From: an uncultured Gemmatimonadales bacterium
GTDB taxonomy: Bacteria > Gemmatimonadota > Gemmatimonadetes > Gemmatimonadales > GWC2-71-9
NCBI GenBank assembly: GCA_963771275.1
Contig: CAVYSW010000010.1
Span: 32,001-96,000 of the forward strand
Length of the DNA stretch: 64,000 bases
Direction: 5' to 3'
Both the position numbers and the translations under genes were made by a program. Positions 1-64,000 of this stretch are shown piece after piece (positions within the stretch are counted from its first letter, which is position 1; every line of letters starts with the position of its first letter). The notes under the pieces were generated by a model. The model saw only the letters and a program-made list of their open reading frames with translations. It was not told the DNA's origin and made no database searches.

Positions 1-225
1 CGCCCGCACCGGAGTGCCGTCGAGCGCCAGCTCGAACAGCGTCGCCTCGGCGGCGATGCCCGTGAGCGCCCGCTCCAGGTCCTTGGCCCCGATCGAGAGG
101 GCCTCCGGCGCGCGGCCGTGTCCATAGATCACGGCGGGAACCCGGCCGTGCAGCCGCAGCTGGCGGGCCCCGCCCTTGCCACTGGCCGTGCGTCGCTCGA
201 CGGCAATCGAAATCGTCTGGGACAT
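1..225 (-). CDS. rplY: 50S ribosomal protein L25/Ctc, 5' part (runs off the window)
   Basis: Manual translation MSQTISIAVERRTASGKGGARQLRLHGRVPAVIYGHG matches the L25 N-terminus; AGGAG RBS; follows prs as in the conserved gene order. Confidence 0.92.
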   Translation of the reverse strand, partial: MSQTISIAVERRTASGKGGARQLRLHGRVPAVIYGHGRAPEALSIGAKDLERALTGIAAEATLFELALDGTPVRA

Positions 226-242
226 CGGGTCTGTCTCCTACC

Positions 243-1196
243 TCAATCGAACAGCGAGCTGACCGACTGGTCGCTGTGCGTGTACCGGATCGCCTTGGCC
301 AACAGTCCCGCGATCGAGAGCGTCTTCAGGCGATCGAATTCCTTTTCCTCGGGCAACCGGATCGTGTTGGTCACGGCGACCTCCTTCACCGGCGTCGCGC
401 TGAGCCGATCCACCGCCGGCCCCGACAGCAGCGCGTGCGTCGCGCAGCAGTAGACCTCCCGCGCGCCCAGCTTGGTCAGGGCGAGGATCGCTTCCGTCAT
501 GGTGCCCGCCGTGTCGATCATGTCGTCCACGATCAGGCAATCCCGGTCACCCACCTCGCCGACCACGTTCACCACCTCGGCGATGTTGGCCGAGGGCCGG
601 CGCTTGTCGATGATCGCGAGCGACGCGTCGAGCCGCTTCGCGAACCCACGCGCCATCTTGGCGCTCCCGACGTCCGGCGCGACCACCACCAGGTCCTTGA
701 GACGCTTCTGGCGGTAGTGCTGCACGAACACCGGCGACGCGTACAGATGATCCACCGGGATGTCGAAGAACCCCTGCATCTGGTGCGCGTGGAAGTCCAT
801 CCCGAGCACCCGCTCCGCCCCCGCCGTCGTGATCAGGTTCGCCATCAGCTTGGCGCTGATCGGCACGCGCGGCTGATCCTTACGATCCTGCCGCGAGTAG
901 CCGAAATACGGCGTCACCACGTTGACCCGCGCCACGCTCGCGCGCCGGGCCGCGTCGATCAGGAGCAGCAGCTCGACGAGATTCTCCGCCGGCGGGTTCG
1001 TCGGCTGGATGATGAAGGCATCCCGCCCCCGTGCGTTCTCGTCGATTCGCGCGAAGATCTCCCCATCCGCGAACCGGCGGATCGTTAGCTGACACAGCGG
1101 CTGTCCCAACTGCCCGGCGACCTCTTCGGCGAGCGGCCGGTTGGCCGTGCCGGAAAGGAGCAGCATGTCTGTCCGGGACAGTGAGACTTCCGCCAT
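243..1196 (-). CDS. prs: Ribose-phosphate pyrophosphokinase
   Basis: FADGE, PYFGYSRQDRK and VDDMIDTAGT motifs; AGGAGG RBS. Confidence 0.98.
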   Translation of the reverse strand: MAEVSLSRTDMLLLSGTANRPLAEEVAGQLGQPLCQLTIRRFADGEIFARIDENARGRDAFIIQPTNPPAENLVELLLLIDAARRASVARVNVVTPYFGYSRQDRKDQPRVPISAKLMANLITTAGAERVLGMDFHAHQMQGFFDIPVDHLYASPVFVQHYRQKRLKDLVVVAPDVGSAKMARGFAKRLDASLAIIDKRRPSANIAEVVNVVGEVGDRDCLIVDDMIDTAGTMTEAILALTKLGAREVYCCATHALLSGPAVDRLSATPVKEVAVTNTIRLPEEKEFDRLKTLSIAGLLAKAIRYTHSDQSVSSLFD

Positions 1197-1274
1197 GAGA
1201 GCCTCCTAACATAGCCGGGCGGATCGACTTACGGTAGTGCGGATGCCGCCGGCGAGCCGCGACGCCTGCGCACG

Positions 1275-1541
1275 CTATCCGCGCGCGGCGTCCATCACGC
1301 GTCTCACGAACCAGCAGCTCGGCACGACGGTGAACCGCCGCTCCGCCGCGTACGCCAGCGCGTGCTCGACCAGCCGGTAGCCGACCCCGCGCAGGCGCAG
1401 CGCCGGCGGGACGAAGGTCGTGGCGTAGTCGATGGTATGGTCGTCCAGCATGCGGTAAGCGAGATAGGCGACCTCGCCGTCCACGTCGAGCGTGAAGCGG
1501 CCGGGCTCGTGCCGGATGTCGGAGACCGGTGTCGGCGTCAC
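1275..1541 (-). CDS. Small GNAT-family N-acetyltransferase (YjdJ-like)
   Basis: TFVPPALRLRGVG acetyl-CoA motif and VVPSCWFV; 88 aa. Confidence 0.85.
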   Translation of the reverse strand: MTPTPVSDIRHEPGRFTLDVDGEVAYLAYRMLDDHTIDYATTFVPPALRLRGVGYRLVEHALAYAAERRFTVVPSCWFVRRVMDAARG

Positions 1542-1551
1542 TCCCCCCCCA

Positions 1552-1623
1552 TTGCCCCCCCAGGATTCGAACCTGGATTCCCGGAGCCAAAGTCCGGTGT
1601 CCTAGCCATTGGACGAGAGGGCA
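1552..1623 (-). tRNA. tRNA-Gln(TTG), canonical copy
   Basis: Cloverleaf: acceptor TGCCCTC/GGGGGCA, anticodon arm CCGGA-CTTTGGC-TCCGG, T-arm CCAGG-TTCGAAT-CCTGG; U1-A72, A73; CCA not encoded. Confidence 0.96.
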
Positions 1624-1637
1624 GCGTATGAGGCATC

Positions 1638-1643
1638 AATGTA
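1638..1643 (-). promoter_or_regulatory. Putative -10 box (TACATT) for tRNA-Gln copy 1
   Basis: 14 nt upstream of the tRNA; an equivalent TAAATT lies upstream of copy 2. Confidence 0.5.
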
Positions 1644-1738
1644 AGGCTGGATCGGGAATCGTGCAGCGTGCAGCGCCGGAGCGAGCCGTGCACGCCGTGG
1701 TGGTGATTGCGGCGACCCGTTGACCTGTCCCTCCCAGG

Positions 1739-2734
1739 TCAGCTCGCCACGTGGGACTCGGGACCGCGCACCCGCGCCCGTTCGGCGACACGGCGGCTCA
1801 ACCGCCACAGGGCGAGCACGACCGCGAGGCCGACCAGGCTCTTTCCCTCGAACTGCTCCAGGTCACTCATCACCCCGAACAGCACGAAGAACGCCAGCAA
1901 GCCGGCCACCAACGCCAGCCGGTGCCGGTCGTCCCACCCGTAGGTGTTCCCGGACCAGCGGAGCAGCAGCCAGAGCGTCAGGCCGTCGCACGCGAGCAGG
2001 AAGGCCGCCAGAGCGATGAGGGGGGGCCGGATGCCCTGCTCGGGCAAGACGAAGACCGTGGCAAAGACGACCATCATGTTCACGGCACCCACGACCAGGA
2101 ACCGGCGCGGGTGAGGCACCCGGCGGTCCACGATCGGGAGCGGGCGGGCGGTGACCAATCGAGCGGCGACGACGAGGCCCACCAGCACGAGGGTGGTAAG
2201 CGCCCACAGCGCCGGCGGGGGCACGTAGAGCGGGTGGTCGGCCCGGGCCAGCCACGCCAGCACAGGTGCCCAAAGGGCCAGCACCCCCCCGCACAGCGCC
2301 GCTTGACCGCTGGTGAGCCAGGGCGCGTGCCGCCGCTCCGGGAACAGCAGCTCGGTCAGCATCACGCTGGAGAGAATGCTGATGGCGGCGTGGAAGTGGA
2401 TCAGCATGATGCCGTACGTCCAGTTGATCCCGGCGACATGGGTATATCGGCCGATCGCCTCGAGCTCGTACCATTGGGGGTCGAACAGCGCACGCGAAAC
2501 CACGCCCTCCTCGTAGAGGCCGTAGGCGACGCTGAGGAGGAGCAGGCTGGGCCATCCCTTGTGCCAGCGTCGGGTGAATTCGCGGCAGAGCAGCGCGCCG
2601 CAGCCATAAGGGAGGGCGGTGGCGGCGAAGCTGATGGGGTTGAAGAACTCGGCGGGGGGCTGATGTCCGGATACCAACTCCCCCAGCACCGGTGCCAGGA
2701 AGAGCAGGAATAGGGCGGGTCGGGCCGCGCTCAC
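1739..2734 (-). CDS. Multi-pass membrane hypothetical protein
   Basis: 331 aa with about 9 hydrophobic segments; YGLYEEG motif; host-like codon usage. Confidence 0.8.
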   Translation of the reverse strand: MSAARPALFLLFLAPVLGELVSGHQPPAEFFNPISFAATALPYGCGALLCREFTRRWHKGWPSLLLLSVAYGLYEEGVVSRALFDPQWYELEAIGRYTHVAGINWTYGIMLIHFHAAISILSSVMLTELLFPERRHAPWLTSGQAALCGGVLALWAPVLAWLARADHPLYVPPPALWALTTLVLVGLVVAARLVTARPLPIVDRRVPHPRRFLVVGAVNMMVVFATVFVLPEQGIRPPLIALAAFLLACDGLTLWLLLRWSGNTYGWDDRHRLALVAGLLAFFVLFGVMSDLEQFEGKSLVGLAVVLALWRLSRRVAERARVRGPESHVAS

Positions 2735-2768
2735 GCCACCACCGGGCTGGCCGCGGGGACGGCGCGCG

Positions 2769-3260
2769 TCAGTCGGGCGAGGGGCGCGACGAGCTGTGAC
2801 CGATCAGGATGCGCCAGCCCCCCTCCCGGTGCACCAGCGTCATGTCCAGCACACCGGCGAACTCCCGGCCGGTGGATCGGCCGGATTCCAGGAACTTGGC
2901 GTGAAACGCCGTAGCGACCGTCGCCACGCCCGGGGCGAGCGGCACGATCTCGGTGTCCCAGTAGTCGGTCTCGATGCCCGTTGCAGGCGACGCGCGGCGC
3001 AGCGACTCCCGGACCTGGCCCGCCGAGCGGTACCGGACCGCTCCCTGCTCCAGCCACCGGAAATCGGCGTCGCTGGCGTAGAGGGCCGCCAGGGAATCCC
3101 AGTGCCCGGCCGCGGAGTATCGGCGAAACGCGTCGAGCGTGGCCTGCACACTGTCCCGAATGGCGGCCGCGTGCGCGGCCGTCAGAGGGTGGGCGGCGGG
3201 CCCGCGGCAGGAGGCGGCCAGGACGGCGCTGGCGGCAAGGAACGGCACGAGACGTTTCAC
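2769..3260 (-). CDS. NTF2/SnoaL-like (DUF4440-type) lipoprotein
   Basis: GTG start behind GGAGGAG; lipobox LAASC; C-terminal GWRILIGHSS typical of the NTF2-like fold. Confidence 0.8.
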   Translation of the reverse strand: MKRLVPFLAASAVLAASCRGPAAHPLTAAHAAAIRDSVQATLDAFRRYSAAGHWDSLAALYASDADFRWLEQGAVRYRSAGQVRESLRRASPATGIETDYWDTEIVPLAPGVATVATAFHAKFLESGRSTGREFAGVLDMTLVHREGGWRILIGHSSSRPSPD

Positions 3261-3286
3261 GACTCCTCCCGACGGTGTCCCCCGCA

Positions 3287-3357
3287 TTGCCCCCCCGGGA
3301 TTCGAACCTGCATTCCCGGATCCAAAGTCCGGTGTCCTGCCGTTGGACGAGAGGGCA
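3287..3357 (-). tRNA. tRNA-Gln(TTG), second copy with a mismatched T-stem
   Basis: Same acceptor and anticodon stems as copy 1; T-stem GCAGG/CCCGG has G49.G65 and A51.C63 mismatches. Confidence 0.85.
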
Positions 3358-3442
3358 GTGTCCGAAAGCTCCAATTTAGGGTGGGATCGGGATTCGTGCA
3401 GCGTGCAGCGGGTAGCGTGCCGCGGCCGTCCCGGGACTTCTC

Positions 3443-3471
3443 TAGCCATCCCCCCGACCGATACCTATACT
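3443..3471 (+). promoter_or_regulatory. Putative sigma70 promoter TAGCCA-N17-TATACT
   Basis: Consensus-like boxes with 17-nt spacing, pointing at the ORF at 3777. Confidence 0.4.
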
Positions 3472-3700
3472 ACCGAGCGCGGGAGGCAAACCACGGGGGG
3501 GCATGTGCCGTCACCCTGGGCAGCCTCGAGGCTAAAACTCACGCACCGCCGTTCCCTCGCTCCACGCGCGGGACCTGCTTGCCGCCGTATCGGCGCCGAG
3601 GCGTTCCCCCGGGCCATCCAACTCGCCCCCCCCTTACACTCTGCCATCCCGGCTCAATACGGCCGGCTCAACCACCGGAGCGCGGGCGCCATCGAGCCGT

Positions 3701-3754
3701 CGGTCATCGGCCAACGGCCAACCGCCAACGGCCAACGGCTAACGGCCAACGGCA
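3701..3754 (+). repeat. Heptamer tandem array (CGGCYAW)x7
   Basis: CGGTCAT CGGCCAA CGGCCAA CCGCCAA CGGCCAA CGGCTAA CGGCCAA. Confidence 0.95.
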
Positions 3755-3776
3755 GGGTCACGCATAGGAGGCCAGG

Positions 3777-4846
3777 GTGCTGCAGGAAATCCGAGCCATA
3801 GATGACCCCGAGGGGCTGCGCCGGCTGGCCAGAGAACGACAGGAAGTGGAAGCACACTTCGCCAGGACGGTCCTGGGCGTGTTCGACAGCGGGCTGGCGC
3901 TGCAGAAGCTTCAGCGCGTCGCTCAGGCGTTGATGCGCATGATGGGGGAGGGCCCCTTCAAGGCGATTGATAAGGCCATGAAGCAGGAGCCCAGCTTGCG
4001 GTTGTACGACAAGGTGCAGAAGAACGCGGCCGCTCTCACCCTGTCGTCGCAGTCCCCGGTGCTCCTGAGGAAGCTGGACGCCACCGATTGCGCCGACGTG
4101 ATCCGCCTGGCGGGAGCATGGGTGGAAGCAGGCGGACTGTGCGGTGGGGACACTGTCAAGGAAGCGTTCCGTCCAGGCCAGGCGTTTGGAAAGGGCCTGC
4201 GAGTCAGGAAGTCCGGGCATTACGAGCTGCCGCCTCACCTCCTGCCGCACATGCGCGACCCGAGTGCTTTCGCCGGCATGGCCGGAAAACGCGCCGCCGG
4301 AACCAGCAGCGTCCTGCAACTCGACCGACTGTTCGGCCTGGTAGTCGCGTGCGATATCTCGGGCACCACCGCCGACTGCGTCTTTGCGCTCGAGGTGGTG
4401 GCGCCGCTCGTCCCGCCTCAGCTCCAGATGACGGCCGCTTACCACATGCTGCCCCTGGGGACCATCGTGGCGAACCTGCATCATAGCCTGCTGGAAGTAG
4501 CGCTGGTCCTGTCCCTCAACGACGAGGCGGACTACCACATCGGATTCTTCGACACCCTGAAGCCCAAGCGTGCGCACGTCCTTCCGCCGGAGCTCGGGGC
4601 CATCGAAGGTGCGATGGCCATGGCCGACGACCGGATGAAGCGCCTGGGGCTGCACCACGTTCGCTACTATAGAGGAGACGGAAGTGTGGAGGGTGCCTTC
4701 CAGTTTGAGGGCGTCCAGTTGATGGCCTTGAAATTCTCCCCGATCTCGGATGCCGTGGAGATGCTCGATCGGGCACCATGCCTCGGCGGCTATCCCCAGC
4801 GACATATGGTGGTCGAGCTCCTGCGGTCGGCGGCTTCAGGGTGTGA
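3777..4846 (+). CDS. Orphan hypothetical protein (about 356 aa); end inferred through a probable 1-nt deletion
   Basis: AGGAGG RBS and GTG start; visibly lower GC than the flanks. As assembled it reads to 5309 across ispE; one extra G near 4830 gives ...LRSAGFRV-stop at 4844-4846. Confidence 0.7.
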
Positions 4847-4904
4847 GGTGCCGAGCCTCGCCCTCGCCTCATTCGTGCGGGTATGGCGTGTGGCGTGTAC
4901 CGGC

Positions 4905-5792
4905 TCACGTCGCGAGCGGCCCGGGGGCGGGCGCGGCGCGCGTCATGGTGGACAGCAGTCGGTGGCCTCGCTCGCCTATCTCCAGCGCCGCGGCGTCCCG
5001 ATCGCCTGCCGAGCGATACAGCGCGATCAGGGCCGAGCCGGATCCGGAGAGCCGCGCCAGCAGCGGCCGCGTGGCGCACAGCTTCTCGTACAGCGCGCGC
5101 AGCACGGGCTCCTTGCCGAACACGGGAACCTCGAAGTCGTTGCCGCCGAGCCGGGCGATCCCGCCCCAAGTGCCGAACGCCGCGGCATCGAGCACGACGG
5201 GGCCGCGCGGGTGGCCCCAGTCGCGTCCCTGATCGAGCAGCTCGTACGCTTTGGGTGTGCTCACGCCGAACGGCGGCAGCACCAGCAGGGCGGGGGCCGG
5301 CGACGGTGACGCAATGCGGAACATCCGCTCGCCGCGGCCCCAGGCCAGGGCCAGCGGCGCACCGCTCGCGAGGAACGGGACGTCGCTCCCCAGCCGCGCC
5401 GCGAGCTGGAGGATCTCGTTTGGCGGGATCGCGTTTCCCGCGAGCGCGTTGGCCGCGTGCAGCGCCGCCGCGGCATCGCTCGAGCCGCCCCCCAGTCCCG
5501 CCGAGACCGGGATGCGCTTCACCAGATGCATCCGCACGCCGAACCGTTGCCCCGTGGCCTCGAGCACCATCCGGGCCGCCCGGTAGGCGAGGTTGTCCTC
5601 GACCGGACCGGTGTCTGCGCCTTCCACCGTCAGCTCGATCCCGCTCCCGGTTCGCTCAACGGTCAGCTCGTCGGCCAGCTCGAGCAGGACGAACAGCGTC
5701 TCCAGACTGTGGTAGCCCGACGTCTCGCGGCTCAGCACCCGGAGGAAGAGGTTCGCCTTGGCGTGCGCGGCGATCGTGACGCGGTCAGGCAT
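4905..5792 (-). CDS. ispE: 4-diphosphocytidyl-2-C-methyl-D-erythritol kinase
   Basis: AKANLFL, KRIPVSAGLGGGSSDAA, GSDVPF and SGSGS GHMP-kinase motifs. Confidence 0.97.
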   Translation of the reverse strand: MPDRVTIAAHAKANLFLRVLSRETSGYHSLETLFVLLELADELTVERTGSGIELTVEGADTGPVEDNLAYRAARMVLEATGQRFGVRMHLVKRIPVSAGLGGGSSDAAAALHAANALAGNAIPPNEILQLAARLGSDVPFLASGAPLALAWGRGERMFRIASPSPAPALLVLPPFGVSTPKAYELLDQGRDWGHPRGPVVLDAAAFGTWGGIARLGGNDFEVPVFGKEPVLRALYEKLCATRPLLARLSGSGSALIALYRSAGDRDAAALEIGERGHRLLSTMTRAAPAPGPLAT

Positions 5793-5809
5793 CGCGTGGG
5801 CCATAATGG

Positions 5810-5913
5810 ACCGCGGAGCACGCAGAGACCGCAGAAGTGGTCTTGGTCGTTGCGACGGTCGCGGTGGTAGGCGTGGTCATCTGTCTCTCTGCGCGCTCTG
5901 CGTTCTCTGCGGT
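5810..5913. repeat. Inverted pair of 9-mer triplets, (NNCGCRGAR)x3 ... (CTCTGCGNN)x3
   Basis: ACCGCGGAG CACGCAGAG ACCGCAGAA, a 50-nt spacer, then CTCTGCGCG CTCTGCGTT CTCTGCGGT. Confidence 0.85.
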
Positions 5914-5926
5914 GCCCCGCCGGCCA

Positions 5927-6943
5927 TCACGCCGCCGCGCCCGCGGCCCGCGCCCGCAGGTCGCTGAGCTGGAGGTTCGCCCGCCACAGCGACCAGAGGC
6001 CCAGCAGCGTGATCGGCACGAACCCGCAGACGTGGTAGCCGACGGCGAGCGAGACGGCCACGGTGGCCGGCACCGCGTAGAGCGTCAGCGCGGCGCGGGT
6101 CGCGCCTTCGAACAGGCCGAAGAACCCCGGGGTCGACGGGACCGCGACGCCGAAGGCGATCACACCCTGGAGCACCAGCGCCGGCCCCCACGAAAGCGAC
6201 AGTCCGAACGCCCGGAAAACGAGCCAGAACGATGCCGCGTTGGTGGTCCACAGCACGACCGACCACCACACGACGACCGCGAACCGCCGCGGCGCCCGCA
6301 GCGCCGACAGGCCGTCGAGCAGGCCCTCGATCAGATCCATGGCGCGGTGCGCCCAGCGGTCCGGCAGCGCGGCGCGCGTCACGCTCCGCGCGATCCGCAG
6401 CGTGAGCGCCGGCACGGCGACCACCACCAGCGCGGCCACGAGGAGGCCGCCGAAGACCAGCGCCGACCACGTCGTGAATCGCGCGACCGGCACGCCGGCG
6501 ATCGTCGTCTGCCCCCCGAAGCCGCCGGCGCCGAGCCCGAGGACGAGCAGGGCGAGCAGGACGACGCCGTCGAAGATCCGCTCCACGGCGACCGAGGCCA
6601 CCGCCGTGGTGAACCGGGTGCCGGTGAGCTGCGCCACGGCGTACGCGCGGGCCACTTCGCCGGCGCGGGCCGGCAGCAGGTTGTTGGCCATGAAGCCGAT
6701 CGCGGTGGCGTGCCACAGCGGGATCCACGGGAGGGGCGCCCCCTCGTAGCGGAGCAGCACCCGCCACCGGATAGTGCGGAGCGGGAACGCGAGCGTCGCG
6801 ACGCCCGTCGCGGCGAGCAGCCAGCCCCAGTGCGCGGAGCGGATCTGGCGCCACACTTCCGCGGGTGACACGTCGTGCAGGACCCACCACAGCAGCAGCA
6901 GGGTGATGACGACGCCGATGGCCCCGGACCACCGGAGGCGCAC
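5927..6943 (-). CDS. Lysylphosphatidylglycerol synthase TM-domain (UPF0104/flippase-like) membrane protein
   Basis: RW, NNLLPARAGEVAR, VERIFD and PSTPGFFGLFE motifs. Confidence 0.9.
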   Translation of the reverse strand: MRLRWSGAIGVVITLLLLWWVLHDVSPAEVWRQIRSAHWGWLLAATGVATLAFPLRTIRWRVLLRYEGAPLPWIPLWHATAIGFMANNLLPARAGEVARAYAVAQLTGTRFTTAVASVAVERIFDGVVLLALLVLGLGAGGFGGQTTIAGVPVARFTTWSALVFGGLLVAALVVVAVPALTLRIARSVTRAALPDRWAHRAMDLIEGLLDGLSALRAPRRFAVVVWWSVVLWTTNAASFWLVFRAFGLSLSWGPALVLQGVIAFGVAVPSTPGFFGLFEGATRAALTLYAVPATVAVSLAVGYHVCGFVPITLLGLWSLWRANLQLSDLRARAAGAAA

Positions 6944-6944
6944 G

Positions 6945-8678
6945 TCAGGCGCCGGTGTCGAGACCGAGCTGGACGAGGTCGAACACTTCCTCGACGAGGT
7001 CGCGCACTTCGGCCGCGGGGACGCCCGCCGCGAACAGGGCTTCCACGTTGGCGCGGAGGCTCGCCGCCCGCTGCAGGGCGGCCGCGCCGCGGTAGCAGAG
7101 GTCCGTGATGGGAACGACCGCGGTCGGCGCGGCCGTCACGGGTGCGGCGGCGGGCGCGGTGCGGGCCGGTGCCGGTATTGGCGGCGCGACGCGGGCCCGC
7201 CGCGGATCCGCCGGAGGACCCGCGAGGAGCTCGGTGAGCGACGGCGTGCCGAGACCCAGCGTGTCGAGGTAGCGCCAGTACCGCATCAGGCTGCCGGCAA
7301 GATCGGCCGGCTCGTCCCCGGCTTCCGGCGCGGTGGCCGGAGATGGCGGCCCCGCGGCGACGCGGCTGGGGGTGGGCGCGGGGGCCGGCGCAGCCGCGGC
7401 GGGAGCCGGGGGTGCGGCGGGTCGGGATGGCGTGGGCGAGGGCTCGGCAGCCGGAGCGGCGGGGTGCGCTGCCGGCACGAGCGCCTGCAGCTCGTCGGCC
7501 AGGGTGGCGAGCGCGCTCTCTTCTTCCATGCCGAGCGCGGTGCCGACATGGCGCAGCGCACCCGCAAAGCCGCCCGGATTGCTGATCGGTGTTCCGTGGG
7601 CGATCGCGTCGCGGCCGGCGCGCGCGAACCTGGCCGCCGCGGACCGGAGGTGCGGGCCGACCCCGTGCTCGAGCGTGCGCAGCGTGTCGGCGAGCGCGAG
7701 CGCCCGCAGCGCCCGCAGGGTCGGGGCCGACGCCTGCTCGATGCCGTTCGCCAGTTGCTTGAGGTGCTCGCCCAGCGCCACCAGCTCCACGCGTCCGAGC
7801 TCCGGCTCCGGCGACGAGGGGGGCAGGCGTTCGAGCACATGGGGACCGGGGTCGTCCGGGTAGAGCGTCTCGATCCGCACGGCGGGCTCGTCCAGGCCGA
7901 GCAATCGTCGGAGGCCGTCCGCGAAGCGTCGAATCTCGACGGACTCGACGTCGGCGCGACCGGCGGTCGCGAGCTCGCGCGTCGCCTGGGTGAGCGCCTT
8001 GGCGCTGGAGTCGAGCACCTCGGCGGCGCCATCCGGCAGCTCGGGAGCGCGCGTGATCGCGGTCACCGCGCGATCGATCCCGTCGAGCAGATCCCCGAGC
8101 GGTGGGAATTCCCCGAGGCTCGCGAGGCCCCGGAGCGGCTGCATGACCTGCGCCACCGCCTGCAGCGGCTCGTGGGGGGTGCCGTGGCGTTCCAGCGCGG
8201 CCACCGCGCGGGCGAGCGCGCTGGCGAGACCGGCCGCCTCCCGCGCCACGAACGCGCGGGTCCCCGCGTCGGGGCTGGACGTGTGGGCGCGCGGCGTGCC
8301 ATGCGGGGCCTTGCCGCCGACGGCCTCGAGCGCCGACGCGAGATCGCGAGCCCGCGCCGTGTCGCTGTCCGCCCATTCACGCACGCGGCGGACGTACAGC
8401 TTGAGATCGTCGACCGCCCGGATCGACAGCTGACGGGTGGCCTCGTCCCACGACCGCCGGCCTTCGCGGACCGCGCGCGCCACCTGCTCGAACGCCCCCG
8501 CCACCGCGGCGATCGGCTGCTGGTTCGCCATGAGCGCCGCGCCCCGGAGGGCTCGCGTCAGCCGCTGGAACTCCTCGCCGTTGGGGTTGCCCGGCGTGGA
8601 CACGAGCGTATCGAGCCGCTCGAGATACTCGCCGGCCTCCATCGTGAAGAACTCCGCCATGCCGAGCTGCTTGTCCAT
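6945..8678 (-). CDS. Helical protein with Hpt-like domains lacking the phospho-acceptor His
   Basis: FFTMEAGEYLERLD...RLTRALRGAALMA resembles CheA P1 (RxxHxLKG) with His replaced by Arg; Pro/Ala-rich linker. Confidence 0.65.
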   Translation of the reverse strand: MDKQLGMAEFFTMEAGEYLERLDTLVSTPGNPNGEEFQRLTRALRGAALMANQQPIAAVAGAFEQVARAVREGRRSWDEATRQLSIRAVDDLKLYVRRVREWADSDTARARDLASALEAVGGKAPHGTPRAHTSSPDAGTRAFVAREAAGLASALARAVAALERHGTPHEPLQAVAQVMQPLRGLASLGEFPPLGDLLDGIDRAVTAITRAPELPDGAAEVLDSSAKALTQATRELATAGRADVESVEIRRFADGLRRLLGLDEPAVRIETLYPDDPGPHVLERLPPSSPEPELGRVELVALGEHLKQLANGIEQASAPTLRALRALALADTLRTLEHGVGPHLRSAAARFARAGRDAIAHGTPISNPGGFAGALRHVGTALGMEEESALATLADELQALVPAAHPAAPAAEPSPTPSRPAAPPAPAAAAPAPAPTPSRVAAGPPSPATAPEAGDEPADLAGSLMRYWRYLDTLGLGTPSLTELLAGPPADPRRARVAPPIPAPARTAPAAAPVTAAPTAVVPITDLCYRGAAALQRAASLRANVEALFAAGVPAAEVRDLVEEVFDLVQLGLDTGA

Positions 8679-8708
8679 TCGGAACCGGGCCGAGAGGTCG
8701 AGGCTAAA

Positions 8709-9455
8709 CTACGGTCGGGCCTTGGCTTGGTCAACGCGCGCCGCGTCCACGATGGCCCGCATTTCCGCCACGGCCGCGGCCATGCCCACCATGATCGCCC
8801 GGCTCACGATGCTGTGTCCGATGTTGAGCTCTTCGATCTCGGCGATCGCGGCCACCGCAGCCACATTCTGATACGTGAGCCCGTGCCCGGCGTGCGCCGC
8901 GAGTCCGAGGCTCCGGGCGTGGCGGGCGGCGTTGCACAACTGCTCGAGCTGCCGCCCCGACTGCGGGAACGCGTTGGCATAGGCGCCGGTGTGCAATTCG
9001 ACAGCGTCCACGCCGAGTCGCGCGGCCACGTCGAGCGTGGGCAGGTCGGGTGTCACGAACAGGCTCAGCCGGACGCCCGCATTGCGCAGCCGGGCAATCG
9101 CGTCCACCAGCGCGGCGTCCGGGCTGCCGGGTGCGGTGAGCTGCAGGCCGCCCTCGGTGGTGATCTCCTGCCGCCGCTCGGGCACGAAGGTCGCCTGATG
9201 GGGCTTGAGCTGCGCCGCTAGCGCGACGATGTCGGGCGCGGAGGCCAGCTCGAGGTTGAGCACGGTGCTCACCCGGGCCGCGAGCCGGTGCACGTCGTCG
9301 TCGCGGATGTGGCGACGGTCCTCGCGCAGGTGCACGGTGATGCCGTCCGCTCCCGCCGCCTCGCAGAGCGCCGCCGCCTCCGCGGGATCCGGCTCCGCGG
9401 CCCGGCGCGCCTGTCGCACCGTCGCGACGTGATCCACGTTCACGTAGAGCCGCAT
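8709..9455 (-). CDS. pdxJ: Pyridoxine 5'-phosphate synthase
   Basis: VNVDHVATVRQAR, HLREDRRHI, TTEGG, AGHGL and ELNIGH motifs. Confidence 0.98.
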   Translation of the reverse strand: MRLYVNVDHVATVRQARRAAEPDPAEAAALCEAAGADGITVHLREDRRHIRDDDVHRLAARVSTVLNLELASAPDIVALAAQLKPHQATFVPERRQEITTEGGLQLTAPGSPDAALVDAIARLRNAGVRLSLFVTPDLPTLDVAARLGVDAVELHTGAYANAFPQSGRQLEQLCNAARHARSLGLAAHAGHGLTYQNVAAVAAIAEIEELNIGHSIVSRAIMVGMAAAVAEMRAIVDAARVDQAKARP

Positions 9456-9496
9456 GCGCGCTTGCCCCCGTTTCCCCAAGTTCGTACGTTCCTCTG

Positions 9497-9958
9497 GTGA
9501 ACTCTAATACGCTAGTGCGGCTGCGGCTGCTCGCGCCTGCCCTGATCGCCGCGGCCCTGCTCGGCGCGGGCTGTGGCCGGCCATCGGCGACGGCAGGTCC
9601 CACGCCCCAGGATCCCGCCGTTCTGATCGAGCGGTTCATGGCGGCGGTCAAGGCCAACGACCTCTCCACGCTGGGGAACTTGTGGGGGACGAGCAAGGGC
9701 CCGGCGTCCCAGAGGATGGCGCGCGACGAGCTCCACAAACGTCTCGTCATCATCCAGTCGTACCTGGCGCACGAGAGCTACACGATCGTCCCCGGAACGC
9801 AGGCCGCGCCAACCGGCGAGCAGCAAGTGCAGGTCCAGCTCACGCGCCGGGGGTGCACGCCCGTCGTGCCGTTCACGCTGGTGCGCTACAAGGGCGGCTG
9901 GCTGGTGTCCTCAATCGACCTCTCGGCGGCCGGGAACCCGGCGATCCCGTGCAGCTGA
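9497..9958 (+). CDS. Hypothetical lipoprotein
   Basis: Lipobox LGAGC; small alpha/beta domain ending GGWLV. Confidence 0.75.
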   Translation: MNSNTLVRLRLLAPALIAAALLGAGCGRPSATAGPTPQDPAVLIERFMAAVKANDLSTLGNLWGTSKGPASQRMARDELHKRLVIIQSYLAHESYTIVPGTQAAPTGEQQVQVQLTRRGCTPVVPFTLVRYKGGWLVSSIDLSAAGNPAIPCS

Positions 9959-9962
9959 GGCG

Positions 9963-10361
9963 CTACTCGGTCAGCTCGAGCAGGATGCCGGCGGTGGCCT
10001 TGGGGTGCAGGAACGCGATGCGGCGCCCGCCATGCCCCGCGCGGGGCGTCTCGTCCACGAGCCGGTAGCCGCGTGCGCGGCACGCCGCGAGCGCCCGATC
10101 CAGGTCCGGCACGCGCAGGCACAGGTGGTGGATGCCCGGCCCGCGCCGCGCCAGGAACTTCGCGATGGGGCTGTCGGTTGACAGGGGCGACAGCAGCTCC
10201 ACCTGCGCGTCGCCGACGGGCAGCGTGACGATGCGCGCGCCGTCGACGACCTCGGGCGCCCCCGGGGTGAGGCCGAGCACGTCGCGGTAGAACGCGAGCG
10301 CCTCCTCGAGATGGGGGACGGCGATCCCGACGTGCGCGATGGTGGCTTGGGATAGCGGCAC
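9963..10361 (-). CDS. mce: Methylmalonyl-CoA epimerase
   Basis: HVGIAV, VELL, GPGIHHLC and FLHPKATAGILLEL motifs; GGAGG RBS. Confidence 0.93.
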   Translation of the reverse strand: MPLSQATIAHVGIAVPHLEEALAFYRDVLGLTPGAPEVVDGARIVTLPVGDAQVELLSPLSTDSPIAKFLARRGPGIHHLCLRVPDLDRALAACRARGYRLVDETPRAGHGGRRIAFLHPKATAGILLELTE

Positions 10362-10430
10362 GAAACCTCCTCGGGCGGAGCGGCGCGAGCGGCGCGCCCG
10401 CGCGCAGAACATAATGCGAGGGAGCAGACG

Positions 10431-10757
10431 ATGGCAGGGACGCAGCACGTGACGGACGCGGATTTCGCGACCGAGATCGAGCAGCATCAGGGCCTGGCGA
10501 TGGTGGACTTCTGGGCGGCGTGGTGCGGGCCCTGCAAAATCATCGCGCCGTACGTCGAGCAGCTGGCCGGCGAGTACGGCGGACGACTCAAGGTCGCCAA
10601 GCTGGACGTGGACGCGAGCCCGCGCACGCCGGCGCGGTTCAACGTCCGGTCGATCCCGTCGGTGCTGTTCTTCAAGGACGGCGCGCTGGTCGACTCGGTG
10701 GTCGGCGCGGTGCCCAAGTCCCAGCTCACCGCGAAGGTCGAGCAGCACCTCCGGTGA
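10431..10757 (+). CDS. trxA: Thioredoxin
   Basis: DFWAAWCGPC and cis-Pro SIP motifs. Confidence 0.98.
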   Translation: MAGTQHVTDADFATEIEQHQGLAMVDFWAAWCGPCKIIAPYVEQLAGEYGGRLKVAKLDVDASPRTPARFNVRSIPSVLFFKDGALVDSVVGAVPKSQLTAKVEQHLR

Positions 10758-10806
10758 TGCTCCACCGCGAAAGACGGGCGCCCGGGAACGGGCCGCCCGG
10801 ATCCGT

Positions 10807-11814
10807 GTGCGGCCCAGCGTTGCGATTCTAGGCGGGACGCCGGTCCGGCTGGCCGATCTGCAGTTCCCCGCGCGCCGGGTCCAGATCGCCCGGACGCGGA
10901 TTGCGTTCATCCATCTCGACAACCTGGTCCACTTCGCCAAGAACGACCGCGACGGGCGGGTCGACGGCTACATCGCGGTCTACCTGTCGGACGAGCTGCT
11001 CCTGCTGTTTCTGCGCGGTGGCGACCTGACGACGGCGGTCTCGTTCACCACCGCCGGCCGGTCGGTCGTGCCACTCGCCGCCGCGCTGCGCCGGATGCGC
11101 GAGCAGCTGGCGCGCGGCGAGCTGCTGTTTTGCGAGGCGCCCCTCGAGCAGCTGGCGTGGATGTACCAGAGTGGCGCGGCGCCCGCCCGGCCGCACGCCG
11201 CCGCCGCCGACCGGGCCCGGGTGCTCGACGCGCTCCGGGACGAGCGGTACTCCGGCGTGGTCGAGCTGATCATCGACGGCCAGGTGTCGTATCTGCGGCT
11301 CGAACAGGGCGAGCCGCGCACCGCGTACGCCGCCGAGGCGCCGGGCGACAGCCCGCCGCCGGCGGATCTGCTGGCCCGCCTGGCGGCGCGCGCGGCGGCC
11401 GGGACCGTGGCGGTGAGCGTGTTTCCCGCGACCGACGAGCTGCCGGCCCAGCCGCCGCCGGCCCTGATCGACGCCTACCGCGAGGTGTTCTGGCGCATCA
11501 TCGAGGTCGCCGAGCGCGAGGTGCCCGGTGAGGCGATGCGCCGGGCGCTGTCGCTGCGCGACACGCTCGCCCCGATCCACGGGTCGCTCGCGGTGCTCGG
11601 GGCGGAGCGGGGCAAGCCGCCCGTCCCGGTGGTGACGACGCCGGAGGCCATGACGTCCGGGCTCGCCGACTGGGCGCTGCAGCTGCTCGAGCAGCTCGAG
11701 ATCATCGCACCCGGCGTGGCCCCGGGGGTGGTGCGCGACGCCACGCGCGAGCAGCGCTACGTGCTGCAGCGGGCCGGCTTCTACACCCGGCTGCCGTGGC
11801 CCGTCGAGTGGTGA
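10807..11814 (+). CDS. Hypothetical protein, possibly with two DUF4388/PATAN-like repeats
   Basis: Two similar segments (DGYIAV...LFLRGG and SGVVEL...LRLEQGE); overlaps the rsmI start. Confidence 0.65.
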   Translation: MRPSVAILGGTPVRLADLQFPARRVQIARTRIAFIHLDNLVHFAKNDRDGRVDGYIAVYLSDELLLLFLRGGDLTTAVSFTTAGRSVVPLAAALRRMREQLARGELLFCEAPLEQLAWMYQSGAAPARPHAAAADRARVLDALRDERYSGVVELIIDGQVSYLRLEQGEPRTAYAAEAPGDSPPPADLLARLAARAAAGTVAVSVFPATDELPAQPPPALIDAYREVFWRIIEVAEREVPGEAMRRALSLRDTLAPIHGSLAVLGAERGKPPVPVVTTPEAMTSGLADWALQLLEQLEIIAPGVAPGVVRDATREQRYVLQRAGFYTRLPWPVEW

Positions 11815-12641
11815 CCCCCGGCACGCTCTTCGTCGTCGCCACCCCGCTCGGCCATCTCGCTGACCTCTCCCCGCGTGGCGCCGACACCTTGCGCGCCGTC
11901 GCCCTCGTCGCCGCGGAAGACACGCGGCGGACCCGCGCGCTGCTGAGCCACCTCGACGCGCATCCCCGACTGGTGAGCTGCCACGCGCATTCCCCGCCGG
12001 GCCGCCTGACCGCCATCGTGCAGATGCTCGCGGCCGGCACGTCCGTGGCGCTGGTGACGGACGCCGGGACACCGACGATCAGCGACCCCGGGGCCGAGCT
12101 GGTGGCCCGGGCGCGCGCGGCCGGCTGCCCGGTCGCCGTCGTGCCGGGGCCGTCGGCCGTGGCGGCGGCGCTCAGCGTGTCGGGGCTGAGCGCGGATCGC
12201 TACACGTTTCTCGGCTTCGTCCCACGGCGGGGGCCGGAGCGGGTGGCCCTGCTCGCGCACGCCGCGCAGGCCCGCTGGTCCGTCGTGCTGTTCGAAGCGG
12301 CCCCCCGCCTGGGGCGCTTGCTCGCGGACCTGGGCGCCGTTTGCGGGGCGGAGCGCGCCGCCGCGGTGGCGCGCGAGCTCACCAAGCTGCACGAGGAGGT
12401 GCGGGCCGGAACCCTCGGGGAGCTGGCGGTTTACTACGAGGCACACGAGCCGCGCGGCGAGCTCACCGTGGTGGTGGCGGGACGATCCGATCCGGGACCC
12501 GCGCCGACCCCGCCGCAGGCGCGTGGACGCGCCGCCGAGCTGCTGGCGGCCGGTACCAGCCGGCGCGATGTCGTGCGACGCCTGGTGGAGGAGTTCGCCC
12601 TCCCCCGCAACGAGGCCTACCGCCTGGTCACCGAGCTGTGA
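11811..12641 (+). CDS. rsmI: 16S rRNA (cytidine1402-2'-O)-methyltransferase
   Basis: VATPLGHLADLS, AEDTR, DAGTPTISDPG and RELTKLHEE motifs. Confidence 0.97.
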   Translation: MTPGTLFVVATPLGHLADLSPRGADTLRAVALVAAEDTRRTRALLSHLDAHPRLVSCHAHSPPGRLTAIVQMLAAGTSVALVTDAGTPTISDPGAELVARARAAGCPVAVVPGPSAVAAALSVSGLSADRYTFLGFVPRRGPERVALLAHAAQARWSVVLFEAAPRLGRLLADLGAVCGAERAAAVARELTKLHEEVRAGTLGELAVYYEAHEPRGELTVVVAGRSDPGPAPTPPQARGRAAELLAAGTSRRDVVRRLVEEFALPRNEAYRLVTEL

Positions 12642-13324
12642 GGATTGGCCGACCGCGTCTCGTCTTCCCGCTTCTCACCGCGCTCGGGCTGAGCGGATTC
12701 GCCCGCGCCGCCCTTCCGGCGGCGCGCACCATGACCATCGGGCGGCTGCAGTACGACGGCGGCGGCGATTGGTACGGAAACCCGTCGAGCCTGCCCAACC
12801 TGCTGGCGGCGATTCGCACGGAGACCGGGTTGCCCGTGGCCGATCGCGAGGTGACCGTCACGCTCACCGGGCCCGAGCTCTGGGACGTCCCCTACCTCTA
12901 CATGAACGGGCACGGCAACGTGCGGTTCACCGACGGCGAGGTCGCGGTGCTGCGCCAGTACCTCGAGCAGGGCGGCTTTCTCCACGCGGACGACAACTAC
13001 GGGATGGACGCGTCGTTCCGGCGGGAGATCGCCCGCGTGTTCCCCGATCACGCGTTGGTCGACGTCCCGCTCGACCATCCGATCTACCACATCGTGAACC
13101 GCTTTCCGCGCGGAATCCCCAAGGTGCACGAGCACGACGGCAAGCCGGCGCAGGGCCTCGGCATCTTCCTGGGCGACCGGCTGGTCGTGTACTACTCGTA
13201 TCAGTCGGACCTCGGTGACGGTTGGGAGGACCCCGACGTGCACCATGACCCCGCGCCAATCCGCGAGGCCGCGCTGCGCATGGGCGTCAACCTGTTCACC
13301 TACGCGGTGACGGCGGCCCGATGA
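12638..13324 (+). CDS. DUF4159 domain protein, secreted
   Basis: Signal peptide; YDGGGDWY, YMNGHG, GGFLHADDNYG and DLGDGWE motifs. Confidence 0.9.
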   Translation: MRIGRPRLVFPLLTALGLSGFARAALPAARTMTIGRLQYDGGGDWYGNPSSLPNLLAAIRTETGLPVADREVTVTLTGPELWDVPYLYMNGHGNVRFTDGEVAVLRQYLEQGGFLHADDNYGMDASFRREIARVFPDHALVDVPLDHPIYHIVNRFPRGIPKVHEHDGKPAQGLGIFLGDRLVVYYSYQSDLGDGWEDPDVHHDPAPIREAALRMGVNLFTYAVTAAR

Positions 13325-16300
13325 GCGTGCGCGACTGGCTGGAGCGCGAGCGCCGGCGCGTGCGGCGCGGCGCCACCGTCGCGACCGCCCTCGTGGCGTG
13401 CGGCACGGGCGCGGCGGTGCTGATGCTCGGCATCGTGCTGGAGCGGGCGGGGCTGTATCGGCACGCGCCCGAGGTGGTGCTCGGGATCTGGCTGGCGGTG
13501 GGTGGCGTGCTGGTCGGCGCGACCGGGCTGGGGCTGCGGCGGCTGCGCGCCGCTTCGCGCGCCGCGCTGGCGGGCGATGTCGAGCGCCGGGCGGGACTCC
13601 GGCGCGGCGTGCTGGCGGGGCTCGCGGAGCCGGTGGCCCAGGGCAGCGCCGAGCTGGCCGGGCTGGCGGACCGCCAGATGGGCGCGTGGCTCGAGGCGCA
13701 CCATGCCGAGGCGGCCGCCGCGATCGCGGCGCCGCGGCGCCGCGACCTGCGCCAAGGCGTGGTGGTGGCCGCCGCCGGGCTGCTACTGTTCGTCGCCAGC
13801 GGGCCGCAGCGCGGTGTCTCCGCGCTGTGGCACCCGCTGGCGACAATGCGGCGCGCGCACGGGCCCGTGACGCTCGCCGTGGATGCTGAGACCGTGCGAC
13901 GGGGCGACGTGGTGAGGGTCTCGGTACGCGCGGCGGGCCGCCGCACGGCGCTGCTCTACCAGCGCGCGCCGGGCGAGCCGTGGCGCGCCACCACGCTCGC
14001 GCTCGACAGCGCCGGGCGCGCGACGCGCCCGATCGGGCCGCTGGACGCCGATCGCTACCTCTACGCCGAGAGCGGCGGCCGCGCGTCGGATACGGCGCGG
14101 GTGCACGTGACGTTCCCGGCGTTCGTCACCGATCTCGACTTGCTGGCCGTGTTCCCCGCGTACCTCGAGCGACCAGACGAGCCGCTCGCCGTCGGCCCGG
14201 ACACGCTGCTCCTCCCCGTCGGCACGCGGATCACGGCGACCGGGCGGGCGAGCGTCCCGCTCGAGCGGGCGGCGTGGGTCAGTGGCGACCGGCGTGTTCC
14301 CCTCGCGACGGTGGGCGACGCGTTCCGCGGCACGCTCCCCGTCGAGGGGTCGGGCGTGTGGAGCCTGGCGCTGGCGGGCGCGGAGGGGCCGGTGGACGGC
14401 CCCGGAGGCGGGCTCGTGGTCCGGGCGATTCCGGACAGCGCGCCGGCGGTCGCGGTTCCCGTCCCGGGGGTCGACACGACCGCGCCGACCTCGCTGCAGC
14501 AGCTGCTCGTGCTGGACCTCCGTGACGATCACCGCGTCACGCGCGCCGCGGTCGTGAGCCGCCGCGTGAGCCGGCTCGGCATCGCCGGGAGGCCGCGGGT
14601 GGACACGGTGCCGCTGCCCGCGGGGGGGCTCGAGCGCGCGATCCTGCAGTGGGTGCTGGACCTGAACGGGCGGGGGTTCCTCCCCGGCGACACCGCGTTC
14701 TTCCGCGCGCGCGTGTGGGACAACGCCCCGCGTCCGCAGACGGCGGAGACGCGCGAGTACGCGCTGCGGCTGCCGTCGCTGGCGGACCTGCGCGAGGCGG
14801 CGCGGCGCGAGGTCCGCTCGCTTGCCGCGGCGACCGACTCGGTCGTGCGGGCGCAGCAGGAGCTCGGGCGCGCCACGCAGGATCTGGCGCGGGAGCGCGA
14901 GCGCACGTCGGGCGCGGGCCGGCCGGGCGACGCGCGGGAGCAGCTGGGCTATCAGGCTGCGGAGCGCGCGGGGGAGATCGGCGCCGACCAGCGTGCGGTG
15001 ATCCAGCGGGCCGAGGAGCTGCGCCGCCGCGTCGCGGAGCTGTCGCGCACCGCCGAGGAGGCAGGGCTCAACGACTCCGCGTGGCTGGAGCAGGTGGCCG
15101 AGCTGCGCCGGCTGCTCGAGCAGGCGATCACGCCGGAGCTCGCGGCGACGCTGCGCCGCCTCGAGGAGGCGATGCAGCGGCTCGATCCGGAAGGCGTGCG
15201 CGACGCGCTCGAGCGGTTGGCCGCGCAGCAGGACCAGCTGCGGCGCGAGCTGGAACGCTCGCGCACGCTGTTCGAGCGCGCGGCGATCGAAGGCGAGATG
15301 ACGACGCTCGCGGACGATGCGGCGGAGCTGGTGCAGCGCCAGCGTGACTGGACGCAGGCGATGACCCGTGCTCCCGACACCGCGCTCGCGCGACCGGAGC
15401 GGCAGCTTGCCGGCGAAACCGATTCCCTGGCGCAGCGGCTGGCCGCGGTGGAGCGCGCCGCCCGCGCGGCGGGCGCCGACTCGGCCGGCGCGAGCAGCGC
15501 CGCGCGGGCGGCCGATGCCCGGACGAGCATGGACGCGGCGGCCGCGGCCGCCGCGGGCGGGGCGCAGCGCGAAGCGGTGCGCGAAGGGGAGGCGGCGGCG
15601 CGACAGCTCGATCCGGTCGCGCAAGCGCTCAAGCTGCAGCGCGACGCGCTGCGCGAGGCGTGGCGCCGCGATGTGCTGGCCGCGATGGACCGGGCGCTCG
15701 TCGAGACGGCGCAGCTCGCGCGCCAGCAGGAGGAGATCGTGCAGCGGCTCGACCGTGGCGAGGGCGACGCGGGGGTGCGCGGTGCCCAGGCCGCGGCGCG
15801 GGACGGGCTGGATCGGGTGCTGGCGCGGCTGCAGGACGCGGCCGGCAAGCACGCGCTCGTGTCGCCGCGGCTCGGCGCGGCCCTGGGGTACGCCAAGGGG
15901 CGGATGACCGGGGCGCTGGAGCAGCTGGAGCAGGGCACCCCCAACACGCGCGGCGCGGCGCTCGCGGCGGGGGACGCGCTGGACGGCCTCAACGCCCTCG
16001 CCATGCAGCTCGTGCGCGGCCGGTCGGCGATCGCCAACGCGCAGTCCGGCTCGGGACTGCAGGAGGCGATCGAGCAGCTGGCGCAGCTGGCCCAGCGGCA
16101 GGGAACGATGGCCGGCCAGGGCGGGGGCCTGCTGCCGCTGATGCCGGGGGGGGGCGCGGCGCTGATGGCGCAGCTGCGGCAGCTCGCCGCAGAGCAGCGG
16201 GCGCTGGCGGCCCAGCTCGAGCGCATGCGGGCGCAGGGACAGGCGAGCGGGGCGGGGGCGTACGCGGAGGAAGCGAACGAGATCGCGCGGTCCCTCGAGC

Positions 16301-16587
16301 AGGGCGTGCTGAACCGCGAGATCGTCGCGCGGCAGGAGCGCCTCTACCGGCGCCTGCTGGACGCCGGGCGGACGCTGCGCTCCTCCGACGAGGACGAGCA
16401 GAAGGAGCGGGTGAGCGAGACGGCGCGGCCGGGCGACGCGCTGGTGCCGGCGACGCCGGGCGTGCCCGCGGACCGCGGCCCGCGCTACCGCTATCCCACG
16501 TGGGAGGAGCTGCGGGATCTCTCTCCCGCCGATCGTCGGCTCGTGATGGACTACTTCAGGCGGCTCAATGCGGAGCACCGGCCGTAA
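13321..16587 (+). CDS. DUF4175-like membrane-anchored long coiled-coil protein
   Basis: Three N-terminal TM segments, beta-rich middle, long Q/E/A-rich coiled coil, C-terminal DYFRRL. Confidence 0.75.
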   Translation: MSVRDWLERERRRVRRGATVATALVACGTGAAVLMLGIVLERAGLYRHAPEVVLGIWLAVGGVLVGATGLGLRRLRAASRAALAGDVERRAGLRRGVLAGLAEPVAQGSAELAGLADRQMGAWLEAHHAEAAAAIAAPRRRDLRQGVVVAAAGLLLFVASGPQRGVSALWHPLATMRRAHGPVTLAVDAETVRRGDVVRVSVRAAGRRTALLYQRAPGEPWRATTLALDSAGRATRPIGPLDADRYLYAESGGRASDTARVHVTFPAFVTDLDLLAVFPAYLERPDEPLAVGPDTLLLPVGTRITATGRASVPLERAAWVSGDRRVPLATVGDAFRGTLPVEGSGVWSLALAGAEGPVDGPGGGLVVRAIPDSAPAVAVPVPGVDTTAPTSLQQLLVLDLRDDHRVTRAAVVSRRVSRLGIAGRPRVDTVPLPAGGLERAILQWVLDLNGRGFLPGDTAFFRARVWDNAPRPQTAETREYALRLPSLADLREAARREVRSLAAATDSVVRAQQELGRATQDLARERERTSGAGRPGDAREQLGYQAAERAGEIGADQRAVIQRAEELRRRVAELSRTAEEAGLNDSAWLEQVAELRRLLEQAITPELAATLRRLEEAMQRLDPEGVRDALERLAAQQDQLRRELERSRTLFERAAIEGEMTTLADDAAELVQRQRDWTQAMTRAPDTALARPERQLAGETDSLAQRLAAVERAARAAGADSAGASSAARAADARTSMDAAAAAAAGGAQREAVREGEAAARQLDPVAQALKLQRDALREAWRRDVLAAMDRALVETAQLARQQEEIVQRLDRGEGDAGVRGAQAAARDGLDRVLARLQDAAGKHALVSPRLGAALGYAKGRMTGALEQLEQGTPNTRGAALAAGDALDGLNALAMQLVRGRSAIANAQSGSGLQEAIEQLAQLAQRQGTMAGQGGGLLPLMPGGGAALMAQLRQLAAEQRALAAQLERMRAQGQASGAGAYAEEANEIARSLEQGVLNREIVARQERLYRRLLDAGRTLRSSDEDEQKERVSETARPGDALVPATPGVPADRGPRYRYPTWEELRDLSPADRRLVMDYFRRLNAEHRP

Positions 16588-18310
16588 CCGCTGGGTCGGC
16601 GCGCTCGCGCTGCTGCTCGCCACGGGCACCGCCGCGGCGCAGCGGTCCGCCGCAGACCTCAACGCCGCGCTCGAGCTCCAGCGCCAGGGCCGCAACGAGG
16701 AAGCCGCGGCGGCGTTCGGCCGGGTCCTCGCGACGGACCGCGCCAACCTGACCGCGTTGTTCGGGATCGAGCGCGCCTTCCAAGCGCTTGGCCAGCTGAG
16801 CCGGCTGCTGCCGTACATCGACTCGTCGCTCGCGGCCGTGCCGGATCGGAGTCTCGTGTGGGGCATGCGGGTGCGCGCCCTGGGGGAGCTCGGCCGGTCG
16901 GACGACCTGGCGTCGACGGCCCGGGCGTGGATCGCCGCGCAGCCGGGCTCCGCCGATCCGTACCGCGAGTGGGCGTTCGCGCTCGCGCAGCAGGGCAACA
17001 CGGGCGAGGCGCGCGAGGTGCTCCACGAGGGCCAGCGCCGGCTTGGTGGATCCGCGCTGATGCAGGAGCTGGCGCAGATGGACGCCGTCGTGGGGCAATG
17101 GCCCGAGGCGGCCCAGCACTGGCGCGCCGCCGTGCAGGCCGACGCCGACCTGGCGTTTGCGGCGGGGCTGAGCCTGAGCCCGGTGCCCGCAGCCGACCGC
17201 AGTGCGGTGCTGCGCGTCCTGCTCGAGCCGCGCGACCCGCAGGCGCGACGCATCGCCGCCGACGTCCTAGTGGGGTGGGATCGGCCGGGGGAGGCCTGGA
17301 CCCTGCTCGACGCGAATCTGCCGGACGATCCCGCGGCGGCGGTGGGCGTACTGGGCCGGTTCATCGATCGCGTGCGCCTGGCGAACAGCGCCGAAGGGGC
17401 CCGGATACGCGGTTACGCCTGGGAGCGTCTCGCCGGGTTGCAGCAGGGCCCCGTCGCGCAGGCCTCGCGGGTCGAGGCGGCGCGGGCCTATGCCGATGCG
17501 GGCGACCGGGCCGGGGCCGAGCGGATGCTCGACCGGATGACGCAGGACCCGACCGCCGTGCCCGCCACGGCCCGGGGCGTGATGGTCACGCTGATTGGCG
17601 TGCTGGCGGACGCGGGCCGGGCGGCCGAGGCCGAGCGCCGACTGGCCGAGTGGGGCGACCGGCTGGCCGGCGACGACCGCGCCGCGCTCGGCGAGCGGAT
17701 CGCGTGGGCGTGGGTGCATGAGGGTCATCTCGACCGCGCCGAGCGCGCGCTCGGGTCGGACTCGGGGGTCACGACGGCGGCGCTGCGGGGTTGGCTCGCG
17801 CTGTTCCGCGGCGATCTCGAGGGGGCGGCCGCGCGGTTCCGCGACGCCGGGCCGTTCGCCGGCGCCCGCGGGGAGGCGACGCGGCGCACCACCGCGGTGG
17901 CGCTCGTCGAGCGCGTCGGGGTGCACCAGTCGACCGCGCTCGGCGCCGCGTTCCTCGCGCTCGAGCGGGAGGACACGGTGGCGGCGGTGGGCGCGTTCGA
18001 GCGGGCGGCGCGGGGCCTCCCGGCGTTGGGGGGGCGGGGCGACGTGCTGGCGTTCGCGGGCCAGTTGGCGGCCGACGCGCGCGACCGGCGTGCCGAAGCG
18101 CTGCTCGAGGCGGCGCTCGCGGCGGACAGCGCGGGCCCCGCGGCGCCCGCGGCCGAGTATGCGCTCGCCGAGCTGCTGGCCGGCTCGGGCAGGATCACCG
18201 CGGCCCTGGCGCGGCTGGAGCACGTCATCCTCGCGCAGCCGGGCAGCGCGGTGATTCCGCTGGCCCGACGGCTGCGCGACCGGCTCCGGGGGGCCGTGCC
18301 CAGCTCATGA
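16568..18310 (+). CDS. Secreted TPR-repeat protein
   Basis: Signal peptide (AAA-Q) and repeated TPR-like helices; overlaps both neighbours. Confidence 0.8.
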   Translation: MRSTGRNRWVGALALLLATGTAAAQRSAADLNAALELQRQGRNEEAAAAFGRVLATDRANLTALFGIERAFQALGQLSRLLPYIDSSLAAVPDRSLVWGMRVRALGELGRSDDLASTARAWIAAQPGSADPYREWAFALAQQGNTGEAREVLHEGQRRLGGSALMQELAQMDAVVGQWPEAAQHWRAAVQADADLAFAAGLSLSPVPAADRSAVLRVLLEPRDPQARRIAADVLVGWDRPGEAWTLLDANLPDDPAAAVGVLGRFIDRVRLANSAEGARIRGYAWERLAGLQQGPVAQASRVEAARAYADAGDRAGAERMLDRMTQDPTAVPATARGVMVTLIGVLADAGRAAEAERRLAEWGDRLAGDDRAALGERIAWAWVHEGHLDRAERALGSDSGVTTAALRGWLALFRGDLEGAAARFRDAGPFAGARGEATRRTTAVALVERVGVHQSTALGAAFLALEREDTVAAVGAFERAARGLPALGGRGDVLAFAGQLAADARDRRAEALLEAALAADSAGPAAPAAEYALAELLAGSGRITAALARLEHVILAQPGSAVIPLARRLRDRLRGAVPSS

Positions 18311-19632
18311 GACGGCGCGATTTTCTCGGGGTGGTCGCCGGGGCGGTGGCCGGCGGAACGGCGGTACGGCAGTATGGCGGTACGAGCGGCCGCGAACCGG
18401 CGATCGGTCCGCCGGTCCGCCGGTCCGCCGGTCCGTCCTGCTTGATCCCGATGGACGACGCCCAGACCGACCATCTCAAAGCGTACGGCGTCGCGTTCCG
18501 CACGATCAAGCGCGGCGGCAACGCCGAGTGGCTGCTCAACTACCGGGGCGGGAGCTTCCTGCTCCCGGCGGACCCGGCCACGGAGCGCGACGCGGCGCTC
18601 GGCGGGGTGCGCGTAGAAACGGTGCAGGGTGCGGACGTCGTGGATATTCGCGGCGTCATCGCCGGCGCCAATATGGACGCCGTGCCGCTCGAGAAAGCCC
18701 CTCAGGTGGCGGTCTACGTGCCGCCCAACGCCGCGCCGTGGGATGACGCGGTGACCATGGTGCTCGAGTATGCCGGGATCGAGTACGCCAAGGTGTGGGA
18801 TCCCGACGTCCTCCAGGGCGGGCTGGCGCGCTACGACTGGCTGCACCTGCACCACGAGGACTTCACCGGGCAGTACTCGAAGTTCTACCTCACGTTCACC
18901 GGGGCGTCGTGGCTCGCGGACATGGTGCGGCGCAATCAGGACATGGCGCGCGCCCTCGGCTTCACGAGCGTGCCGGCGCTCAAGCGGGCGGTGGCGGGGG
19001 GCATCCGCGCCTACGTCGAGCAGGGCGGCTTCCTGTTCGCGATGTGTTCGGCGACGGAGACCCTCGAGCTGGCGCTCGCCGCGGAGGGTGTGGACATCGC
19101 GGCGCCGTTCGCCGACGGCACGCCGATCGACCCGGCGGCGAGCGACAAGCTCCAGTGGGACCGCACGCTCGCGTTCCAGGGCGCGCGGCTCGAGATGTCA
19201 CCGGCGATCGCGTCGTTCTCCGACATCGACGGCCACCAGGTCAACAACCCGGGCCGGCGCCAGCCGCTCGGCGCCTACAAGCTGTTCGCCTTTTCCGCCA
19301 AGATCGATCCGGTGCCCACCATGCTGGTCCAGTGCCACCGCGACGTGCTGGCGGATTTCTACGGGCTCACCACGTCGTTCATGCGCGAGCGGCTGAAGCC
19401 GGCGGTCACGGTCCTGGCCGACGAGGCGGGGGCGCCGTGGGTCAAGTACGTCCACGGCGATGCGGGCAAGGGGACCTGGACCTATTTCGGGGGGCACGAC
19501 CCCGAGGATCCCCAGCACCAGATCGGCGACCCGCCCACCGACCTGTCGCTCCACCCCAACTCGCCGGGCTACCGCCTGATCCTCAACAACGTGCTGTTCC
19601 CGGCGGCGCGGAAACGCGAGCTCAAGACATGA
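18307..19632 (+). CDS. Tat-exported class I glutamine-amidotransferase-like protein (family often labelled asparagine synthetase B)
   Basis: MRRRDFL Tat motif; HLKAYG, WLLNYRGGSF, LHLHHEDFTGQY, FAMCSAT and GHDPED motifs. Confidence 0.8.
   Translation: MRRRDFLGVVAGAVAGGTAVRQYGGTSGREPAIGPPVRRSAGPSCLIPMDDAQTDHLKAYGVAFRTIKRGGNAEWLLNYRGGSFLLPADPATERDAALGGVRVETVQGADVVDIRGVIAGANMDAVPLEKAPQVAVYVPPNAAPWDDAVTMVLEYAGIEYAKVWDPDVLQGGLARYDWLHLHHEDFTGQYSKFYLTFTGASWLADMVRRNQDMARALGFTSVPALKRAVAGGIRAYVEQGGFLFAMCSATETLELALAAEGVDIAAPFADGTPIDPAASDKLQWDRTLAFQGARLEMSPAIASFSDIDGHQVNNPGRRQPLGAYKLFAFSAKIDPVPTMLVQCHRDVLADFYGLTTSFMRERLKPAVTVLADEAGAPWVKYVHGDAGKGTWTYFGGHDPEDPQHQIGDPPTDLSLHPNSPGYRLILNNVLFPAARKRELKT
18352..18437. 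repeat. Inverted octamer arrays inside a coding linker
   Basis: GGCGGAAC GGCGGTAC GGCAGTAT GGCGGTAC, then GGTCCGCC x3 and GGTCCGTC. Confidence 0.85.
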
Positions 19633-22142
19633 GCCGGATCACGCCGGGCGCGCGCGCGCGCGTCGCGGCCGAAATCGCGGCGGCCGGCGGCCGCGAGGTC
19701 ACGTTCGTGGCGGATCTCGACGAGCGCGGCCAGATCGCCGCGGTCGAGGCCGTGGCGCGCGGCACGGTGGACATGGTGCTGGCGCTGCCCGGCGTCGCGA
19801 GCCGCGGGCAGATGCTGCTGCACAACCATCCGAGTGGCGTGCTCGAGCCGTCGCAGGCGGATCTCCACGTGGCGGCCCGGCTGCACGACGCCGGGGTGGG
19901 GTTCGGCATCGTGGACAACACGGGTCACGAGCTGTACGTCGTGGTCGAAGTGCCGCGCGCCCGGCCGCGCGTCGCGATCGACCCGATCGCGGTGGCGGCG
20001 CTGCTCAAGCCCGGGGGGCCGGTCGCCGCGCGGCTCGGCCAGTTCGAGGACCGGCCGTGCCAGCGCGACATGGCGGCGTACGTCGCCGATGTCTACAACG
20101 AGGGCGGGGTGGCCCTGCTCGAGTCGGGGACGGGTGTCGGCAAGTCGTTCGCCTACCTCGTGCCCGCGATCCAATGGGCGCTGGAGAACGGCGAGCGCAC
20201 GATCGTCTCGACCAACACGATCAACCTGCAGGAGCAGCTCGTCGGCAAGGACCTGCCGCAGCTGGCGCGCGCGTTCGAGAGCCTGGGTGAGCGGCCGACG
20301 TTCGCGCTGCTCAAGGGATGGCGCAATTACCTCTGCCGCGCGCGCCTCGAGCTGGCGCTGGGCGGGCAGCTCGCGCTGCTCGAGGACGCGGCGCGGAGCG
20401 AGCTCGCGCGGCTCGCGGCGTGGGCGGAACGCACCACCGACGGCTCGCTGTCGGACCTCGCCGACGCCCCGCCCGGCGAGGTGTGGGACGAGGTGAGTGC
20501 CGAGCCGGATCTCTGCCCGCGCCTCAAGTGCCCGCACTTCGAGCGCTGCTTCCTGTTCGAGGCGCGCCGCCGCGCGGCGGACGCCGATATCGTCGTGGTG
20601 AACCACCACCTGCTCGCGTCCGACCTCGCGGTGCGGCGGGCGCAGGAGAACTGGCAGGACGCGGCGGTGCTGCCGCCCTACCGGCGGCTGATCCTCGACG
20701 AGGGCCACCATCTCGAGGACACCGCGGCGCAGCACCTCGGCGCGCAGGTCACGTCGCTCGGCGTGATCCGCCTGCTCGGCCGGCTCGAGCGCAACGGCCG
20801 CGGGCTGCTCCCCACGCTGCTGGCCGAGCTGGCGACGCGCGACGACCTGCTGAGCGCGGCGTCGCTCGATCTCGTGCGCACCGGCCTGCTACCCGACGTC
20901 GCGGAGGCGCGCAAGCGGGTGGGCGCGGTGTTCGGGCTGCTGGCCGACCGGCTGGTCGAGACCCAGCAGGCGGAGCTCCGGCTCACCGACGAGTTCGCGG
21001 CCGACCCGATCTGGCAGGCGGGGCTGGGGGACGCGCTCGACGCTCTCGTGCGCGGCATCGACCGGCTGCGCAACGGCGTCGAGACGGTCGCGGACCGGCT
21101 GGAGCTCACCGAGGACAGCGATCGGCGCTCGCAGCTCGTCCAGGAACTGCGCGGCGTGGTGCGCCGGCTGCAGACGGTGAGCGATGGGCTGCTGCTCACG
21201 CTGCGTCCGCAGCCCGGGATGCCGATCGTCCGGTGGATGGCGCGGCGGGGCTCGCGCCCGGCGGGTGAGCTGCCGTTTCCCCTGGCGCTCCACGCGGTCC
21301 CGCTGGACTTGGCGCCAATACTCAAGGAAACGCTGTTCGACCGGATCGAGACGGTGGTCGCGACCAGCGCCACGCTGGCTGCCGGCGGCGATTTCGCGTT
21401 CTATCGCGACCGCGTCGGCCTCGCGCTGCCGCCCAACCGCGTGCGGTTCGAGCAGATCCTGCCGTCGCCGTTCGACTTCCGGTCGCAGTGCCTGTTCGGC
21501 GTGCCGACCGACCTGGCCGACCCGCGGGGCGACCAGACCGGGCACGACCGCGCGATGGCGACCGCGATCCTCGAGCTGGCGCAGGCGTCGGACGGGGGGA
21601 TGTTCGTGCTGTTCACCAGCCATGCGGCGCTCAAGCGCACCGCCGACGCGGTGCGGGGGGCCATCGGCGGCCGCTGGCCGTTGCTGGTGCAAGGCGAGGG
21701 GCCGCGCGACCAGCTGCTGCGGCGGTTCCGGGAGGCGGGCTCGGCGATTCTGTTCGGCACGGATAGCTTTTGGGAGGGGGTGGACGTCCCTGGGCGGTCG
21801 CTGCGCGTGCTGGTGCTGGCGAAGCTGCCGTTCAAGGTCCCCACGGAGCCGCTCACGGCGGCGCGCCTCGAGCGGCTGGAAGCGCAGGGGCAGGACGGCT
21901 TCATGCACTACCTGGTGCCGCACGCGGCCCTCAAGCTCAAGCAGGGGTTCGGCCGCCTGATCCGCGGGACCACTGACGTGGGCGTCGTGGTGCTGATGGA
22001 TCACCGGGTGGTCACCAAGCGGTACGGCGCCATTCTGCTGGAATCCCTGCCGCCGGCGGAGCGGGTGATCGGCCCGTGGGCAGTGGTGCGACGGACGGCG
22101 GAGGACTTTTTCGCACGACACGGCATCGGAGCGACGGTATGA
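19629..22142 (+). CDS. DinG/YoaA-family Fe-S helicase with an N-terminal JAB/MPN domain
   Basis: HNHPSG..PS.AD; GTGVGKS; DEGHH; Fe-S cysteines; FWEGVD; QGFGRLIR. Confidence 0.93.
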   Translation: MSRITPGARARVAAEIAAAGGREVTFVADLDERGQIAAVEAVARGTVDMVLALPGVASRGQMLLHNHPSGVLEPSQADLHVAARLHDAGVGFGIVDNTGHELYVVVEVPRARPRVAIDPIAVAALLKPGGPVAARLGQFEDRPCQRDMAAYVADVYNEGGVALLESGTGVGKSFAYLVPAIQWALENGERTIVSTNTINLQEQLVGKDLPQLARAFESLGERPTFALLKGWRNYLCRARLELALGGQLALLEDAARSELARLAAWAERTTDGSLSDLADAPPGEVWDEVSAEPDLCPRLKCPHFERCFLFEARRRAADADIVVVNHHLLASDLAVRRAQENWQDAAVLPPYRRLILDEGHHLEDTAAQHLGAQVTSLGVIRLLGRLERNGRGLLPTLLAELATRDDLLSAASLDLVRTGLLPDVAEARKRVGAVFGLLADRLVETQQAELRLTDEFAADPIWQAGLGDALDALVRGIDRLRNGVETVADRLELTEDSDRRSQLVQELRGVVRRLQTVSDGLLLTLRPQPGMPIVRWMARRGSRPAGELPFPLALHAVPLDLAPILKETLFDRIETVVATSATLAAGGDFAFYRDRVGLALPPNRVRFEQILPSPFDFRSQCLFGVPTDLADPRGDQTGHDRAMATAILELAQASDGGMFVLFTSHAALKRTADAVRGAIGGRWPLLVQGEGPRDQLLRRFREAGSAILFGTDSFWEGVDVPGRSLRVLVLAKLPFKVPTEPLTAARLERLEAQGQDGFMHYLVPHAALKLKQGFGRLIRGTTDVGVVVLMDHRVVTKRYGAILLESLPPAERVIGPWAVVRRTAEDFFARHGIGATV

Positions 22143-23320
22143 AGCTGGCGAGCGGGCGTGTGGGGCGACTGCCGGCGTACGCCGTGCAGCGGATCGCGAC
22201 GATCAAGCGGCGGTTGCTGGCGGAGGGCCGCGACGTGATCGACCTCGGGGCGGGCGACGCCGACCTCGCGCCGCCCGAGATCGCCGTCCGGACCATGGCG
22301 GAGGCGCTGCAGGACCCGAAGATGAGCCGCTACGCGTTCCAGACCGGGCTGCCCGAGTTCCGCGAGGCGGTGGCGCGCTACATGGACCGGCGGTTCGACG
22401 TGCAGATCGATCCCGATACGGAGCTGCTCCCGCTGCTCGGCTCGAAGGACGGTCTGTCGCACCTGCCGCTGGCGCTGCTCGACCCGGGCGACCTGTGCCT
22501 CGTGCCGGAGCCCGGCTACGCGCCGTACCTCGGCGGCGCGATCCTGGCGGGGGCCGAAATCGAAACCTACCGGCTCCGGGCGGAGCGCGGGTTCCTGGTG
22601 GACTTGGACGAGCTCCATCCCAACCTGCTGGACCGGCTGCAGCTCGTGTTCCTCAACTATCCCAACAACCCGACGACCGGGGTGGCGACGCGCGACTACC
22701 TCGTGCGGACGGTGCAGCTGTGCGCGCGGCACGGGATCGTGCTCGCCTACGACAACCCGTACTGCGAGCTGGTGTTCGAGGGCTATCATGCCCCGAGCAT
22801 CTTCGAGATCCCGGGCGCCCGCGAGGTGGCGATCGAGTTCCTGTCGATGTCGAAGTCGTTCAGCATGACGGGCTGGCGGATCGGGTGGGCCCTGGGGCGC
22901 CCGGAGCTGATCACGGCGCTGCAGAGCGTCAAGACCTACACCGACACCGGGCCGTTTCTCGCCGTGCAGCGGGCGGCGGCGGCGGTGCTCGACCAGGCGG
23001 ACCGCATCCTGCCGCGGGTGTGCGAGACCTTCCGCCGCCGGCGCGACGCCGCGGTCGAGGCGCTCGGGGCGGTGGGACTCGAGGTCACGCGCCCCCGGGC
23101 GACGATGTACCTGTGGGTGCCGCTCCCCGCGGGGCTCGACTCGTTCGGCTTCGCGGAGCGGCTGCTCGAGGAGCAGGCGGTGGTGGTGCTGCCGGGCGCG
23201 TCGTTCGGCCCCGGGGGGGAGGGGTACTTCCGGGTGGCGCTCACGGTGAGTGAGGCGCGCTTCGCGGAGGCGGCGCTGCGCATCGGGCGCGCCCTCGAGC
23301 CGGCGCGGCAGGCCGGGTGA
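22139..23320 (+). CDS. Class I/II PLP aminotransferase (LL-diaminopimelate aminotransferase-like)
   Basis: LLGSKDG, NYPNNPT, DNPY and SMSKSFSMTGWRIG motifs. Confidence 0.9.
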   Translation: MKLASGRVGRLPAYAVQRIATIKRRLLAEGRDVIDLGAGDADLAPPEIAVRTMAEALQDPKMSRYAFQTGLPEFREAVARYMDRRFDVQIDPDTELLPLLGSKDGLSHLPLALLDPGDLCLVPEPGYAPYLGGAILAGAEIETYRLRAERGFLVDLDELHPNLLDRLQLVFLNYPNNPTTGVATRDYLVRTVQLCARHGIVLAYDNPYCELVFEGYHAPSIFEIPGAREVAIEFLSMSKSFSMTGWRIGWALGRPELITALQSVKTYTDTGPFLAVQRAAAAVLDQADRILPRVCETFRRRRDAAVEALGAVGLEVTRPRATMYLWVPLPAGLDSFGFAERLLEEQAVVVLPGASFGPGGEGYFRVALTVSEARFAEAALRIGRALEPARQAG

Positions 23321-24219
23321 TGCGCGACTGGCTGCCGCCCAAGCAGCCGCGGGCGAGCCCGTGGTGGATCGCCGTCAGCCTCGTGGCGCACGCCGGGCTG
23401 GTCGCGCTGCTGCTGGTGACGACGCACCGCGCGTTTCCCACGGGGCCGACCTACATCGTCCTGGCGCCGCCGAGCGCAGGCGCGGCGATCGAGCTGCCGC
23501 CGGTCGGGCCGATTCGGCCGCTCGGCCCGCCGGGACAAGCGCGCGGCGGGCGCGCGGCCCGACCGCGGCGGCCCCCCGGGCCGCCGGTTCAAGCGCCGAC
23601 CGAGGTCCCGTCAGTCCTCCCGCCCGCCCGCCCGAGCGAGGCCGGGGGCGGTGCAGCGGCGGCGCGGGACACGATGGCCGGAACGGGGCAGCCGGAGGCG
23701 GGGCCGGGGCGGCGGATCCTCGGCGCCCGGTTCGGCGACGGGCGGCTGTGGGTGCGGCCCTGGGACGCGATCGCCGCGGCGATTGCCGCGGCCGGGCGCG
23801 ACACCGTCACGCCGGCGATGCACGCCGCACTGATCGACAGCGCGATCGTCGCCCGGCTGCACGCGTTCCTGGACACGCTGCCGCCGGATTCGTTCGCCGT
23901 GGCCGCGCCGCAGCCCTGGACCACCGAGATCAACGGCCAGAAGTGGGGCATCGACGGCGGGTGGATCTACCTGGGCGGGATTAAGCTGCCCACCGCGATC
24001 CTCGCGCTGCTGCCGCTGCCGCAGGGCAACTACGACCGCGCCAAGCACGAAGCCGAGCTGATGCAGATCCGCGAGGACATCCTGCAGGCCGCGCGCCGTG
24101 CCGAGAGCGCCGCCGAGTTCCGGAAATACGTGGACGAGACGCGCAGGCGCCGCGACGCCGAGCGCGAGGCCAAGCGGAACCAGAAGATCCCGCCGGACTC
24201 GATCAAGACGAAGACGTGA
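23320..24219 (+). CDS. Hypothetical protein with a TonB/TolA-like anchor and Pro-rich linker
   Basis: Single TM with SLVAH (SxxxH), Pro-rich spacer, unrecognised C-terminal domain. Confidence 0.65.
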   Translation: MRDWLPPKQPRASPWWIAVSLVAHAGLVALLLVTTHRAFPTGPTYIVLAPPSAGAAIELPPVGPIRPLGPPGQARGGRAARPRRPPGPPVQAPTEVPSVLPPARPSEAGGGAAAARDTMAGTGQPEAGPGRRILGARFGDGRLWVRPWDAIAAAIAAAGRDTVTPAMHAALIDSAIVARLHAFLDTLPPDSFAVAAPQPWTTEINGQKWGIDGGWIYLGGIKLPTAILALLPLPQGNYDRAKHEAELMQIREDILQAARRAESAAEFRKYVDETRRRRDAEREAKRNQKIPPDSIKTKT

Positions 24220-25630
24220 CCGGCGTCGTCTCCTTGGGCCGCACGAAGCGGTTGTAGAGGATCAGCAGGGCCGTCGTCAACACGCCGGCTCCCGTCAGGA
24301 CGTACCACATCAGCGCTGGCTGGCCCCGCACCTCGCCGAAATAGTGCAGCAGCCACCCGGCCGACCGGCCTCCGATCAGGTAGCCGATGCCGATCGGGAG
24401 GAACGCGTACCCCATGTACAACCCCTGCTGGCCCTGCGGGGCGAGCCGCGAGATGTACTCGTAGTAGCGCGGCGCCTGCACCACCTCGCCGATCGCGAGC
24501 ACGATCAGGGCCGCCACCACGTACGGCGTGGCGCTCCCCAGGGTGAGGAACAGCCAGCTCAGGCTCGAGATCAGGACGCCGGCGATGATCGCGATGAACG
24601 GTGGGATGCGGCGCGTCAGCTGGTTCACGACGACGGTCAGCAGGATCACCGTCGTCGCCTCGACCGACAGCAGCGCGTCGATGTTGGCGTTCGGGTTGAC
24701 GTACGTGCGGACGTAGATCGGGAGCGACAGGTACTGCTGCCAGAACACCACCCAGAAGCCGGAGAAGATGATCAGGAACAGGAAAAACGGGTTCTTGAGC
24801 AACGTGCGCAGGAACAGCATGGCCAGTACGATCGCGTAGGCGGCGAGGGCCCAGGTCGGCAGGGCCGGAACGGGCGCGAAGTGGTACAGCAGCCACAGAC
24901 CTACCGCCACGGCCAGCAGGACAAGGAAGCCCTTGCCCGCGACGCGCGCCAGATTCCGGACCGCCTGCGCGATGGTCGCGACCTGCGCTGCGGCACTGCC
25001 GTCCCGCGCCGGCTCGCGGTAGAACAGCAGGGTGACGATCGCCATGGCGAACGTCGCCGCGGCGCTCACCAGGAACACGTCCTCCACGCCCACCGTGCGG
25101 CGCACCAGCGACGCCACCAGCGGCCCAATGGCGGCGCCGATGTTGACCACGGTGTAGTAGATGGAATAGCCGATCGACCGCACGCTCTCGTCGGCGGCGC
25201 GCGCCGTGGTCCCCACCACCACCGGCTTCACCACCGCCGGCCCCATGGCGGGGATCAGCATCAGGATGTGCATCAGCGCGAACAGCGGCAGGGCGTCGCG
25301 GATCGGCGCCATCCACGACGCCGACAGCGAGCCGAGCAGGAAGTTGCCGATCGCCAGGATGAAGAACGCGCCGGCCAGGGTGCGCCGGAACCCGAACCGG
25401 TCCGCCAGCGCGCCGCCCACGATCGGCATGAACCAGACGACGAAGCCGTAGTAGCCGATCAGCCACGTGGCCTGCTCGGTCGTGAGGCCGAGGTGCTCGT
25501 GGAGGTAGATCGCGAGCACGGCCTGGGGGCCGTAGTAGGCGAGCCGCTCGAACAGCTCAGTGAAGTTGGCGACCCAGAACGACGGCCGGAATCCGTGGCC
25601 GATCTCCTTCAGGCGCTGTGCGACGCTCAC
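24203..25630 (-). CDS. MFS transporter, POT/PTR oligopeptide-like
   Basis: ELFERLAYYG (ExxERxxYY), GALADRFG and YTVVNIGA motifs. Confidence 0.9.
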   Translation of the reverse strand: MSVAQRLKEIGHGFRPSFWVANFTELFERLAYYGPQAVLAIYLHEHLGLTTEQATWLIGYYGFVVWFMPIVGGALADRFGFRRTLAGAFFILAIGNFLLGSLSASWMAPIRDALPLFALMHILMLIPAMGPAVVKPVVVGTTARAADESVRSIGYSIYYTVVNIGAAIGPLVASLVRRTVGVEDVFLVSAAATFAMAIVTLLFYREPARDGSAAAQVATIAQAVRNLARVAGKGFLVLLAVAVGLWLLYHFAPVPALPTWALAAYAIVLAMLFLRTLLKNPFFLFLIIFSGFWVVFWQQYLSLPIYVRTYVNPNANIDALLSVEATTVILLTVVVNQLTRRIPPFIAIIAGVLISSLSWLFLTLGSATPYVVAALIVLAIGEVVQAPRYYEYISRLAPQGQQGLYMGYAFLPIGIGYLIGGRSAGWLLHYFGEVRGQPALMWYVLTGAGVLTTALLILYNRFVRPKETTPVTSSS

Positions 25631-25709
25631 GCGTCCTCCACGGGGGGATGGGTTGCGCTGGAACGCACTAGGATAGTCCGCGGGCGCGAGGGGCGCTATG
25701 GGCGAGCGT

Positions 25710-25786
25710 CGTTCGCCGTTCGCCGTTCGCCGTTTGCCGTGAGCCGTGACCGGAACGCGGCACGTCGGCCATCGGCTATCGGCTAT
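25710..25786. repeat. Opposed heptamer arrays between the MFS gene and gltX
   Basis: CGTTCGC x3 CGTTTGC CGTGAGC CGTGACC, then CGGCCAT CGGCTAT CGGCTAT. Confidence 0.9.
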
Positions 25787-27104
25787 CGCCTTCCGGCTCC
25801 CAGTCCTGCGCCGCGTCGAGCCGGCCGAGGCTCTCCTCGCGGCCGACGGCGACGAGCAGCTCGTTGACCGGCTCGGACACCGCGCATCCGGTGAGCGCGA
25901 TCCGCACCGGCTGCATCACGGCCCCCGCGCCCACGCCGCGCCGCTCGGCGAGGGCGCGCAGCTCCGTCTCCAGCCGCGCGGGCTCCCAGGCGTCCGTCGG
26001 GAGGGCGGCGAGGTGCTCGCGCACGGCGCGGAGCATGGCGCGGAAGCCCGCGAAGTCCTTGGCCATGGTCTGCCGCGCCTTGGCGTCGTCCTTGGCGATG
26101 TGTCGCCGGTCGAGCCGCACCGCGACGCGCTGCGCCAGCTCGATGGTGGTGCGCGACCGGCCGCGGATCGACGCGATGCAGCCGAGCACCCGCTCGGCCG
26201 GATACGCGTCCGGATCGACGCCGAGGGCGCGGAGGTGCGGCGCCAGGATTCCGGCCAGCTCGGGGAGCGGCATGTGATTGAGGTACTGCCCGTTCATCCA
26301 CTCGAGCTTGGTCATGTCGAACACGGCGCTCGTCTTCTGCACCCGCTCGATCGAGAATACGGCCACCAGCTCGCCCAGCTCGAAGTAGAGCTCGCGGTCG
26401 TCGCCCGGATTCCAGCCCAGCAGGGCGAGGAAGTTCCGCATCGCGGCGGGCAGGATGCCCATGTCATGGTAGTCGCCCAGGGCGGTGGCGCCGTGCCGCT
26501 TGGAGAGCTTCTTGCCGTCCGGGCCGTTCAGCATGGGCAGGTGGGCGAACTGCGGGGTCGGCGCGGCGAGTGCCCGGTACACCGCGATCTGCTTGGGCGT
26601 GTTGGAGACGTGGTCCTCGCCGCGCATCACGTGCGTGATCCGCATGTCGATGTCGTCGCACACCACGCTGAAGTTGTAGGTCGGCGTCCGGTCGGACCGG
26701 AGGATCACCCAGTCCTTGACGTCCCGGCCCTGGAAGCTGATCCGCCCGTACACCAGGTCGTCCCAGGCGATCTCCGCGTCCGGCATGCGGAACCGGACGG
26801 CGCCCTCATCGAGGTACGCCGTGCCATCGGCCACCAGCCGGTCGGCCACCTCCCGGTGGCGCGCGAGCCGCGCGCCCTGAAACACGACCTCCTCGTCCCA
26901 GTCGAGCCCCAGCCAGGTGAGCCCGTCGAGGATCACGCGCGTGAGGGCGTCGGTCGAGCGCTCCTTGTCGGTGTCCTCGATGCGGAGCAGGAAGGTGCCG
27001 CCGAGCCTGCGCGCGAACAGCCAGTTGAACAGGGCGGTGCGCGCGCCCCCAACGTGGAGATACCCGGTAGGGGACGGCGCGAACCGGAGGCGGACTTCCG
27101 TCAT
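25776..27104 (-). CDS. gltX: Glutamate--tRNA ligase
   Basis: RFAPSPTGYLHVGG, RIEDTD, RGEDH and KLSKR motifs; anticodon-binding domain present. Confidence 0.97.
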   Translation of the reverse strand: MTEVRLRFAPSPTGYLHVGGARTALFNWLFARRLGGTFLLRIEDTDKERSTDALTRVILDGLTWLGLDWDEEVVFQGARLARHREVADRLVADGTAYLDEGAVRFRMPDAEIAWDDLVYGRISFQGRDVKDWVILRSDRTPTYNFSVVCDDIDMRITHVMRGEDHVSNTPKQIAVYRALAAPTPQFAHLPMLNGPDGKKLSKRHGATALGDYHDMGILPAAMRNFLALLGWNPGDDRELYFELGELVAVFSIERVQKTSAVFDMTKLEWMNGQYLNHMPLPELAGILAPHLRALGVDPDAYPAERVLGCIASIRGRSRTTIELAQRVAVRLDRRHIAKDDAKARQTMAKDFAGFRAMLRAVREHLAALPTDAWEPARLETELRALAERRGVGAGAVMQPVRIALTGCAVSEPVNELLVAVGREESLGRLDAAQDWEPEGDSR

Positions 27105-27119
27105 AGGGGGGGAGTGGTA

Positions 27120-27210
27120 CGGAGAGGGGGGGATTCGAACCCCCGATAGGGGTTTAGGACCCTATAACGGTTTAGCAAACCGCCGCCTTCAGCCACTCGG
27201 CCACCTCTCC
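27120..27210 (-). tRNA. tRNA-Ser(GCT)
   Basis: Acceptor GGAGAGG/CCTCTCC with G73; anticodon arm GCGGT-TTGCTAA-ACCGT; long variable arm; T-arm GGGGG-TTCGAAT-CCCCC. Confidence 0.97.
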
Positions 27211-27252
27211 CGACAAGCGGATCAATCTCGCCAGGCGGGGGGACGAACACAA

Positions 27253-27362
27253 CCGTCAGCCGTTAGCCGTTGGCCGTTAGCCGTTAGCCGTTGCCCGATA
27301 GCCGTTGGCCGATAGTCGACACAAAGGCAGTCCGCTGCACGCTGCACGCTAAACGCTGCACG
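27253..27362 (-). repeat. Composite heptamer element (CGTGCAG)n-ACTGCCT-(CGGCYAW)n on the minus strand
   Basis: CCGTTAG/CCGTTGG/CCGATAG units, AGGCAGT at 27325-27331, then CGCTGCA units. Confidence 0.92.
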
Positions 27363-27366
27363 GCAG

Positions 27367-29361
27367 TTATTGCGGCTCCGCGCGGGTTGCCGGCAGTCGA
27401 ATCGTGAAGGTGGTGCCGCGGCCCACCTCGCTCTGGACGCTGATGTGGCCCCGGTGGTGCGTGACGATGCCGTACGCGATCGCGAGCCCGAGGCCGGTGC
27501 CCTGGCCGCCCTGCTTGGTGGTGAAGAACGGATCGAAGATCCGGTCGATCACGTCCGGGGGGATGCCGCACCCGGTGTCCGCGATCCGGATCTCGACCTC
27601 GCGGCCGCCCCCGCCCGGTCGGGTCGTGAGCGTGAGCGTGCCGCGCTCGCCCATCGCCTGCGCGGCGTTCACCAGAATGTTGAGGATGACCTGCTGGATC
27701 TGTGAGCGGTCGGCCGTGACCGGTGGGAGATCCGCGGCCCAGTCGCGCACCACCGCGATGTTGAGGAACGACGCCTGCTGGCCGATCAGCGCCAGGGTCT
27801 GGTCGAGCACCTCGTTGATCTGCAGCTCCTCCATCGTGGCGTCGGACTGGCGCGAGAAGTCGAGCAGCCCCTTCACGATGTCGCGGCACCGCTCGGTCTG
27901 GCGTACCACGACCTCGAGGTTGTGCCGGTCGGGGTGCTCGGGGGGGAGGTCCTCGAGCGTGAGCGCGGTGAGCGCGAGAATGCCGCCCAGCGGGTTGTTG
28001 ACCTCGTGCGCCACGCCCGCGGCGAGCATGCCGAGCGAGGCGAGCCGCTCGGACTGGGCCACCCGGACCTGCATCGCCATCACCTGCTCGGTCCGCTCGC
28101 GCACCTTCTCCTCGAGCGTGCGGCCCCACTCCTCGAGGTCGCCCCGCATCTGGCGGAGGCTCGCCAGCATCGTGTTGAACGAGTCGGCGAGCAGCGCCAG
28201 CTCGCCCTGCGCGTCCGCCCGCACCTCCTGGTCGAGCCGACCGGCCGTGATGTTCCGCGTGGCGGCCACCATCTCGCCGATCGGGCGCGTCATGTTGCTG
28301 ATCATCACGTAGGTGATGCCGATGATCAGCAGGAAGCCGGCGGTGGCGAGCGCGAAGAACGACAGGATCACGCGGTCGCGGATCGCCGCGTAGCCGGCTT
28401 CGAGCACCCCGACGTACAGGATGCCGACCACGTCCCCCTTGAGGTTCCGGATCGGATCGTACGCCGCGATGTACCAGTCGTTCACGACGAACGCACGGTC
28501 GCGCCACGCCGCGCCGCGCAGCAGCACGGCCTCACGCACGGGCTCCGAGACCCGCGTGCCCACGGCGCGCGCTCCGTCGCGCCCGCGCACCGTCGTGGCG
28601 ATGCGCACGTCCCCCTGGAAGATCGTGACCGTGCCGACGTCCTGCCGGCCGTAGCGCTCCCCGCGGTACAGCAGCTGCCAGACCCGGTCCACGAAATCGG
28701 GGTGGTTGTTCAGCAGCCGGCCGGCGTACAGCGCGCCGCGGATCCGTCCCGCCGCATCCCGCACCGGGGCGGCCGCGAGCAGCACGAGTCCGTCGGTGAC
28801 CCGCGCCGGGCCACGGGCCGTCGCCCGCGGCGTGGCGACCACGGTGACCGCCGCCTGGGTGGCCAGGGCGGGGCTCTCCTCGCCGAGCTGCCGGTCCGAC
28901 AGCACCTCCGTCGCCGCCGCGACCTGCCCGGCGAGCGCCGTCCGCACGACGTCGAGACCGGTGACGTCGTCGCCCGTGGCGCCCGGCCGGGCGACGCGCG
29001 CCACCACGCGGCCGGCGGCGTCGGTCAGCGAGAGAAAATCGCAGTCGCTCTCGGCGCGGACCGCGGCCAGGCGCGCCAGGATGGCGGGGCCGACCGCCGC
29101 CGCGCTCGGCGATTCGGCGCCGACCGCCGGCGCCACGAGCGTCACGGCGTGGCGCAGCGTCGCGAGCTCGTTGTCGTACAGCGTGCGGGCGGTCACGAGA
29201 TCGTGCTCCGCCGTGCGCTGGGCCTGCGCCATGATCGTCGTGCTCACGATCCACGAGCCGACGAGCGACGTGATCAGCCCCCCGGCGCCGAGAATCACCA
29301 GGTAGCTGAGGATCAGCTTGGTGCGAAGTGATCGGGTCCGGAGGAACCGATCAAGGCGCAC
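27367..29361 (-). CDS. Membrane sensor histidine kinase (Cache-HAMP-HisKA-HATPase)
   Basis: Two TMs; AGVAHEVNNP H-box; NAAQA, DTGCG, FDPFFTTK and GTGLGL boxes. Confidence 0.95.
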   Translation of the reverse strand: MRLDRFLRTRSLRTKLILSYLVILGAGGLITSLVGSWIVSTTIMAQAQRTAEHDLVTARTLYDNELATLRHAVTLVAPAVGAESPSAAAVGPAILARLAAVRAESDCDFLSLTDAAGRVVARVARPGATGDDVTGLDVVRTALAGQVAAATEVLSDRQLGEESPALATQAAVTVVATPRATARGPARVTDGLVLLAAAPVRDAAGRIRGALYAGRLLNNHPDFVDRVWQLLYRGERYGRQDVGTVTIFQGDVRIATTVRGRDGARAVGTRVSEPVREAVLLRGAAWRDRAFVVNDWYIAAYDPIRNLKGDVVGILYVGVLEAGYAAIRDRVILSFFALATAGFLLIIGITYVMISNMTRPIGEMVAATRNITAGRLDQEVRADAQGELALLADSFNTMLASLRQMRGDLEEWGRTLEEKVRERTEQVMAMQVRVAQSERLASLGMLAAGVAHEVNNPLGGILALTALTLEDLPPEHPDRHNLEVVVRQTERCRDIVKGLLDFSRQSDATMEELQINEVLDQTLALIGQQASFLNIAVVRDWAADLPPVTADRSQIQQVILNILVNAAQAMGERGTLTLTTRPGGGGREVEIRIADTGCGIPPDVIDRIFDPFFTTKQGGQGTGLGLAIAYGIVTHHRGHISVQSEVGRGTTFTIRLPATRAEPQ

Positions 29362-30655
29362 GGCGACGGTCCAGCACGTGCACGGCGCACGAGATGCATG
29401 GATCGTAGGCGCGCACCACCATCTCCAGCGTCGGCCGCAGGTCGTCGGGCTCGCGGCTCGGGCTCTGCTCCACCGCCGCGCGCAGCCGGTGCTCGACGCT
29501 CGCGGCGTTGAGCGCCGTCGGCGTCACCACGTCGGCCGTTTCCAGCCGCCCCTCGCCGTCGTAGCGGTAGCTGTGGACCAGCAGGCCACGTGGGGCCTCC
29601 ACGGCGCCGGTGCCGGTCCCGGCGCGCGGCGTCACCGGCGCGACGGGCTCCGCCGGCCGGGCATCGGCGAGCAGGAGGTCGACCACCTCGAGGGCCCGCT
29701 CCACGTCCACCGCCAGCTCGACCGCCTGGGCCAGGTTGTTGTCCAGCGGGTCGTCGAACGGCGCGGTGAGCTCCAGCCGCATGGCGGCATGCACCCCGGT
29801 CCGCGGCAGGTGGGCCCCGTTCACGGCCACGCGCCCCAGCGCGCCCACCATGACCGGCGCACCCTTCCAGAGGGTGTGCTTCGCGTGCGAGTGCGCCACC
29901 ACCCGCTCATCGGTGAGCGAGCGGTATTTGGGCACCGGCACGGTGGCGACCTTGCCGTTGGTCTCGATCCGGATCTCGGTCCCGCCGGCGTAGTCGTATC
30001 CATCGGGAGTGTGCAGCGCGGCGTAGGCCGTGGGGCTGTGGCCGACCTCGATCGTGGGCAGCGACGCGACGACGTCGAGCGCGCTCCGGACGTCGGCCGC
30101 GCCCTCCTCGAGCGCCGCGCGGAGCCGCAGCAGGTCGTCGGTCGACGGGGCGTGCGTGAAGCCGCCGACCACCGCGGTGACCGGATGGATCGCGCGCCCG
30201 CCGACCGCCTCCTGGAGCGCGTTCCCCAGCCGCTTGAGCCGCAGCGCCAGGGCCACGACGTCGCGCCGGTCGGCGGCGAGCGCGATGGCGCTGGGCGCGC
30301 CGAGGTAGTCGGGCAGGGCGAGCAGGAAGATGTGGAGCGCGTGGCTCTCGATGTTCTCGCCCCGGAGCAGCAGATCGCGCAGCTGGGTCGTCTGGGCGCT
30401 CGGGAGCATGCCGAATGCGTGCTCCGTCGCGGTGAGGGACGCGATGGTGTGCGCGGCGGAGCAGATCGCGCAGATCCGGGACGCGATCGGCGCCACCTCG
30501 TCGAAGCGACGCCCGCGGACCAGCGTTTCCAGGAGGCGCGCGCCTTCGAAGATGTCGAAGTGGACGGCGCCGATTCCCTCGTCCTCGAGCTCGACGGTCA
30601 CCCCGCCGTGGCCCTCGACCCGGGCCAGGTGCTCGATCACGATGCGTTGCGTCAT
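29351..30655 (-). CDS. [NiFe]-hydrogenase large (alpha) subunit, group 3b
   Basis: RVEGHG, RICAIC (L1), EAPRG and DPCISCAVH (L2) motifs. Confidence 0.95.
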   Translation of the reverse strand: MTQRIVIEHLARVEGHGGVTVELEDEGIGAVHFDIFEGARLLETLVRGRRFDEVAPIASRICAICSAAHTIASLTATEHAFGMLPSAQTTQLRDLLLRGENIESHALHIFLLALPDYLGAPSAIALAADRRDVVALALRLKRLGNALQEAVGGRAIHPVTAVVGGFTHAPSTDDLLRLRAALEEGAADVRSALDVVASLPTIEVGHSPTAYAALHTPDGYDYAGGTEIRIETNGKVATVPVPKYRSLTDERVVAHSHAKHTLWKGAPVMVGALGRVAVNGAHLPRTGVHAAMRLELTAPFDDPLDNNLAQAVELAVDVERALEVVDLLLADARPAEPVAPVTPRAGTGTGAVEAPRGLLVHSYRYDGEGRLETADVVTPTALNAASVEHRLRAAVEQSPSREPDDLRPTLEMVVRAYDPCISCAVHVLDRRRAP

Positions 30656-31437
30656 CGCTCCTCCGCTCCCGCCGCGGCCTTGACGGGCAGCGGCCCGAAG
30701 ATCTGCACACGATGTCGGGCGTCTTCCGCGGACAGCCCGTGCTCCTGGAGCACCGTGAGGGCCGAGGCCACGTTGGCGTCCGGGACCGGACCGCGGCAGC
30801 CGATGCACGGCACGCCCAGCGCGGGGCAGCGCGCCTGGCAGCCGCCCGCGGTCACCGCGCCGACGCAGGGCAGCCCCCGCTCCAGCAGCAGGCAGTTGTT
30901 CTCCCGCATCCGGCACTCGGCGCACACCGGGACGTCGTGGACCAGCGGGGGATTCCCGTTCAGCAGGTTGGCCACGGCCGCGAGGAATTCGTCTTTCTCG
31001 ATCGGGCAGCCAGTGATGGCGTAGTCCACCGGCACGACGTCGTGCAGCGCCTTGGCCGGCACGGTGTCGAACTTGGCTCCCGCCTTCCCGTAGACGTCCC
31101 GGACGAGGGCGTCCCGGTCGAACAGCCGGTCGAGCGCGGCGACGCCGCCCCAGACGGCGCAGGTGCCGAGCGCCACGAGGCAGCGCGAGCGGGCCCGCAC
31201 GCGCTTGAGCGTTGCCTCATCCCGCCGGCTCAGCACCGCGCCCTCGACGAACGCGATGTCGAGCGGCGGCTCCTCGTGGCCGTTCGACGCCGCCATGAGG
31301 AAGTCCTTCAGGTCCAGCAGCGCGACCAGATCGAGCAGCTCGTCCTCGCAGTTGACGATCACGAGCTGGCAGCCCGCGCACCCCGTCAGGCCGAAGATCC
31401 CGACGGCGGGCTTGGCAGTAGTTTCGGCGCTCGCCAT
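30652..31437 (-). CDS. [NiFe]-hydrogenase small (delta) subunit
   Basis: CAGC, EGAV, GTCA, GCP and distal Fe-S Cys motifs. Confidence 0.95.
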   Translation of the reverse strand: MASAETTAKPAVGIFGLTGCAGCQLVIVNCEDELLDLVALLDLKDFLMAASNGHEEPPLDIAFVEGAVLSRRDEATLKRVRARSRCLVALGTCAVWGGVAALDRLFDRDALVRDVYGKAGAKFDTVPAKALHDVVPVDYAITGCPIEKDEFLAAVANLLNGNPPLVHDVPVCAECRMRENNCLLLERGLPCVGAVTAGGCQARCPALGVPCIGCRGPVPDANVASALTVLQEHGLSAEDARHRVQIFGPLPVKAAAGAEER

Positions 31438-31451
31438 GACGTCCTCCGGCC

Positions 31452-32324
31452 TCAGATCAGCTCGGGCAGATTGATCGCGTCCCAGTAGGTGAAGATCGGC
31501 CCCTGCAGGCAGGTGTACTTGTAGCCCACGCTGCAGTGGCCGCATTTCCCGACGCCGCACTTCATGCGCCGCTCGAGGGACATCAGGATCCGGTCCTTCG
31601 AGAAGCCCAGCGCCAGCAGGCGCTGGAGCACGAAGCGGTAGACCACGGGCGGTCCGCAGACGGCGGCATAGGTCGTCGCGGGGTTGAGGGTGACCCGATC
31701 GAACAGCGTGGGCAGCAGGCCGATCTGCTGCTGCCAGGTGCCGGTCGGATCCCGATCCACCGTGAGGAGACTGGTGAGATCCGGCCGATCGGCCAGCGAG
31801 ACCAGCTCGTCGCGGAACAGCATGTCGGCCGGGGTGCGCGCCCCGTACATCAATGTGACCGCGCCGAAGCCTTCGCGGTGGTCGAGGGCGTACCAGAGCA
31901 GCGAGCGGAGCGGGGCCATGCCCAGCCCGCCCGCCACCAGCAGCAGGTCGTTGCCGGCGATCTCCTCGATGGGGAAGCCGTTGCCGTACGGCCCGCGGAT
32001 CCCGAGCGCGGCCGTCGCCCGCAGGCGATACAGCGCGTTGGTGACCCGGCCGGCCTTGCGCACGCACAGCTCGAGGACCTCGGGCCGCGTGGGGGACGAC
32101 GAGATGGAGATGGGCGCCTCGCCCGCTCCCGGCACGCTCAGCATCAGGAACTGGCCGGGGCGATGGCGGAAGCTCCGAACCATCTGCTCGTCGGCGAAGC
32201 GGATCGTGAACAGGTGGTTGTCGGGCACCATCCGGTGGATGCGCACGATGTGCGCGAGCGCCGGCTGGTACGGGTTCGCGGTGAGGACGGGCCGATACGC
32301 GGGCGCCTCAGCCAGCCGCGGCAT
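31452..32324 (-). CDS. Group 3b hydrogenase gamma subunit (FAD/NAD(P)-binding, 2Fe-2S)
   Basis: PGQF, RGPYGNGF, AGGLGMAP, CGPP and MKCGVGKCGHC motifs. Confidence 0.95.
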   Translation of the reverse strand: MPRLAEAPAYRPVLTANPYQPALAHIVRIHRMVPDNHLFTIRFADEQMVRSFRHRPGQFLMLSVPGAGEAPISISSSPTRPEVLELCVRKAGRVTNALYRLRATAALGIRGPYGNGFPIEEIAGNDLLLVAGGLGMAPLRSLLWYALDHREGFGAVTLMYGARTPADMLFRDELVSLADRPDLTSLLTVDRDPTGTWQQQIGLLPTLFDRVTLNPATTYAAVCGPPVVYRFVLQRLLALGFSKDRILMSLERRMKCGVGKCGHCSVGYKYTCLQGPIFTYWDAINLPELI

Positions 32325-33342
32325 GCTGCACCTCCCGGAGCCGTTGGATGATCTCGATGATGTCGATCCCAGCCGGGCAGACGTCCAGGCACCGGCCGCA
32401 GCCGACGCAGCTCGGTCGGCCGTATTCGGCGACGAAGCCGCGCTGCTTGTGGTAGAACCGGAACTTGACCCGGCTGCTCCGGCTCTTGCGGAAGTTCTCC
32501 CCGCCCGCCACCGCCGCATGGGACGCGAACAGGCAGGAGTCCCACGTTCGGGAGCGGCTGCCGTCGAGCGTGCCCAGCTCGGTTTCGTCCTGCACGTCGT
32601 AGCAGTAGCAGGTCGGGCAGACCATGCTGCATGCCCCGCAGCTCAGGCACCGCTCGCCCAGCTCGTCCCACAGGCTGCTGCCGGACTCCATCTCGAAGAT
32701 CTCGGGCAGATCCCGGATCTCCGCCTCGAGCCGGAACGCGTGCTCCCGCTCCGCCGAGCGACGCTTGTACTCGGCGATGTCCTCCGGCGTCACCTCGGTG
32801 AACAGCGAGCCGGTGGCGAGCACCATGTCGTCGCCGAGCGCGGTGCCGACGAACGTGAGGTAGCGGTCCCCCAGGTCCTGGAGGAACAGGTCGAAGCCCT
32901 TGGTGACGAAGTCGGCCCGCATCGACCGGCAGAAGCAATGCTCGTCGGGCGTGCAATCGATGCCGATCACGGCCACGTTGCGCCGGCGGGTCTGGTAGTA
33001 CGGGTCGGGGTACCGCGCGCCGAACACCTGGTCCAGGATGTTGAGGCCGTAGATGTCGCACGCGTGCACCCCGAACAGCACGAGCCGCCGCTCGAGGTCC
33101 GCGGTGTCCGGGACGTAGCCCTCCGCGCGGCGGTAGCGGAACAGGCGCTCGCGCGGCGGGAGGAAGTACTTCTTGAGCGGGAGGATGGTGCGCGGGTAGT
33201 CGAGCCGGACCTCGGACCAGCGCTGCAGCCGGCGGAACGCGAACCGGTCGCCCTGCGCCACGGGCCCGTGCATCTCGCCGAACTGCTGCAGCACCGAGAC
33301 GAAGAAGTCGAGGTGCGGCTTGGGGAGTGTCAGCGTCTTCAC
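32308..33342 (-). CDS. Group 3b hydrogenase beta subunit (4Fe-4S)
   Basis: CLSCGACSMVCPTCYC and CVGCGRCLDVCP motifs. Confidence 0.95.
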   Translation of the reverse strand: MKTLTLPKPHLDFFVSVLQQFGEMHGPVAQGDRFAFRRLQRWSEVRLDYPRTILPLKKYFLPPRERLFRYRRAEGYVPDTADLERRLVLFGVHACDIYGLNILDQVFGARYPDPYYQTRRRNVAVIGIDCTPDEHCFCRSMRADFVTKGFDLFLQDLGDRYLTFVGTALGDDMVLATGSLFTEVTPEDIAEYKRRSAEREHAFRLEAEIRDLPEIFEMESGSSLWDELGERCLSCGACSMVCPTCYCYDVQDETELGTLDGSRSRTWDSCLFASHAAVAGGENFRKSRSSRVKFRFYHKQRGFVAEYGRPSCVGCGRCLDVCPAGIDIIEIIQRLREVQHAAAG

Positions 33343-33761
33343 GGGTTCACCTCCCGCCCTGCCGGGTCCCGCGGCGCGCCGATCGCCTCGTGAATCCGGG
33401 CCAGCAGCGCGTCGGTATCGACCGGCTTCTGGAAGAACGCGTCGTGGCCGAGCCACTTGCGGTCGGGGGCCACCTGGAACTCGGGGGCCTTCTGGTAGAC
33501 CGCGCTCACGACGAAGATCGGGACGCCGTGGAGCTCCGGGGCCCGGCGCAGCTCCTGGACGACGAAGAACCCCTCCGTGCGCTCGTCCATCATGACGTCC
33601 ACGAGGATGAGGTCCGGGTGCTCCCGGCGGGCGCGGAGCACCCCCTCCCGGCCATCCTGCGCCCAGAGCACCTCGTAGCCATGGCGGGTGAGCAGCGTGC
33701 CGAGTGCCTCGGCGAAGTCCCGGTCGTCATCCACCACTAGAATGCGACTTGCCTGCGTCAT
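33339..33761 (-). CDS. Single-domain response regulator
   Basis: VVDDD, ILVDVMM and QKP motifs. Confidence 0.92.
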   Translation of the reverse strand: MTQASRILVVDDDRDFAEALGTLLTRHGYEVLWAQDGREGVLRARREHPDLILVDVMMDERTEGFFVVQELRRAPELHGVPIFVVSAVYQKAPEFQVAPDRKWLGHDAFFQKPVDTDALLARIHEAIGAPRDPAGREVNP

Positions 33762-34894
33762 GCATCCCTCCCCGGATCGGGGGTCTCGCTGTCCGGATAC
33801 GCCGGCAGCCGAACGCGGAACGTCGAACCCGTGCCCTCGGTGCTCTCGACCTCGATCACGCCGCCGAGCTCCGTCACGATCCGCCGGCATATCGGCAGCC
33901 CGAGGCCCGTGCCTTCGACCTTCCGCTGGCCAGGCTGCCGCACCCGGTAGAACTCGTCGAACAGGAGCGGCAGGGCGGAGTGCGGAATGCCGATGCCCGT
34001 GTCCGTCACCTCGATCACGATCTCGCCCTGGCGCTCGTCGGCCCGCACGCACACCCGGCCGCCGGGCCGGTTGTACTTGATGCCGTTGGTGACGAGGTTG
34101 TCGAACAGCACGCCCACGCAGGTCGGGTCGCCGCGGACGGCATACGCCGCCGCGGGCAGCTCGAGGCCGATGGTGACGTTGCTCTGCGCGGCGAGTCCCT
34201 CGTACGCGGCTGCCGTGCGTCCCAGCACGTCTTTCAGGTCCACGCGCACGCGCTGGCGAGTGAGACTGCCGCCGTCGAGCTCCGCCAGCGTGAGCCAGTC
34301 GTCGATGATGCGCCGCAGCTCGTCGGTCCGCGTGAGGCACCGTGCCAGCCAGTCCGCCCGCTTGGCGGCCGCCGCGGGGTCGTCGCCGAGCGTGCGGAGC
34401 ACGTCGAGATACTGGTGCACGGCCACGAGCGGCGTCTTGAGCTGATGGGAGACGAACGTCACGAACCGGCGGCGCTGCAGCTCGCGCTCGACCTCGCCCC
34501 GGCGCGCCTCGAGCTGGAAGCGCCGCCGCTCGAACCCCCGACGCACGATCAGCCGCAGCTCGTCGGGCGAGAACGGTTTGGGCAGGAAGTCGTACGCGCC
34601 GGCCTTCATGGCGTCGACCGCCGTGCCGATCGTGGCGTACCCGGTGATGACGACGATGGTGATGGTGGGATCGATCTCGTGCAGGCGGGCGATCACATCG
34701 AGGCCGCTGAGCCCGGGCATCTTGAGATCCACGACCACGAGCCCCGGCTTCAGCTCGCCGACCGCCTCGAGCCCGCGTGCCCCGTCCGCGAACACGCCGA
34801 CGTGGTAGCCGACCTTGGCGAGCGTCTGTTCGCACGACAGCCGCATCGCGTAGTCGTCGTCGATGACGACGACCGCCTCACCCTGACCGGGCAC
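33758..34894 (-). CDS. Hybrid receiver-histidine kinase (cytoplasmic)
   Basis: Receiver (IDDD, DLKMP, PKP) fused to SHQLKTP, NGIKYN, DTGIG and GTGLGL. Confidence 0.93.
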   Translation of the reverse strand: MPGQGEAVVVIDDDYAMRLSCEQTLAKVGYHVGVFADGARGLEAVGELKPGLVVVDLKMPGLSGLDVIARLHEIDPTITIVVITGYATIGTAVDAMKAGAYDFLPKPFSPDELRLIVRRGFERRRFQLEARRGEVERELQRRRFVTFVSHQLKTPLVAVHQYLDVLRTLGDDPAAAAKRADWLARCLTRTDELRRIIDDWLTLAELDGGSLTRQRVRVDLKDVLGRTAAAYEGLAAQSNVTIGLELPAAAYAVRGDPTCVGVLFDNLVTNGIKYNRPGGRVCVRADERQGEIVIEVTDTGIGIPHSALPLLFDEFYRVRQPGQRKVEGTGLGLPICRRIVTELGGVIEVESTEGTGSTFRVRLPAYPDSETPDPGRDA

Positions 34895-34969
34895 GTCGAC
34901 CGTACCGGTCTTCCTCCCCGCTGCAGCTGCAGACGGCGGGCGGCGCGGATGCCGCGCCTCCGCCCGGCG

Positions 34970-35389
34970 CTACTCCCGAAGGATCTTCCGCACGATCTCC
35001 AGAAACCTGGTGAGGTCGAGCGGCTTCGTCAGATAGCGATCGGGGCGGATCATGTCCACTTCGGGAGCGCGCGGAAACCGCTCGTCGGGCGATTCCTGGA
35101 TCGACGAGACCATGATGATCGGCGTCTGCTGGAAGGCGCTGTACTCGTCCGAGTACTTGATCGCCTCCGTGACGCCGTACCCTTCGGTGATACTCTCCAT
35201 CATCACGTCAAGCACCATCAGGTCGGGCCGGTGCTTCCGCAGTTGGCGGAGTCCTTCCAACCCCGAATCCGCCTGGACGACCGTGTAGCCCTCGCGCTCC
35301 AAAACCGCGCGTACGGTCGTGGCGAAATCCTCGTCGTCATCAACGATGAGAATGACCTTGGTGCCTCGGCGGGCTTCCGTCGCGGACAT
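34970..35389 (-). CDS. Single-domain response regulator
   Basis: IVDDD, LDVMM and TKP motifs; AAGGAG RBS. Confidence 0.92.
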   Translation of the reverse strand: MSATEARRGTKVILIVDDDEDFATTVRAVLEREGYTVVQADSGLEGLRQLRKHRPDLMVLDVMMESITEGYGVTEAIKYSDEYSAFQQTPIIMVSSIQESPDERFPRAPEVDMIRPDRYLTKPLDLTRFLEIVRKILRE

Positions 35390-35467
35390 GATCGGCTCCT
35401 TCCCGTGCGGGTGGTCGCCGTCAGCAACCGGTGAGCGGAATGGGAGCGCACCCACCGATGCACGGCC

Positions 35468-35476
35468 ATCATAGCA
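35468..35476 (-). promoter_or_regulatory. Putative extended -10 promoter (TGCTATGAT) for the regulator-hydrogenase operon
   Basis: TGn-TATGAT in the divergent intergenic region. Confidence 0.45.
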
Positions 35477-35607
35477 CGGCGGCCCTGAAGGAAGGCTGAA
35501 TTCCGGGCGAAGAACCACCCCGGCTCAAGCCGAGGAACCCTGTCGGACTTGCCGCACGCGCGCGATCGTCTGCGCATCGTCTGTGGCGCCACTATCTTTC
35601 CGGCTCC

Positions 35608-37677
35608 ATGACCACCGCCCAGGCAGCACCGCAGGGCATCCGGCCGCCGCCGGACGTGAACCCGCGCGCGGAGCCCGCCCTCGACTTCCCCGACCGGGAG
35701 TACGGCGAGCTGGCGCCGGCGGACTACGCGACGCTCGGCTTCCTGGGCGGACTCGAGGTCCACCAGCAGCTCGCGACCCGCGGCAAGCTGTTCTGCCGCT
35801 GTCCGGCCGGCCGCTACGCCGAGCGCTGCGACGGCGAGGTGCTGCGCCACATGCGGCCGACCCTGAGCGAGCTGGGGGAGTACGACGGCACCGCGCTGAT
35901 GGAGTTCAAGACCAGGAAGGAGATCGTCTACCTGCTCGAGCGCGGGTCGGTCTGCACGTACGAGATCGACGACACGCCGCCGTTCCCGATCGACGACGAG
36001 GCCGTGGAGATCGCGCTCGCCGTCGCGCAGCTGTTCGCGCTGAATCTGGTGGCCGAGCTGCACGTGATGCGGAAGCAGTACCTCGACGGCTCGATTCCCA
36101 CGGGGTTCCAGCGCACCGCCATGGTGGGCCTCACCGGCCGCATCCCGTTCCACGTGCCCGAGCTGGGCGTGCGCCGCGAGCTCGCGATCCGCCAGCTGTC
36201 GCTCGAAGAGGATGCCTGCCGTGAGGTCTCGGACGTGGGCCATCGCGTCACGTTTCGCACCGATCGGCTGGGCATGCCGCTCACCGAGGTGGTGACGGAG
36301 CCGGAGTTCCGCACGCCGCTCGAGGTCCAGGCGGGCGGCCGCCTGCTCGCGCAGGTCGCGCGCGCGACCGGCCGGGTCCGCCGCGGGGCCGGCGCGGCGC
36401 GGCAGGACGTCAACGTCTCGGTCGCCGGGGGCCGGCGGGTCGAGATCAAGGGCGTGGACAACCACCGGCATCTGCCGCGGCTGGTCCACGGCGAAGCGTA
36501 CCGCCAGCTCAACCTGCTGCGGCTCCGGGCGGAGCTCGCGCGGCGCGGCGTCACCACCGACCTGCTGCGCCTTCCCGACAAGCGGCTCCCGTGGGAGGTC
36601 TCCCCGCTGGTGGCCGACGTGAGCGGCGCGTTCTCCCGGGCGCGCTACGCGCCGCTCCGCCAGGCCCGCGACCAGGGCATGACGGTCTGCGCGGTGCGGC
36701 TGCCGGGCTTTGGCGGGCTCCTCACCCAGCGCACGCAGCCGGGCCTCACCTTCGCCTACGAGCTGAGCGAGCGGGTGCGCGTCATCGCGTGCCCCGCCCA
36801 CCAGCGATTCATGGCGCATTCCGATGCGCCGGAGGGCATCCCGCCGGCCAGGTGGCGGGAGGCCCGCGCCGCCGTGCAGGCGGAGACCGGGGACGCCGTC
36901 GTGCTGGTCTGGGCGGACCGCGCCGACGCCGCCACCGCCGCCCGCGAGATCCTGCTCCGCGCGCAGGACGCGACCCTGGGCGTGCCCGCCGAGACGCGCC
37001 AGGCGCACCGCGGCGGGACGACCGGATTCGAGCGCATCCTCCCGGGCGCCGACCGGATGTATCCCGATACCGACACGCCGCCCGTCCCGATCGCCGACGC
37101 CCTGATCGAGCGGGTGCGGGCGACGCTGCCGGAGCCGCCGTGGACGCGCGCGGAGCGGTATGGCGCGCTGGGGCTCGATGAGGTGGCGGCGCACCGGCTC
37201 GCGGGGTCCTCGTGGGCGCGGCTGTTCGACCAGGCGGCGCCCCCCGCCGGAGGGCTCGCGCGCCGGCTCGCGGCGAGCCTCGCCAAGCGGATGCCGTTCC
37301 ACGCGCGCGCGGGCCGCTGCGCGCCGGAGACCGCGGGCGCCATGCTGCGCGGCGCGGTCTCGCGGATCGCGGCGGGGGAGATCCGGCCGGAGGCGCTGGA
37401 TCGCCTGGTGGATGCCGCCGTGACTGCAGGCGACGCGGCGGTGGAGCCGACGCTCGCGCGGTTCGTGCGGCGCCCCGATGACGCCGCGCTGCGCGAGCGG
37501 GTGATCGACCGCGTCGCCCAACGGGCGCGGGCGCTCGCGAACCGCGGGCCGGCGACGCGGCTCCGCTGGTCGATGGGCCAGGCGATGCCCGAGCTGCTGG
37601 GACGGGCCGATCCGGCGGACGTGCGCCGCGGGCTCACGGACCGGCTCGGCGCGTCGGCCGGGGACGCCGCCCGATGA
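35608..37677 (+). CDS. gatE: Glu-tRNA(Gln) amidotransferase subunit E (archaeal type)
   Basis: GLEVHQQL..KLFC, RPTLSELGE, MRKQYLDGSIPTGFQRT, LEEDA, DRLGMP, RQDVNVS, VEIKGV, a long insertion, then GVPAETR..LPGADRMYPDTD. Confidence 0.93.
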   Translation: MTTAQAAPQGIRPPPDVNPRAEPALDFPDREYGELAPADYATLGFLGGLEVHQQLATRGKLFCRCPAGRYAERCDGEVLRHMRPTLSELGEYDGTALMEFKTRKEIVYLLERGSVCTYEIDDTPPFPIDDEAVEIALAVAQLFALNLVAELHVMRKQYLDGSIPTGFQRTAMVGLTGRIPFHVPELGVRRELAIRQLSLEEDACREVSDVGHRVTFRTDRLGMPLTEVVTEPEFRTPLEVQAGGRLLAQVARATGRVRRGAGAARQDVNVSVAGGRRVEIKGVDNHRHLPRLVHGEAYRQLNLLRLRAELARRGVTTDLLRLPDKRLPWEVSPLVADVSGAFSRARYAPLRQARDQGMTVCAVRLPGFGGLLTQRTQPGLTFAYELSERVRVIACPAHQRFMAHSDAPEGIPPARWREARAAVQAETGDAVVLVWADRADAATAAREILLRAQDATLGVPAETRQAHRGGTTGFERILPGADRMYPDTDTPPVPIADALIERVRATLPEPPWTRAERYGALGLDEVAAHRLAGSSWARLFDQAAPPAGGLARRLAASLAKRMPFHARAGRCAPETAGAMLRGAVSRIAAGEIRPEALDRLVDAAVTAGDAAVEPTLARFVRRPDDAALRERVIDRVAQRARALANRGPATRLRWSMGQAMPELLGRADPADVRRGLTDRLGASAGDAAR

Positions 37678-39066
37678 GCGGCGAGAGCGCCTACCGCGGC
37701 TATCGCGGTCCCTGCGTGGCCGTGATGCAGCGGCTCGGCTTCCGGGTGTGGAGTGAGGTCCGGATGCGGACCTCGCGCGGGGAGTTCGAGGGGCTCGTGC
37801 TGCCGCGGTCCGAGACCAGCGACGAGCACCACATCGTGCTGAAGCTCGGCACCGGCTACAACATCGGCATCCGCCACGACACCGTGCTCGCGGTGGAGCT
37901 GCTCGGCTACCGGGAAGCCGTCTACAAGATCCCCGAGCAGGCGTTCCCGGTGGATCCCGCTGCTGCCGCGCGTCAAGCTGTTCGGCACGGGCGGCACGAT
38001 CGCCTCGCGGCTCGACTACCGCACCGGCGCGGTGATCCCGGCGTTCACGCCCGGCGAGCTGTACGGCTCGGTGCCGGAGCTCGCCGACATCTGCAATCTC
38101 GAGACGGAGAAGCTGTTCGGCATCTTCTCCGAGAACATGGGGCCGGAGCAGTACGTGGTGCTCGCCGAGCACGTGGGCGAGGCGATCCGCGCGGGCTACG
38201 ACGGCATCGTGATCGGCCACGGCACCGACACGATGCACCACACCGCGGCGGTGCTGAGCTTCATGGTGCAGCGCCCGCCGGTGCCGGTCGTGATGGTCGG
38301 GAGCCAACGCTCGTCGGACCGGCCGTCGTCCGACGCGGCGCGCAACCTGATCAGCGCCACGTGGACGGCGGCGCGCGGGCCGATCGCCGAGGTGATGGTG
38401 TGCATGTTCGGCCCGACGTCGGACAGCTACAACCTGCTGCATCGCGGCACCCGGGTCCGCAAGATGCACAGCTCCTACCGGAGCACGTTCCGCACGCTGG
38501 GCGACATCCCGCTCGCGATGGTGGAGGACGCGGTCGTGACGCCGCTCAAGGACGACTGGCGGCCCCGCCGCAGCGATCGCGAGGTGACGGTCCAGGCCGT
38601 CTACGACGAGCGGGTGACGATCCTGTACTACTATCCGGGCATGCACCCGGACCTGCTCGATGCGCTGGTGGACCGCGGCTACCGCGGGATCGTGATCGCC
38701 GGCACCGGGCTCGGGCACGTGAACCGCAAGATCTATCCCGCGCTCGAGCGGGCGCACGCCGCCGGCGTGCACATGTACATGACGCTCCAGACGCTGTGGG
38801 GCTTCGTGCAGATGCAGGTGTACGAGACGGGCCGCGAGATCCTCCAGCTCGGCGTGGTGCCGCTGGCCAACATGCTGCCCGAGGTGGCGTTCGTGAAGCT
38901 GGGCTGGGCGCTCGGCGCGCACCCCGACGACCCGGCCGCGGTCCGCGCGCTGATGACGACCACGCTCGCCGGCGAGATGACGGAGCGGGAGCCGCACGAC
39001 GGATACCTGATTCTCCAGGGCGCCGTGCCGGAGATCAAGCAGTTCCTGGCGACGGTGTGGAAGTAA
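37674..39066 (+). CDS. gatD: Glu-tRNA(Gln) amidotransferase subunit D (archaeal type); one frameshift at about 37956-37958
   Basis: GatD N-domain (IVLKLGTGYNIGI), then in the shifted frame GTGGTIASRLDYRTG, HGTDT, GSQRSSDRPSSD, RKMHSS and GTGLGHV; removing one C from CCC restores a single ORF. Confidence 0.9.
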
Positions 39067-39070
39067 CGTG

Positions 39071-39147
39071 CGTGCAGCGTGGAGCGTGCAGCGTAACTGC
39101 CTCGGCTATCGGCCATCGGCTAACGGCCAACGGCCAACGGCTAACGG
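39071..39147 (+). repeat. Composite heptamer element (CGTGCAG)n-ACTGCCT-(CGGCYAW)n
   Basis: CGTGCAG CGTGGAG CGTGCAG, ACTGCCT at 39096-39102, then six CGGCYAW units. Confidence 0.95.
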
Positions 39148-39156
39148 AGACGTAGC

Positions 39157-40842
39157 ATGACGGAGCGGGGGGGGCAGGACTTCATCCGCGCGATGGTCGC
39201 GCGCGACACGGCGGCCGGCAAGTGGAGCAGCCGGGTCGCGACGCGGTTCCCCCCCGAGCCCAACGGCTATCTGCACATCGGGCACGCCAAGTCGATGTGT
39301 CTCAACTTCGGTCTGGCGCGGGAGCACGGCGGCACGTGCAATCTCCGGTTCGACGACACCAACCCGCTCACCGAAGACCAGAAGTACGTGGACGCGATCA
39401 AGCAGGACATCCGGTGGATGGGGTTCGAGTGGGCGGGCGAGTTCTACGCCTCGGACTACTTCGAGCGGCTGTACGACTTCGCGGTGATCCTGATCCAGCA
39501 GGGCAGGGCCTACGTGGATTCCCAGAGCGAAGAGGAGATCCGGCTGGGCCGCGGGAGCCTCACTCGGCCTGGTCTGGAGAGCCCCTATCGCCAGCGGTCG
39601 ATCGCCGAGAACCTTGATCTGTTCGCCCGGATGCGCGCGCGGGAGTTCCCCGACGGCGCGCACGTCCTGCGGGCGAAGATCGACATGACGCACCCCAACT
39701 TCCTGATGCGCGACCCGCTGCTCTACCGCATCCGGCACGCGTCACACTACCGCCGCGGCGACGCGTGGTGCCTCTACCCGCTGTACGACTTCACGCACTG
39801 CCTGTCGGACGCGATCGAGCGGATCACCCACTCGCTCTGCACCCTGGAGTTCAAGGACAACCGCGAGCTGTACGACTGGATCGTGCACGCGGTCGGCATC
39901 CCCGAGCCGCCCGAGCAGACCGAGTTCGCGCGGCTCAACCTGGACTACACGGTGCTGTCGAAGCGGAAGCTCGTGCGGCTGGTGCGGGAGGGCCGGGTGG
40001 GCGGGTGGGACGACCCCCGGATGCCGACCATCGCCGGCCTCAGGCGCCGTGGCGTGACGCCGGAGGCGATTCGCGCGTTCGCCGACATGGTGGGTGTGGC
40101 GCGGGTCGAGAGCCGGGTGGATCTGGAGAAGCTCGAGCACACCATCCGGGACGACTTGAACCTCCAGGTGCCGCGCGTGCTGTGCGTGCTCAAGCCGCTC
40201 AAGGTCGTGATCGAGAACTGGCCGGACGGGCAGGTCGACGAGCTGGAGGCCCCGTACTACCCCCACGACGTGCCGAAGGAGGGGGCCCGCACGCTGCCGT
40301 TCTCGGGCGTGCTCTACATCGAGCGGGACGACTTCCTGGAGGACCCGCCGAAAGGGTTCTTCCGCCTTGCCCCGGGGCGCGAGGTCCGGCTGCGCTACGG
40401 CTACCTGATCACGTGCACCGGGGTGGTCAAGGACGCGTCGGGGCAGGTGGTGGAGCTGCGCTGCACCTACGACCCGGCCACGCGCGGCGGCGATACGCCC
40501 GATGGTCGCAAGGTGAAGGGGACGATCCACTGGGTGTCGGCGGCGCACGCGCTCACCGCCGAGGTCCGGCTGTACGATCGGCTGTTCACCAAGCCGGACC
40601 CCGACGACGTGGGGGACGAGGAGGACTTCACGGCCACGCTCAATCCGGAGTCCCTCGTCGTGCTGCCGGATGCGCGCGTCGAGCCGAGCGTGGCGCTCGA
40701 CCCGCCGGGCTCGCGCTATCAGTTCGAGCGTCAGGGCTACTTCGTGAGCGACCTCATGGACTCGCAGCCCGGGGCTCTGGTGTTCAACCGCACCGTCCAG
40801 CTGCGGGATACCTGGGCCAAGGTCGTCGCGAAAGGTGCCTGA
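39157..40842 (+). CDS. glnS: Glutamine--tRNA ligase
   Basis: [46 protein letters not shown] and QFERQGYF motifs. Confidence 0.98.
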
Positions 40843-40848
40843 GCCCGG

Positions 40849-41538
40849 CTACATCCCGGCGCCGAGCAGGGCCGGGAAGTTCGCGATGACCTTCTTCTTG
40901 CCGTCGCCCGAGATCGGCTTGGCGCCGAGATAGACGTCGAACAGCGCCCAGCACAGGGCCGGTGACGCGATCGCCGGCCGCTCGGCGCCCTTCACCAGCG
41001 AGTGCAGCGTGCCGTTGGCGCAGGTGAACACCAGCTCCGCGTCCTTGGTCATCTGCTCGACGCTGAAGTAGCCGCGGAACGTCTGAAGCGCCTCCGCCCC
41101 GCCCGGCATGTTCATCTCGGCCGCGGCGCGCGCGACCCGGGGCCCGAGCGACTCCTCGAAGGCCGAGGCCATCGTCTCGCCGTCCACGTTTCGGGTCATG
41201 ACGAGCCGCAGGCTCATCGGGAACGTCAGCTTGATCAGCGCGTCGTAGAACGACGGGTCCTTCTGCAGCGTCTTGAGGTCCTTGCCGGCGAAGCTCGCGA
41301 GCTGTTGCCGGGCGGCGGCCGAGTCGACGTACAGGCCGAACGCGTAGACCTTCACCGCGAGGAAGGTCTTGGTGCGGAGCCCCGTGCCCATCAGAATCTC
41401 GTCGCCCGACGGGGTGGTGAGGTGCAGCGGGAACGGCACGCCGCTGCCGGGCTCGTTGACGGTTTGCTGCGCGGGGAGCGCGCCGGCGCCGAGCAACATG
41501 ACGCCCGCGAGCAGGGGAATGGCGGTGCGTTGCATCAT
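40849..41538 (-). CDS. Chalcone-isomerase-like secreted protein
   Basis: Signal peptide; GTGLRTK..VKVYAFGLYV and ALFDVYLG..PIS motifs. Confidence 0.85.
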   Translation of the reverse strand: MMQRTAIPLLAGVMLLGAGALPAQQTVNEPGSGVPFPLHLTTPSGDEILMGTGLRTKTFLAVKVYAFGLYVDSAAARQQLASFAGKDLKTLQKDPSFYDALIKLTFPMSLRLVMTRNVDGETMASAFEESLGPRVARAAAEMNMPGGAEALQTFRGYFSVEQMTKDAELVFTCANGTLHSLVKGAERPAIASPALCWALFDVYLGAKPISGDGKKKVIANFPALLGAGM

Positions 41539-41623
41539 CGTCGTCCTCGGAGGAGGGGGTAGGGGGAGGAATCAAACCTACGCCCCGGCCACGGTGGCGG
41601 AAGGGCCGGGTCTGTGCGGGCAG

Positions 41624-41705
41624 CGTGTAGCGTGTAGCGTACAGCGTGCAGCATGACTCCACTCGGCATGGAGCGATCGGCCATCGGCTATCGGCTATCG
41701 GCCAA
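41624..41705 (+). repeat. Composite heptamer element
   Basis: CGTGTAG CGTGTAG CGTACAG CGTGCAG, a spacer, then CGGCCAT CGGCTAT CGGCTAT CGGCCAA. Confidence 0.92.
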
Positions 41706-42945
41706 CGCCGATCGTGCGCGCCGCCTCGTAGGTGAAATACCCGAGCGTCGCGATCAGGATGGCGTTCGTGAGCCAGCGATTCCTGAGGCTCGCGCCCACC
41801 CATGCCGTCCGGGTGTTGAGCAGCAGCAGCGTGAGGGCGAGGAGCGGCATGAAGCACGCGCCGAGCACGGCGTAGGAGAGCTGGGCCCGCTCCAGCGACA
41901 TCCAGAGGAGCGGCAGCGGCACCAGCGCGATTCCCACGAGATACGCGCGATAGGGCCGGGTGCCGGCGAGCGCGGTCGGGACCGGGGAGCGGCGGTCGGC
42001 GGCGCGGCGGTGCAGGTAATAGAAGTCGGCGAACAGGTAGGGGATGCTCTGCCACACGCCGAGCAGGCTCGAGAACACCGCGCCCCAGAAGCCTGCGAGG
42101 AAGATCCACTTGCCCGCCGGCCCGAGCACCAGGGCGAGCTGCCCGGCAAGCTCGAGCGCCGCCGTCGGGCCCTGGCGCAGGGTGACGCGCGAGCCGATCA
42201 GGATCATCGAGAGGCCGAACAGCGCGGTCAGGGCGTAGCCGGCCCCGAGATCGATGCGGCAGTCCCGGGCGCCGCGCTCCCCCGCGCGGCCCTGCTCCCT
42301 GATCCAGTAGCCGTAGGACATGAGCGTGACTGTGCCGCCCACGCCGCCCAGCACACCCAGGGTGTAGGCGGTGCCGCCCTCCGGGACGCGCGGCACGAAG
42401 AGCCCCGCGGCCACCTCTCCCCAGTCGGGGTGGATCAGCACCGCCGTGAGGATCACGCCCACGAACATCAGGGCCACGCACAGCGCCATCAGCCGCGCGA
42501 ACAGGCGGAACCCGCCGCGCCACACCAGGGCGGCGCCCACCAGCGAGTGGATCATGCCCCAGAGGATCTTGGAGCGCGCGAGGTCGTGGCCCAGGGGGAG
42601 GATGCCGGTGCCCGCGACGCCGCACGCGCTGATCAGCGCGCCGCCGGTGAAGAAGGTCCAGGGCAGCAAGTAGAGCAGGAAGATCCACCGGATCCACGGG
42701 CCGAGCCGGTCCACCCAGCCCTCGAGCAGGGTGGTGCCGGTCGCCATCTGCCAGCGGGCGATGCCCTCGTTCAGGAACCACTTGATCAGGGCGCCGATCC
42801 ACGCGGCCCAGAGCAGCGTGAGCCCGAAGCGCGAGCCCGCGAGACTCGCCGTGAGGAGATCGCCGGCGCCCACTCCGGTGGCGGCGACCAGCATGCCGGG
42901 GGCGAGCAGCGCGAGCCACGAGTGTCGCGACGGAGCCTGTTGCAC
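41695..42945 (-). CDS. Nramp-family (YcsG-like) transporter
   Basis: PGMLVAATGVGAGDL and GGVGGTV motifs; about 11 TMs; lacks the canonical DPGN of MntH. Confidence 0.85.
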   Translation of the reverse strand: MQQAPSRHSWLALLAPGMLVAATGVGAGDLLTASLAGSRFGLTLLWAAWIGALIKWFLNEGIARWQMATGTTLLEGWVDRLGPWIRWIFLLYLLPWTFFTGGALISACGVAGTGILPLGHDLARSKILWGMIHSLVGAALVWRGGFRLFARLMALCVALMFVGVILTAVLIHPDWGEVAAGLFVPRVPEGGTAYTLGVLGGVGGTVTLMSYGYWIREQGRAGERGARDCRIDLGAGYALTALFGLSMILIGSRVTLRQGPTAALELAGQLALVLGPAGKWIFLAGFWGAVFSSLLGVWQSIPYLFADFYYLHRRAADRRSPVPTALAGTRPYRAYLVGIALVPLPLLWMSLERAQLSYAVLGACFMPLLALTLLLLNTRTAWVGASLRNRWLTNAILIATLGYFTYEAARTIGVGR

Positions 42946-43116
42946 GGCGCCGAAGGTGGTGGGCGTCCGGCGAGGCCGCAAGGCGCGGGTCGCCTCGGCG
43001 TGATTCCGCGCCGAGCGGTGGTCGGGAAGGGTGCTGCGGAGAGACCTCCGTGGGGTTGGCACCTGGCGATCTCGCTGGCCATCGCCGCTTGCCCAGCGCG
43101 GACTCCCACGGCCGAA

Positions 43117-43260
43117 TTACGGACCGCGAGCGGCCGGCATTTCAATGCGCACGGCGTAATACCGGGGAGGGTTCGATCTCAACTCCACGCCGTCCGTCCA
43201 CACGCGAAGGCTCGCGCCGGTATGGATGTCACGAGGGCTTCCGCTCACCCACGTCCCGCT
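43117..43260 (-). pseudogene. Possible 3' fragment of a DUF3221/YobA-like OB-fold gene
   Basis: GASLRVWTDGVELRSNPPRYYAVRIE resembles the family's C-terminal pattern as I recall it; no clear start. Confidence 0.3.
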
Positions 43261-43276
43261 CCCGGTGAATCCCCCC

Positions 43277-43741
43277 TCATCCAAGACGTCCCCGCGGCTC
43301 ATCGCCGCCAAGCCCGGGCTCGCCCACGTCCGCGTCGGCGTCGCGCAATTCCGGGTCCTTCGCCATTCTGGCCAGGGCCAGCGAACCAGCAGCGCAACCG
43401 GCACCCGACAGTGTGAAGATGGGGCCCAACACCAGAAAGTCATTCCCTCCAAGGGCGGCGGCCAACACGACGGCGAGCAGAAAACCACCAACGCCTCCCC
43501 ACGCTGCAAAGTGTGGCAGCGACATCTGATCAAACCTGCGACGGCCCTCAGCGATCCCGAGCACCGCCGAGAAGGTGACGCCGGCAAGGAAGCCGAGCAG
43601 ACCAAAGAACAGGGGAAACGGGACGTCGGCGGCGCCAACACCGACCACGAGCAGGAGGATGAGCCCCGCGCCGAACCATGCCATGGCCCAGATCAGGCCC
43701 ATCCCGATGGCTCCGCGAATTCGTCTGAGCCACTTCCTCAT
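43277..43741 (-). CDS. Four-TM hypothetical membrane protein
   Basis: GGAGG RBS; MRKWLRRIRGAIGMGLIWA start; four hydrophobic segments. Confidence 0.8.
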   Translation of the reverse strand: MRKWLRRIRGAIGMGLIWAMAWFGAGLILLLVVGVGAADVPFPLFFGLLGFLAGVTFSAVLGIAEGRRRFDQMSLPHFAAWGGVGGFLLAVVLAAALGGNDFLVLGPIFTLSGAGCAAGSLALARMAKDPELRDADADVGEPGLGGDEPRGRLG

Positions 43742-43954
43742 TACGACCTCCCGGTGCACTTGGACCGTTACTGTGGTCGCTTGCTTCCCGCCACACACAT
43801 GGACTTTGCATCGCAAAGTACGCGGTCGGCAGCTGGGGGACAAGCGCCGTGCGGTTCGGCGCCCCGCTGCGTGGTTTCGATGACGCGCCCCGTGGGGGGC
43901 TCGCGCATCGTCCCGCGTGACCCCTTGCGCGCCCTTTCGAGCCGAGCCGACCTT

Positions 43955-44503
43955 ATGGGCATGGCAGCTCCGACGTACTACACGGCCGACATGGTCCGGG
44001 CATTGCCGGACGACGGCAACCGCTACGAGGTGGTGCACGGGGAGCTGCTCGTGACCCCGGCCCCGCGCTTCTGGCATCAGGAGATCGTGCGCCGTCTGGT
44101 CCTCGGCTTGAGCGCGTACACCGCCCGCGAGTCGGTCGGCCACGTCATCGCCTCCCCTGCCGACCTCTCGTGGAGCGGGGACGTCCTGGTGCAGCCCGAC
44201 GTGTTCGTGGCCGACCTGACGGAAGCGCGCACGCTCGACTGGTCGCGGATGCGGCACCTGTTGCTGGCCGTCGAGGTCCTGAGCCCATCGAGCGCCCGCG
44301 CCGACCGGTTCACCAAGCGGCGATTGTACCAGGAAGTCGGCGTACCCGCCTACTGGATCGTGGACGCCGATCAGCGATTCGTCGAGGTGTGGACACCGAC
44401 GGCGACCTTCCCGGCGGTCGAGCGCGACCGGGTTACGTGGCGGCCGCCGGGCGCGGGCGCGCCGTTCGTGCTCGGGATCGCGGAGCTGTTCCAGCCGATC
44501 TGA
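43955..44503 (+). CDS. Uma2-family (PD-(D/E)XK) endonuclease
   Basis: RYEVVHGEL..P..HQ, QPDV, VEVLSPS, K..LY and YWIVD motifs. Confidence 0.93.
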   Translation: MGMAAPTYYTADMVRALPDDGNRYEVVHGELLVTPAPRFWHQEIVRRLVLGLSAYTARESVGHVIASPADLSWSGDVLVQPDVFVADLTEARTLDWSRMRHLLLAVEVLSPSSARADRFTKRRLYQEVGVPAYWIVDADQRFVEVWTPTATFPAVERDRVTWRPPGAGAPFVLGIAELFQPI

Positions 44504-44523
44504 GCGGTGTCGCGTCGTGAGTT

Positions 44524-44561
44524 TTGACGGGCCACCATGATGGTACTATGATGCCATCATG
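44524..44561 (+). promoter_or_regulatory. Sigma70 promoter TTGACG-N17-TATGAT with an overlapping palindromic operator
   Basis: -35 at 44524-44529, -10 at 44547-44552; inverted repeat CATGATGG (44536) / CCATCATG (44554); ATG only 6 nt after the -10 box, so probably leaderless. Confidence 0.85.
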
Positions 44562-44816
44562 ATGCGCATGCAGATCCAGCTCACCGAAGACCAGCACCGC
44601 CGCCTGAAGCGCTGGGCGGCGAGTCTCGGCATCTCGTTGTCCGAGGCGGTGCGCCGCTGCATCGCCGACCGCCTGGCGGTCGAGCCGGGGGACACCACGC
44701 GCGCGACCCGCGTCCGCGAGGCGCGCGCCGTCGTCGGGAAGTACGCCGACCCCGGGGGCAAGTCCCGCGTCGCCCGCGAGCACGACGCGCACCTGGCCGA
44801 GGCGTACCGCGCGTGA
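44559..44816 (+). CDS. Ribbon-helix-helix (CopG-like) antitoxin
   Basis: RMQIQLTEDQHRRLK...ISLSEAVRRCID-type RHH pattern and C-terminal EHDAHL; GTGA overlap with a PIN gene. Confidence 0.88.
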   Translation: MMRMQIQLTEDQHRRLKRWAASLGISLSEAVRRCIADRLAVEPGDTTRATRVREARAVVGKYADPGGKSRVAREHDAHLAEAYRA

Positions 44817-45092
44817 GCGTGTTCGTGGACACGTCGGCGCTCTATGCGCTGCTGGTGAGCACCGAAGACGGACACCGGGCGACGGCCGCGGCGTTCGATC
44901 GGCTGCTGGCGGTGGATCGATGAGACGCGGCATCGCCGCGCCATGGATCGCCTGAAGCGCACCAACCGACGGAACGTGAGCCTGGTGGACTGCGCCAGCT
45001 TCGTGGTGATGGATGCGGAAGGGATCGCGGAGGCCCTGGCGCTCGACCCGGACTTCGCGGCGCAGGGATACCGGGTCCTGCCGGCCGGATGA
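44813..45092 (+). pseudogene. VapC/PIN toxin with an internal deletion and frameshift
   Basis: N-part VFVDTSALYA joined out of frame to C-part SLVDCASF...ALDPDF; the middle with the conserved Glu is absent. Confidence 0.88.
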
Positions 45093-46774
45093 CCTCACGC
45101 CGGGCGTTTCTCGAGCAAGGCGCACTGGCCGCCGTCGGGCTGTCGCTCCCCGCGCGCGGCGGCGCGGACGACGACGCCGTCTCCGACCCGAGCTTCCTCG
45201 ATCTCAAGCGAATGCCGGACGCCGTCACCGTCCAGACTGCGAGCGCGTACGTGCCGCTCCGCGCCGCCGGCGGACGATGGGAGGGCGCGGGCGTCACGGT
45301 GTCGGTGGACCAGCTGCCCGACGCGGTGCGCGTGGTGCTGGCCGCCCCGGCGACGGCCGTCAAGCGCCTGCACCTCCGCTGGCGCGGCAGCCTCGACGGC
45401 ACGCGACTCCTCCTGGGCGACGCCTGGGAGCGCGGCTACGGCGATCTCGAATGGCGCGGCTTCGTGCCGGACCGCGTGATGCCGTGGTACGTCGCCGCGT
45501 GGGACGGGCGGCTGACCCACGGCTACGGCGTGCGCACCGGCGCGGGCGCGCTCTGCTTCTGGCAGGTGGACCCGGGCGGCATCAGCCTCTGGGCGGACGT
45601 GCGGAGCGGCGGCACGGCCGTCGAGCTCGGCGAGCGCTCCCTCACGGTCTGTGACGTGGTGTGCCGTCCCGGGCGCCAAGACGAGACGCCGTTCGCGGCC
45701 CTCCACGCCTTCTGCCGAGCGATGTGCCCCAACCCCCGGCTGCCGCCCTATCCGGTCTATGGCACCAACGACTGGTACTGGGCCTACGGCAAGAACAGCG
45801 CGACCACCGTGCTTGCGGACGCGGGACACATCGTGGAGCTCTCCCCGCCGGACGAGAACCGGCCGTTCACGGTGATCGACGACGGCTGGCAGCCGGAGCG
45901 CGGCGAGCGGAAGCAGGGCGTGGGGCTATGGGATCGCGGGAACGAGCGGTTTCCCGACCTCCCCGGTCTCGCCGGCGCGATCCGCGTGGCCGGAGCGCGT
46001 CCCGGCATCTGGATGCGCCCGCTGCTGGCGCCCGCCGACGCGCCGGACGGCTGGCGGCTCCCGCGCGAGCGCGCCGTGCTCGATCCCTCGGTGCCCGAGG
46101 TGCTCGAGAAGGTCGCCGCCGACATCGCCCGCCTGCGCGGCTGGGGCTTCGAGCTGATCAAGCACGACTACTCCACGTTCGACCTGTTCGGCCGCTGGGG
46201 GTTCGCGATGGGCGCCGCCCTCACCAAGGACGGCTGGACCTTTGCCGAGGGGCCCAGGCGCACGACGGCGGAGCTGGTGGGCGAGCTGTATCGGACCATC
46301 CGCGTCGCGGCCGGCGGCGCGCTGATCCTCGGCTGCAATACCGTGAGTCATCTGTCGGCGGGGCAGTTCGAGCTGTGCCGCATCGGCGACGACACGAGCG
46401 GCACCGAGTGGGCCCGGACCCGGAAGATGGGCGTCAACACGCTCGCGTTCCGCGGCGTGCAGCACGGGGCGTTCTACGCGGCGGATCCCGACTGTGTGGG
46501 GGTCACGACCGCCGTTCCGTGGTCCATGAACCGCCAGTGGCTGGACCTCGTGGCGCGCAGCGGTACCATGTTGTTCGCCTCGCTCGCGCCCGACGCCCTC
46601 GGCACCGAGCAGCGCCGCGACCTCCGCGCGGCGCTCGCGCTGGCGGCGCGTCCGCAGCCGCTCGGCGAGCCGCAGGATTGGCTGGAGACCAGCTGGCCGT
46701 CGCGCTGGCGGTTGCTGAACGAGCCGCGCACGTACGACTGGCTCGGGCCGGATGGGGTGGTGGCGGTGCCGTGA
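45089..46774 (+). CDS. Tat-exported glycoside hydrolase, clan D (GH36/GH27 alpha-galactosidase-like)
   Basis: SRRAFL Tat motif; NDWY, IDDGWQ, IKHDY, RIGDD and DPDC motifs. Confidence 0.87.
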   Translation: MTSRRAFLEQGALAAVGLSLPARGGADDDAVSDPSFLDLKRMPDAVTVQTASAYVPLRAAGGRWEGAGVTVSVDQLPDAVRVVLAAPATAVKRLHLRWRGSLDGTRLLLGDAWERGYGDLEWRGFVPDRVMPWYVAAWDGRLTHGYGVRTGAGALCFWQVDPGGISLWADVRSGGTAVELGERSLTVCDVVCRPGRQDETPFAALHAFCRAMCPNPRLPPYPVYGTNDWYWAYGKNSATTVLADAGHIVELSPPDENRPFTVIDDGWQPERGERKQGVGLWDRGNERFPDLPGLAGAIRVAGARPGIWMRPLLAPADAPDGWRLPRERAVLDPSVPEVLEKVAADIARLRGWGFELIKHDYSTFDLFGRWGFAMGAALTKDGWTFAEGPRRTTAELVGELYRTIRVAAGGALILGCNTVSHLSAGQFELCRIGDDTSGTEWARTRKMGVNTLAFRGVQHGAFYAADPDCVGVTTAVPWSMNRQWLDLVARSGTMLFASLAPDALGTEQRRDLRAALALAARPQPLGEPQDWLETSWPSRWRLLNEPRTYDWLGPDGVVAVP

Positions 46775-46819
46775 GCCCGGCTGGCGCGGGCGAGCCCGGC
46801 TCGCGCGTCATGCCGCGCC

Positions 46820-47638
46820 TCAGTAGTAGTGCGCTACCTGCCAGTTCGCGCCGGCGCCGAAGCTCATCGCGAGGTTGTACTTGGCCTCGAACTCGAAGGT
46901 CGATTCCGGATACTGCTTGCCGTGCCAGGCCGGGTCGATGATGTAGTAGCAGTCGTTCGGTTGCTCGCGCACGGCCATTCCTTCCATGATGCGCAGGTGG
47001 AGTCCGGTCACGGGAGGGAGGCTGTTCCCCTCGCCCACGGCGAGCAGCCCGTGCTTGCGGAGGAAGTCGTACCAGATGTAGTCCGGGAACGTCGCGAACC
47101 CCCGCACCGTGAGCCCGCCGCGCGTCCAGAAGTCCCTGAACTGGGAGGGCTGGAGCCCGCGATCCTGCTTGAACAGGTCGACGTACTGCTTGCCCGGCTT
47201 CTCGAGGGCTTCGGCGATCTCGAACTTCTTCCCCTCGCGCCACGATCGCATCATGGTGTAGACCGTGGCCCAGCAGGTCCTGTTGGTCGGCTGGCCAATG
47301 ACCCATTTCTTGCCGGGGACCACGTAGACGAGCTGCTTCGCGGGTGGTGGCGGCGGCGGCGGCGTTGGGGAGGGCGCCGGGGTGTCGTAGTCGTTCAGGC
47401 GCGCCAGGGTCTTGCCGCCGGGATCGACCCGCCCGTCGGGCCACTTGTGGCCAAGGTTGACCGACTGGAAGCGCTTGATGGCGGCGATCGTCTTGCCCCA
47501 GGCGAGGCCGTCCACCTTGAGTGGGATCTGCGGCCCACCCGCATCCACCGGCACCTGGTTGAGCAGCTCTTGGACGGTGGTCGCGTCAGGCTTGGTGTTC
47601 GTCCCGCCCTGGCCGACCGACTTCGAGATGGTCCGCAC
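46820..47638 (-). CDS. Peptidoglycan-binding domain fused to a papain-like cysteine protease
   Basis: VQELLN..VDG..T..AIKRFQ..DGRVDPGGKT; poly-Pro linker; Q...CWA, H and DP catalytic pattern; GGAGG RBS. Confidence 0.8.
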   Translation of the reverse strand: MRTISKSVGQGGTNTKPDATTVQELLNQVPVDAGGPQIPLKVDGLAWGKTIAAIKRFQSVNLGHKWPDGRVDPGGKTLARLNDYDTPAPSPTPPPPPPPAKQLVYVVPGKKWVIGQPTNRTCWATVYTMMRSWREGKKFEIAEALEKPGKQYVDLFKQDRGLQPSQFRDFWTRGGLTVRGFATFPDYIWYDFLRKHGLLAVGEGNSLPPVTGLHLRIMEGMAVREQPNDCYYIIDPAWHGKQYPESTFEFEAKYNLAMSFGAGANWQVAHYY

Positions 47639-47802
47639 GAGCCTTGCCTCCGTCGCCGGCCCACGGTTCGATGGGCCAGCCCGCAGCCGCGCGCGACGTT
47701 GCCGAAAAGTGGACCGAGCTGACCGCTGGGAATGGGTACGTTGCGTCAGAGAGGGCGGTGGGGCAAGGCCGGCCATCGGGGCCCGGCGCGCGGTGCGGCG
47801 GA

Positions 47803-47886
47803 CGGAGGGCGAGGGACTCGAACCCCCAAGGGCTTGCGCCCAGCGGTTTTCAAGACCGCCGCCTTACCAGTTAGGTCTAGCCCTCC
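47803..47886 (-). tRNA. tRNA-Ser(TGA)
   Basis: Acceptor GGAGGGC/GCCCTCC with G73; anticodon arm GCGGT-CTTGAAA-ACCGC; variable arm GGGC-GCAA-GCCC; TTCGAGT loop. Confidence 0.93.
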
Positions 47887-47946
47887 CGCCCGCAAACCTA
47901 ATGCGCGCCTCGCGGAGTCGGGAGGTTAGGGGGGCGTTCGCCTCTC

Positions 47947-50106
47947 CTACAGCTTCTGGAGCAGGGTCTGGAACCGCGGGTCCTCGCGGATGGCGTCCAG
48001 GTCGCTGTCGTGAACCAGCCACTCCCGGTGGCCGAATCCGTTGGCGATCGCCTTGTCGAGGCAGCCGATCGCCTCGTCCCGCATCCCGCCGAGCGAGTAC
48101 ACGCACGCGACGTTGTACAACACGCCCGGATCCGTGGGATCGATGGCGTACGCCCGCCCCACCCAGTCGAGCGCGCGCGCGCGCTCGCCCAGCTGCATCA
48201 GGGCGCCGCCCGCGAGGTACAGCGCCCGGGCGTCGTCGGGGTTCAGCTCGAGGTGCCGCTCGGCCACCTGAAGCCCGCGCCGCAGCACGGCCTTCGCCTC
48301 GTCGCGACGCCCGAGGCTGTTGAGCGGCGTCTGCATCAGGAGCAGGGCCTGGTAATCCTCCGGGCGGACCCGCGAGGCCTCCTCGTACTGCCGCACCGCG
48401 TCCTCCGCCCGCCCCTCCTGAAACAGCGCCCGGGCGTACAGGTAGTGCGCCTCGTAGAGCTTGGGATTCAGGCGGATGGCCGTCTCGAATTCAGGCCGCG
48501 CCTCCTGGTACTGGCGGTTGAGGGCCAGGGCGAACCCGCGGGACGCGTGGGCCTCGGCCAGGTCGGGATCCAGCTCCAGCGCCTGGCGGCTCGCCGAGTC
48601 GGCGCCGTCCAGATTGGCCTTGCTGCCGTCCCAATACATGTAGAGGAAGGCGCAGCAGTCGGCGAGACCGGCGTACGCCAGCCCGAACCGGGGATCGATC
48701 TCGATCGCCCGCTCGAACATCCGGCGCGCGGACTGCATCCCCGTGCGGCGGAACTGGTGAAAGTACTGGCGGCCGCGGAGGTAGTACTCGTAGGCCTGGA
48801 CGTTCTCGGTCGGCACCCGCTCGATGGCGCGCTTCTCGTCCTCGCTCAGCATCACGCGCAGGGCCTTGACGATGTTCTCGGCAATCTCGTCCTGGATGGC
48901 GAACACGTCCTCCAGCTGCCGATCGTACCGCTCGGACCACAGCCGGTAGCCGTCGGCCACGTTGATGAGCTGCGCCGTCACGCGGAGCCGGTCGCCCGCC
49001 TTGCGCACGCTCCCTTCGAGCACGGTCGCGACCTTGAGCTTGCGGCCGATCTCGCCCATGTCCTCGCTCTTGCCCTTGAAGGCGAAGGACGACGTGCGGG
49101 CGGCCACCTGGAGCGCTTGGATCTTGCTCAACGCGTTGATGATCTCCTCGGCGATGCCGTCGCTGAAGTACTCGTTCTCGGCATCGGCGCTCATGTTGAC
49201 GAACGGCAACACGGCAATGGACCGGCTCCTCCCGGACGCCGCGGGCGCGCCGGGCGGCGTCGAGGTTCCGCCGGGCCACGTGAGTGCGTGCGCCAGCTGC
49301 GCCGCGGTCGCGAACCGCGCCTCGGCCACCTTCTCGAGACACGTGAACACCGCGCTCTCGAGCCAGCCCGGGACGTCCTCGCGGTGCTCGTGGATCGGGC
49401 GCGGCGGATCGGTGAACAGCTTCGTGATGATGGCCTGGACCGTGGGGCCGGTGAACGGCGGCGCGCCGGCGACCATCTCGTACAGCATGGCGCCGAGCGA
49501 GTAGATGTCGGTCCGGCCGTCCAGCTCGGGCTCGCCGCTCGCCTGTTCCGGACTCATGTAGGCCGGCGTGCCGACGGCGGTGCCGGTTTGGGTGAGGGTG
49601 TCGGCGGCGGCGGCGGCGCTCACCGCCTTGGCGATCCCGAAGTCGGTGACCATCGCCTCGTCTTCGTGCAGCATGACGTTCTCGGGCTTGATGTCCCGAT
49701 GCACGATCTGTTGACGGTGGGCATAGTCGAGGGCGGACGCCACGCCGCGGGCGAAACGCACGGCATCCTCGAGCGGGAGCCGATGCTCCCGGTCGAGCCG
49801 CTGGCGCAGGGACTCGCCGGGGATGAACGGCATGACGTAGTAGAGCAGGTCGCCGGCCTGACCGGAATCGTAGAGCGGCACGATATGCGGGTGCTGGAGC
49901 CGCGCCGCGATCTGGATCTCCCGCAGGAACCGCTCCGGCCCGAGCGCGACGGCGAGCTGCGGGTGCAGCACCTTGAGCGCGACCGGCCGTCCATGGCGGC
50001 GATCCTGTGCCAGGAACACGGTGGCCATGCCGCCGCGACCCACCTCCCGCTCGATGGTGTAGCGGTCGGCGGTGGACCTGCGGAGCTGGTCGAGGACGTC
50101 CGGCAT
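47947..50106 (-). CDS. Hanks-type Ser/Thr kinase with TolB-like and TPR domains
   Basis: GRGGMA, VALK, HRDIKPEN, DFG and YMSPEQ; SIAVLPF..EGSVR; TPR repeats. Confidence 0.96.
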   Translation of the reverse strand: MPDVLDQLRRSTADRYTIEREVGRGGMATVFLAQDRRHGRPVALKVLHPQLAVALGPERFLREIQIAARLQHPHIVPLYDSGQAGDLLYYVMPFIPGESLRQRLDREHRLPLEDAVRFARGVASALDYAHRQQIVHRDIKPENVMLHEDEAMVTDFGIAKAVSAAAAADTLTQTGTAVGTPAYMSPEQASGEPELDGRTDIYSLGAMLYEMVAGAPPFTGPTVQAIITKLFTDPPRPIHEHREDVPGWLESAVFTCLEKVAEARFATAAQLAHALTWPGGTSTPPGAPAASGRSRSIAVLPFVNMSADAENEYFSDGIAEEIINALSKIQALQVAARTSSFAFKGKSEDMGEIGRKLKVATVLEGSVRKAGDRLRVTAQLINVADGYRLWSERYDRQLEDVFAIQDEIAENIVKALRVMLSEDEKRAIERVPTENVQAYEYYLRGRQYFHQFRRTGMQSARRMFERAIEIDPRFGLAYAGLADCCAFLYMYWDGSKANLDGADSASRQALELDPDLAEAHASRGFALALNRQYQEARPEFETAIRLNPKLYEAHYLYARALFQEGRAEDAVRQYEEASRVRPEDYQALLLMQTPLNSLGRRDEAKAVLRRGLQVAERHLELNPDDARALYLAGGALMQLGERARALDWVGRAYAIDPTDPGVLYNVACVYSLGGMRDEAIGCLDKAIANGFGHREWLVHDSDLDAIREDPRFQTLLQKL

Positions 50107-50115
50107 GAAGGGGGG

Positions 50116-50121
50116 ATTATA
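50116..50121 (-). promoter_or_regulatory. -10 box TATAAT upstream of the kinase gene
   Basis: Perfect TATAAT 9 nt before the ATG; no obvious RBS. Confidence 0.5.
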
Positions 50122-50432
50122 CCCGAGGGAGGACCGGAGCACGAGGGGCGAGGGGGACTGCGCGCGGGGTTTCGCTCATCCTCGCGATCCTCCGATATCA
50201 GGACGGGGCGGTGACCTGCATAGCATGGCCGGGAGAGTGTCCGGCCCCACCGAACGCCTCGCTTGACGTCTCCTCCGTGACCGCCGCCTGCTTGGCCTCA
50301 AGTTCCGCCGCCAGCGCTGGAACGATGACGTTCGCTCCGGCTGTCAGCCGTATCATCGACCTGCGGCGCGGCAGCGCTTGCCGAGTCACGCGTCCTCGCC
50401 TTCGGGTTGCCAGGGCTCGCAGCCGATGAGGT

Positions 50433-50516
50433 GCCGGTGTGGCGAAACCGGCAAACGCGGAGACCCGGTAAGCCTCTGGGCTTCGGCCCTTACCGGTTCG
50501 AATCCGGTCGCCGGCA
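50433..50516 (+). tRNA. Atypical type II tRNA-like gene: Leu-like body with anticodon GGT (Thr)
   Basis: Acceptor GCCGGTG/CGCCGGC with A73; D-arm GCG-AAACCGGCAAA-CGC; anticodon arm GAGAC-CCGGTAA-GCCTC; variable arm GGGC-TTCG-GCCC; T-arm ACCGG-TTCGAAT-CCGGT. Confidence 0.85.
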
Positions 50517-50608
50517 ACCGCCGCACCATGGGCCGAGTTGCATCGGGAGCCTCGCCGAGCGTACACTACCCGAACTTGCCGGGTCTCCGCGTGGCAGGCC
50601 GCCATGCT

Positions 50609-50650
50609 CAACGAGCCGGGGGATCATCTCCTGGCTCGTTGTTCTTCCTT
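50609..50650 (+). terminator. Intrinsic terminator-like hairpin
   Basis: CAACGAGCCGGGGGA / TCTCCTGGCTCGTTG stem followed by TTCTTCCTT. Confidence 0.75.
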
Positions 50651-50780
50651 CGTCGCCACTCGCGGAGCTGCACCGAGCCCGCGAGGTAGACGGCGCCTAC
50701 CACGACACGCCGGAGCAGCACACCCGCGACGCCACCCGGACCGCCACGCTGGAAGCTCGCGCCCTCATCCGGCCCTACGT

Positions 50781-50822
50781 CCCCCCTCTCCGCGAACGCG
50801 GAGAGGGGGCCAGGGGGTGAGG
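50781..50822 (-). repeat. BoxC/REP-like palindromic repeat at the DUF559 3' end
   Basis: Minus strand CCTCACCCCCTGGCCCCCTCTCCGCG-TT-CGCGGAGAGGGGG. Confidence 0.75.
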
Positions 50823-50847
50823 CCAGGCCACGACCCGCCAAGGGACC

Positions 50848-52173
50848 TCACGCCGCGCGCGATCTCCCCCGCCGCACCCCCGCATACACCGGCACCCCGG
50901 CCAGCAGCAACACGCAGCCCCAGAACACCGTGTCTCCCCCTGAGCCGACGATGGCCCAGACCGAGTAGAGCAACGCCAGCAGCGCCACGGCGAGCGCGTT
51001 GGCGAGCTGCGCGCGGCTCAGCCGCTTCCGTTCCCTGAAGTGCATCAGCGCCAGCGCCGCGGTGGAGAACGCGTACGGCACCAGCGTCGTGAGCGTCGCC
51101 AGCAGGATGATGAACGTGAACTCGGCCACCAGGCCCTTGGTGAAGTTCATGCCGACGATCAGCGTCACGAGCACGCTCGAGATGACGAGTGACGCCACGG
51201 GCGTGCCGCGTGCGGACCGGCGGCCGAGCACCGGCGGCAGCACACCGTCCACCGCCGCCGCCAGCGGGAGCTGTCCCTGGAGCAGAATCCAGCCGTTGAG
51301 CGCGCCGAAGCACGAGATCGCCGCGCCGGCCGCGACCGCGTGCGCCGCCCACGGCCCCCACATGCTGCTCGCCGCGTCGGCGAACGGCGCGGTGGACGTC
51401 GCGAGCGTCGCGGACGGAATCACGCCCATCACCGCGACCGTGCCCAAAATGTAGACCGCCGCCGCGAGCACGGTGCCGAGTAGGGTCGCCCGTGGGATCG
51501 TGCGCTCGGGCCGCTCGACCTCGCCCGCGGGAATGGTCGCCGATTCCAGGCCGAGGAACGCCCACAGGGTGAGCGCCGCCGTGGCGGACACGGCGGACAG
51601 CGTGGAGCGCCCGCTCGGGTTGAACGGGGTGAAGTTGTCCCAGTGGATGAAGGCCAGGCCGATGGTGCCCACCGCGACGAGCGGCAGCAGCTTGAGCACG
51701 GTGGTGACCAGCTGCACGCCGCCCGCCTCGCGTACCCCCCGCGCGTTGACCCACGTGAGCAGCCAGATCGCCGCCAGCGCGGCGGCGGCACCCAGGGCCG
51801 GACTCGTCGCCAGCGGCCGCCAGAAGAAGCCCAGGTACCCCACCATGCCGACGGCGATCGCCGCGTTTCCCACACAGGTCGAGATCCAGTAGCCCCACGC
51901 CACCAGGAACCCGGCGAACTCGCCGAAGCCGGCCCGCGTGTACGCATACGGCCCGCCGGCCCTGGGGATCATGCGCGCGAGCCGCGCGAACGCTATCGCG
52001 AGGAGCACGGCGCCGGTCGACGTGAACAGCCAGCCGATGAGGCTGATGCCGCCGTACGGCCCGAGCGAGGCAGGGAGCAGGAAGACCCCCGACCCGATCA
52101 TGTTGCCCACCACCAGGGCCGTGGCCATCCACAGGCCGAGCTTGCGCGATGTGGTCGCGCTCGGGGTGGTCAC
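50848..52173 (-). CDS. APC-family amino acid permease (AdiC/PotE-like)
   Basis: GNMIGSGVFLLP, GGPYAY and WAFLGLESA motifs; about 12 TMs. Confidence 0.93.
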   Translation of the reverse strand: MTTPSATTSRKLGLWMATALVVGNMIGSGVFLLPASLGPYGGISLIGWLFTSTGAVLLAIAFARLARMIPRAGGPYAYTRAGFGEFAGFLVAWGYWISTCVGNAAIAVGMVGYLGFFWRPLATSPALGAAAALAAIWLLTWVNARGVREAGGVQLVTTVLKLLPLVAVGTIGLAFIHWDNFTPFNPSGRSTLSAVSATAALTLWAFLGLESATIPAGEVERPERTIPRATLLGTVLAAAVYILGTVAVMGVIPSATLATSTAPFADAASSMWGPWAAHAVAAGAAISCFGALNGWILLQGQLPLAAAVDGVLPPVLGRRSARGTPVASLVISSVLVTLIVGMNFTKGLVAEFTFIILLATLTTLVPYAFSTAALALMHFRERKRLSRAQLANALAVALLALLYSVWAIVGSGGDTVFWGCVLLLAGVPVYAGVRRGRSRAA

Positions 52174-52180
52174 GGGACGA

Positions 52181-53077
52181 TCACCGGGCGTGCGCCGCGC
52201 CGTCCACCAGGGCCCGCAGCGCGGCGATGTGCGCCGGCGTCGTGCCGCAGCAGCCGCCGATGATCGCGACACCGGCGTCGATCAGTCCGCGCGCCCTGTC
52301 GGCCATGAACGCGGGGGTCTCGTCGTACACGGTGGTGTCGCCCACCATGCGTGGCAGCCCCGCGTTGGGCTGGATGAGGAGCGGGAGCGGCGTGTGCCGG
52401 CGGAACTCCCGCGCGATCGCGACCATGTGCTCGATGCCCGTACCGCAGTTGGAGCCGATCACGTCGGCGCCGGCGTCTGCCAGGCCCGCCGCCGCGGCCG
52501 CGACGCTCACCCCCATGATCGTAAAGTAGCCCCGTGGCGTGGGATCGAACGTCATCGTGGCGAGCACCGGGATCGCCGCGGACACGTCCTTCGCCGCCCG
52601 GATGGCGAGCGTCGCCTCCGCGAGGTCCGTCATCGTCTCGATGCAGACGCAGTCCACGCCGGCCGCGATCAGCGCCGTCATCTGCCGGCGAAAGCCCTCA
52701 TACATGGCGTCCCGGGTCGTGTCGCCGTACGGCTCGAGCAATCGGCCGGACGGTCCGCACGATCCCGCGACGTAGGCCCGATCGCCCGCCACCCGGCGCA
52801 CGGCCGCGACGGCCGAGCGATTGAGCGTCTCCGTCTCGTGCTCCAGGCCGTGGAGCGCGAGCTTGAGCGGCGAGCCGCCGAACGTGTTGGTCTCGAGGAG
52901 GTCGGCCCCGGCGTCGAGGTAGAGCCGCGCGATCTCCTCCAGGACGCCGGGCCGCGACAGCGTGATCGTCTCGGGTGGCTGGCCGGGCTCGAGGCCGCGG
53001 GCCAGGAGCATCGTGCCCATCGCCCCGTCACCCACGAAGCGCTCGCCGGCGGCCAGACGCTCCAGCAGCGGCTGCAC
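52181..53077 (-). CDS. Homocysteine S-methyltransferase domain protein (stand-alone MetH N-domain)
   Basis: DGAMGT, TNTFG, ETM, GSNCG, PNAGLP and GGCCGTTP motifs. Confidence 0.93.
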   Translation of the reverse strand: MQPLLERLAAGERFVGDGAMGTMLLARGLEPGQPPETITLSRPGVLEEIARLYLDAGADLLETNTFGGSPLKLALHGLEHETETLNRSAVAAVRRVAGDRAYVAGSCGPSGRLLEPYGDTTRDAMYEGFRRQMTALIAAGVDCVCIETMTDLAEATLAIRAAKDVSAAIPVLATMTFDPTPRGYFTIMGVSVAAAAAGLADAGADVIGSNCGTGIEHMVAIAREFRRHTPLPLLIQPNAGLPRMVGDTTVYDETPAFMADRARGLIDAGVAIIGGCCGTTPAHIAALRALVDGAAHAR

Positions 53078-53078
53078 G

Positions 53079-53717
53079 TCAGCGCCGGCCCACGAGGTCC
53101 TTCACCACGTCTACCGCGTTCCCGGCATCGAACCCGTAGGCGTCGGCACCGATCGCGCGGGCGAACGCCTCCGTCACCGGCGCCCCGCCGACGATGGTGC
53201 GCACGGTGCCGTCGAGTCCCTCGCGCTTGAGCAGCTCGACCACCTCCCGCATGGCGGGCATCGTCGTCGTGAGCAGCGCCGACATCCCGATCACCGACGC
53301 GCCGTGCTCCCGCGCCGTCGCGACCATCTTGGCCGGCGCCACGTCATGGCCGAGGTCGATGACGTCGAAGCCCGCCCCCTTGAGCATGATGCCCACCAGG
53401 TTCTTGCCGATGTCGTGCAGATCCCCGCGCACCGACCCGATCACCACCTTGCCGAGCGCGGGGATCCCGTCGCGGATCAGCAGCGGCTTGAGCAGGTCCA
53501 TGCCGGCGTACATCGCGCGCGCCGCGAGCAGCACGTCGGGCAGGAAGATCTCGTGGTCCCGGAATCGGTCGCCCACCACCGTCATGCCGGCGATCAGCCC
53601 GTCGTCGAGGATCGTCTTGGGCGGGATCCCGTCAACGATGGCCCGGCTCGTGAGGTCGCCGGCGCGCGTATGGTCGCCGGCGATGATGGCAGCTGAAAGG
53701 TCGCTGAGGAGAGTCAT
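53079..53717 (-). CDS. Corrinoid (cobalamin-binding) protein
   Basis: Cap domain, then GDLHDIGKN, SALLTTT and VGGAP motifs. Confidence 0.95.
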   Translation of the reverse strand: MTLLSDLSAAIIAGDHTRAGDLTSRAIVDGIPPKTILDDGLIAGMTVVGDRFRDHEIFLPDVLLAARAMYAGMDLLKPLLIRDGIPALGKVVIGSVRGDLHDIGKNLVGIMLKGAGFDVIDLGHDVAPAKMVATAREHGASVIGMSALLTTTMPAMREVVELLKREGLDGTVRTIVGGAPVTEAFARAIGADAYGFDAGNAVDVVKDLVGRR

Positions 53718-53723
53718 GGGGCT

Positions 53724-53849
53724 CCGTTAGCCGTTGGCCGTTAGCCGTTGGCCGTTAGCCGATGACCGATTGCCGATTGCCGATTGCCGTTCGCGACCTG
53801 CGATTGCGAACCGATACCCATCGGCTAGCGGCCATCGGTATTCGGCTAT
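53724..53849. repeat. Opposed heptamer arrays
   Basis: CCGTTAG/CCGTTGG x5, CCGATGA, CCGATTG x3, then CGGCTAG CGGCCAT CGGTATT CGGCTAT. Confidence 0.95.
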
Positions 53850-54565
53850 CGTCTCGACAGCGCCAGCGCCCTGAGTCGCTCGCGGCACGTCTTGGTCTCG
53901 CACCGACCGCAGAAGTCGTAGGTCGGCGGGAACCGGTGGATGGCGCGCGGCCCGGCGAGGATCACGCCGGAAACCGACTTGAGCGGCTGCATCAGGCAGC
54001 TCTCCGTGAGCGTGAGGCCGACGACCTCGGGCCGGAGGTGGGCGAACAGCCGCTTCTGGCCCGTGACGTCCCACCCGCAGTATCCCGGACTGTAGCGCAG
54101 CGCCGCCCCATCGGGGGTCGTCCAGCCGCGGTCGCGCAGCGTGCCTTCGAACCGGCGCTCGGCGACGTCGGCGGCCGCGTCTGCCGCGACCGACGCCATC
54201 GCGTCCAGCATGTACGCCAGCGCGAAGTCCTGCGCCGCGAACCGCTCACTCAGGGTCTCGGTCACGCGCGGCCCCAGGGTCACGGCGAACAACGCCAGAT
54301 GCTCCGCCCGCGGGAAGATGTCGGCGACCGGCGAGTCGGGCTCGTTCCTGCCCTCGCCCCGGTACACGGCCTCGAACTCGGCGGGCGTGACGTCCGCGAG
54401 CACCCCGGCGGGTGCCACGCTCTCGGCGAACAACTCCGCGGCCGCCCCATAGAGCCGCTCGATCCGGTCGGAGACGTCGGCGCCGGCCGGGATGCCCACC
54501 TGCCGGAGCACCTCGCTCCGATCTGGGGCGATGTCGGCCTGCGCCAGCTCGACGATGGCGCTCAC
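53846..54565 (-). CDS. Stand-alone B12-dependent methionine synthase activation-domain-like protein
   Basis: FAVTLG, RYSPGY and MQPLKSVSG motifs; C-terminal CxxCxxxxC. Confidence 0.85.
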   Translation of the reverse strand: MSAIVELAQADIAPDRSEVLRQVGIPAGADVSDRIERLYGAAAELFAESVAPAGVLADVTPAEFEAVYRGEGRNEPDSPVADIFPRAEHLALFAVTLGPRVTETLSERFAAQDFALAYMLDAMASVAADAAADVAERRFEGTLRDRGWTTPDGAALRYSPGYCGWDVTGQKRLFAHLRPEVVGLTLTESCLMQPLKSVSGVILAGPRAIHRFPPTYDFCGRCETKTCRERLRALALSRR

Positions 54566-56022
54566 GCGGGCCGGTACGGGAGGTGGTCCATCCCCCAACG
54601 CTGCGCCTCGCGGGTCATCAGGCGCGTGAGCTCGGCCTTCACGTCGTCGCCCAGGGCCGACGGCTGATAGGCAGCGAGCAGCCGCTCCACCTCGCGGTGC
54701 GCCCGCTGGCCGAGCGTGAAGCCCCCCTCCGCCTGCCAGCGAGAGCGGTTTGCCCGGTCGATCGCGGGGCCCGGAAAGTAGTGCTCGGTCTTGAGGTAAC
54801 GCCGCGTGTGATCCGCGATCAGCAGGTGCTTGTCCCTCATCAACTCCTCGAACCGGGGCAGGGCCGGGAAGTCGTCTCGCGGCTCCACGCCGCGCACCAG
54901 CCGCTGCACCATGCCGCAGATCTCGTTGTCGACCACGAGCTTCTCGAGGGAGAGACAGCTCTCGAAGTCGAGCATGCCGGGACCGGACACGCTGTTCACG
55001 CCCGCCAGTGCCGCCAGCGTCGCTCCCATCGACGACTCGAGGCCGGCCTGCGCGTCCAATAGCTTGGCGTCGCTCAGGCCCATGTACGCCTGCGTCGGCA
55101 GACCCAGAAACCTGCCGATCTCGCAGTAGGCGCATTCGATCATCATGGTCTCGACCGCGCCCATTGGGGTCGTCTCATAGCGGATGTCGAACGCGGCGGG
55201 CGAGCCGCCGTACAGCGCGGGGGTGCCCGGGTTGGTGAGCTGGCTGATCACGATGCCGCTCAGCGTCTCGGCCGTGTGCTGCACCAGCGAGCCCACCAGC
55301 GTCACCGGCGCCACGAACCCGCTGAGCGGCATCGAGACGTACTCGACGGGGATCGAGTGCCGCGCGCAGTCCACCACGTTCTGCGAGGTGACGTCGCTCC
55401 AGGTGAGCGGCGCCGTGGGGCAGCAAGAGAAGATGGTAAGCGGCTTCTCCTTGAGCGCCGCCGCGCTGCCGCGCACGGCGAGCTGGAGGTCGCGCATCAC
55501 GTTGAAGGCGTCGATCGTGAACGCGCCCGTCACGACCGGCTTCTGGCCCAGCATCAGGCTCAGGTACAGCCGGAAGCTGTCGGAGATGTTCTGGTGCACG
55601 TCGCCCGGCACGAGGGCGGTGCTCTGGAAGTCGAGGTGGTCGAGCCGGGACGTGAGCTTCGCGTACGCGACGTAGTCGTCGGTCGTCGGCGGCCGCGTCG
55701 CGTGCGCGTCGTGATCGAGCACGTAGATCGCCGCCGAGCCGGGCGTGAAGTGCACCCGGTCGCCGGACAGGTCGTACGCCGTCGTGCCGAGCGCGTCGTA
55801 CAGCCGGAAGCCGTGCGGCGCCGTGCGGAGCGCCTGGTCCACGATGCCGTCGATGAGGAAGGCGCGGTGGGTGGCGGCGTCAACGCGGGCGCCGTGGTCC
55901 GCCAGCATGGACAGAATGCCGGGATTGTGGATCTCGACGCCCAGCTGCTGCAGCACCGTCCGCGCCTCGGCGACGATGCGCCGCACGAGATCAGGACCGA
56001 GGAACTGGACGACGGGTCGCAT
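54562..56022 (-). CDS. MttB-superfamily corrinoid methyltransferase, non-pyrrolysine
   Basis: APVTLVGSLVQHTAETLSG, PGTP..YG, DAKLLDAQAGLE and GMLDF motifs; no in-frame TAG. Confidence 0.92.
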   Translation of the reverse strand: MRPVVQFLGPDLVRRIVAEARTVLQQLGVEIHNPGILSMLADHGARVDAATHRAFLIDGIVDQALRTAPHGFRLYDALGTTAYDLSGDRVHFTPGSAAIYVLDHDAHATRPPTTDDYVAYAKLTSRLDHLDFQSTALVPGDVHQNISDSFRLYLSLMLGQKPVVTGAFTIDAFNVMRDLQLAVRGSAAALKEKPLTIFSCCPTAPLTWSDVTSQNVVDCARHSIPVEYVSMPLSGFVAPVTLVGSLVQHTAETLSGIVISQLTNPGTPALYGGSPAAFDIRYETTPMGAVETMMIECAYCEIGRFLGLPTQAYMGLSDAKLLDAQAGLESSMGATLAALAGVNSVSGPGMLDFESCLSLEKLVVDNEICGMVQRLVRGVEPRDDFPALPRFEELMRDKHLLIADHTRRYLKTEHYFPGPAIDRANRSRWQAEGGFTLGQRAHREVERLLAAYQPSALGDDVKAELTRLMTREAQRWGMDHLPYRPA

Positions 56023-56050
56023 AGTGCACTCCTTGGGACCCCAAGCTAGC

Positions 56051-56085
56051 CTGCCCGCTGCACGCTGTACGCTACGCGCTGCCCG
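56051..56085 (-). repeat. Heptamer array, CGTGCAG type
   Basis: CTGCCCG CTGCACG CTGTACG CTACGCG CTGCCCG. Confidence 0.8.
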
Positions 56086-56242
56086 CCGGCCGCGCCGCGA
56101 GTATGCGCAGCACGTTGAACACCCCGACGACGACGTTCTCGAGCCAGAACAGCAGGAGCAGCGCAAACACCTGCCAGCCGAGCCAGAGGACCCCGACGAC
56201 CGGGATGAGGTTCGCCGCCGTCAGCGCCAGGACCGACGGCAC
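56072..56242 (-). pseudogene. Truncated DUF6498-like membrane protein (56 aa)
   Basis: ANLIPVVGVLWLGW..LLLLFWLENVVVGVFNVLRI; the stop codon lies inside the heptamer array. Confidence 0.55.
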
Positions 56243-56287
56243 GAGGGGCCGCGGAATCGGCCGCTGCCACAGGCTGCGTGCGAGCAG

Positions 56288-58574
56288 CTAGCGTCCCCGG
56301 AAGCTGGTGTTCATCAGCATGCGTTGCGCGAAGTCGCTCGAGACTTTCGCGAGCCGCGCCTCCTCCGGCTTCGTGCTGTCCGCCACCTGCTTCAGGATCT
56401 CGCCGAACAGGGCGTACGTCACGTAGTACAGCGTGAGGATGTTCTCCGACGGCGTGTCGATCCAGCCGCGCGGGCGCGCGCGGGCGGCGCTCTCGGGATG
56501 GTACACGTCGAACAGCAGCTCCTCGGAGCGCTTGAGATCGACCCACCCCAGCGGCTGGATGTACGTGACGCTGTCGCTCTCGGTGACCGGCCTGGGCATG
56601 AGCCGGCGCGCGAAGCCCTGGCTGACGAGGTACTGCGTCAGGCCGAGCTGATCTCCGGTGCCCCCGGTGGTGCGGGCGAAGTAGATCGGCCGTGTGCCGA
56701 GGTTGTCGCGGATCAGCATCAGGGTGACCAGGATCTGCCGCTCGTACACGCCGGGCGCGAGCGTCGCGGTCACGTCGCCGAACCGGAACGAGCTGCGGCG
56801 GTCGATCTGGAACACGAGTGGGAGCGAGTCCACCCCGGCCATGCTGAGGTTGAGGACCGGCTTGGTCGGAGCCGCGACGGTTCGTGCCGCGCCACGGGCC
56901 GACCGCGTGCTCGACGTCGAACGGATAGACCGGGCGCCGCAGGATCTGCCGGACGTGCCAATCGGTGTTCATCAGCGATTGGTTCACCAGCACGACGTCG
57001 CGCCGGATGCCCTCCACCTCCTGCGCATGCCACAGCGGGAACAGGTCGTTGTCGCCGGCGGTGATCAAGATCGCGTAGGGTGCCACCGATTGCAGCATGT
57101 CGTACGCGAAGTCCCGGGCCAGGGTCTCGCCGGCGCGCGACGCGGTGAGCCGGTTGCCGGCGAGGGGCACCACCGCGAGCAGCAGGACCGGAGCGGCGCC
57201 GAGCCAGGCGGCCCGCGGCGTGAGGCGCGTCCGCAGCGTCTGCTGCAGGCTCGCGAACAGTGCGCCCAGCCCGAGCGCCACCCACACGCCCCACAGCAGG
57301 AACGAGACGATGTAGAAGTAGTCCCGCTCGCGCACCTCGTGGTCGAGGCCCTGCTCGTTGGGCCGGATCGAGAAGCCGTACTTGAAATTGAGGTAGAAGA
57401 TCAGCAGCAGCGTCACCGTGAACATGAGGCCCGTCATCGCCAGCGCCGCGCGCCGGTCCTTGCGCCACTGCACGATCATGCCGGACAGCCCCAGAGCGCC
57501 GAACACCACGGCGAGGCCCCGCCGGACCGGCTCGCCCCAGTCGCGACCGAACTGCCACCCGAAGTACTGCAGGTAGTTCTGGAGCTGCGACGGGAAGTCC
57601 GCCATGCGGTGCGTCACCGGCGGCTTCTGGTACTGCTCGCGCGCCAGGACCGACCACAGGGCCAGCCAGTTGGTGGGCTCGCCCTCGTTGATCGCCGGGA
57701 ACTGCGCCGCCCGGATCGGCAGGAACGTGACGTTCAGCGAGATGCCGATGACGACCGCGAGGATCGCCAGGTAGAGCGCCGGCTGCCGGAATTCCACCGG
57801 CTCGCGCCACGCCACGTAGGCGAAGGCCCCCACCACGAGCAGTATCACCAGCGCCCGCGCCGCCGCCGGCCCGTTGATCACCAGGGCCCACTGGTTGGAG
57901 ACCGCGAGCGCGAGCAGCAGGCCGAGCAGCACCACCCACGGCCGCAGCACCTGGCGCCAGTCGGTCGCCAGGACGTACAGGCCCACGGCCGGGGCCACCA
58001 GCACGCCCATCATGTGGTTGGTCGAGGTGAGCGCCAGGAAATACGCGATCAGGATCAGCAGCCCGTCGCGGTGCTCGCCCTCCGTGAGGTCGCCCCAGCG
58101 CACGGTGAGCCAGAGAATCAGCGCGATCGAGCACAGGCTCACCGTGTACACCTTCTCGTTCACCACCGACTGGTTCCACACGGTGAACGCCGTCGCGCCC
58201 ACCAGAACGCCCGCGAACGCCACCGCGATCCGCGGCCAGCGCTCGGCGATCACCGGCCGCAGCCAGCGCTCGATCACGAGGAACAGGAATCCCGACCCGA
58301 GCGCGCTCATCACGGCGCTGAACAGGTTGATCCGGAGCGCGTAGCTCGCGCCCAGCGGCAGGTAGCCCCACACGTGCGCCATGATGACGAACAGCGGGTT
58401 GCCGGGCGGATGCGGGATCCCCAGTCCCTTGGCGGCCGCGATGTACTCCGACGTGTCCCAGAACTGGGTGGTCGGCGCGACCGTGAGGACGTAGATCGTG
58501 AGCACGACAGCCGTCGTGAGGGCGGCGAGGCCGTACGGTGGCCGGTCGGTCGAAGCGGGACGCGTCGTCGTCAT
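56288..58574 (-). CDS. DUF2723 / TMEM260-like membrane glycosyltransferase; one frameshift at about 56879-56882
   Basis: WDTSEY..LGIPHPPGNP, RERDYFY and GDNDLFPLW motifs; removing one base joins the 56288-56842 ORF. Confidence 0.88.
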
Positions 58575-58585
58575 TGGACCTGGGG

Positions 58586-60121
58586 TTAGTGTCGGAATTG
58601 CCGGCGACCGGTGATCACCATGGCGATGTCGCGGGCGTCGGCGGCCGCGATCACTTCCGGGTCGCGCACCGAGCCGCCCGGCTGGATGATGGCCCGGACG
58701 CCGGCCTGGGCGGCCTCTTCCACCCCGTCGGGGAACGGGAAGAACGCGTCGGAGGCGAGCACGGCCCCCGCCGTATCGTGGCCGGCCTGCCGCGCCTTGT
58801 GCACGGCGAGGAACGAGGCGTCCACCCGGCTCATCTGCCCGGCCCCGATGCCCAGCGCCGCCTCGTCGCGGGCGAGCAGGATGGCGTTCGACTTGACGCT
58901 GGCGATGGCCGCCCAGGCGAACCGCAGGTCCCGCCATTCCGTCTCGTCGGGCCGGCGCTTCGTCGCCACCGTCCACTGCGACTCGTCCGCCAGGAAGCGG
59001 AACCGGTCCTGCACGAGCATGCCGCCCCGCACCCGCTTGAAGTCGAGCGCGGCGGCGGCCATGCTGCCGAGCGGCAGCTCGATCACGCGCAGGTTCTTCT
59101 TCCTGCGGAAGATCTCGAGCGCGTCGGCGCGGATGTGCGGCGCCACCACCAGCTCGACGAACAGCTCGTGCATCGCCTGGGCGGTCTCGGCATCCACCAC
59201 CGTGTTGAAGGCGATCACCGAGCCGAACGCCGACTGGGGATCCGTCGCCAGCGCCCGCCGGTACGCCTCGGCCGCCGTCTTGGCGAGGGCGATGCCGCAT
59301 GGCGTGGTGTGCTTGAGAATGGCGCACACCGGCCGGTCGGGCCACGGCTCGATCGCGAGCAGCGCGCCCTCGAGGTCGAGCAAATTGTTGAACGACAGCT
59401 CCTTGCCGTGGAGCTGCCTGAGGTCGGCGACGCCCGTCGACTCGCCGGTGCGGTACAGCGCCGCGCGCTGCGCGGGGTTCTCGCCGTAGCGGAGCGGCAT
59501 CACGCGCGTGAGCGGCACCGAGAGATACGGCGGCAGCGCGTCGCCGTCGCCCGCGCCGAGATACCCCGCGATCGCGCCGTCGTACCCCGCGGTGTGGAGG
59601 AACACCTTCGTGGCCAGGTCGCGGCGCAGGCCGGGCTCGACCGCGCCGGCGTCCAGCGCCGCGATCACCCGGCGATAGTCGGCCGGGTCGGTGATCACCA
59701 GCACGGACGCGTGGTTCTTGGCCGCCGAGCGCAGCATGCTCGGCCCGCCGATGTCGATCTGCTCGATCGCCTCCTCGAGCGTCACGCCGGGCTTCGCGAT
59801 CGTCTCGCGGAACGGATAGAGGTTCACGACCACGAGATCGATCGGCGTGATGCCGTGCTGCCGGAGCGCCGTCATGTGGGCCGGCACGTCACGCCGCGCG
59901 AGCAGGCCGCCGTGCACCGCGGGATGCAGGGTCTTCACGCGCCCGTCCAGCATTTCCGGGAACCCGGTCACCTGCTCGATCGGGATCACGCCGACGCCCG
60001 CGTCGGCCAGCAGCCTGGCCGTGCCGCCGGTCGAGACGATCTCCCACCCGCGCCCGGCGAGGTCCCGGGCGAACTCCACGATGCCCGACTTGTCGTATAC
60101 CGAGATCAGTGCGCGAGGCAC
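58586..60121 (-). CDS. purH: Bifunctional AICAR transformylase/IMP cyclohydrolase
   Basis: ALISVYDK, GRVKTLHP, DIGGP, RYGENP, KSNA and SDAFFPF motifs. Confidence 0.98.
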   Translation of the reverse strand: MPRALISVYDKSGIVEFARDLAGRGWEIVSTGGTARLLADAGVGVIPIEQVTGFPEMLDGRVKTLHPAVHGGLLARRDVPAHMTALRQHGITPIDLVVVNLYPFRETIAKPGVTLEEAIEQIDIGGPSMLRSAAKNHASVLVITDPADYRRVIAALDAGAVEPGLRRDLATKVFLHTAGYDGAIAGYLGAGDGDALPPYLSVPLTRVMPLRYGENPAQRAALYRTGESTGVADLRQLHGKELSFNNLLDLEGALLAIEPWPDRPVCAILKHTTPCGIALAKTAAEAYRRALATDPQSAFGSVIAFNTVVDAETAQAMHELFVELVVAPHIRADALEIFRRKKNLRVIELPLGSMAAAALDFKRVRGGMLVQDRFRFLADESQWTVATKRRPDETEWRDLRFAWAAIASVKSNAILLARDEAALGIGAGQMSRVDASFLAVHKARQAGHDTAGAVLASDAFFPFPDGVEEAAQAGVRAIIQPGGSVRDPEVIAAADARDIAMVITGRRQFRH

Positions 60122-60130
60122 GATGTCCCC

Positions 60131-60790
60131 CTACGAAGCCCGCGGCGCGCGCGCGATCAGCTGGTCGCCGAGCGGGGCCGCCGCGTCAGTGGTCAGGAAG
60201 CTGCTGCCGGCGCTCACGAGCGGAACGGGCCGGCCGGCGCGCGCCGCCGCCAGCACCACCGCCGGCAGAATCTGGTGCTCGACCGCGAGCACCCGATCGC
60301 GCAGCGCCTCGGGCGTGTCACCCGCCAGCACCGGCACCGGCCATTGCGCGAGGATCGGCCCGCGATCGTACTCGGCCGTCACCAGGTGCACCGACGGGCC
60401 CGAGATCGTGGCGCCGGACGCGAGCACCGCCCGATGCACCCGCATGCCGTACATCCCGTGCCCGCCGAACGACGGCAGCAGGGCGGGGTGGATGTTGATC
60501 ATGCGGCCGGCGTACGCCTCCACCACGTCCCGCGGCACGAGCTTGAGGTACCCGGCGAGCACGACGAGGTCCACCCGCTCGGCCGCGAGCGCCGCCAGCA
60601 GGGCCGGCCCGTCCGCCGGGTCGGCGATCCGGTGGGTCGCCACCCCGGCGCGCTCGGCCCGCGCGAATGAGCCGGCCTCCGGCGCGTTGCTCGCCACCAG
60701 CACGACGTCGGCCGCCGCCGGCGGCCGGCAGGCATCGAGCAGGGATTGCAGATCGGTTCCGGATCCCGACGCCAGCACCGCCACGCGCAT
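60131..60790 (-). CDS. purN: Phosphoribosylglycinamide formyltransferase
   Basis: LASGSGTD, LAGY, NIHPALLP and YDRGPI motifs. Confidence 0.96.
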   Translation of the reverse strand: MRVAVLASGSGTDLQSLLDACRPPAAADVVLVASNAPEAGSFARAERAGVATHRIADPADGPALLAALAAERVDLVVLAGYLKLVPRDVVEAYAGRMINIHPALLPSFGGHGMYGMRVHRAVLASGATISGPSVHLVTAEYDRGPILAQWPVPVLAGDTPEALRDRVLAVEHQILPAVVLAAARAGRPVPLVSAGSSFLTTDAAAPLGDQLIARAPRAS

Positions 60791-62175
60791 CACGTTCTAC
60801 CCTCCGCTCCTGCCGCTCCCGCCGCCCCTGCCGCCGCTTCAACCTGCGCGCGCGCCACCGCGGCCGCGACTGGCGCCAGCTCGTCGTCGGCCAGCGTGCG
60901 AACGTCGAGCAGCACGGATCCGTCGCCCGCCCGCGCGATGACCGGCGGCTCCTGCCGCCGCAGAGCCGCGAGCAAAGTATCGGCGGATGGCGCCGGGATC
61001 GCCACCAGCGTCGTAGGAAGCCGGGCGTGCGGGAACGCGCCCCCCCCCACGGCCGACTCGCCCTGGACGGTGGTCGCCCCCGGGATTCGCCGCGCGAGGC
61101 GACGCGCCCGGCGCTTGAGCTCCGCCGGGTCCCGCGTGAGCATCTGCAGCACCGGGATCTCGCGCCGCGCCGTCGCCGGGTCCCGATAGAGCGCCAGCGT
61201 CGCTTCGAGCGCCGCGAACGTCACCTTGTCGGGGCGCAACGCCCGCGCCAGCGGGTCCCGCGCCAGCCGCTCCACCAGGACGTGCGGCCCGACGATGATC
61301 CCCGCCTGCGGCCCGCCCAGCAGCTTGTCGCCGGAGAACACCACGAGCGCCCCCGCGGCGACGCTGTCCCGGACCCGCGGCTCCCCGTCGAGACCCCAGG
61401 GGGCGAGGTCCAGCAGCAGCCCGCTCCCCACGTCATGCACCACCGGCAGGCCGCGCGGCGCCAGCGCCGTGACGAGCTCGCCGACCGCCACCTCGGCCAC
61501 GAAGCCGGTGAGCGTGAAGTTCGAGCGGTGGACCTTGAGCGCGCAGCGCGTGCGCTCGCCCAGCGCCTCCACGTAGTCGGCCAGCCGGGTGCGGTTCGTC
61601 GTGCCGACCTCCACCAGCGTGCTGCCGCTCTTGGCGAGGATCTCCGGGATCCGGAACCCGCCGCCGATCTCCACCAGCTCGCCGCGCGAGACGATCGTCT
61701 CGCCCCCCGCGCCCAGCGCCGTCAGCGCGAGCAGCACGGCCGCCGCCGCGTTATTGACGACGAGCGCGTCCTCGGCGCCCGTGAGCTCCGTCAGGAGCCG
61801 GCGGGCATGATCCTGCCGCGAGCCGCGCCCACCGTCCGCGAGCGCGAACTCGAGCGTGCTGTAGCCCAACGCCTGCTCCACCGCCCGCAGCGCCGCCGGC
61901 GCGAGCGGCGCCCGGCCGAGGTTGGTATGGAGCACCACGCCAGTCGCGTTGAGCACGCGGGCCAATGACGGACGCTCGCGCGTGGTCAGGTGGTGGCGGA
62001 CCGCGGCGACCCACCCCTCGGCCGGCGGGGCGCCGCCCCCGGCCCGTGCCGCGTCCAGCGCCGCCCGCACGGCGCCCGCGAGCGCCACGCGCGGCACGCC
62101 GGCGCCGAGGCCCGCCCGCTCGGCGTCGGCGAGCAGGACATGGACGGCCGGCAGACGGCGACGTGCATCGGTCAC
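60790..62175 (-). CDS. selA: L-seryl-tRNA(Sec) selenium transferase
   Basis: NATGVVLHTNLGRA, VNNAAAA, SRGELVEIGGGFRIP, EVGTTNRT and FSGDKLLGGPQAG motifs. Confidence 0.96.
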   Translation of the reverse strand: MTDARRRLPAVHVLLADAERAGLGAGVPRVALAGAVRAALDAARAGGGAPPAEGWVAAVRHHLTTRERPSLARVLNATGVVLHTNLGRAPLAPAALRAVEQALGYSTLEFALADGGRGSRQDHARRLLTELTGAEDALVVNNAAAAVLLALTALGAGGETIVSRGELVEIGGGFRIPEILAKSGSTLVEVGTTNRTRLADYVEALGERTRCALKVHRSNFTLTGFVAEVAVGELVTALAPRGLPVVHDVGSGLLLDLAPWGLDGEPRVRDSVAAGALVVFSGDKLLGGPQAGIIVGPHVLVERLARDPLARALRPDKVTFAALEATLALYRDPATARREIPVLQMLTRDPAELKRRARRLARRIPGATTVQGESAVGGGAFPHARLPTTLVAIPAPSADTLLAALRRQEPPVIARAGDGSVLLDVRTLADDELAPVAAAVARAQVEAAAGAAGAAGAEGRT

Positions 62176-63401
62176 GGCGGTCGGGGGGCCGCGGGCGTCG
62201 AGTCCGGGACCGCCAGCACGGCGCGCGTGGTGACGGTGGCGCCGTTCACGTTGGCAGCCCGCGCCTCGAACAGGTAGCGCCCACCCGGAACGAACGGCGC
62301 GGCGAGGCGCACGATCCACACGTCGATCAGGGCCGGCCGCTGCTTGAGCAGCTGTGCGCCGCGTCCCGTATCCGCCGCCGCCGGCTTGGGCTCGGCTTGC
62401 CCGAACGCGCGCCGCGGCGCGACGACGCCCCGCGGCGGGCGGGCCGTCGTGTCGCGTGGCGCGCCGCTCGTGTCGCGCGGCGTCTCCGCCGCGCGCACCG
62501 AGTCGTAGGTGGTCAGCGTCCAGACCGCCGCGATGGCGACGGGCGTCGAGTCGGGCAGCAGCCGCGCCGTGACCGCGTCCGCCGCGGGGTTGCCGGGGCG
62601 CAGCTTCTGGCTGAATTCCAGCCGTGCCGAGATGCTGTCCTGGCGCGACACGGTCTTGATCGACGGTCCCACCGTGTCGTGGACGAACGCCCACAGATCG
62701 AGGAGCGCCGTCGAGTCGGCGGCGGCCGTCGTGTCCACCCGCAGCGGCACGGAGTCGAACGCCTCACGCCGGTCGCGCTGGTGGTTGTTGTTGTCGTCGA
62801 TGGTCGCGATCAGCGCGTACGCGCCCGCCGGCAGGGCGCGCAGCACGAAGTCGCCGGCCGAATCCGCCTTCGTGTAGTAGACCGCCGAGTCCGGCCCGAT
62901 GGCCTCGACCAGCGCGCCGACCCCGACCCGCCCCGCCGCCCAGTTGATCACCGTGCCGGCCACCCGCGTGCTGGGAATCGGGATGCCGGTCGAGAAGATC
63001 AGCTCGCCGCCGGTGCGCATCTGGTTGTTGCGGAGATCCTGGATGCCGGGGAGCAGGGTGACGCGGTACACCGCGTTCGGCCGCCAGCCCCCCGCGGGCC
63101 GGACCTCGATGCGGGTCCGCTTCCATGCGGTGGTCACACGCGCGGGGCGCGGCGAGATGAGAAACAGGTCCTCGAGCCGCCCGGCGGAGCGCTCGTTGAT
63201 CACTTCGTCGAACGTGAACACGGCGGGACTGCGGTACCCGGGCAACACGGCGCCCGAGTCCGGCCGGACGGCGACCAACGCCGGCGGCGTGAAGTCGGGA
63301 GGACCGCCCGGCGGCTCCTGGGCCGCCGCGCACGCCGCGGCGAGGACTAGCAGCCCAAGACGCGGAGCTTGTCGGCGAGCGTTGCGCGTTGCTCCCGCCA
63401 C
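62172..63401 (-). CDS. Ig-like (Big_5) domain lipoprotein
   Basis: Lipobox LAAAC followed by PPGGPPD..PP, FDE and IQDLRNN..FSTG; start codon uncertain. Confidence 0.8.
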   Translation of the reverse strand: MAGATRNARRQAPRLGLLVLAAACAAAQEPPGGPPDFTPPALVAVRPDSGAVLPGYRSPAVFTFDEVINERSAGRLEDLFLISPRPARVTTAWKRTRIEVRPAGGWRPNAVYRVTLLPGIQDLRNNQMRTGGELIFSTGIPIPSTRVAGTVINWAAGRVGVGALVEAIGPDSAVYYTKADSAGDFVLRALPAGAYALIATIDDNNNHQRDRREAFDSVPLRVDTTAAADSTALLDLWAFVHDTVGPSIKTVSRQDSISARLEFSQKLRPGNPAADAVTARLLPDSTPVAIAAVWTLTTYDSVRAAETPRDTSGAPRDTTARPPRGVVAPRRAFGQAEPKPAAADTGRGAQLLKQRPALIDVWIVRLAAPFVPGGRYLFEARAANVNGATVTTRAVLAVPDSTPAAPRPP

Positions 63402-64000
63402 GTCCTCTCCTTTATTCGTTCCCGCTCCACGACGTCCGCCGGGGCCCGACGCACGAACCGCTCGTCGCGCAGGCGGCCGGTGACGCCGGCGAGAAGGCCG
63501 TCCACACGATCGCACTCCTGGCGCAGCCGCCCGCATTCCCTGGCGACGTCGATCGCGTCGCCGAGCGGGACGAACACCGCCGACCCGTCGGGCAGCACCG
63601 CGTGCGCGCCGACTCCCGCGTCCGGGACCGCGCGGCCGAGCGCCGAGATCTTGGCCAGCCGCTCGATCGTCCGCTCCTCGGCGTTGAACGCCTCGGTGGC
63701 GTCGAGCGTGGCGGGCGCCACGAAGGTCCGCACCGTCTGGCCCGGCGCCACGCCGTACTCGGCACGGATGTTCCGCACGGCGCTGACCAGCGCCTGCACG
63801 CTGCCGAACCGGGCCTCCGCTTCGGCATCGAGCCACGCCGCGTCGGGGTCCGGCCACCGCGCGCCGGCCAGCAGCGGCTCGCGCGCCCCGGGCAGGTGGG
63901 ACCACAGCTCCTCGCTCAGGAACGGCATCACGGGGTGCAGCAGCCGCAGCACGATCTCGAACACGTAGGCGAGGATCGCCCGGGCCACGTCGCCGCCCGC
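63347..64000 (-). CDS. valS: Valine--tRNA ligase, 3' part
   Basis: LLHPVMPFLSEELW, VRNIRAE and C-terminal coiled coil F..RAP..VV..ER. Confidence 0.95.
   Translation of the reverse strand, partial: AGGDVARAILAYVFEIVLRLLHPVMPFLSEELWSHLPGAREPLLAGARWPDPDAAWLDAEAEARFGSVQALVSAVRNIRAEYGVAPGQTVRTFVAPATLDATEAFNAEERTIERLAKISALGRAVPDAGVGAHAVLPDGSAVFVPLGDAIDVARECGRLRQECDRVDGLLAGVTGRLRDERFVRRAPADVVERERIKERTWREQRATLADKLRVLGC

Follow-up and report, generated by a model that had tools for sequence, protein, structure and literature searches.

The archaeal amidotransferase GatDE reads the A1-U72 pair of tRNA-Gln. Solved GatDE structures include those of Methanothermobacter thermautotrophicus (2D6F, with tRNA-Gln) and Pyrococcus abyssi (1ZQ1). 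In M. thermautotrophicus GatE, the Mg ligands of the kinase site are His15, Glu157 and Glu184, and the roles assigned to GatD residues are those of an asparaginase-type Thr nucleophile and a Thr-Lys-Asp triad (PMC2330236). According to a 2022 review, no archaeon has GlnRS (PMC9499178). In bacteria, the usual amidotransferase is GatCAB, described as reading U1-A72, the pair also found here (PMC2811023). GatCAB (Staphylococcus aureus, 3IP4) and GatDE carry out the same chemistry, and GatB is a paralogue of GatE (matched by GatB models at 78-134 bits). In Deinococcus radiodurans, Thermus thermophilus and Bdellovibrio bacteriovorus, GatCAB is used for tRNA-dependent asparagine synthesis because these organisms lack asparagine synthetase. 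Their amidotransferase is seemingly surplus, being kept beside both direct synthetases (PMC4206432).

Here, a gatE-gatD pair located beside glnS is described in an uncultured Gemmatimonadales bacterium of soil type (Gemmatimonadota). It shares with archaeal GatDE the two subunits, an end-to-end alignment, the Mg ligands and the GatD motifs, but it has a bacterial host, belongs to a separate clade, is found beside GlnRS and a bacterial-type GluRS, and coexists with tRNA-Gln carrying U1-A72 instead of A1-U72. It differs from the GatCAB system in that GatB and GatA were not found in this genome and ammonia release falls to GatD, a glutaminase of the asparaginase type, whereas GatA is of the amidase type. 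Unlike the three bacteria mentioned above, this one has GatDE rather than GatCAB, and AsnB is present.

Organization of the locus

The window, that is, the whole stretch of 64,000 nucleotides analysed (GCA_963771275.1, CAVYSW010000010.1:32001-96000), belongs to a genome of around 70% GC. Between positions 35608 and 40842 it carries on the plus strand gatE (35608-37677; 689 aa, intact), gatD (37674-39066) and glnS (39157-40842; 561 aa, intact, encoding a glutaminyl-tRNA synthetase without YqeY tail). The ATGA overlap between gatE and gatD, the 90 nt between gatD and glnS and the host-like GC (0.69-0.76 in the locus, 0.68-0.78 across the window), which had been pointed out in the original prediction, were all found again when read directly from the window sequence. 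The plus-strand block begins with gatE, as marked by the divergent response-regulator gene before it (34970-35518, minus strand; PF00072, 71.7 bits); positions 35535-35518 of the minus strand contain a terminator-like hairpin. The gatE-gatD-glnS block is adjacent in six of the seven genomes of the genus (G000-G005), and gatE and gatD are probably co-transcribed with glnS.

The spacer between gatD and glnS contains a tandem array of the heptad CGGCYAA (39103-39147, plus strand; period 7 and 5.4 copies by TRF). This array is found at four places in the window, with 19 overlapping pattern matches versus 0 expected by chance, and 41 arrays of at least three units are present genome-wide. Hence, the spacer array is a single instance of an intergenic repeat scattered over the genome and has no glnS specificity.

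GatE and GatD

GatE scores above the cut-offs of TIGR00134 (404.8 bits, cut-off 319.55) and, only just, NF003107 (458.4 bits, cut-off 456). It presents the cradle, the AspRS-like insertion, and the helical and YqeY-like tail domains, and its residues 39-680 align to residues 2-615 (of 619) of 2D6F_C with 303 bits, a full-length match that includes the insertion and the tail. In this alignment His52, Glu200 and Glu227 are the counterparts of the archaeal Mg ligands. None of these ligands varies among the 72 bacterial GatE rows, and they are conserved in 74-75 of the 75 archaeal-side rows, which were assigned by tree position (five carry archaeal names). The gatE gene shows a dN/dS of 0.28-0.29 against two congeners. 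In comparison with GatB, GatE has the insertion domain, lacks the GatB-type 3-10 turn and has a GatE-like loop.

The tail motif GXXAXGX, which has been linked to the rejection of tRNA-Asn and thus to telling tRNA-Gln from tRNA-Asn (PMC2811023), is absent from the window GatE, and GPATRLRW is aligned at that place. In the bacterial rows a basic PxxRxRW-like stretch replaces the motif, the commonest residues being P648 (27/72), R/K651 (36/72), R653 (37/72) and W654 (27/72), versus G (47/75), A (52/75) and G/S (43/75) in the archaeal-side rows; this part is variable, and its alignment is less secure than that of the regions on either side. The basic loop beside the first base pair (RVRRGxG) is retained in the bacterial clade, with 'AA' in place of the archaeal 'TI' after it. 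A change in tRNA recognition, which had been proposed for this enzyme, is partly supported: judging from sequence, the U1-A72 tRNAs and the missing tail motif would agree with it, but the first-pair loop is retained. The insertion domain is also kept, and in modelling work on GatE this domain fits GluRS and clashes with AspRS (PMC2330236, PMC2943598). The YqeY-like tail of GatE is the only domain of this type in the genome, since no YqeY/GatB_Yqey match was obtained elsewhere.

GatD is encoded in two frames in this assembly. The GatD_N domain is in the frame of the start codon ATG 37674 (PF18195, 51.5 bits, cut-off 25.7), and the asparaginase part, matched by TIGR02153 (399 bits, cut-off 324), PF00710 and PF17763, is in the +1 frame down to the stop codon at 39064-39066, the two being offset by a 1-nt insertion near 37959-37961. 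The protein aligns to residues 89-437 of 1ZQ1_A with 361 bits and preserves TGGTIAS, HGTDTM and RKMH. Together, the two subunits thus retain every tRNA-binding domain as well as the residues of the kinase and amidase sites.

The frameshift had been raised as a possible sign that the locus is decaying. It is indeed present in this assembly, but the extra base is absent from six of six relatives, where the frame is intact, and from the contigs of all three public runs with coverage there (a fourth run had none). One of these contigs is identical to the window over 171 nt save for the extra base. Therefore, it is either a consensus error, which is the most likely explanation, or a very recent private mutation. 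It is unlikely that gatD is truly broken in this strain, as part of a dispensable gene pair starting to decay. Such a decay would be in line with the insertion itself, with the lack of any ATG, GTG or TTG start upstream of TGGTIAS in the new frame, with a function that is surplus on paper, and with the patchy occurrence of GatDE in Gemmatimonadota (13 of 201 genomes, 10 of 98 genera). Against it, besides the missing base in relatives and public runs, the 371 codons after the shift are open and show a dN/dS of 0.13-0.14 (0.13-0.18 for gatD), and, of the seven substitutions that separate the gatD part of the window from near-identical contigs, four are located after the shift, and three of these affect the third base of a codon in the shifted frame.

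Phylogeny and distribution

The window GatE is placed in a monophyletic bacterial clade (SH-aLRT 100) of at least 593 loci; all of the best 80 are bacterial, and the identity of the window protein to archaeal representatives is 31-40%. The original prediction that this bacterium carries a genuine pair of GatE and GatD holds, as both proteins exceed the curated cut-offs of their families and align end to end with their archaeal counterparts; clustering with GatB or with plain asparaginases is ruled out by the family scores and the tree. The pair is a long resident of its host, neither a chimera nor a recent archaeal import, in view of the host-like GC, the bacterial clade and the synteny, which is common to genus relatives on independent assemblies.

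In the phylum sample of 201 Gemmatimonadota genomes, 12 of the 13 that carry GatE also have GlnRS. GatE is thus found in 12 of 98 GlnRS-bearing and 1 of 103 GlnRS-less genomes, with the caveat that related genomes are not independent. GatB without GlnRS is the state of 99 of the 201 genomes, and 34 of the 98 with GlnRS lack GatB and GatE alike. Irrespective of GatE, AsnRS is encoded in 29 of 30 Gemmatimonadota genomes and AsnB in 28 of 30. Across phyla, 50 GatDE-bearing genomes showed GlnRS in 45 cases, GatB in 27 and AsnRS in 46 (21 of the 23 without GatB), so GatDE is redundant for both amide aminoacyl-tRNAs in the majority of these hosts. It appears as the sole route in one of the 13 GatE-bearing Gemmatimonadota (G170, 95% complete) and in 2 of the 50 across phyla (completeness not given), and assembly gaps could explain all three cases.

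Concerning gene neighbourhoods, the flanks retrieved (4 kb at most) include glnS in seven of the best 80 of the at least 593 GatE loci, under four phylum labels, and gltX is divergently upstream in four of the 80, as it is in genome G086. These two are the only recurrent translation-related neighbours in those 80 loci, where asnS and aspS were never linked. In other phyla, GatE also neighbours a glutamine-synthetase-like gene, SDF symporters, an Asp-Al exchanger and Lyase_1, and these genes of Glu/Asp/Gln transport and metabolism are lineage-specific.

Synthetases, amidotransferases and tRNAs

The genome is 96.7% complete, and GatCAB was searched for with gatB and gatA models. GatB was not found (PF02934 matches GatE only, as does TIGR00133, the latter at 78 bits), nor was GatA (best TIGR00132 match 184 bits, cut-off 481). 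Since both are below the cut-offs, GatDE is the only amidotransferase of the genome. The inventory further includes GlnRS, AsnRS (469 bits), AsnB (385 bits), two glutamine synthetases and a single GluRS. With GlnRS and AsnRS present, GatDE is surplus on paper.

The glnS product was assigned as GlnRS by TIGR00440 (707.6 bits, cut-off 425.8) and aligns to 5BNZ_A and E. coli GlnRS with 731 and 679 bits. It conserves all four of R30, Y211, C229 and Q255 of the E. coli enzyme, which we take to be the residues defining Gln specificity. Its best model is the GlnRS/YqeY fusion NF011291 (922 bits, covering positions 12-558 of 769), but, in contrast with D. radiodurans GlnRS (2HZ7), which has a C-terminal YqeY, it stops short of this domain. 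Fused forms were observed in relatives G094, G138 and G187 and in L056, and L053 is of similar length. In the GlnRS tree, the window protein falls in a clade made up only of Gemmatimonadota.

The only GluRS gene, gltX (25776-27104, minus strand; 442 aa), encodes a bacterial-type enzyme (TIGR00464, 446.5 bits over two pieces), so no archaeal-type GluRS partner, as in the ND-GluRS:GatDE transamidosome, was found in this genome. PDB alignments showed that it lacks the segment corresponding to E. coli residues ~98-138. This short GluRS, with 63-64% identity to that of the window, is the sole GluRS found in two relatives (G016 and G043) that have GatB and no GlnRS; therefore, the short type must be non-discriminating there. 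The window GluRS may share this relaxed specificity and is presumably the source of Glu-tRNA(Gln).

Two tRNA-Gln(UUG) genes were located in the window by ARAGORN, both on the minus strand and with A73: one at 1552-1623 (Rfam tRNA, 60.2 bits) and another at 3287-3357 with two T-stem mismatches (47.5 bits). The U1-A72 pair noted earlier for both was verified and extended to the tRNA-Gln(CUG) encoded elsewhere, so that all three real tRNA-Gln genes share it together with A73. Both tRNA-Glu genes begin with G1 (G1-C72 in UUC and G1-U72 in CUC), and the first base pair can thus still discriminate them from tRNA-Gln. The tRNA-Asn is likewise U1-A72.

Possible role of GatDE

The best reading, to which we give an even chance, has Glu-tRNA(Gln) as the probable substrate of GatDE, whose amidation of it would serve alongside GlnRS as an indirect pathway, either a second one or one for clean-up. 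The bacterial-type GluRS would still load some glutamate onto tRNA-Gln (U1-A72), and GatE would bind this tRNA and phosphorylate the glutamyl side chain with ATP and Mg (His52, Glu200, Glu227). GatD would free ammonia from Asn or Gln through the Thr of TGGTIAS together with the HGTDTM and RKMH motifs, and the ammonia would reach GatE so that Gln-tRNA(Gln) could be released. In its favour are the match to the solved archaeal enzymes, catalytic residues that are intact, purifying selection, GatB and GatA below the cut-offs, the linkage to glnS and gltX, the insertion domain modelled to fit GluRS, the short GluRS of G016 and G043, and a first base pair that can separate tRNA-Gln from tRNA-Glu; the clade to which the pair belongs and its co-occurrence with GlnRS are likewise shown by the data. 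Moreover, the frequency of AsnRS and AsnB in the phylum and the many genomes with GatB and without GlnRS indicate that, in general, it is Gln rather than Asn for which this phylum requires an amidotransferase. Nevertheless, GlnRS makes this route unnecessary on paper, and the GlnRS-bearing genomes with neither GatB nor GatE indicate that GlnRS alone suffices in the phylum. The presence of GatB in more than half of the 50 GatDE genomes would be odd for two enzymes with a single task in common. The rarity of GatDE as the sole route, the reading of A1-U72 by archaeal GatDE, the replaced tail motif and the frameshifted gatD of this assembly also stand against it.

GatDE could instead dock GlnRS, the only archaeal/eukaryal-type GlxRS of the cell, and act as a partner for tRNA-Gln binding, fidelity or channelling. 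By analogy, archaeal GluRS binds GatDE without tRNA with a KD of 100 nM (PMC2943598), and GlnRS is homologous to archaeal GluRS, as TIGR00463 matches it with 311 bits, below the cut-off of 401.75. The co-occurrence and linkage of GatE with GlnRS described above would fit such a partnership, and so would a Deinococcus-like GlnRS that has no YqeY tail in a genome where GatE carries the only YqeY-like domain. However, the co-occurrence across phyla has a high base rate because GlnRS is common in several other phyla, GatE-bearing rows are scattered among GatE-less ones in the GlnRS tree (at least seven changes for 12 rows), and 86 of the 98 GlnRS-bearing Gemmatimonadota have no GatE, so GlnRS does not need it. 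We consider this partnership quite improbable.

Finally, tRNA-dependent asparagine synthesis, in which a non-discriminating AspRS would supply Asp-tRNA(Asn) for GatDE to amidate, is suggested by the U1-A72 pair that tRNA-Asn shares with tRNA-Gln and by the basic residues in place of GXXAXGX, as in GatB (PMC2811023), but this role, already put forward in the original prediction, is highly improbable and finds no support here given AsnRS and AsnB in this genome and across the sample, AsnRS in nearly all GatDE genomes with or without GatB, the presence of glnS and gltX, but of neither asnS nor aspS, among the genes linked to the 80 best loci, and the retention of an insertion domain modelled to clash with AspRS (PMC2330236).

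Amidation of Glu-tRNA(Gln) remains the preferred role for an enzyme that reviews describe as exclusive to archaea. Our literature search found no paper describing a bacterial GatDE; this locus is a member of a large bacterial GatDE clade already labelled in databases, and that bacterial branch of the family is both large and old.

Organization of the gatE-gatD-glnS block

The block occupies positions 35608-40842 of the window. The gatE gene (35608-37677, plus strand) encodes a protein of 689 aa which scores 404.8 with TIGR00134 (cut-off 319.55) and 458.4 with NF003107 (cut-off 456), and GatB models reach only 50-134 bits on it. On the same strand, gatD runs from the ATG at 37674 to 39066, with the PF18195 N-domain in the ATG frame and the asparaginase part in the +1 frame (TIGR02153, 399 bits, cut-off 324). 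The gatE stop and the gatD start share an ATGA overlap, and glnS (39157-40842, plus strand; TIGR00440, 707.6 bits) follows 90 nt past gatD. The overlap, the spacing and the host-like GC are as the original prediction had described them: the GC of the locus is that of the window, in a genome of 3.86 Mb (11 contigs, 96.7% complete, GC about 70%).

Response-regulator genes stand on the minus strand upstream of gatE, which is therefore the first gene of the block. Nothing resembling a promoter or a terminator was found between gatE, gatD and glnS; the search for sigma-70-like promoters detected none, and the one terminator-like site belongs to the upstream minus-strand gene. Known RNA families were not found in 35000-41500, where the sole match was a chance one below threshold.

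Tandem arrays of the heptad CGGCYAA are present in intergenic regions of the window at 3708-3752 (+), 27253-27311 (-), 39103-39147 (+) and 53724-53761 (-), with 19 overlapping matches versus 0 expected by chance. The genome holds 41 such arrays of 3 to 22 units each, several of them stopping a few bases short of a start codon, and they look like a dispersed intergenic repeat family. Given this number, a role of the array ahead of glnS as a control element particular to that gene was ruled out. Downstream of the block, the ORFs following glnS have no Pfam match as far as an ORF with a Uma2 domain (putative restriction endonuclease; 43226-44503, plus strand).

The gatE-gatD-glnS order recurs in five independently assembled genomes of the genus (G001-G005), and in one of them (G004) the contig of the block also holds gltX; hence, the contig is not chimeric, and its continuity, which the original prediction had left to be confirmed, holds. 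The nearest named GatE proteins and loci among the matches listed come from Gemmatimonadales and Gemmatimonadota MAGs. A chimeric contig or a recent archaeal import is ruled out by the GC, the synteny on independent assemblies and the GatE tree described below.

The extra base in gatD

The gatD gene of the window carries one extra base, at ...GATCCCGC[T]GCTGCC..., versus all six relatives compared. The three public-run contigs that cover the site all have one base fewer there, and a fourth run gives no coverage. Two of these contigs (depth 13.9 and 9.6) otherwise differ from the window by about 0.7%, and the third (depth 2.16) is identical over 171 nt except for the extra base. The shift is confined to this assembly. 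Between the window and the near-identical contigs, the gatD part presents seven substitutions, five of them at third codon positions of the frame in use; among the four behind the shift, three are at third positions (manual count). Past the shift there are 371 open codons with a dN/dS of 0.13-0.14 against two congeners, compared with 0.28-0.29 for gatE. The extra base is probably a consensus error, with a very recent mutation clearly the less probable origin. A programmed +1 frameshift was ruled out because the shift is not conserved, the base being missing in every relative and every covering run.

GatE forms a bacterial clade

Relatives of GatE were found at no fewer than 593 loci in one-genome-per-species contigs. 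The best 80 of these (at least) 593 loci are bacterial MAGs throughout, labelled among others as Gemmatimonadota, Eisenbacteria, Krumholzibacteriota, Myxococcota, Planctomycetota, Acidobacteriota, Bacteroidota, Ignavibacteriota, Aminicenantes and Fibrobacterota. The gatE gene is followed by gatD in 73 of them, and in the other seven the contig ends beforehand. GatE representatives at 44-59% identity cluster with bacterial loci; those at 40% identity or below that can be named (six of the 30 representative clusters carry an organism name) belong to Heimdallarchaeota, Thermoplasmatota, Thermoprotei, Ignisphaera and a DPANN lineage.

A FastTree phylogeny of 185 rows united the 72 bacterial loci, without exception, in a single clade (support 97) and placed four named archaea in a separate one (support 96). 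With IQ-TREE under a mixture model (67 rows), the phylogeny that the original prediction had called for, the window GatE fell in a monophyletic bacterial clade of 36 rows (SH-aLRT 100) with GatB as the root. Both trees are quick searches, and the sister of the bacterial clade (96) is a single Heimdallarchaeota sequence. Within the clade, the window GatE belongs to a 13-row subclade (100) in which Gemmatimonadota, Acidobacteriota, Myxococcota, Planctomycetota, Eisenbacteria and Krumholzibacteriota are mixed, and transfers among bacteria therefore have to be considered part of its history.

The window GatE can be aligned over its whole length, insertion domain and tail included, with the GatE structures of M. 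thermautotrophicus and P. abyssi. The Mg ligands His15, Glu157 and Glu184, as given in PMC2330236, correspond to His52, Glu200 and Glu227. All 72 bacterial rows have them without variation, as do 74-75 of the 75 archaeal-side rows of the tree, five of which are named as archaea. GatD matches residues 89-437 of P. abyssi GatD and retains TGGTIAS, HGTDTM and RKMH. In both clades, the basic loop opposite the first base pair (RVRRGxG) has the GatE form; the two residues after it are AA in bacterial rows (64 and 58 of 72) and TI in archaeal-side rows (58 and 69 of 75). PMC2811023 implicates the GXXAXGX motif of the tail in tRNA-Gln versus tRNA-Asn discrimination. This motif is recognisable in archaeal-side rows, and the bacterial rows and the window show instead a basic PxxRxRW-like stretch, in a region where the alignment is less sure than in its flanks.

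Amidotransferases, synthetases and tRNAs of the genome

GatB was not found in the genome, GatE being the sole responder, and the best GatA match reaches 184 bits (cut-off 481). AsnRS (469 bits), AsnB (385 bits) and two copies of glutamine synthetase are present, AsnA was not found, and the YqeY-like domain occurs only in the GatE tail. From this inventory, GatDE is the only amidotransferase and is needed, on paper, for neither amide aminoacyl-tRNA.

The U1-A72 pair that had been noticed in tRNA-Gln is found in all three genes (two UUG, one CUG), with A73; a fourth call of 91 nt looks spurious. The tRNA-Asn has U1-A72 and G73, tRNA-Glu has G1-C72 (UUC) or G1-U72 (CUC), and tRNA-Asp has G1-C72. 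The second tRNA-Gln(UUG), at 3287-3357 (-), has a D-loop shorter than that of the first copy and, in the T-stem, two changes that are not compensated (Rfam tRNA score 47.5 versus 60.2 bits), and it may be a decaying duplicate. In this GC-rich genome ARAGORN gave many over-long tRNAs with poor stems, among them 157418-157508 of contig C10 and several calls of 85-98 nt as tRNA-Ala(cgc), tRNA-Cys and tRNA-Arg. These look like false positives, and the total of 62 tRNAs is therefore too high.

The genome has one GluRS, of the bacterial type (window 25776-27104, minus strand). Its 442 aa lack about 40 residues corresponding to positions 98-138, approximately, of E. coli GluRS, a region described as a putative zinc-binding domain in PMC4381286. 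This short type was found in 15 of the 25 Gemmatimonadota genomes examined. G016 and G043, which are among these 15, combine it with GatB, without a match for GlnRS or a second GluRS, and their short GluRS must therefore glutamylate tRNA-Gln. This makes a relaxed specificity of the GluRS studied here, 63-64% identical to theirs, plausible. In laboratory E. coli, a non-discriminating GluRS is toxic unless it is expressed together with an amidotransferase. The position of Thermus Arg358 was dropped as a predictor of GluRS discrimination; the rule is reported as non-transferable between phyla (PMC3927822).

The window GlnRS keeps the pocket residues of E. coli GlnRS and scores 679-731 bits to solved GlnRS, which rules out a GluRS-like enzyme. 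In a tree of 55 rows it falls in a clade of 26 rows (support 95) consisting only of Gemmatimonadota, where GatE-bearing rows are interleaved with 18 rows without GatE. Hence, glnS is native and was not imported along with gatDE. The transfer of glnS and gatDE as a cassette across phyla is unsupported, since GatE groups instead with Myxococcota, Planctomycetota and Acidobacteriota. In some Gemmatimonadota (contigs G094:C86, G138:C57 and G187:C80) and other GatDE-bearing bacteria, GlnRS continues at its C-terminus into a fused YqeY/GatB-tail domain, as at the GatE locus L056:1626-3965 (780 aa, with a PF02637 match); the GlnRS at locus L053:975-3233 is of comparable size (753 aa). The window GlnRS lacks that domain.

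Gene neighbours and co-occurrence

Flanks of up to 4 kb were fetched, and in seven of 80 loci they include glnS beside gatED; these seven are labelled as Gemmatimonadota (four), delta proteobacterium, Planctomycetota and Bacteroidetes (one each). In four of the 80, gltX lies divergently upstream of gatE, as in G086, where both are divergent neighbours, and glnS adjoins gltX in four relatives (G071, G028, G026 and G138). The remaining neighbours are lineage-specific, a few being tied to the metabolism of Glu, Asp or Gln. A glutamine-synthetase-like gene stands directly past gatD in an Eisenbacteria MAG (L029:7454-8893), and an SDF (sodium:dicarboxylate) symporter in two Gemmatimonadaceae MAGs (L032:7591-8808 and L044:7516-8760); an Asp-Al exchanger is found in locus L090 and Lyase_1 in L078 and L103.

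In an even set of 201 Gemmatimonadota genomes (the unpublished G177 enters the counts only), GatE was found in 13 (10 of 98 genera), GatB in 156 and GlnRS in 98; in the control genomes, the GatE model answered only in the four archaea. GatB alone is present in 99 genomes, GatB with GlnRS in 57 (five also with GatE), GlnRS with GatE and no GatB in seven, including the one studied here, and GatE alone in one (G170, 95% complete); in three genomes none of them was found. The other 34 GlnRS-bearing genomes have neither GatB nor GatE, which rules out that GlnRS-bearing Gemmatimonadota always retain an amidotransferase. GatE occurs in 12 of 98 GlnRS-bearing genomes versus one of 103 without GlnRS (Fisher p ~0.001, which exaggerates the association, related genomes not being independent).

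Across phyla, 50 GatDE genomes were picked for diversity from the 80 loci (10 Gemmatimonadota and 40 others; 30 loci were left out). GlnRS is present in 45 of them (completeness not given) and GatB in 27, of which 26 are over the cut-off and one is split. The split gatB (G244:C10:37864-39277, in another phylum) lies in two adjoining pieces, covering model positions 3-207 and 205-480, an apparent frameshift. Only two of the 50 genomes miss both GlnRS and GatB. The genomes in which GatDE stands without either (G170, G255 and G260) are too few, and their completeness too uncertain, for GatDE to be taken as a proven sole route.

Possible roles of bacterial GatDE

The simplest account, to which we give an even chance, is that GatDE would be a working Glu-tRNA(Gln) amidotransferase beside GlnRS. 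It would fill here the place that GatCAB holds elsewhere, as in the 57 other Gemmatimonadota genomes bearing GlnRS. However, GlnRS alone is enough in 34 genomes, GatDE is hardly ever the sole route, and half of its bearers across phyla keep GatB too.

Of the alternatives, the most interesting would have GatDE coupled, functionally or physically, to GlnRS. Instead of a redundant route to Gln, bacterial GatDE could be a module that docks GlnRS, captures tRNA-Gln and corrects or channels glutamyl or glutaminyl species; it would have retained the archaeal capacity to dock a GlxRS-type synthetase, the partner in bacteria being GlnRS. The KD for binding of archaeal GluRS to GatDE is 100 nM (PMC2943598), and GlnRS, as the bacterial homologue of this binder, might by analogy do the same. 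Such coupling would account for GatDE being almost confined to GlnRS-bearing genomes and so often adjoining glnS, although we consider it improbable as a whole.

The tRNA-dependent synthesis of Asn, one of the roles first suggested for this locus, finds no support: AsnRS and AsnB are both present, AsnRS occurs in 46 of the 50 GatDE genomes across phyla (21 of the 23 without GatB), and among 30 Gemmatimonadota genomes examined AsnRS is found in 29 and AsnB in 28, irrespective of GatE status.

Significance for the GatDE family

GatDE is termed an archaeal signature, "exclusively" or "only" archaeal, in papers from 2008 (PMC2330236), 2009 (PMC2811023) and 2022 (PMC9499178), and early-evolution scenarios for glutamine coding presented there rest on an archaea-only GatDE. 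Full-text literature searches, including one specific to Gemmatimonads, found no paper on bacterial GatDE; databases already label the bacterial proteins as GatE. The GatDE of the window thus adds one more well-placed member to a bacterial variant of a known enzyme, a variant with no published description found.

A large, old and monophyletic bacterial branch of GatDE alters the archaea-only picture, in hosts with U1-A72 tRNA-Gln and usually GlnRS too. It raises a testable question, namely, the role of a strongly conserved tRNA-dependent amidotransferase where direct enzymes exist. This genome offers a clean case, with GatDE as the sole amidotransferase, directly ahead of glnS, and the only gltX 8.5 kb off.

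Follow-up and report, generated by a model that had tools for sequence, protein, structure and literature searches.

In type I toxin–antitoxin (TA) systems, the gene for a small antisense RNA lies beside that of its target and is driven by a separate promoter, and in hok/sok the target RNA is also inhibited by folding back on itself. The CreT/CreA and SdsR/RyeA pairs (type VIII) are RNA on both sides and act on translation, CreT by sequestering a rare tRNA. Replication of ColE1 plasmids is controlled by RNA I and RNA II, which 'kiss' through a free segment and then zip together. Among bacterial aminoacyl-tRNA synthetases, the leucyl enzyme (LeuRS) does not read the anticodon, and Leu identity is defined by a long variable arm, a Leu-type D arm and A73; the Val, Thr, Asp and Glu synthetases are anticodon-reading, with G1-C72, C2-G71, G35 and U36 as the identity set of tRNA-Thr, and the G3:U70 pair marks an Ala acceptor. 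The spacers of tRNA precursors can serve as small-RNA sponges, as in E. coli, and inverted repeats around tRNA genes are often the marks of integration sites.

Natural tRNAs in which body and anticodon disagree have been reported from soil bacteria, namely tRNAProX of Streptomyces and Kitasatospora and the allo-tRNAs of Acidobacteria, some of which depart from U33 (PMC11415595; PMC5389517), a departure described in a review as curbing the decoding of natural mistranslating tRNAs (PMC11415595). A parallel in eukaryotes is provided by the nev-tRNAs of nematodes, class II molecules with a long variable arm and the anticodon of another amino acid (Gly or Ile), which are reported to be charged with Leu in vitro (PMC3333845). 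They have no described antisense partner, and the words 'antisense' and 'complementary' are absent from the allo-tRNA paper (PMC5389517). A search of the full-text literature, subscription-only papers being outside its scope, returned no tRNA with a dedicated antisense RNA.

The window analysed here is a stretch of 64,000 nucleotides from an uncultured Gemmatimonadales bacterium. Within it, the original prediction had picked out a tRNA flanked by antisense copies of its own anticodon arm. The sequence at those positions is as it was described, and the inverted repeat between 50455-50472 and 50575-50592 was found again (18 nt, complementary at 17). A chance origin of this repeat was rejected on a shuffle comparison of the kind proposed at the time, in which 0 of 300 dinucleotide-preserving shuffles of 50300-50700 contained an inverted repeat of 18 nt mismatched at no more than one position. 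The features of the locus are as follows.

50351-50651, plus strand: self-contained RNA module of about 300 bp, in three parts (tRNA, leader and a probably separate small RNA)
50351-50356, plus strand: TATCAT, resembling a -10 box, in the presumed promoter P1 of the tRNA, with a predicted start near 50362
50362-50367, plus strand: UGCGGC, 5' strand of the leader-trailer helix, pairing with 50520-50525
50377-50393, plus strand: leader antisense element, complementary to the D-stem 3' strand, the anticodon-stem 5' strand and the anticodon loop
50407-50424, plus strand: part of the leader able to pair with the D arm and 5' acceptor strand of the tRNA (helices 5 and 6)
50430-50432, plus strand: GGU directly 5' of the tRNA, able to pair with A73-C74-C75 and so extend the acceptor stem to 10 bp
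50433-50516, plus strand: class II tRNA, its body of the tRNA-Leu type, with A73 and anticodon GGU (50467-50469), from ARAGORN, Rfam and alignment
50517-50525, plus strand: A-CC, then GCCGCA, the 3' strand of the leader-trailer helix, from alignment, fold and covariation
50538-50567, plus strand: presumed sigma-70-like promoter P2 of the small RNA (TTGCAT, 18 nt, TACACT)
50574-50608, plus strand: antisense part of the small RNA, from the inverted repeat, co-folding and family-wide covariation
50574-50592, plus strand: small RNA 5' end, pairing with the anticodon loop and 5' anticodon stem, the remainder pairing with the D arm and 5' acceptor strand
50609-50651, plus strand: intrinsic-terminator-like hairpin of 15 pairs followed by a T-rich run (terminator scan: 1 found, 0.1 expected)

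The reading that is favoured on balance is that this module is an RNA-only lock on a potentially mistranslating tRNA, built along the lines of a TA system. That the window tRNA is under the control of antisense RNA is highly probable. That it acts as a mistranslating toxin is a plausible but somewhat doubtful proposition, and the existence of an RNA-only class of TA system, in which a tRNA is the toxin and is kept in check by a cis-acting leader and a labile, copy-specific anti-tRNA small RNA, can be advanced only tentatively. This reading draws on the comparison of homologous sequences, which shows the fold, the covariation and the family as well as the signatures of a promoter and a terminator.

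The resemblance to described TA systems is accordingly one of layout. With the non-overlapping type I systems (tisB/istR-1 and ralR/ralA) and with hok/sok the module shares an adjacent antisense RNA gene that has, by its sequence signatures, its own promoter and terminator, an arrangement also found in type VIII, together with complementarity in the range of about 16-20 nt or more (16 nt is given for RalA; PMC4041452); with hok/sok it further shares a primary target transcript that would be kept inactive by an internal fold-back. However, the target in type I systems is an mRNA for a small toxic protein, whereas here it is a tRNA and the module contains no conserved ORF. The ORFs that overlap it are without Pfam match, and across the aligned copies conservation is seen to track base pairs rather than reading frame. 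Like the type VIII pairs, the module would consist of RNA on both sides and affect translation, but where CreT sequesters a tRNA and Cas is involved, the tRNA would here be the toxin, the antisense RNA its antidote, and there is no Cas. Loop-first kissing followed by zipping into a long duplex is anticipated as for RNA I and RNA II of ColE1, which control plasmid replication and have no tRNA target. The disagreement between body and anticodon, the soil habitat and the occasional loss of U33 are shared with tRNAProX and the allo-tRNAs (PMC11415595; PMC5389517); unlike them, the module combines a Leu-type rather than a Pro-type body (tRNAProX) and 7/5 rather than 8/4 or 9/3 acceptor and T stems (allo-tRNAs; PMC5389517) with a dedicated antisense RNA as its new element, and no synthetase paralogue accompanies it. 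Identity with the allo-tRNAs of Mukai et al. (2017) was rejected on account of this stem layout (PMC5389517). A T-box leader, which would have a specifier loop and an antiterminator with a UGGN bulge and precede an mRNA, was likewise rejected, as a search of 49500-51500 against Rfam at E values up to 1 matched nothing besides the tRNA and no coding gene was found downstream on the strand of the module.

ARAGORN calls the tRNA at 50432-50519 with anticodon GGT and labels it tRNA-Thr, and Rfam (RF00005) matches 50433-50516 at 45.1 bits, the gathering score being 29. Its anticodon fits tRNA-Thr, as do its acceptor pairs 1-72 and 2-71, but the body is class II, where that of tRNA-Thr is class I, and is unlike the genome's own tRNA-Thr(GGU). 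Among the class II tRNAs of this genome, genuine tRNA-Leu is the nearest in body (58-64% identity, vs 43-55% to tRNA-Ser), and the long variable arm, the Leu-type D arm and A73 are common to both, whereas GGU is not a Leu anticodon (NAG or YAA). The suggestion of a mistranslating tRNA holds good in so far as this is a candidate mis-decoder with a Leu-type body and a non-Leu anticodon. In 21 homologues the cloverleaf is paired in 97.7% of cells, with double changes at 14 pairs, a result equalled by 0 of 500 shuffles; the 7-bp acceptor stem and the 5-bp T stem both covary, and the core features on which the L shape depends do not vary among the aligned family members. The window copy has C33 in its anticodon loop (CCGGUAA) and an A.C mismatch in the anticodon stem (50463/50473), and may therefore be weak or decaying; in the one strain variant obtained from four DNA runs examined (run X1, 99% alike), a T at 50473 restores the pair.

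This tRNA belongs to a family of 98 distinct copies from Gemmatimonadales genomes and metagenomes, 52 of them distinct genome copies with a non-Leu anticodon and 46 from further metagenome contigs; five lie in the source genome. In that genome, model R1 separates the family (82.6-101 bits) from its next-best matches, the genuine tRNA-Leu genes (55.6-71.8 bits). Outside it, genuine tRNA-Leu reaches 89 bits, so that bit score is no separator of the family and the R1 tallies of 85/151 in the order and 93/151 in the phylum are upper bounds; membership was decided by anticodon and antisense instead. All 98 copies have A73, 91 combine G1-C72 with C2-G71, and C33 is found in 17/52 members vs 0/41 genuine tRNA-Leu genes. 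The GGT at positions -3 to -1 is similarly distinctive (40/52 members vs 3/41 genuine tRNA-Leu), and its pairs with A73-C74-C75 are formed in 18-19 of 21 aligned rows, among which the window copy alone has an extra A ahead of CC.

The leader was originally described as holding a repeat of the same antisense, and this is borne out: 50377-50387 is identical to 50575-50585 at 10 of 11 positions, and RNAalifold pairs 50377-50393 with the tRNA in a helix of 15 pairs (89.4% paired), seven of which have changed on both sides. Further along, helix 5 (11 pairs) is 96.8% paired with two double changes and helix 6 (four pairs) is 95.6% paired. The claim that the precursor can fold either as a cloverleaf or in an alternative form agrees with the alignment of 17 homologues, in which compensatory changes occur both in the cloverleaf and in the exclusive fold of the leader with the tRNA 5' half. 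At its most cautious, this would describe a conserved precursor tRNA with two competing folds under selection, and such well-supported comparative evidence for a tRNA-based RNA switch is rare. Thermodynamic folding, which is unreliable for tRNAs, gives the window precursor a minimum free energy of -84.2 kcal/mol in a sequestered form vs -70.5 kcal/mol with the cloverleaf enforced, and disfavours the cloverleaf even for the tRNA alone (-39.5 vs -33.6 kcal/mol). The leader-trailer helix is paired in 97.1% of cells in alignment A3 (columns 20-23/181-184), one of its pairs having changed from GC to AU in 4/17 rows; other subfamilies, inspected by eye, have GCCAG/CTGGC, GCGAG/CTCGC or GGCTGG/CCAGCC in its place, and an automated 6-mer test of this helix discriminated poorly. 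A TAnnnT-type box occupies the P1 position in most aligned homologues, a few nucleotides 5' of the conserved GCGGC, the window copy being without a good -35 box at standard spacing. Judged from ungapped comparisons, the leader is only loosely matched to the anticodon arm: the cognate mean is weakly raised (9.55/12 vs 8.86 for non-cognate pairs), and the leader is best or tied-best for its own tRNA in 7/51 copies.

The downstream copy follows its tRNA far more faithfully. An antisense of the copy's own anticodon arm lies adjacent in 96/98 cases. Pairing with the arm extends to 12 or more of 14 positions in 47/51 testable genome members and 42/46 metagenome members; seven of the nine remaining members are accounted for by an upstream small-RNA gene (three), gapped pairing (one) or 11/14 pairing (three, two of which were checked for the long duplex). 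Only 2/41 genuine tRNA-Leu genes reach this level, both at 12/14 and thus the best of a set with no perfect match, and an intact tRNA without a small RNA was seen in just one of the 98 members. The cognate small RNA is best or tied-best for 46/51 members, and anticodon positions 34, 35 and 36 form Watson-Crick pairs with it in 91, 92 and 89 of 92 members, the rest being G.U and none mismatched. This complementarity, for which the original prediction had suggested a search in homologues, is kept by co-variation. On a tree built without the tested columns, and counting independent pairs on supported branches only, position 35 changed together with the antisense in 8/8 pairs (p 0.008), position 34 in 5/5 and position 33 in 7.5/9, none going the opposite way. 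A third motif, at 50489-50496 in the T-stem 5' strand, had also been proposed as antisense to the anticodon loop, with which it pairs at 8/8 positions in the window copy; across the 98 members, however, its counterpart scores no better against the cognate loop (mean 6.26/8) than against non-cognate ones (6.31), and the match is taken to be incidental.

The downstream copy had been described as a trailer. Its complementarity is real, but a plain trailer it is probably not: it is most likely a separate, trans-acting antisense small RNA, because a -10 box precedes it, a terminator ends it and in some genomes it is placed upstream of the tRNA. The P2 signature TTG-N17/18-TAnnnT is present in 35/47 family members (shuffles, 0.17 of 47; genuine tRNA-Leu genes, 2/41), its -10 box ending exactly 6 nt ahead of the antisense in 27 of them and 6-7 nt ahead overall; the other 12 have TTGAC with variant -10 boxes. 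Within the spacer of alignment A1, invariant columns are confined to a T of the -35 TTG and, in the -10 box, to the A and the final T. The promoter reading draws on this family-wide conservation rather than on the strict consensus scan, in which no site of the window copy passed, its hexamers matching 7 of 12 consensus positions. A hairpin and T-run follow the antisense in 88/92 members, on a lenient test that 64 reverse complements and 23 shuffles also pass and that does not discriminate between the strands. The small-RNA unit is upstream of the tRNA in three members, and in one genome with permuted gene order (G107) a terminator stands between the two. The 70 metagenome contigs with the leader motif are all longer than 1 kb and give no hint of transcript ends, and among the listed sequencing runs that contain 50300-50700 there was no RNA run. 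The rod of about 170 nt envisaged in the original prediction stands in so far as the segment past 50574 is complementary to the tRNA beyond the anticodon arm, at positions 4-40, including GTGTGGCG/CGCCATGC, and co-folding with the tRNA gives a binding gain of -21.3 kcal/mol. The predicted small RNA comes to about 76 nt, and its complementarity spans positions 3-42 of the tRNA. Its stretch 50589-50607 folds as a hairpin by itself. The pairings TTCGGC/GCCGAG, GGTTC/GAGCC and GCAAC/GTTGC fall in the presumed promoter spacer.

These data bear on the possibility that the motif copies act at the level of DNA, as protein sites, which was the alternative in the original prediction, as hairpin or cruciform arms for recombination or as leftovers of an integrative element. 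The frequent association of inverted repeats at tRNA genes with integration sites would be in keeping with it, as would a CTCGGC...GCCGAG palindrome in the spacer of 21/92 members. A protein site would hardly differ from copy to copy and co-vary as these repeats do, and among imperfect positions G.U outnumbers A.C (44 vs 24, in a test biased by scoring and relatedness); moreover, the complementarity is kept when gene order is permuted and spacing altered, and the downstream copy is framed by a promoter and a terminator. An attachment site was rejected specifically, as the repeat runs in inverted orientation and corresponds to the tRNA 5' half, with no direct copy of the 3' part, and no integrase domain occurs among the neighbours examined. 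Action at the DNA level is thus very improbable.

A rather unlikely possibility is that the tRNA-like RNA works off the ribosome, serving a tRNA-dependent enzyme or an anticodon nuclease as donor or decoy, or as a sponge for a small RNA that would itself be the effector, with other targets. Normal processing of the ends would be impeded by the leader-trailer clamp and by an acceptor end that GGU, paired with ACC, extends and closes, and for a sponge the tRNA precursor spacers of E. coli set a precedent. The invariant tRNA core speaks for a functional L shape, though, the anticodons are non-random and read abundant codons, and the 5' 'seed' of the small RNA is copy-specific and changes with its own tRNA, leaving no scope for a conserved target elsewhere.

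In the antisense control favoured here, we infer that both RNAs are transcribed and that they form a duplex in the cell. The free 5' end of the small RNA would dock on the anticodon loop and then zip through the anticodon stem, the D arm and the 5' acceptor strand (~30 nt) into a duplex of 32-43 bp, which would unfold or block the tRNA and probably expose it to a double-strand RNase. In cis, the leader (~70 nt), a loose antisense of the tRNA 5' half, would fold back to make a rod of the precursor rather than a cloverleaf and so delay maturation, its very 5' end being clamped to the sequence right after the tRNA. Variants of the anticodon arm would keep the several copies in one genome mutually orthogonal. 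Should the small RNA be lost, the tRNA, being stable, would go on to maturation and to charging by the single LeuRS, and Leu would be inserted at GCG, GCC, GUG, GAC, GAG and ACC codons, giving proteome-wide mistranslation. A stop in transcription, for instance under phage attack or stress, might in this way free the stable tRNA and scramble the proteome.

The anticodons of the 98 members (cgc, cac, ggc, ggt, gac, gtc, ctc, ttc and agc) are those of Ala, Val, Asp, Glu or Thr and never of Leu, and read codons that include the first (GCG), second (GCC), fifth (GUG), sixth (GAG) and seventh (GAC) most used in the source genome. That genome has one LeuRS gene, and no second LeuRS or dedicated synthetase paralogue was found in it. 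An antisense-controlled tRNA need not be a toxin, and it is possible, albeit unlikely, that it serves as a decoder, dosed and released under certain conditions, for adaptive low-level mistranslation, or is charged according to its anticodon by anticodon-reading synthetases, with its level merely tuned by the antisense. C33 in a third of the members would damp decoding (PMC11415595), and the combination of GGU with G1-C72 and C2-G71 is reminiscent of the identity set of tRNA-Thr; some members, perhaps the window GGU copy among them, could be correctly charged and harmless. Against this, ordinary tRNAs for the codons in question are already present in the source genome, and the two layers of antisense and the near absence of intact tRNAs without a small RNA suggest that the free tRNA is costly. 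Ala anticodons occur in 41/98 members, but G3:U70 in one of 98, so by the known rule these members are not Ala acceptors; tRNA-Ala, the label of most members, was rejected as their identity on the same ground.

If the toxin reading is true, bacteria keep code-breaking tRNAs that are policed by dedicated antisense RNAs, tRNA joins the list of toxins, and a third family of naturally mis-decoding tRNAs is added to those of soil bacteria. We know of no other small RNA whose natural target is the anticodon arm of a tRNA, and this one would be the first. How cells tolerate or exploit regulated mistranslation would become testable with the module, which in some 300 bp brings its own control parts and, with about 100 natural variants of matched guide and target, might supply orthogonal switches for engineered tRNAs.

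No conserved protein partner was found among 34 neighbouring ORFs at 10 loci or in the window, no clear defence island at the family loci examined, and no viral contig matching two exact patterns. There was no clean empty site either, the kinase orthologue in G004 bordering unrelated DNA. The genes next to family loci are mostly housekeeping genes, and in G006 the module is kept beside a permease gene, with synteny on the permease side; inheritance here looks vertical rather than addictive, a point in favour of a non-toxin role.

The tRNA lies in a 700-bp intergenic gap, and a search against Rfam at E ≤ 1 across 49500-51500 returned no match besides the tRNA model. The features discussed below are:

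47947-50142, minus strand: divergent Ser/Thr kinase with TPR repeats, one flank of the gap
50432-50519: tRNA-Thr(GGT) as called by ARAGORN
50433-50516: match to the Rfam tRNA model (45.1 bits; gathering score 29)
50538-50543: candidate -35 element TTGCAT, part of a family-wide promoter signature
50562-50567: candidate -10 element TACACT, part of the same signature
50609-50641: predicted terminator and T-run (terminator scan)
50848-52272, minus strand: amino-acid permease, the other flank of the gap

The tRNA is of class II: its variable arm is long (GGGC-UUCG-GCCC), its D stem has 3 bp, its acceptor and T stems follow the 7/5 layout, and its discriminator is A73. Alignment with the class II tRNAs of its own genome gives 58-64% identity to tRNA-Leu, 43-55% to tRNA-Ser and 53% to tRNA-Tyr; tRNA-Leu is its closest kin there, and the two have the Leu-type D arm in common. 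The anticodon loop is CCGGUAA, C33 replacing U33, and the anticodon stem contains one A.C mismatch, which becomes an A-U pair (50473 C>T) in a 99%-alike strain from the DNA sequencing run X1; that strain also differs at 50553 and 50644. At 50516-50519 one additional A separates A73 from the conserved CC (GCA-ACC vs GCA-CC), the sole case among 21 aligned members of the family.

Four further copies occur in the same genome (C3:117494, C3:143437, C3:1869917 and C9:161275), with CGC or GGC anticodons, and related loci come from Gemmatimonadales MAGs. Such a tRNA was found in 12 of 14 stretches matching the leader pattern; the other two, labelled Rhodothermales and Chloroflexota, have no tRNA and look like chance matches. 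A covariance model (R1) built from 21 members gives the five members of this genome 82.6-101 bits and its genuine tRNA-Leu 55.6-71.8 bits. Genuine tRNA-Leu reaches 89 bits in other genomes, so that the tallies at E ≤ 1e-13 (85/151 genomes for the order, 93/151 for the phylum) are upper bounds. Because of this overlap, 101 R1 matches were retrieved and sorted by anticodon, leaving after deduplication 52 members whose anticodon is not a Leu one (cgc 19, cac 12, ggc 8, ggt 4, gac 3, gtc 2, ctc 2, ttc 1, agc 1) and 41 genuine tRNA-Leu (taa, caa, cag); the filter discards any long tRNA whose D arm lacks the Leu-type motif or whose T loop cannot be recognised. Outside the window, on contigs C1, C3, C6, C8, C9 and C10 of the same genome, ARAGORN calls about nine more long "tRNAs" (83-98 nt), among them Arg gcg, Cys gca and Gln ctg; they are probably false calls in GC-rich DNA, as neither T loop nor D-arm motif is seen by eye. 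A hand count puts verified members in no fewer than 29 of the 151 genomes sampled within the order (14 in family f1, 12 in f3 and three in f2), whereas outside the order the best R1 matches at the 11 loci examined were all genuine tRNA-Leu. A search of metagenome contigs for the leader motif yielded 70 loci, 63 with a long tRNA (one failing the T-loop pattern), which add 46 distinct members after deduplication, all with non-Leu anticodons. One row, L023, is from an unpublished genome (G020), and no claim depends on it alone.

The original prediction had described antisense copies of the anticodon arm on both sides of the tRNA, and these repeats are real: 50455-50472 and 50575-50592 are complementary at 17 of 18 positions, a repeat that none of 300 dinucleotide-preserving shuffles of 50300-50700 yields, and the leader copy at 50377-50387 matches 50575-50585 at 10 of 11. 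When tRNA positions 27-40 (14 nt) were compared with the 130 nt downstream, counting G.U as paired, at least 12 of 14 positions paired in 47 of the 51 genome members that could be tested and in 42 of the 46 from metagenomes, against two of 41 genuine tRNA-Leu (the remaining 39 score 8-11). Ranking all ARAGORN tRNAs of the window's genome in this way puts four of its five members on top; the fifth, L003 (C3:143437), scores 9/14 and looks decayed, with a mismatch in its acceptor stem and a changed T loop. Genome G107 (two copies at L105, and L071) has the antisense gene, complete with a promoter and a terminator of its own, on the upstream side of the tRNA; in L114 the pairing contains a gap, and L188, L220 and L226 score 11/14, with long duplexes predicted for L188 and L220, both of which were examined. 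With these exceptions explained, 96 of the 98 members have antisense to their own anticodon arm, leaving L003 and L195, an intact tRNA without the small RNA. The permuted modules of G107 (L105 on C89, L071 on C104) include two in tandem about 540 nt apart, and G119 (L088 on C7) has two modules with about 660 nt between them.

Arm sequences vary widely among copies, and 46/51 pair best, or tied for best, with their cognate partner. Among the 92 members scoring at least 11/14, anticodon positions 34, 35 and 36 are Watson-Crick paired in 91, 92 and 89, the other cases all being G.U with zero mismatches, and pairing is kept through all four bases at position 34 (C, G, U, A) and three at position 35 (G, A, U). 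Since the sequences are not independent events, a quick maximum-likelihood tree of the module was built (90 rows, anticodon and antisense test columns excluded), which requires at least 43 anticodon changes (mean with shuffled labels, 53.5). In independent pairs counted on its supported branches, the partner co-changes at position 35 in 8/8 (p 0.008), at 34 in 5/5, at 30 in 6/6 and at 33 in 7.5/9 with none opposite; at position 36 it often remains G facing U (3/4 pairs), as in the window copy. A reading of the repeats as DNA-level sites is very improbable beside these co-changes.

The downstream copy had been taken for a trailer of the tRNA precursor; its complementarity does covary with the anticodon arm, but promoter and terminator signatures indicate that it is most likely a gene of its own. 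When the antisense segments are aligned by their first base, TTG-N17/18-TAnnnT stands upstream in 35 of 47 members, the -10 box ending exactly 6 nt from the segment in 27 of those; in the remaining 12, TTGAC precedes a variant -10 box (GATGTT or CATACT, for example). Shuffles yield the signature in 0.17/47, and regions downstream of genuine tRNA-Leu in 2/41. Between tRNA and antisense segment, the only invariant columns of a 20-row alignment (A1) are one T within the TTG of the -35 element and, in the -10 element, the A and the last T. Counting as evidence against, a strict consensus scan found no promoter in the window copy. In the window copy the two elements (50538-50543 and 50562-50567) predict a start at A50574. 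A hairpin and T-run follow the segment in 88/92 members by a lenient test (reverse complement 64, shuffles 23), implying a small RNA of median length 76 nt. Its predicted duplex with its own tRNA has 32-43 base pairs over tRNA positions ~3-48, taking in the D arm and 5′ acceptor strand beyond the anticodon arm, so that its sequence is an inverted, diverged copy of the tRNA 5′ half. Folded alone, the small RNA is predicted to leave its first 7 nt unpaired before a hairpin and the terminator, and co-folding with the tRNA gains -21.3 kcal/mol. In the spacer of the putative promoter (50538-50567 and homologues) a palindrome, CTCGGC...GCCGAG, is frequent, with both halves in 21/92 members; perfect inverted repeats of at least 6 nt occur there in 38/92 (shuffles 9/92), and might serve as an operator or form a hairpin in read-through transcripts.

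As to the proposed choice between cloverleaf and sequestered rod, the two arms do pair when 50370-50615 is folded, with an energy modestly better than shuffles (z -2.3; 2/200 equal it; reverse strand z -1.85). For 17 precursors, spanning from 85 nt before the tRNA to 12 nt past A73, RNAalifold returned the leader paired with the tRNA 5′ half, its own 5′ end clamped to the sequence following ACC, and not the cloverleaf. The leader forms 15 pairs with the anticodon arm and D 3′ strand (89.4% paired, seven changed on both sides) and 11 with the D arm (96.8%), and the leader-trailer helix is 97.1% paired; the cloverleaf is 98.7% paired, with double changes in 5/5 anticodon-stem pairs. Rod and cloverleaf each exceed 500/500 shuffles and every slid control in covariation score. 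As they exclude each other yet both covary, selection seems to keep both, in an alignment whose rows are related and from which the rod itself was derived. The leader part of the proposal fared less well in a simple ungapped test against the own tRNA (best or tied in 7/51), and an automated leader-trailer helix test also discriminated weakly. GGU at -3 to -1, which can pair with A73-C74-C75, is present in 40/52 members vs 3/41 genuine tRNA-Leu. Minimum free energies for the window precursor are -84.2 kcal/mol sequestered and -70.5 with the cloverleaf enforced, figures that are unreliable for tRNAs.

Bacterial LeuRS ignores the tRNA anticodon, and a LeuRS search of the genome found one gene and no paralogue. 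A73 is present in 98/98 members and the Ala mark G3:U70 in 1/98, although 41/98 have Ala anticodons. In long ORFs of the genome, the family's anticodons correspond to some of the most frequent codons (GCG ranks 1, GCC 2, GUG 5, GAG 6, GAC 7, GUC 13, ACC 18). Counting against mis-decoding, charging might follow the anticodon in members whose anticodon is one for Val, Thr, Asp or Glu, the window copy among them with its GGU and G1-C72/C2-G71; that copy's anticodon-stem A.C mismatch counts on the same side. That the tRNA is a tuned, harmless decoder seems unlikely. C33 replaces U33 in 17/52 members vs 0/41 genuine tRNA-Leu, and according to a review, decoding by natural mistranslating tRNAs appears to be curbed where position 33 is not U (PMC11415595). 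A tRNA-like RNA acting off the ribosome, or a sponge, is improbable alongside the common codons that these anticodons match.

On the sequence evidence, we take the module to be an RNA-only control that would hold back a tRNA of Leu type with a misdirected anticodon. The separately transcribed anti-tRNA would dock onto the anticodon loop and then zip down the tRNA 5′ half, while the cis leader would compete against cloverleaf folding, and the two would jointly bar the tRNA from translation. We infer that toxin-antitoxin logic fits best, given what would be a stable harmful RNA, a dedicated antisense and fold-back inhibition, together with several orthogonal copies per genome and the near absence of unguarded tRNAs. 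The known mis-decoding tRNAs, tRNAProX, allo-tRNA and nev-tRNA, are unlike the module in that none is described with a dedicated antisense RNA in the sources consulted, and the full-text literature covered, most subscription journals lying outside it, describes no small RNA targeting a tRNA anticodon arm.

The module has no protein gene as a constant companion across the window and 10 other loci, and two exact patterns gave no matches in viral contigs. Most neighbours at the 10 loci have housekeeping roles (tig-clpP-clpX, aminotransferases, glycosidases), with scattered toxin-antitoxin-type genes (PIN, HepT/MNT, Uma2). Kinase genes lie by the module at three loci, namely the window (47947-50142, minus strand) and two of the 10 others (L055, L056), where a Ser/Thr protein kinase adjoins it, an adjacency that may be chance because these genomes hold very many kinase paralogues. 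At L054 (G000:C3:1865000-1875000) the paralogue C3:1869917 is directly upstream of tig-clpP-clpX, and the ~5 kb on its other side, to the contig end, has no ORF of at least 110 aa with high GC3. The genome's only tRNA-Ser(UGA) (47803-47886, minus strand) has an odd D arm (CTAGACCTAACTGGTAAGGC), variable and T arms resembling the Leu-like family and an R1 score of 63.3 bits; a family tRNA of genome G004 matches it at 80% over 61 nt. Adjoining it is a 318-aa ORF (46820-47776, minus strand) matching Peptidase_C70, an AvrRpt2-like papain-type protease family (E 1.9e-09).
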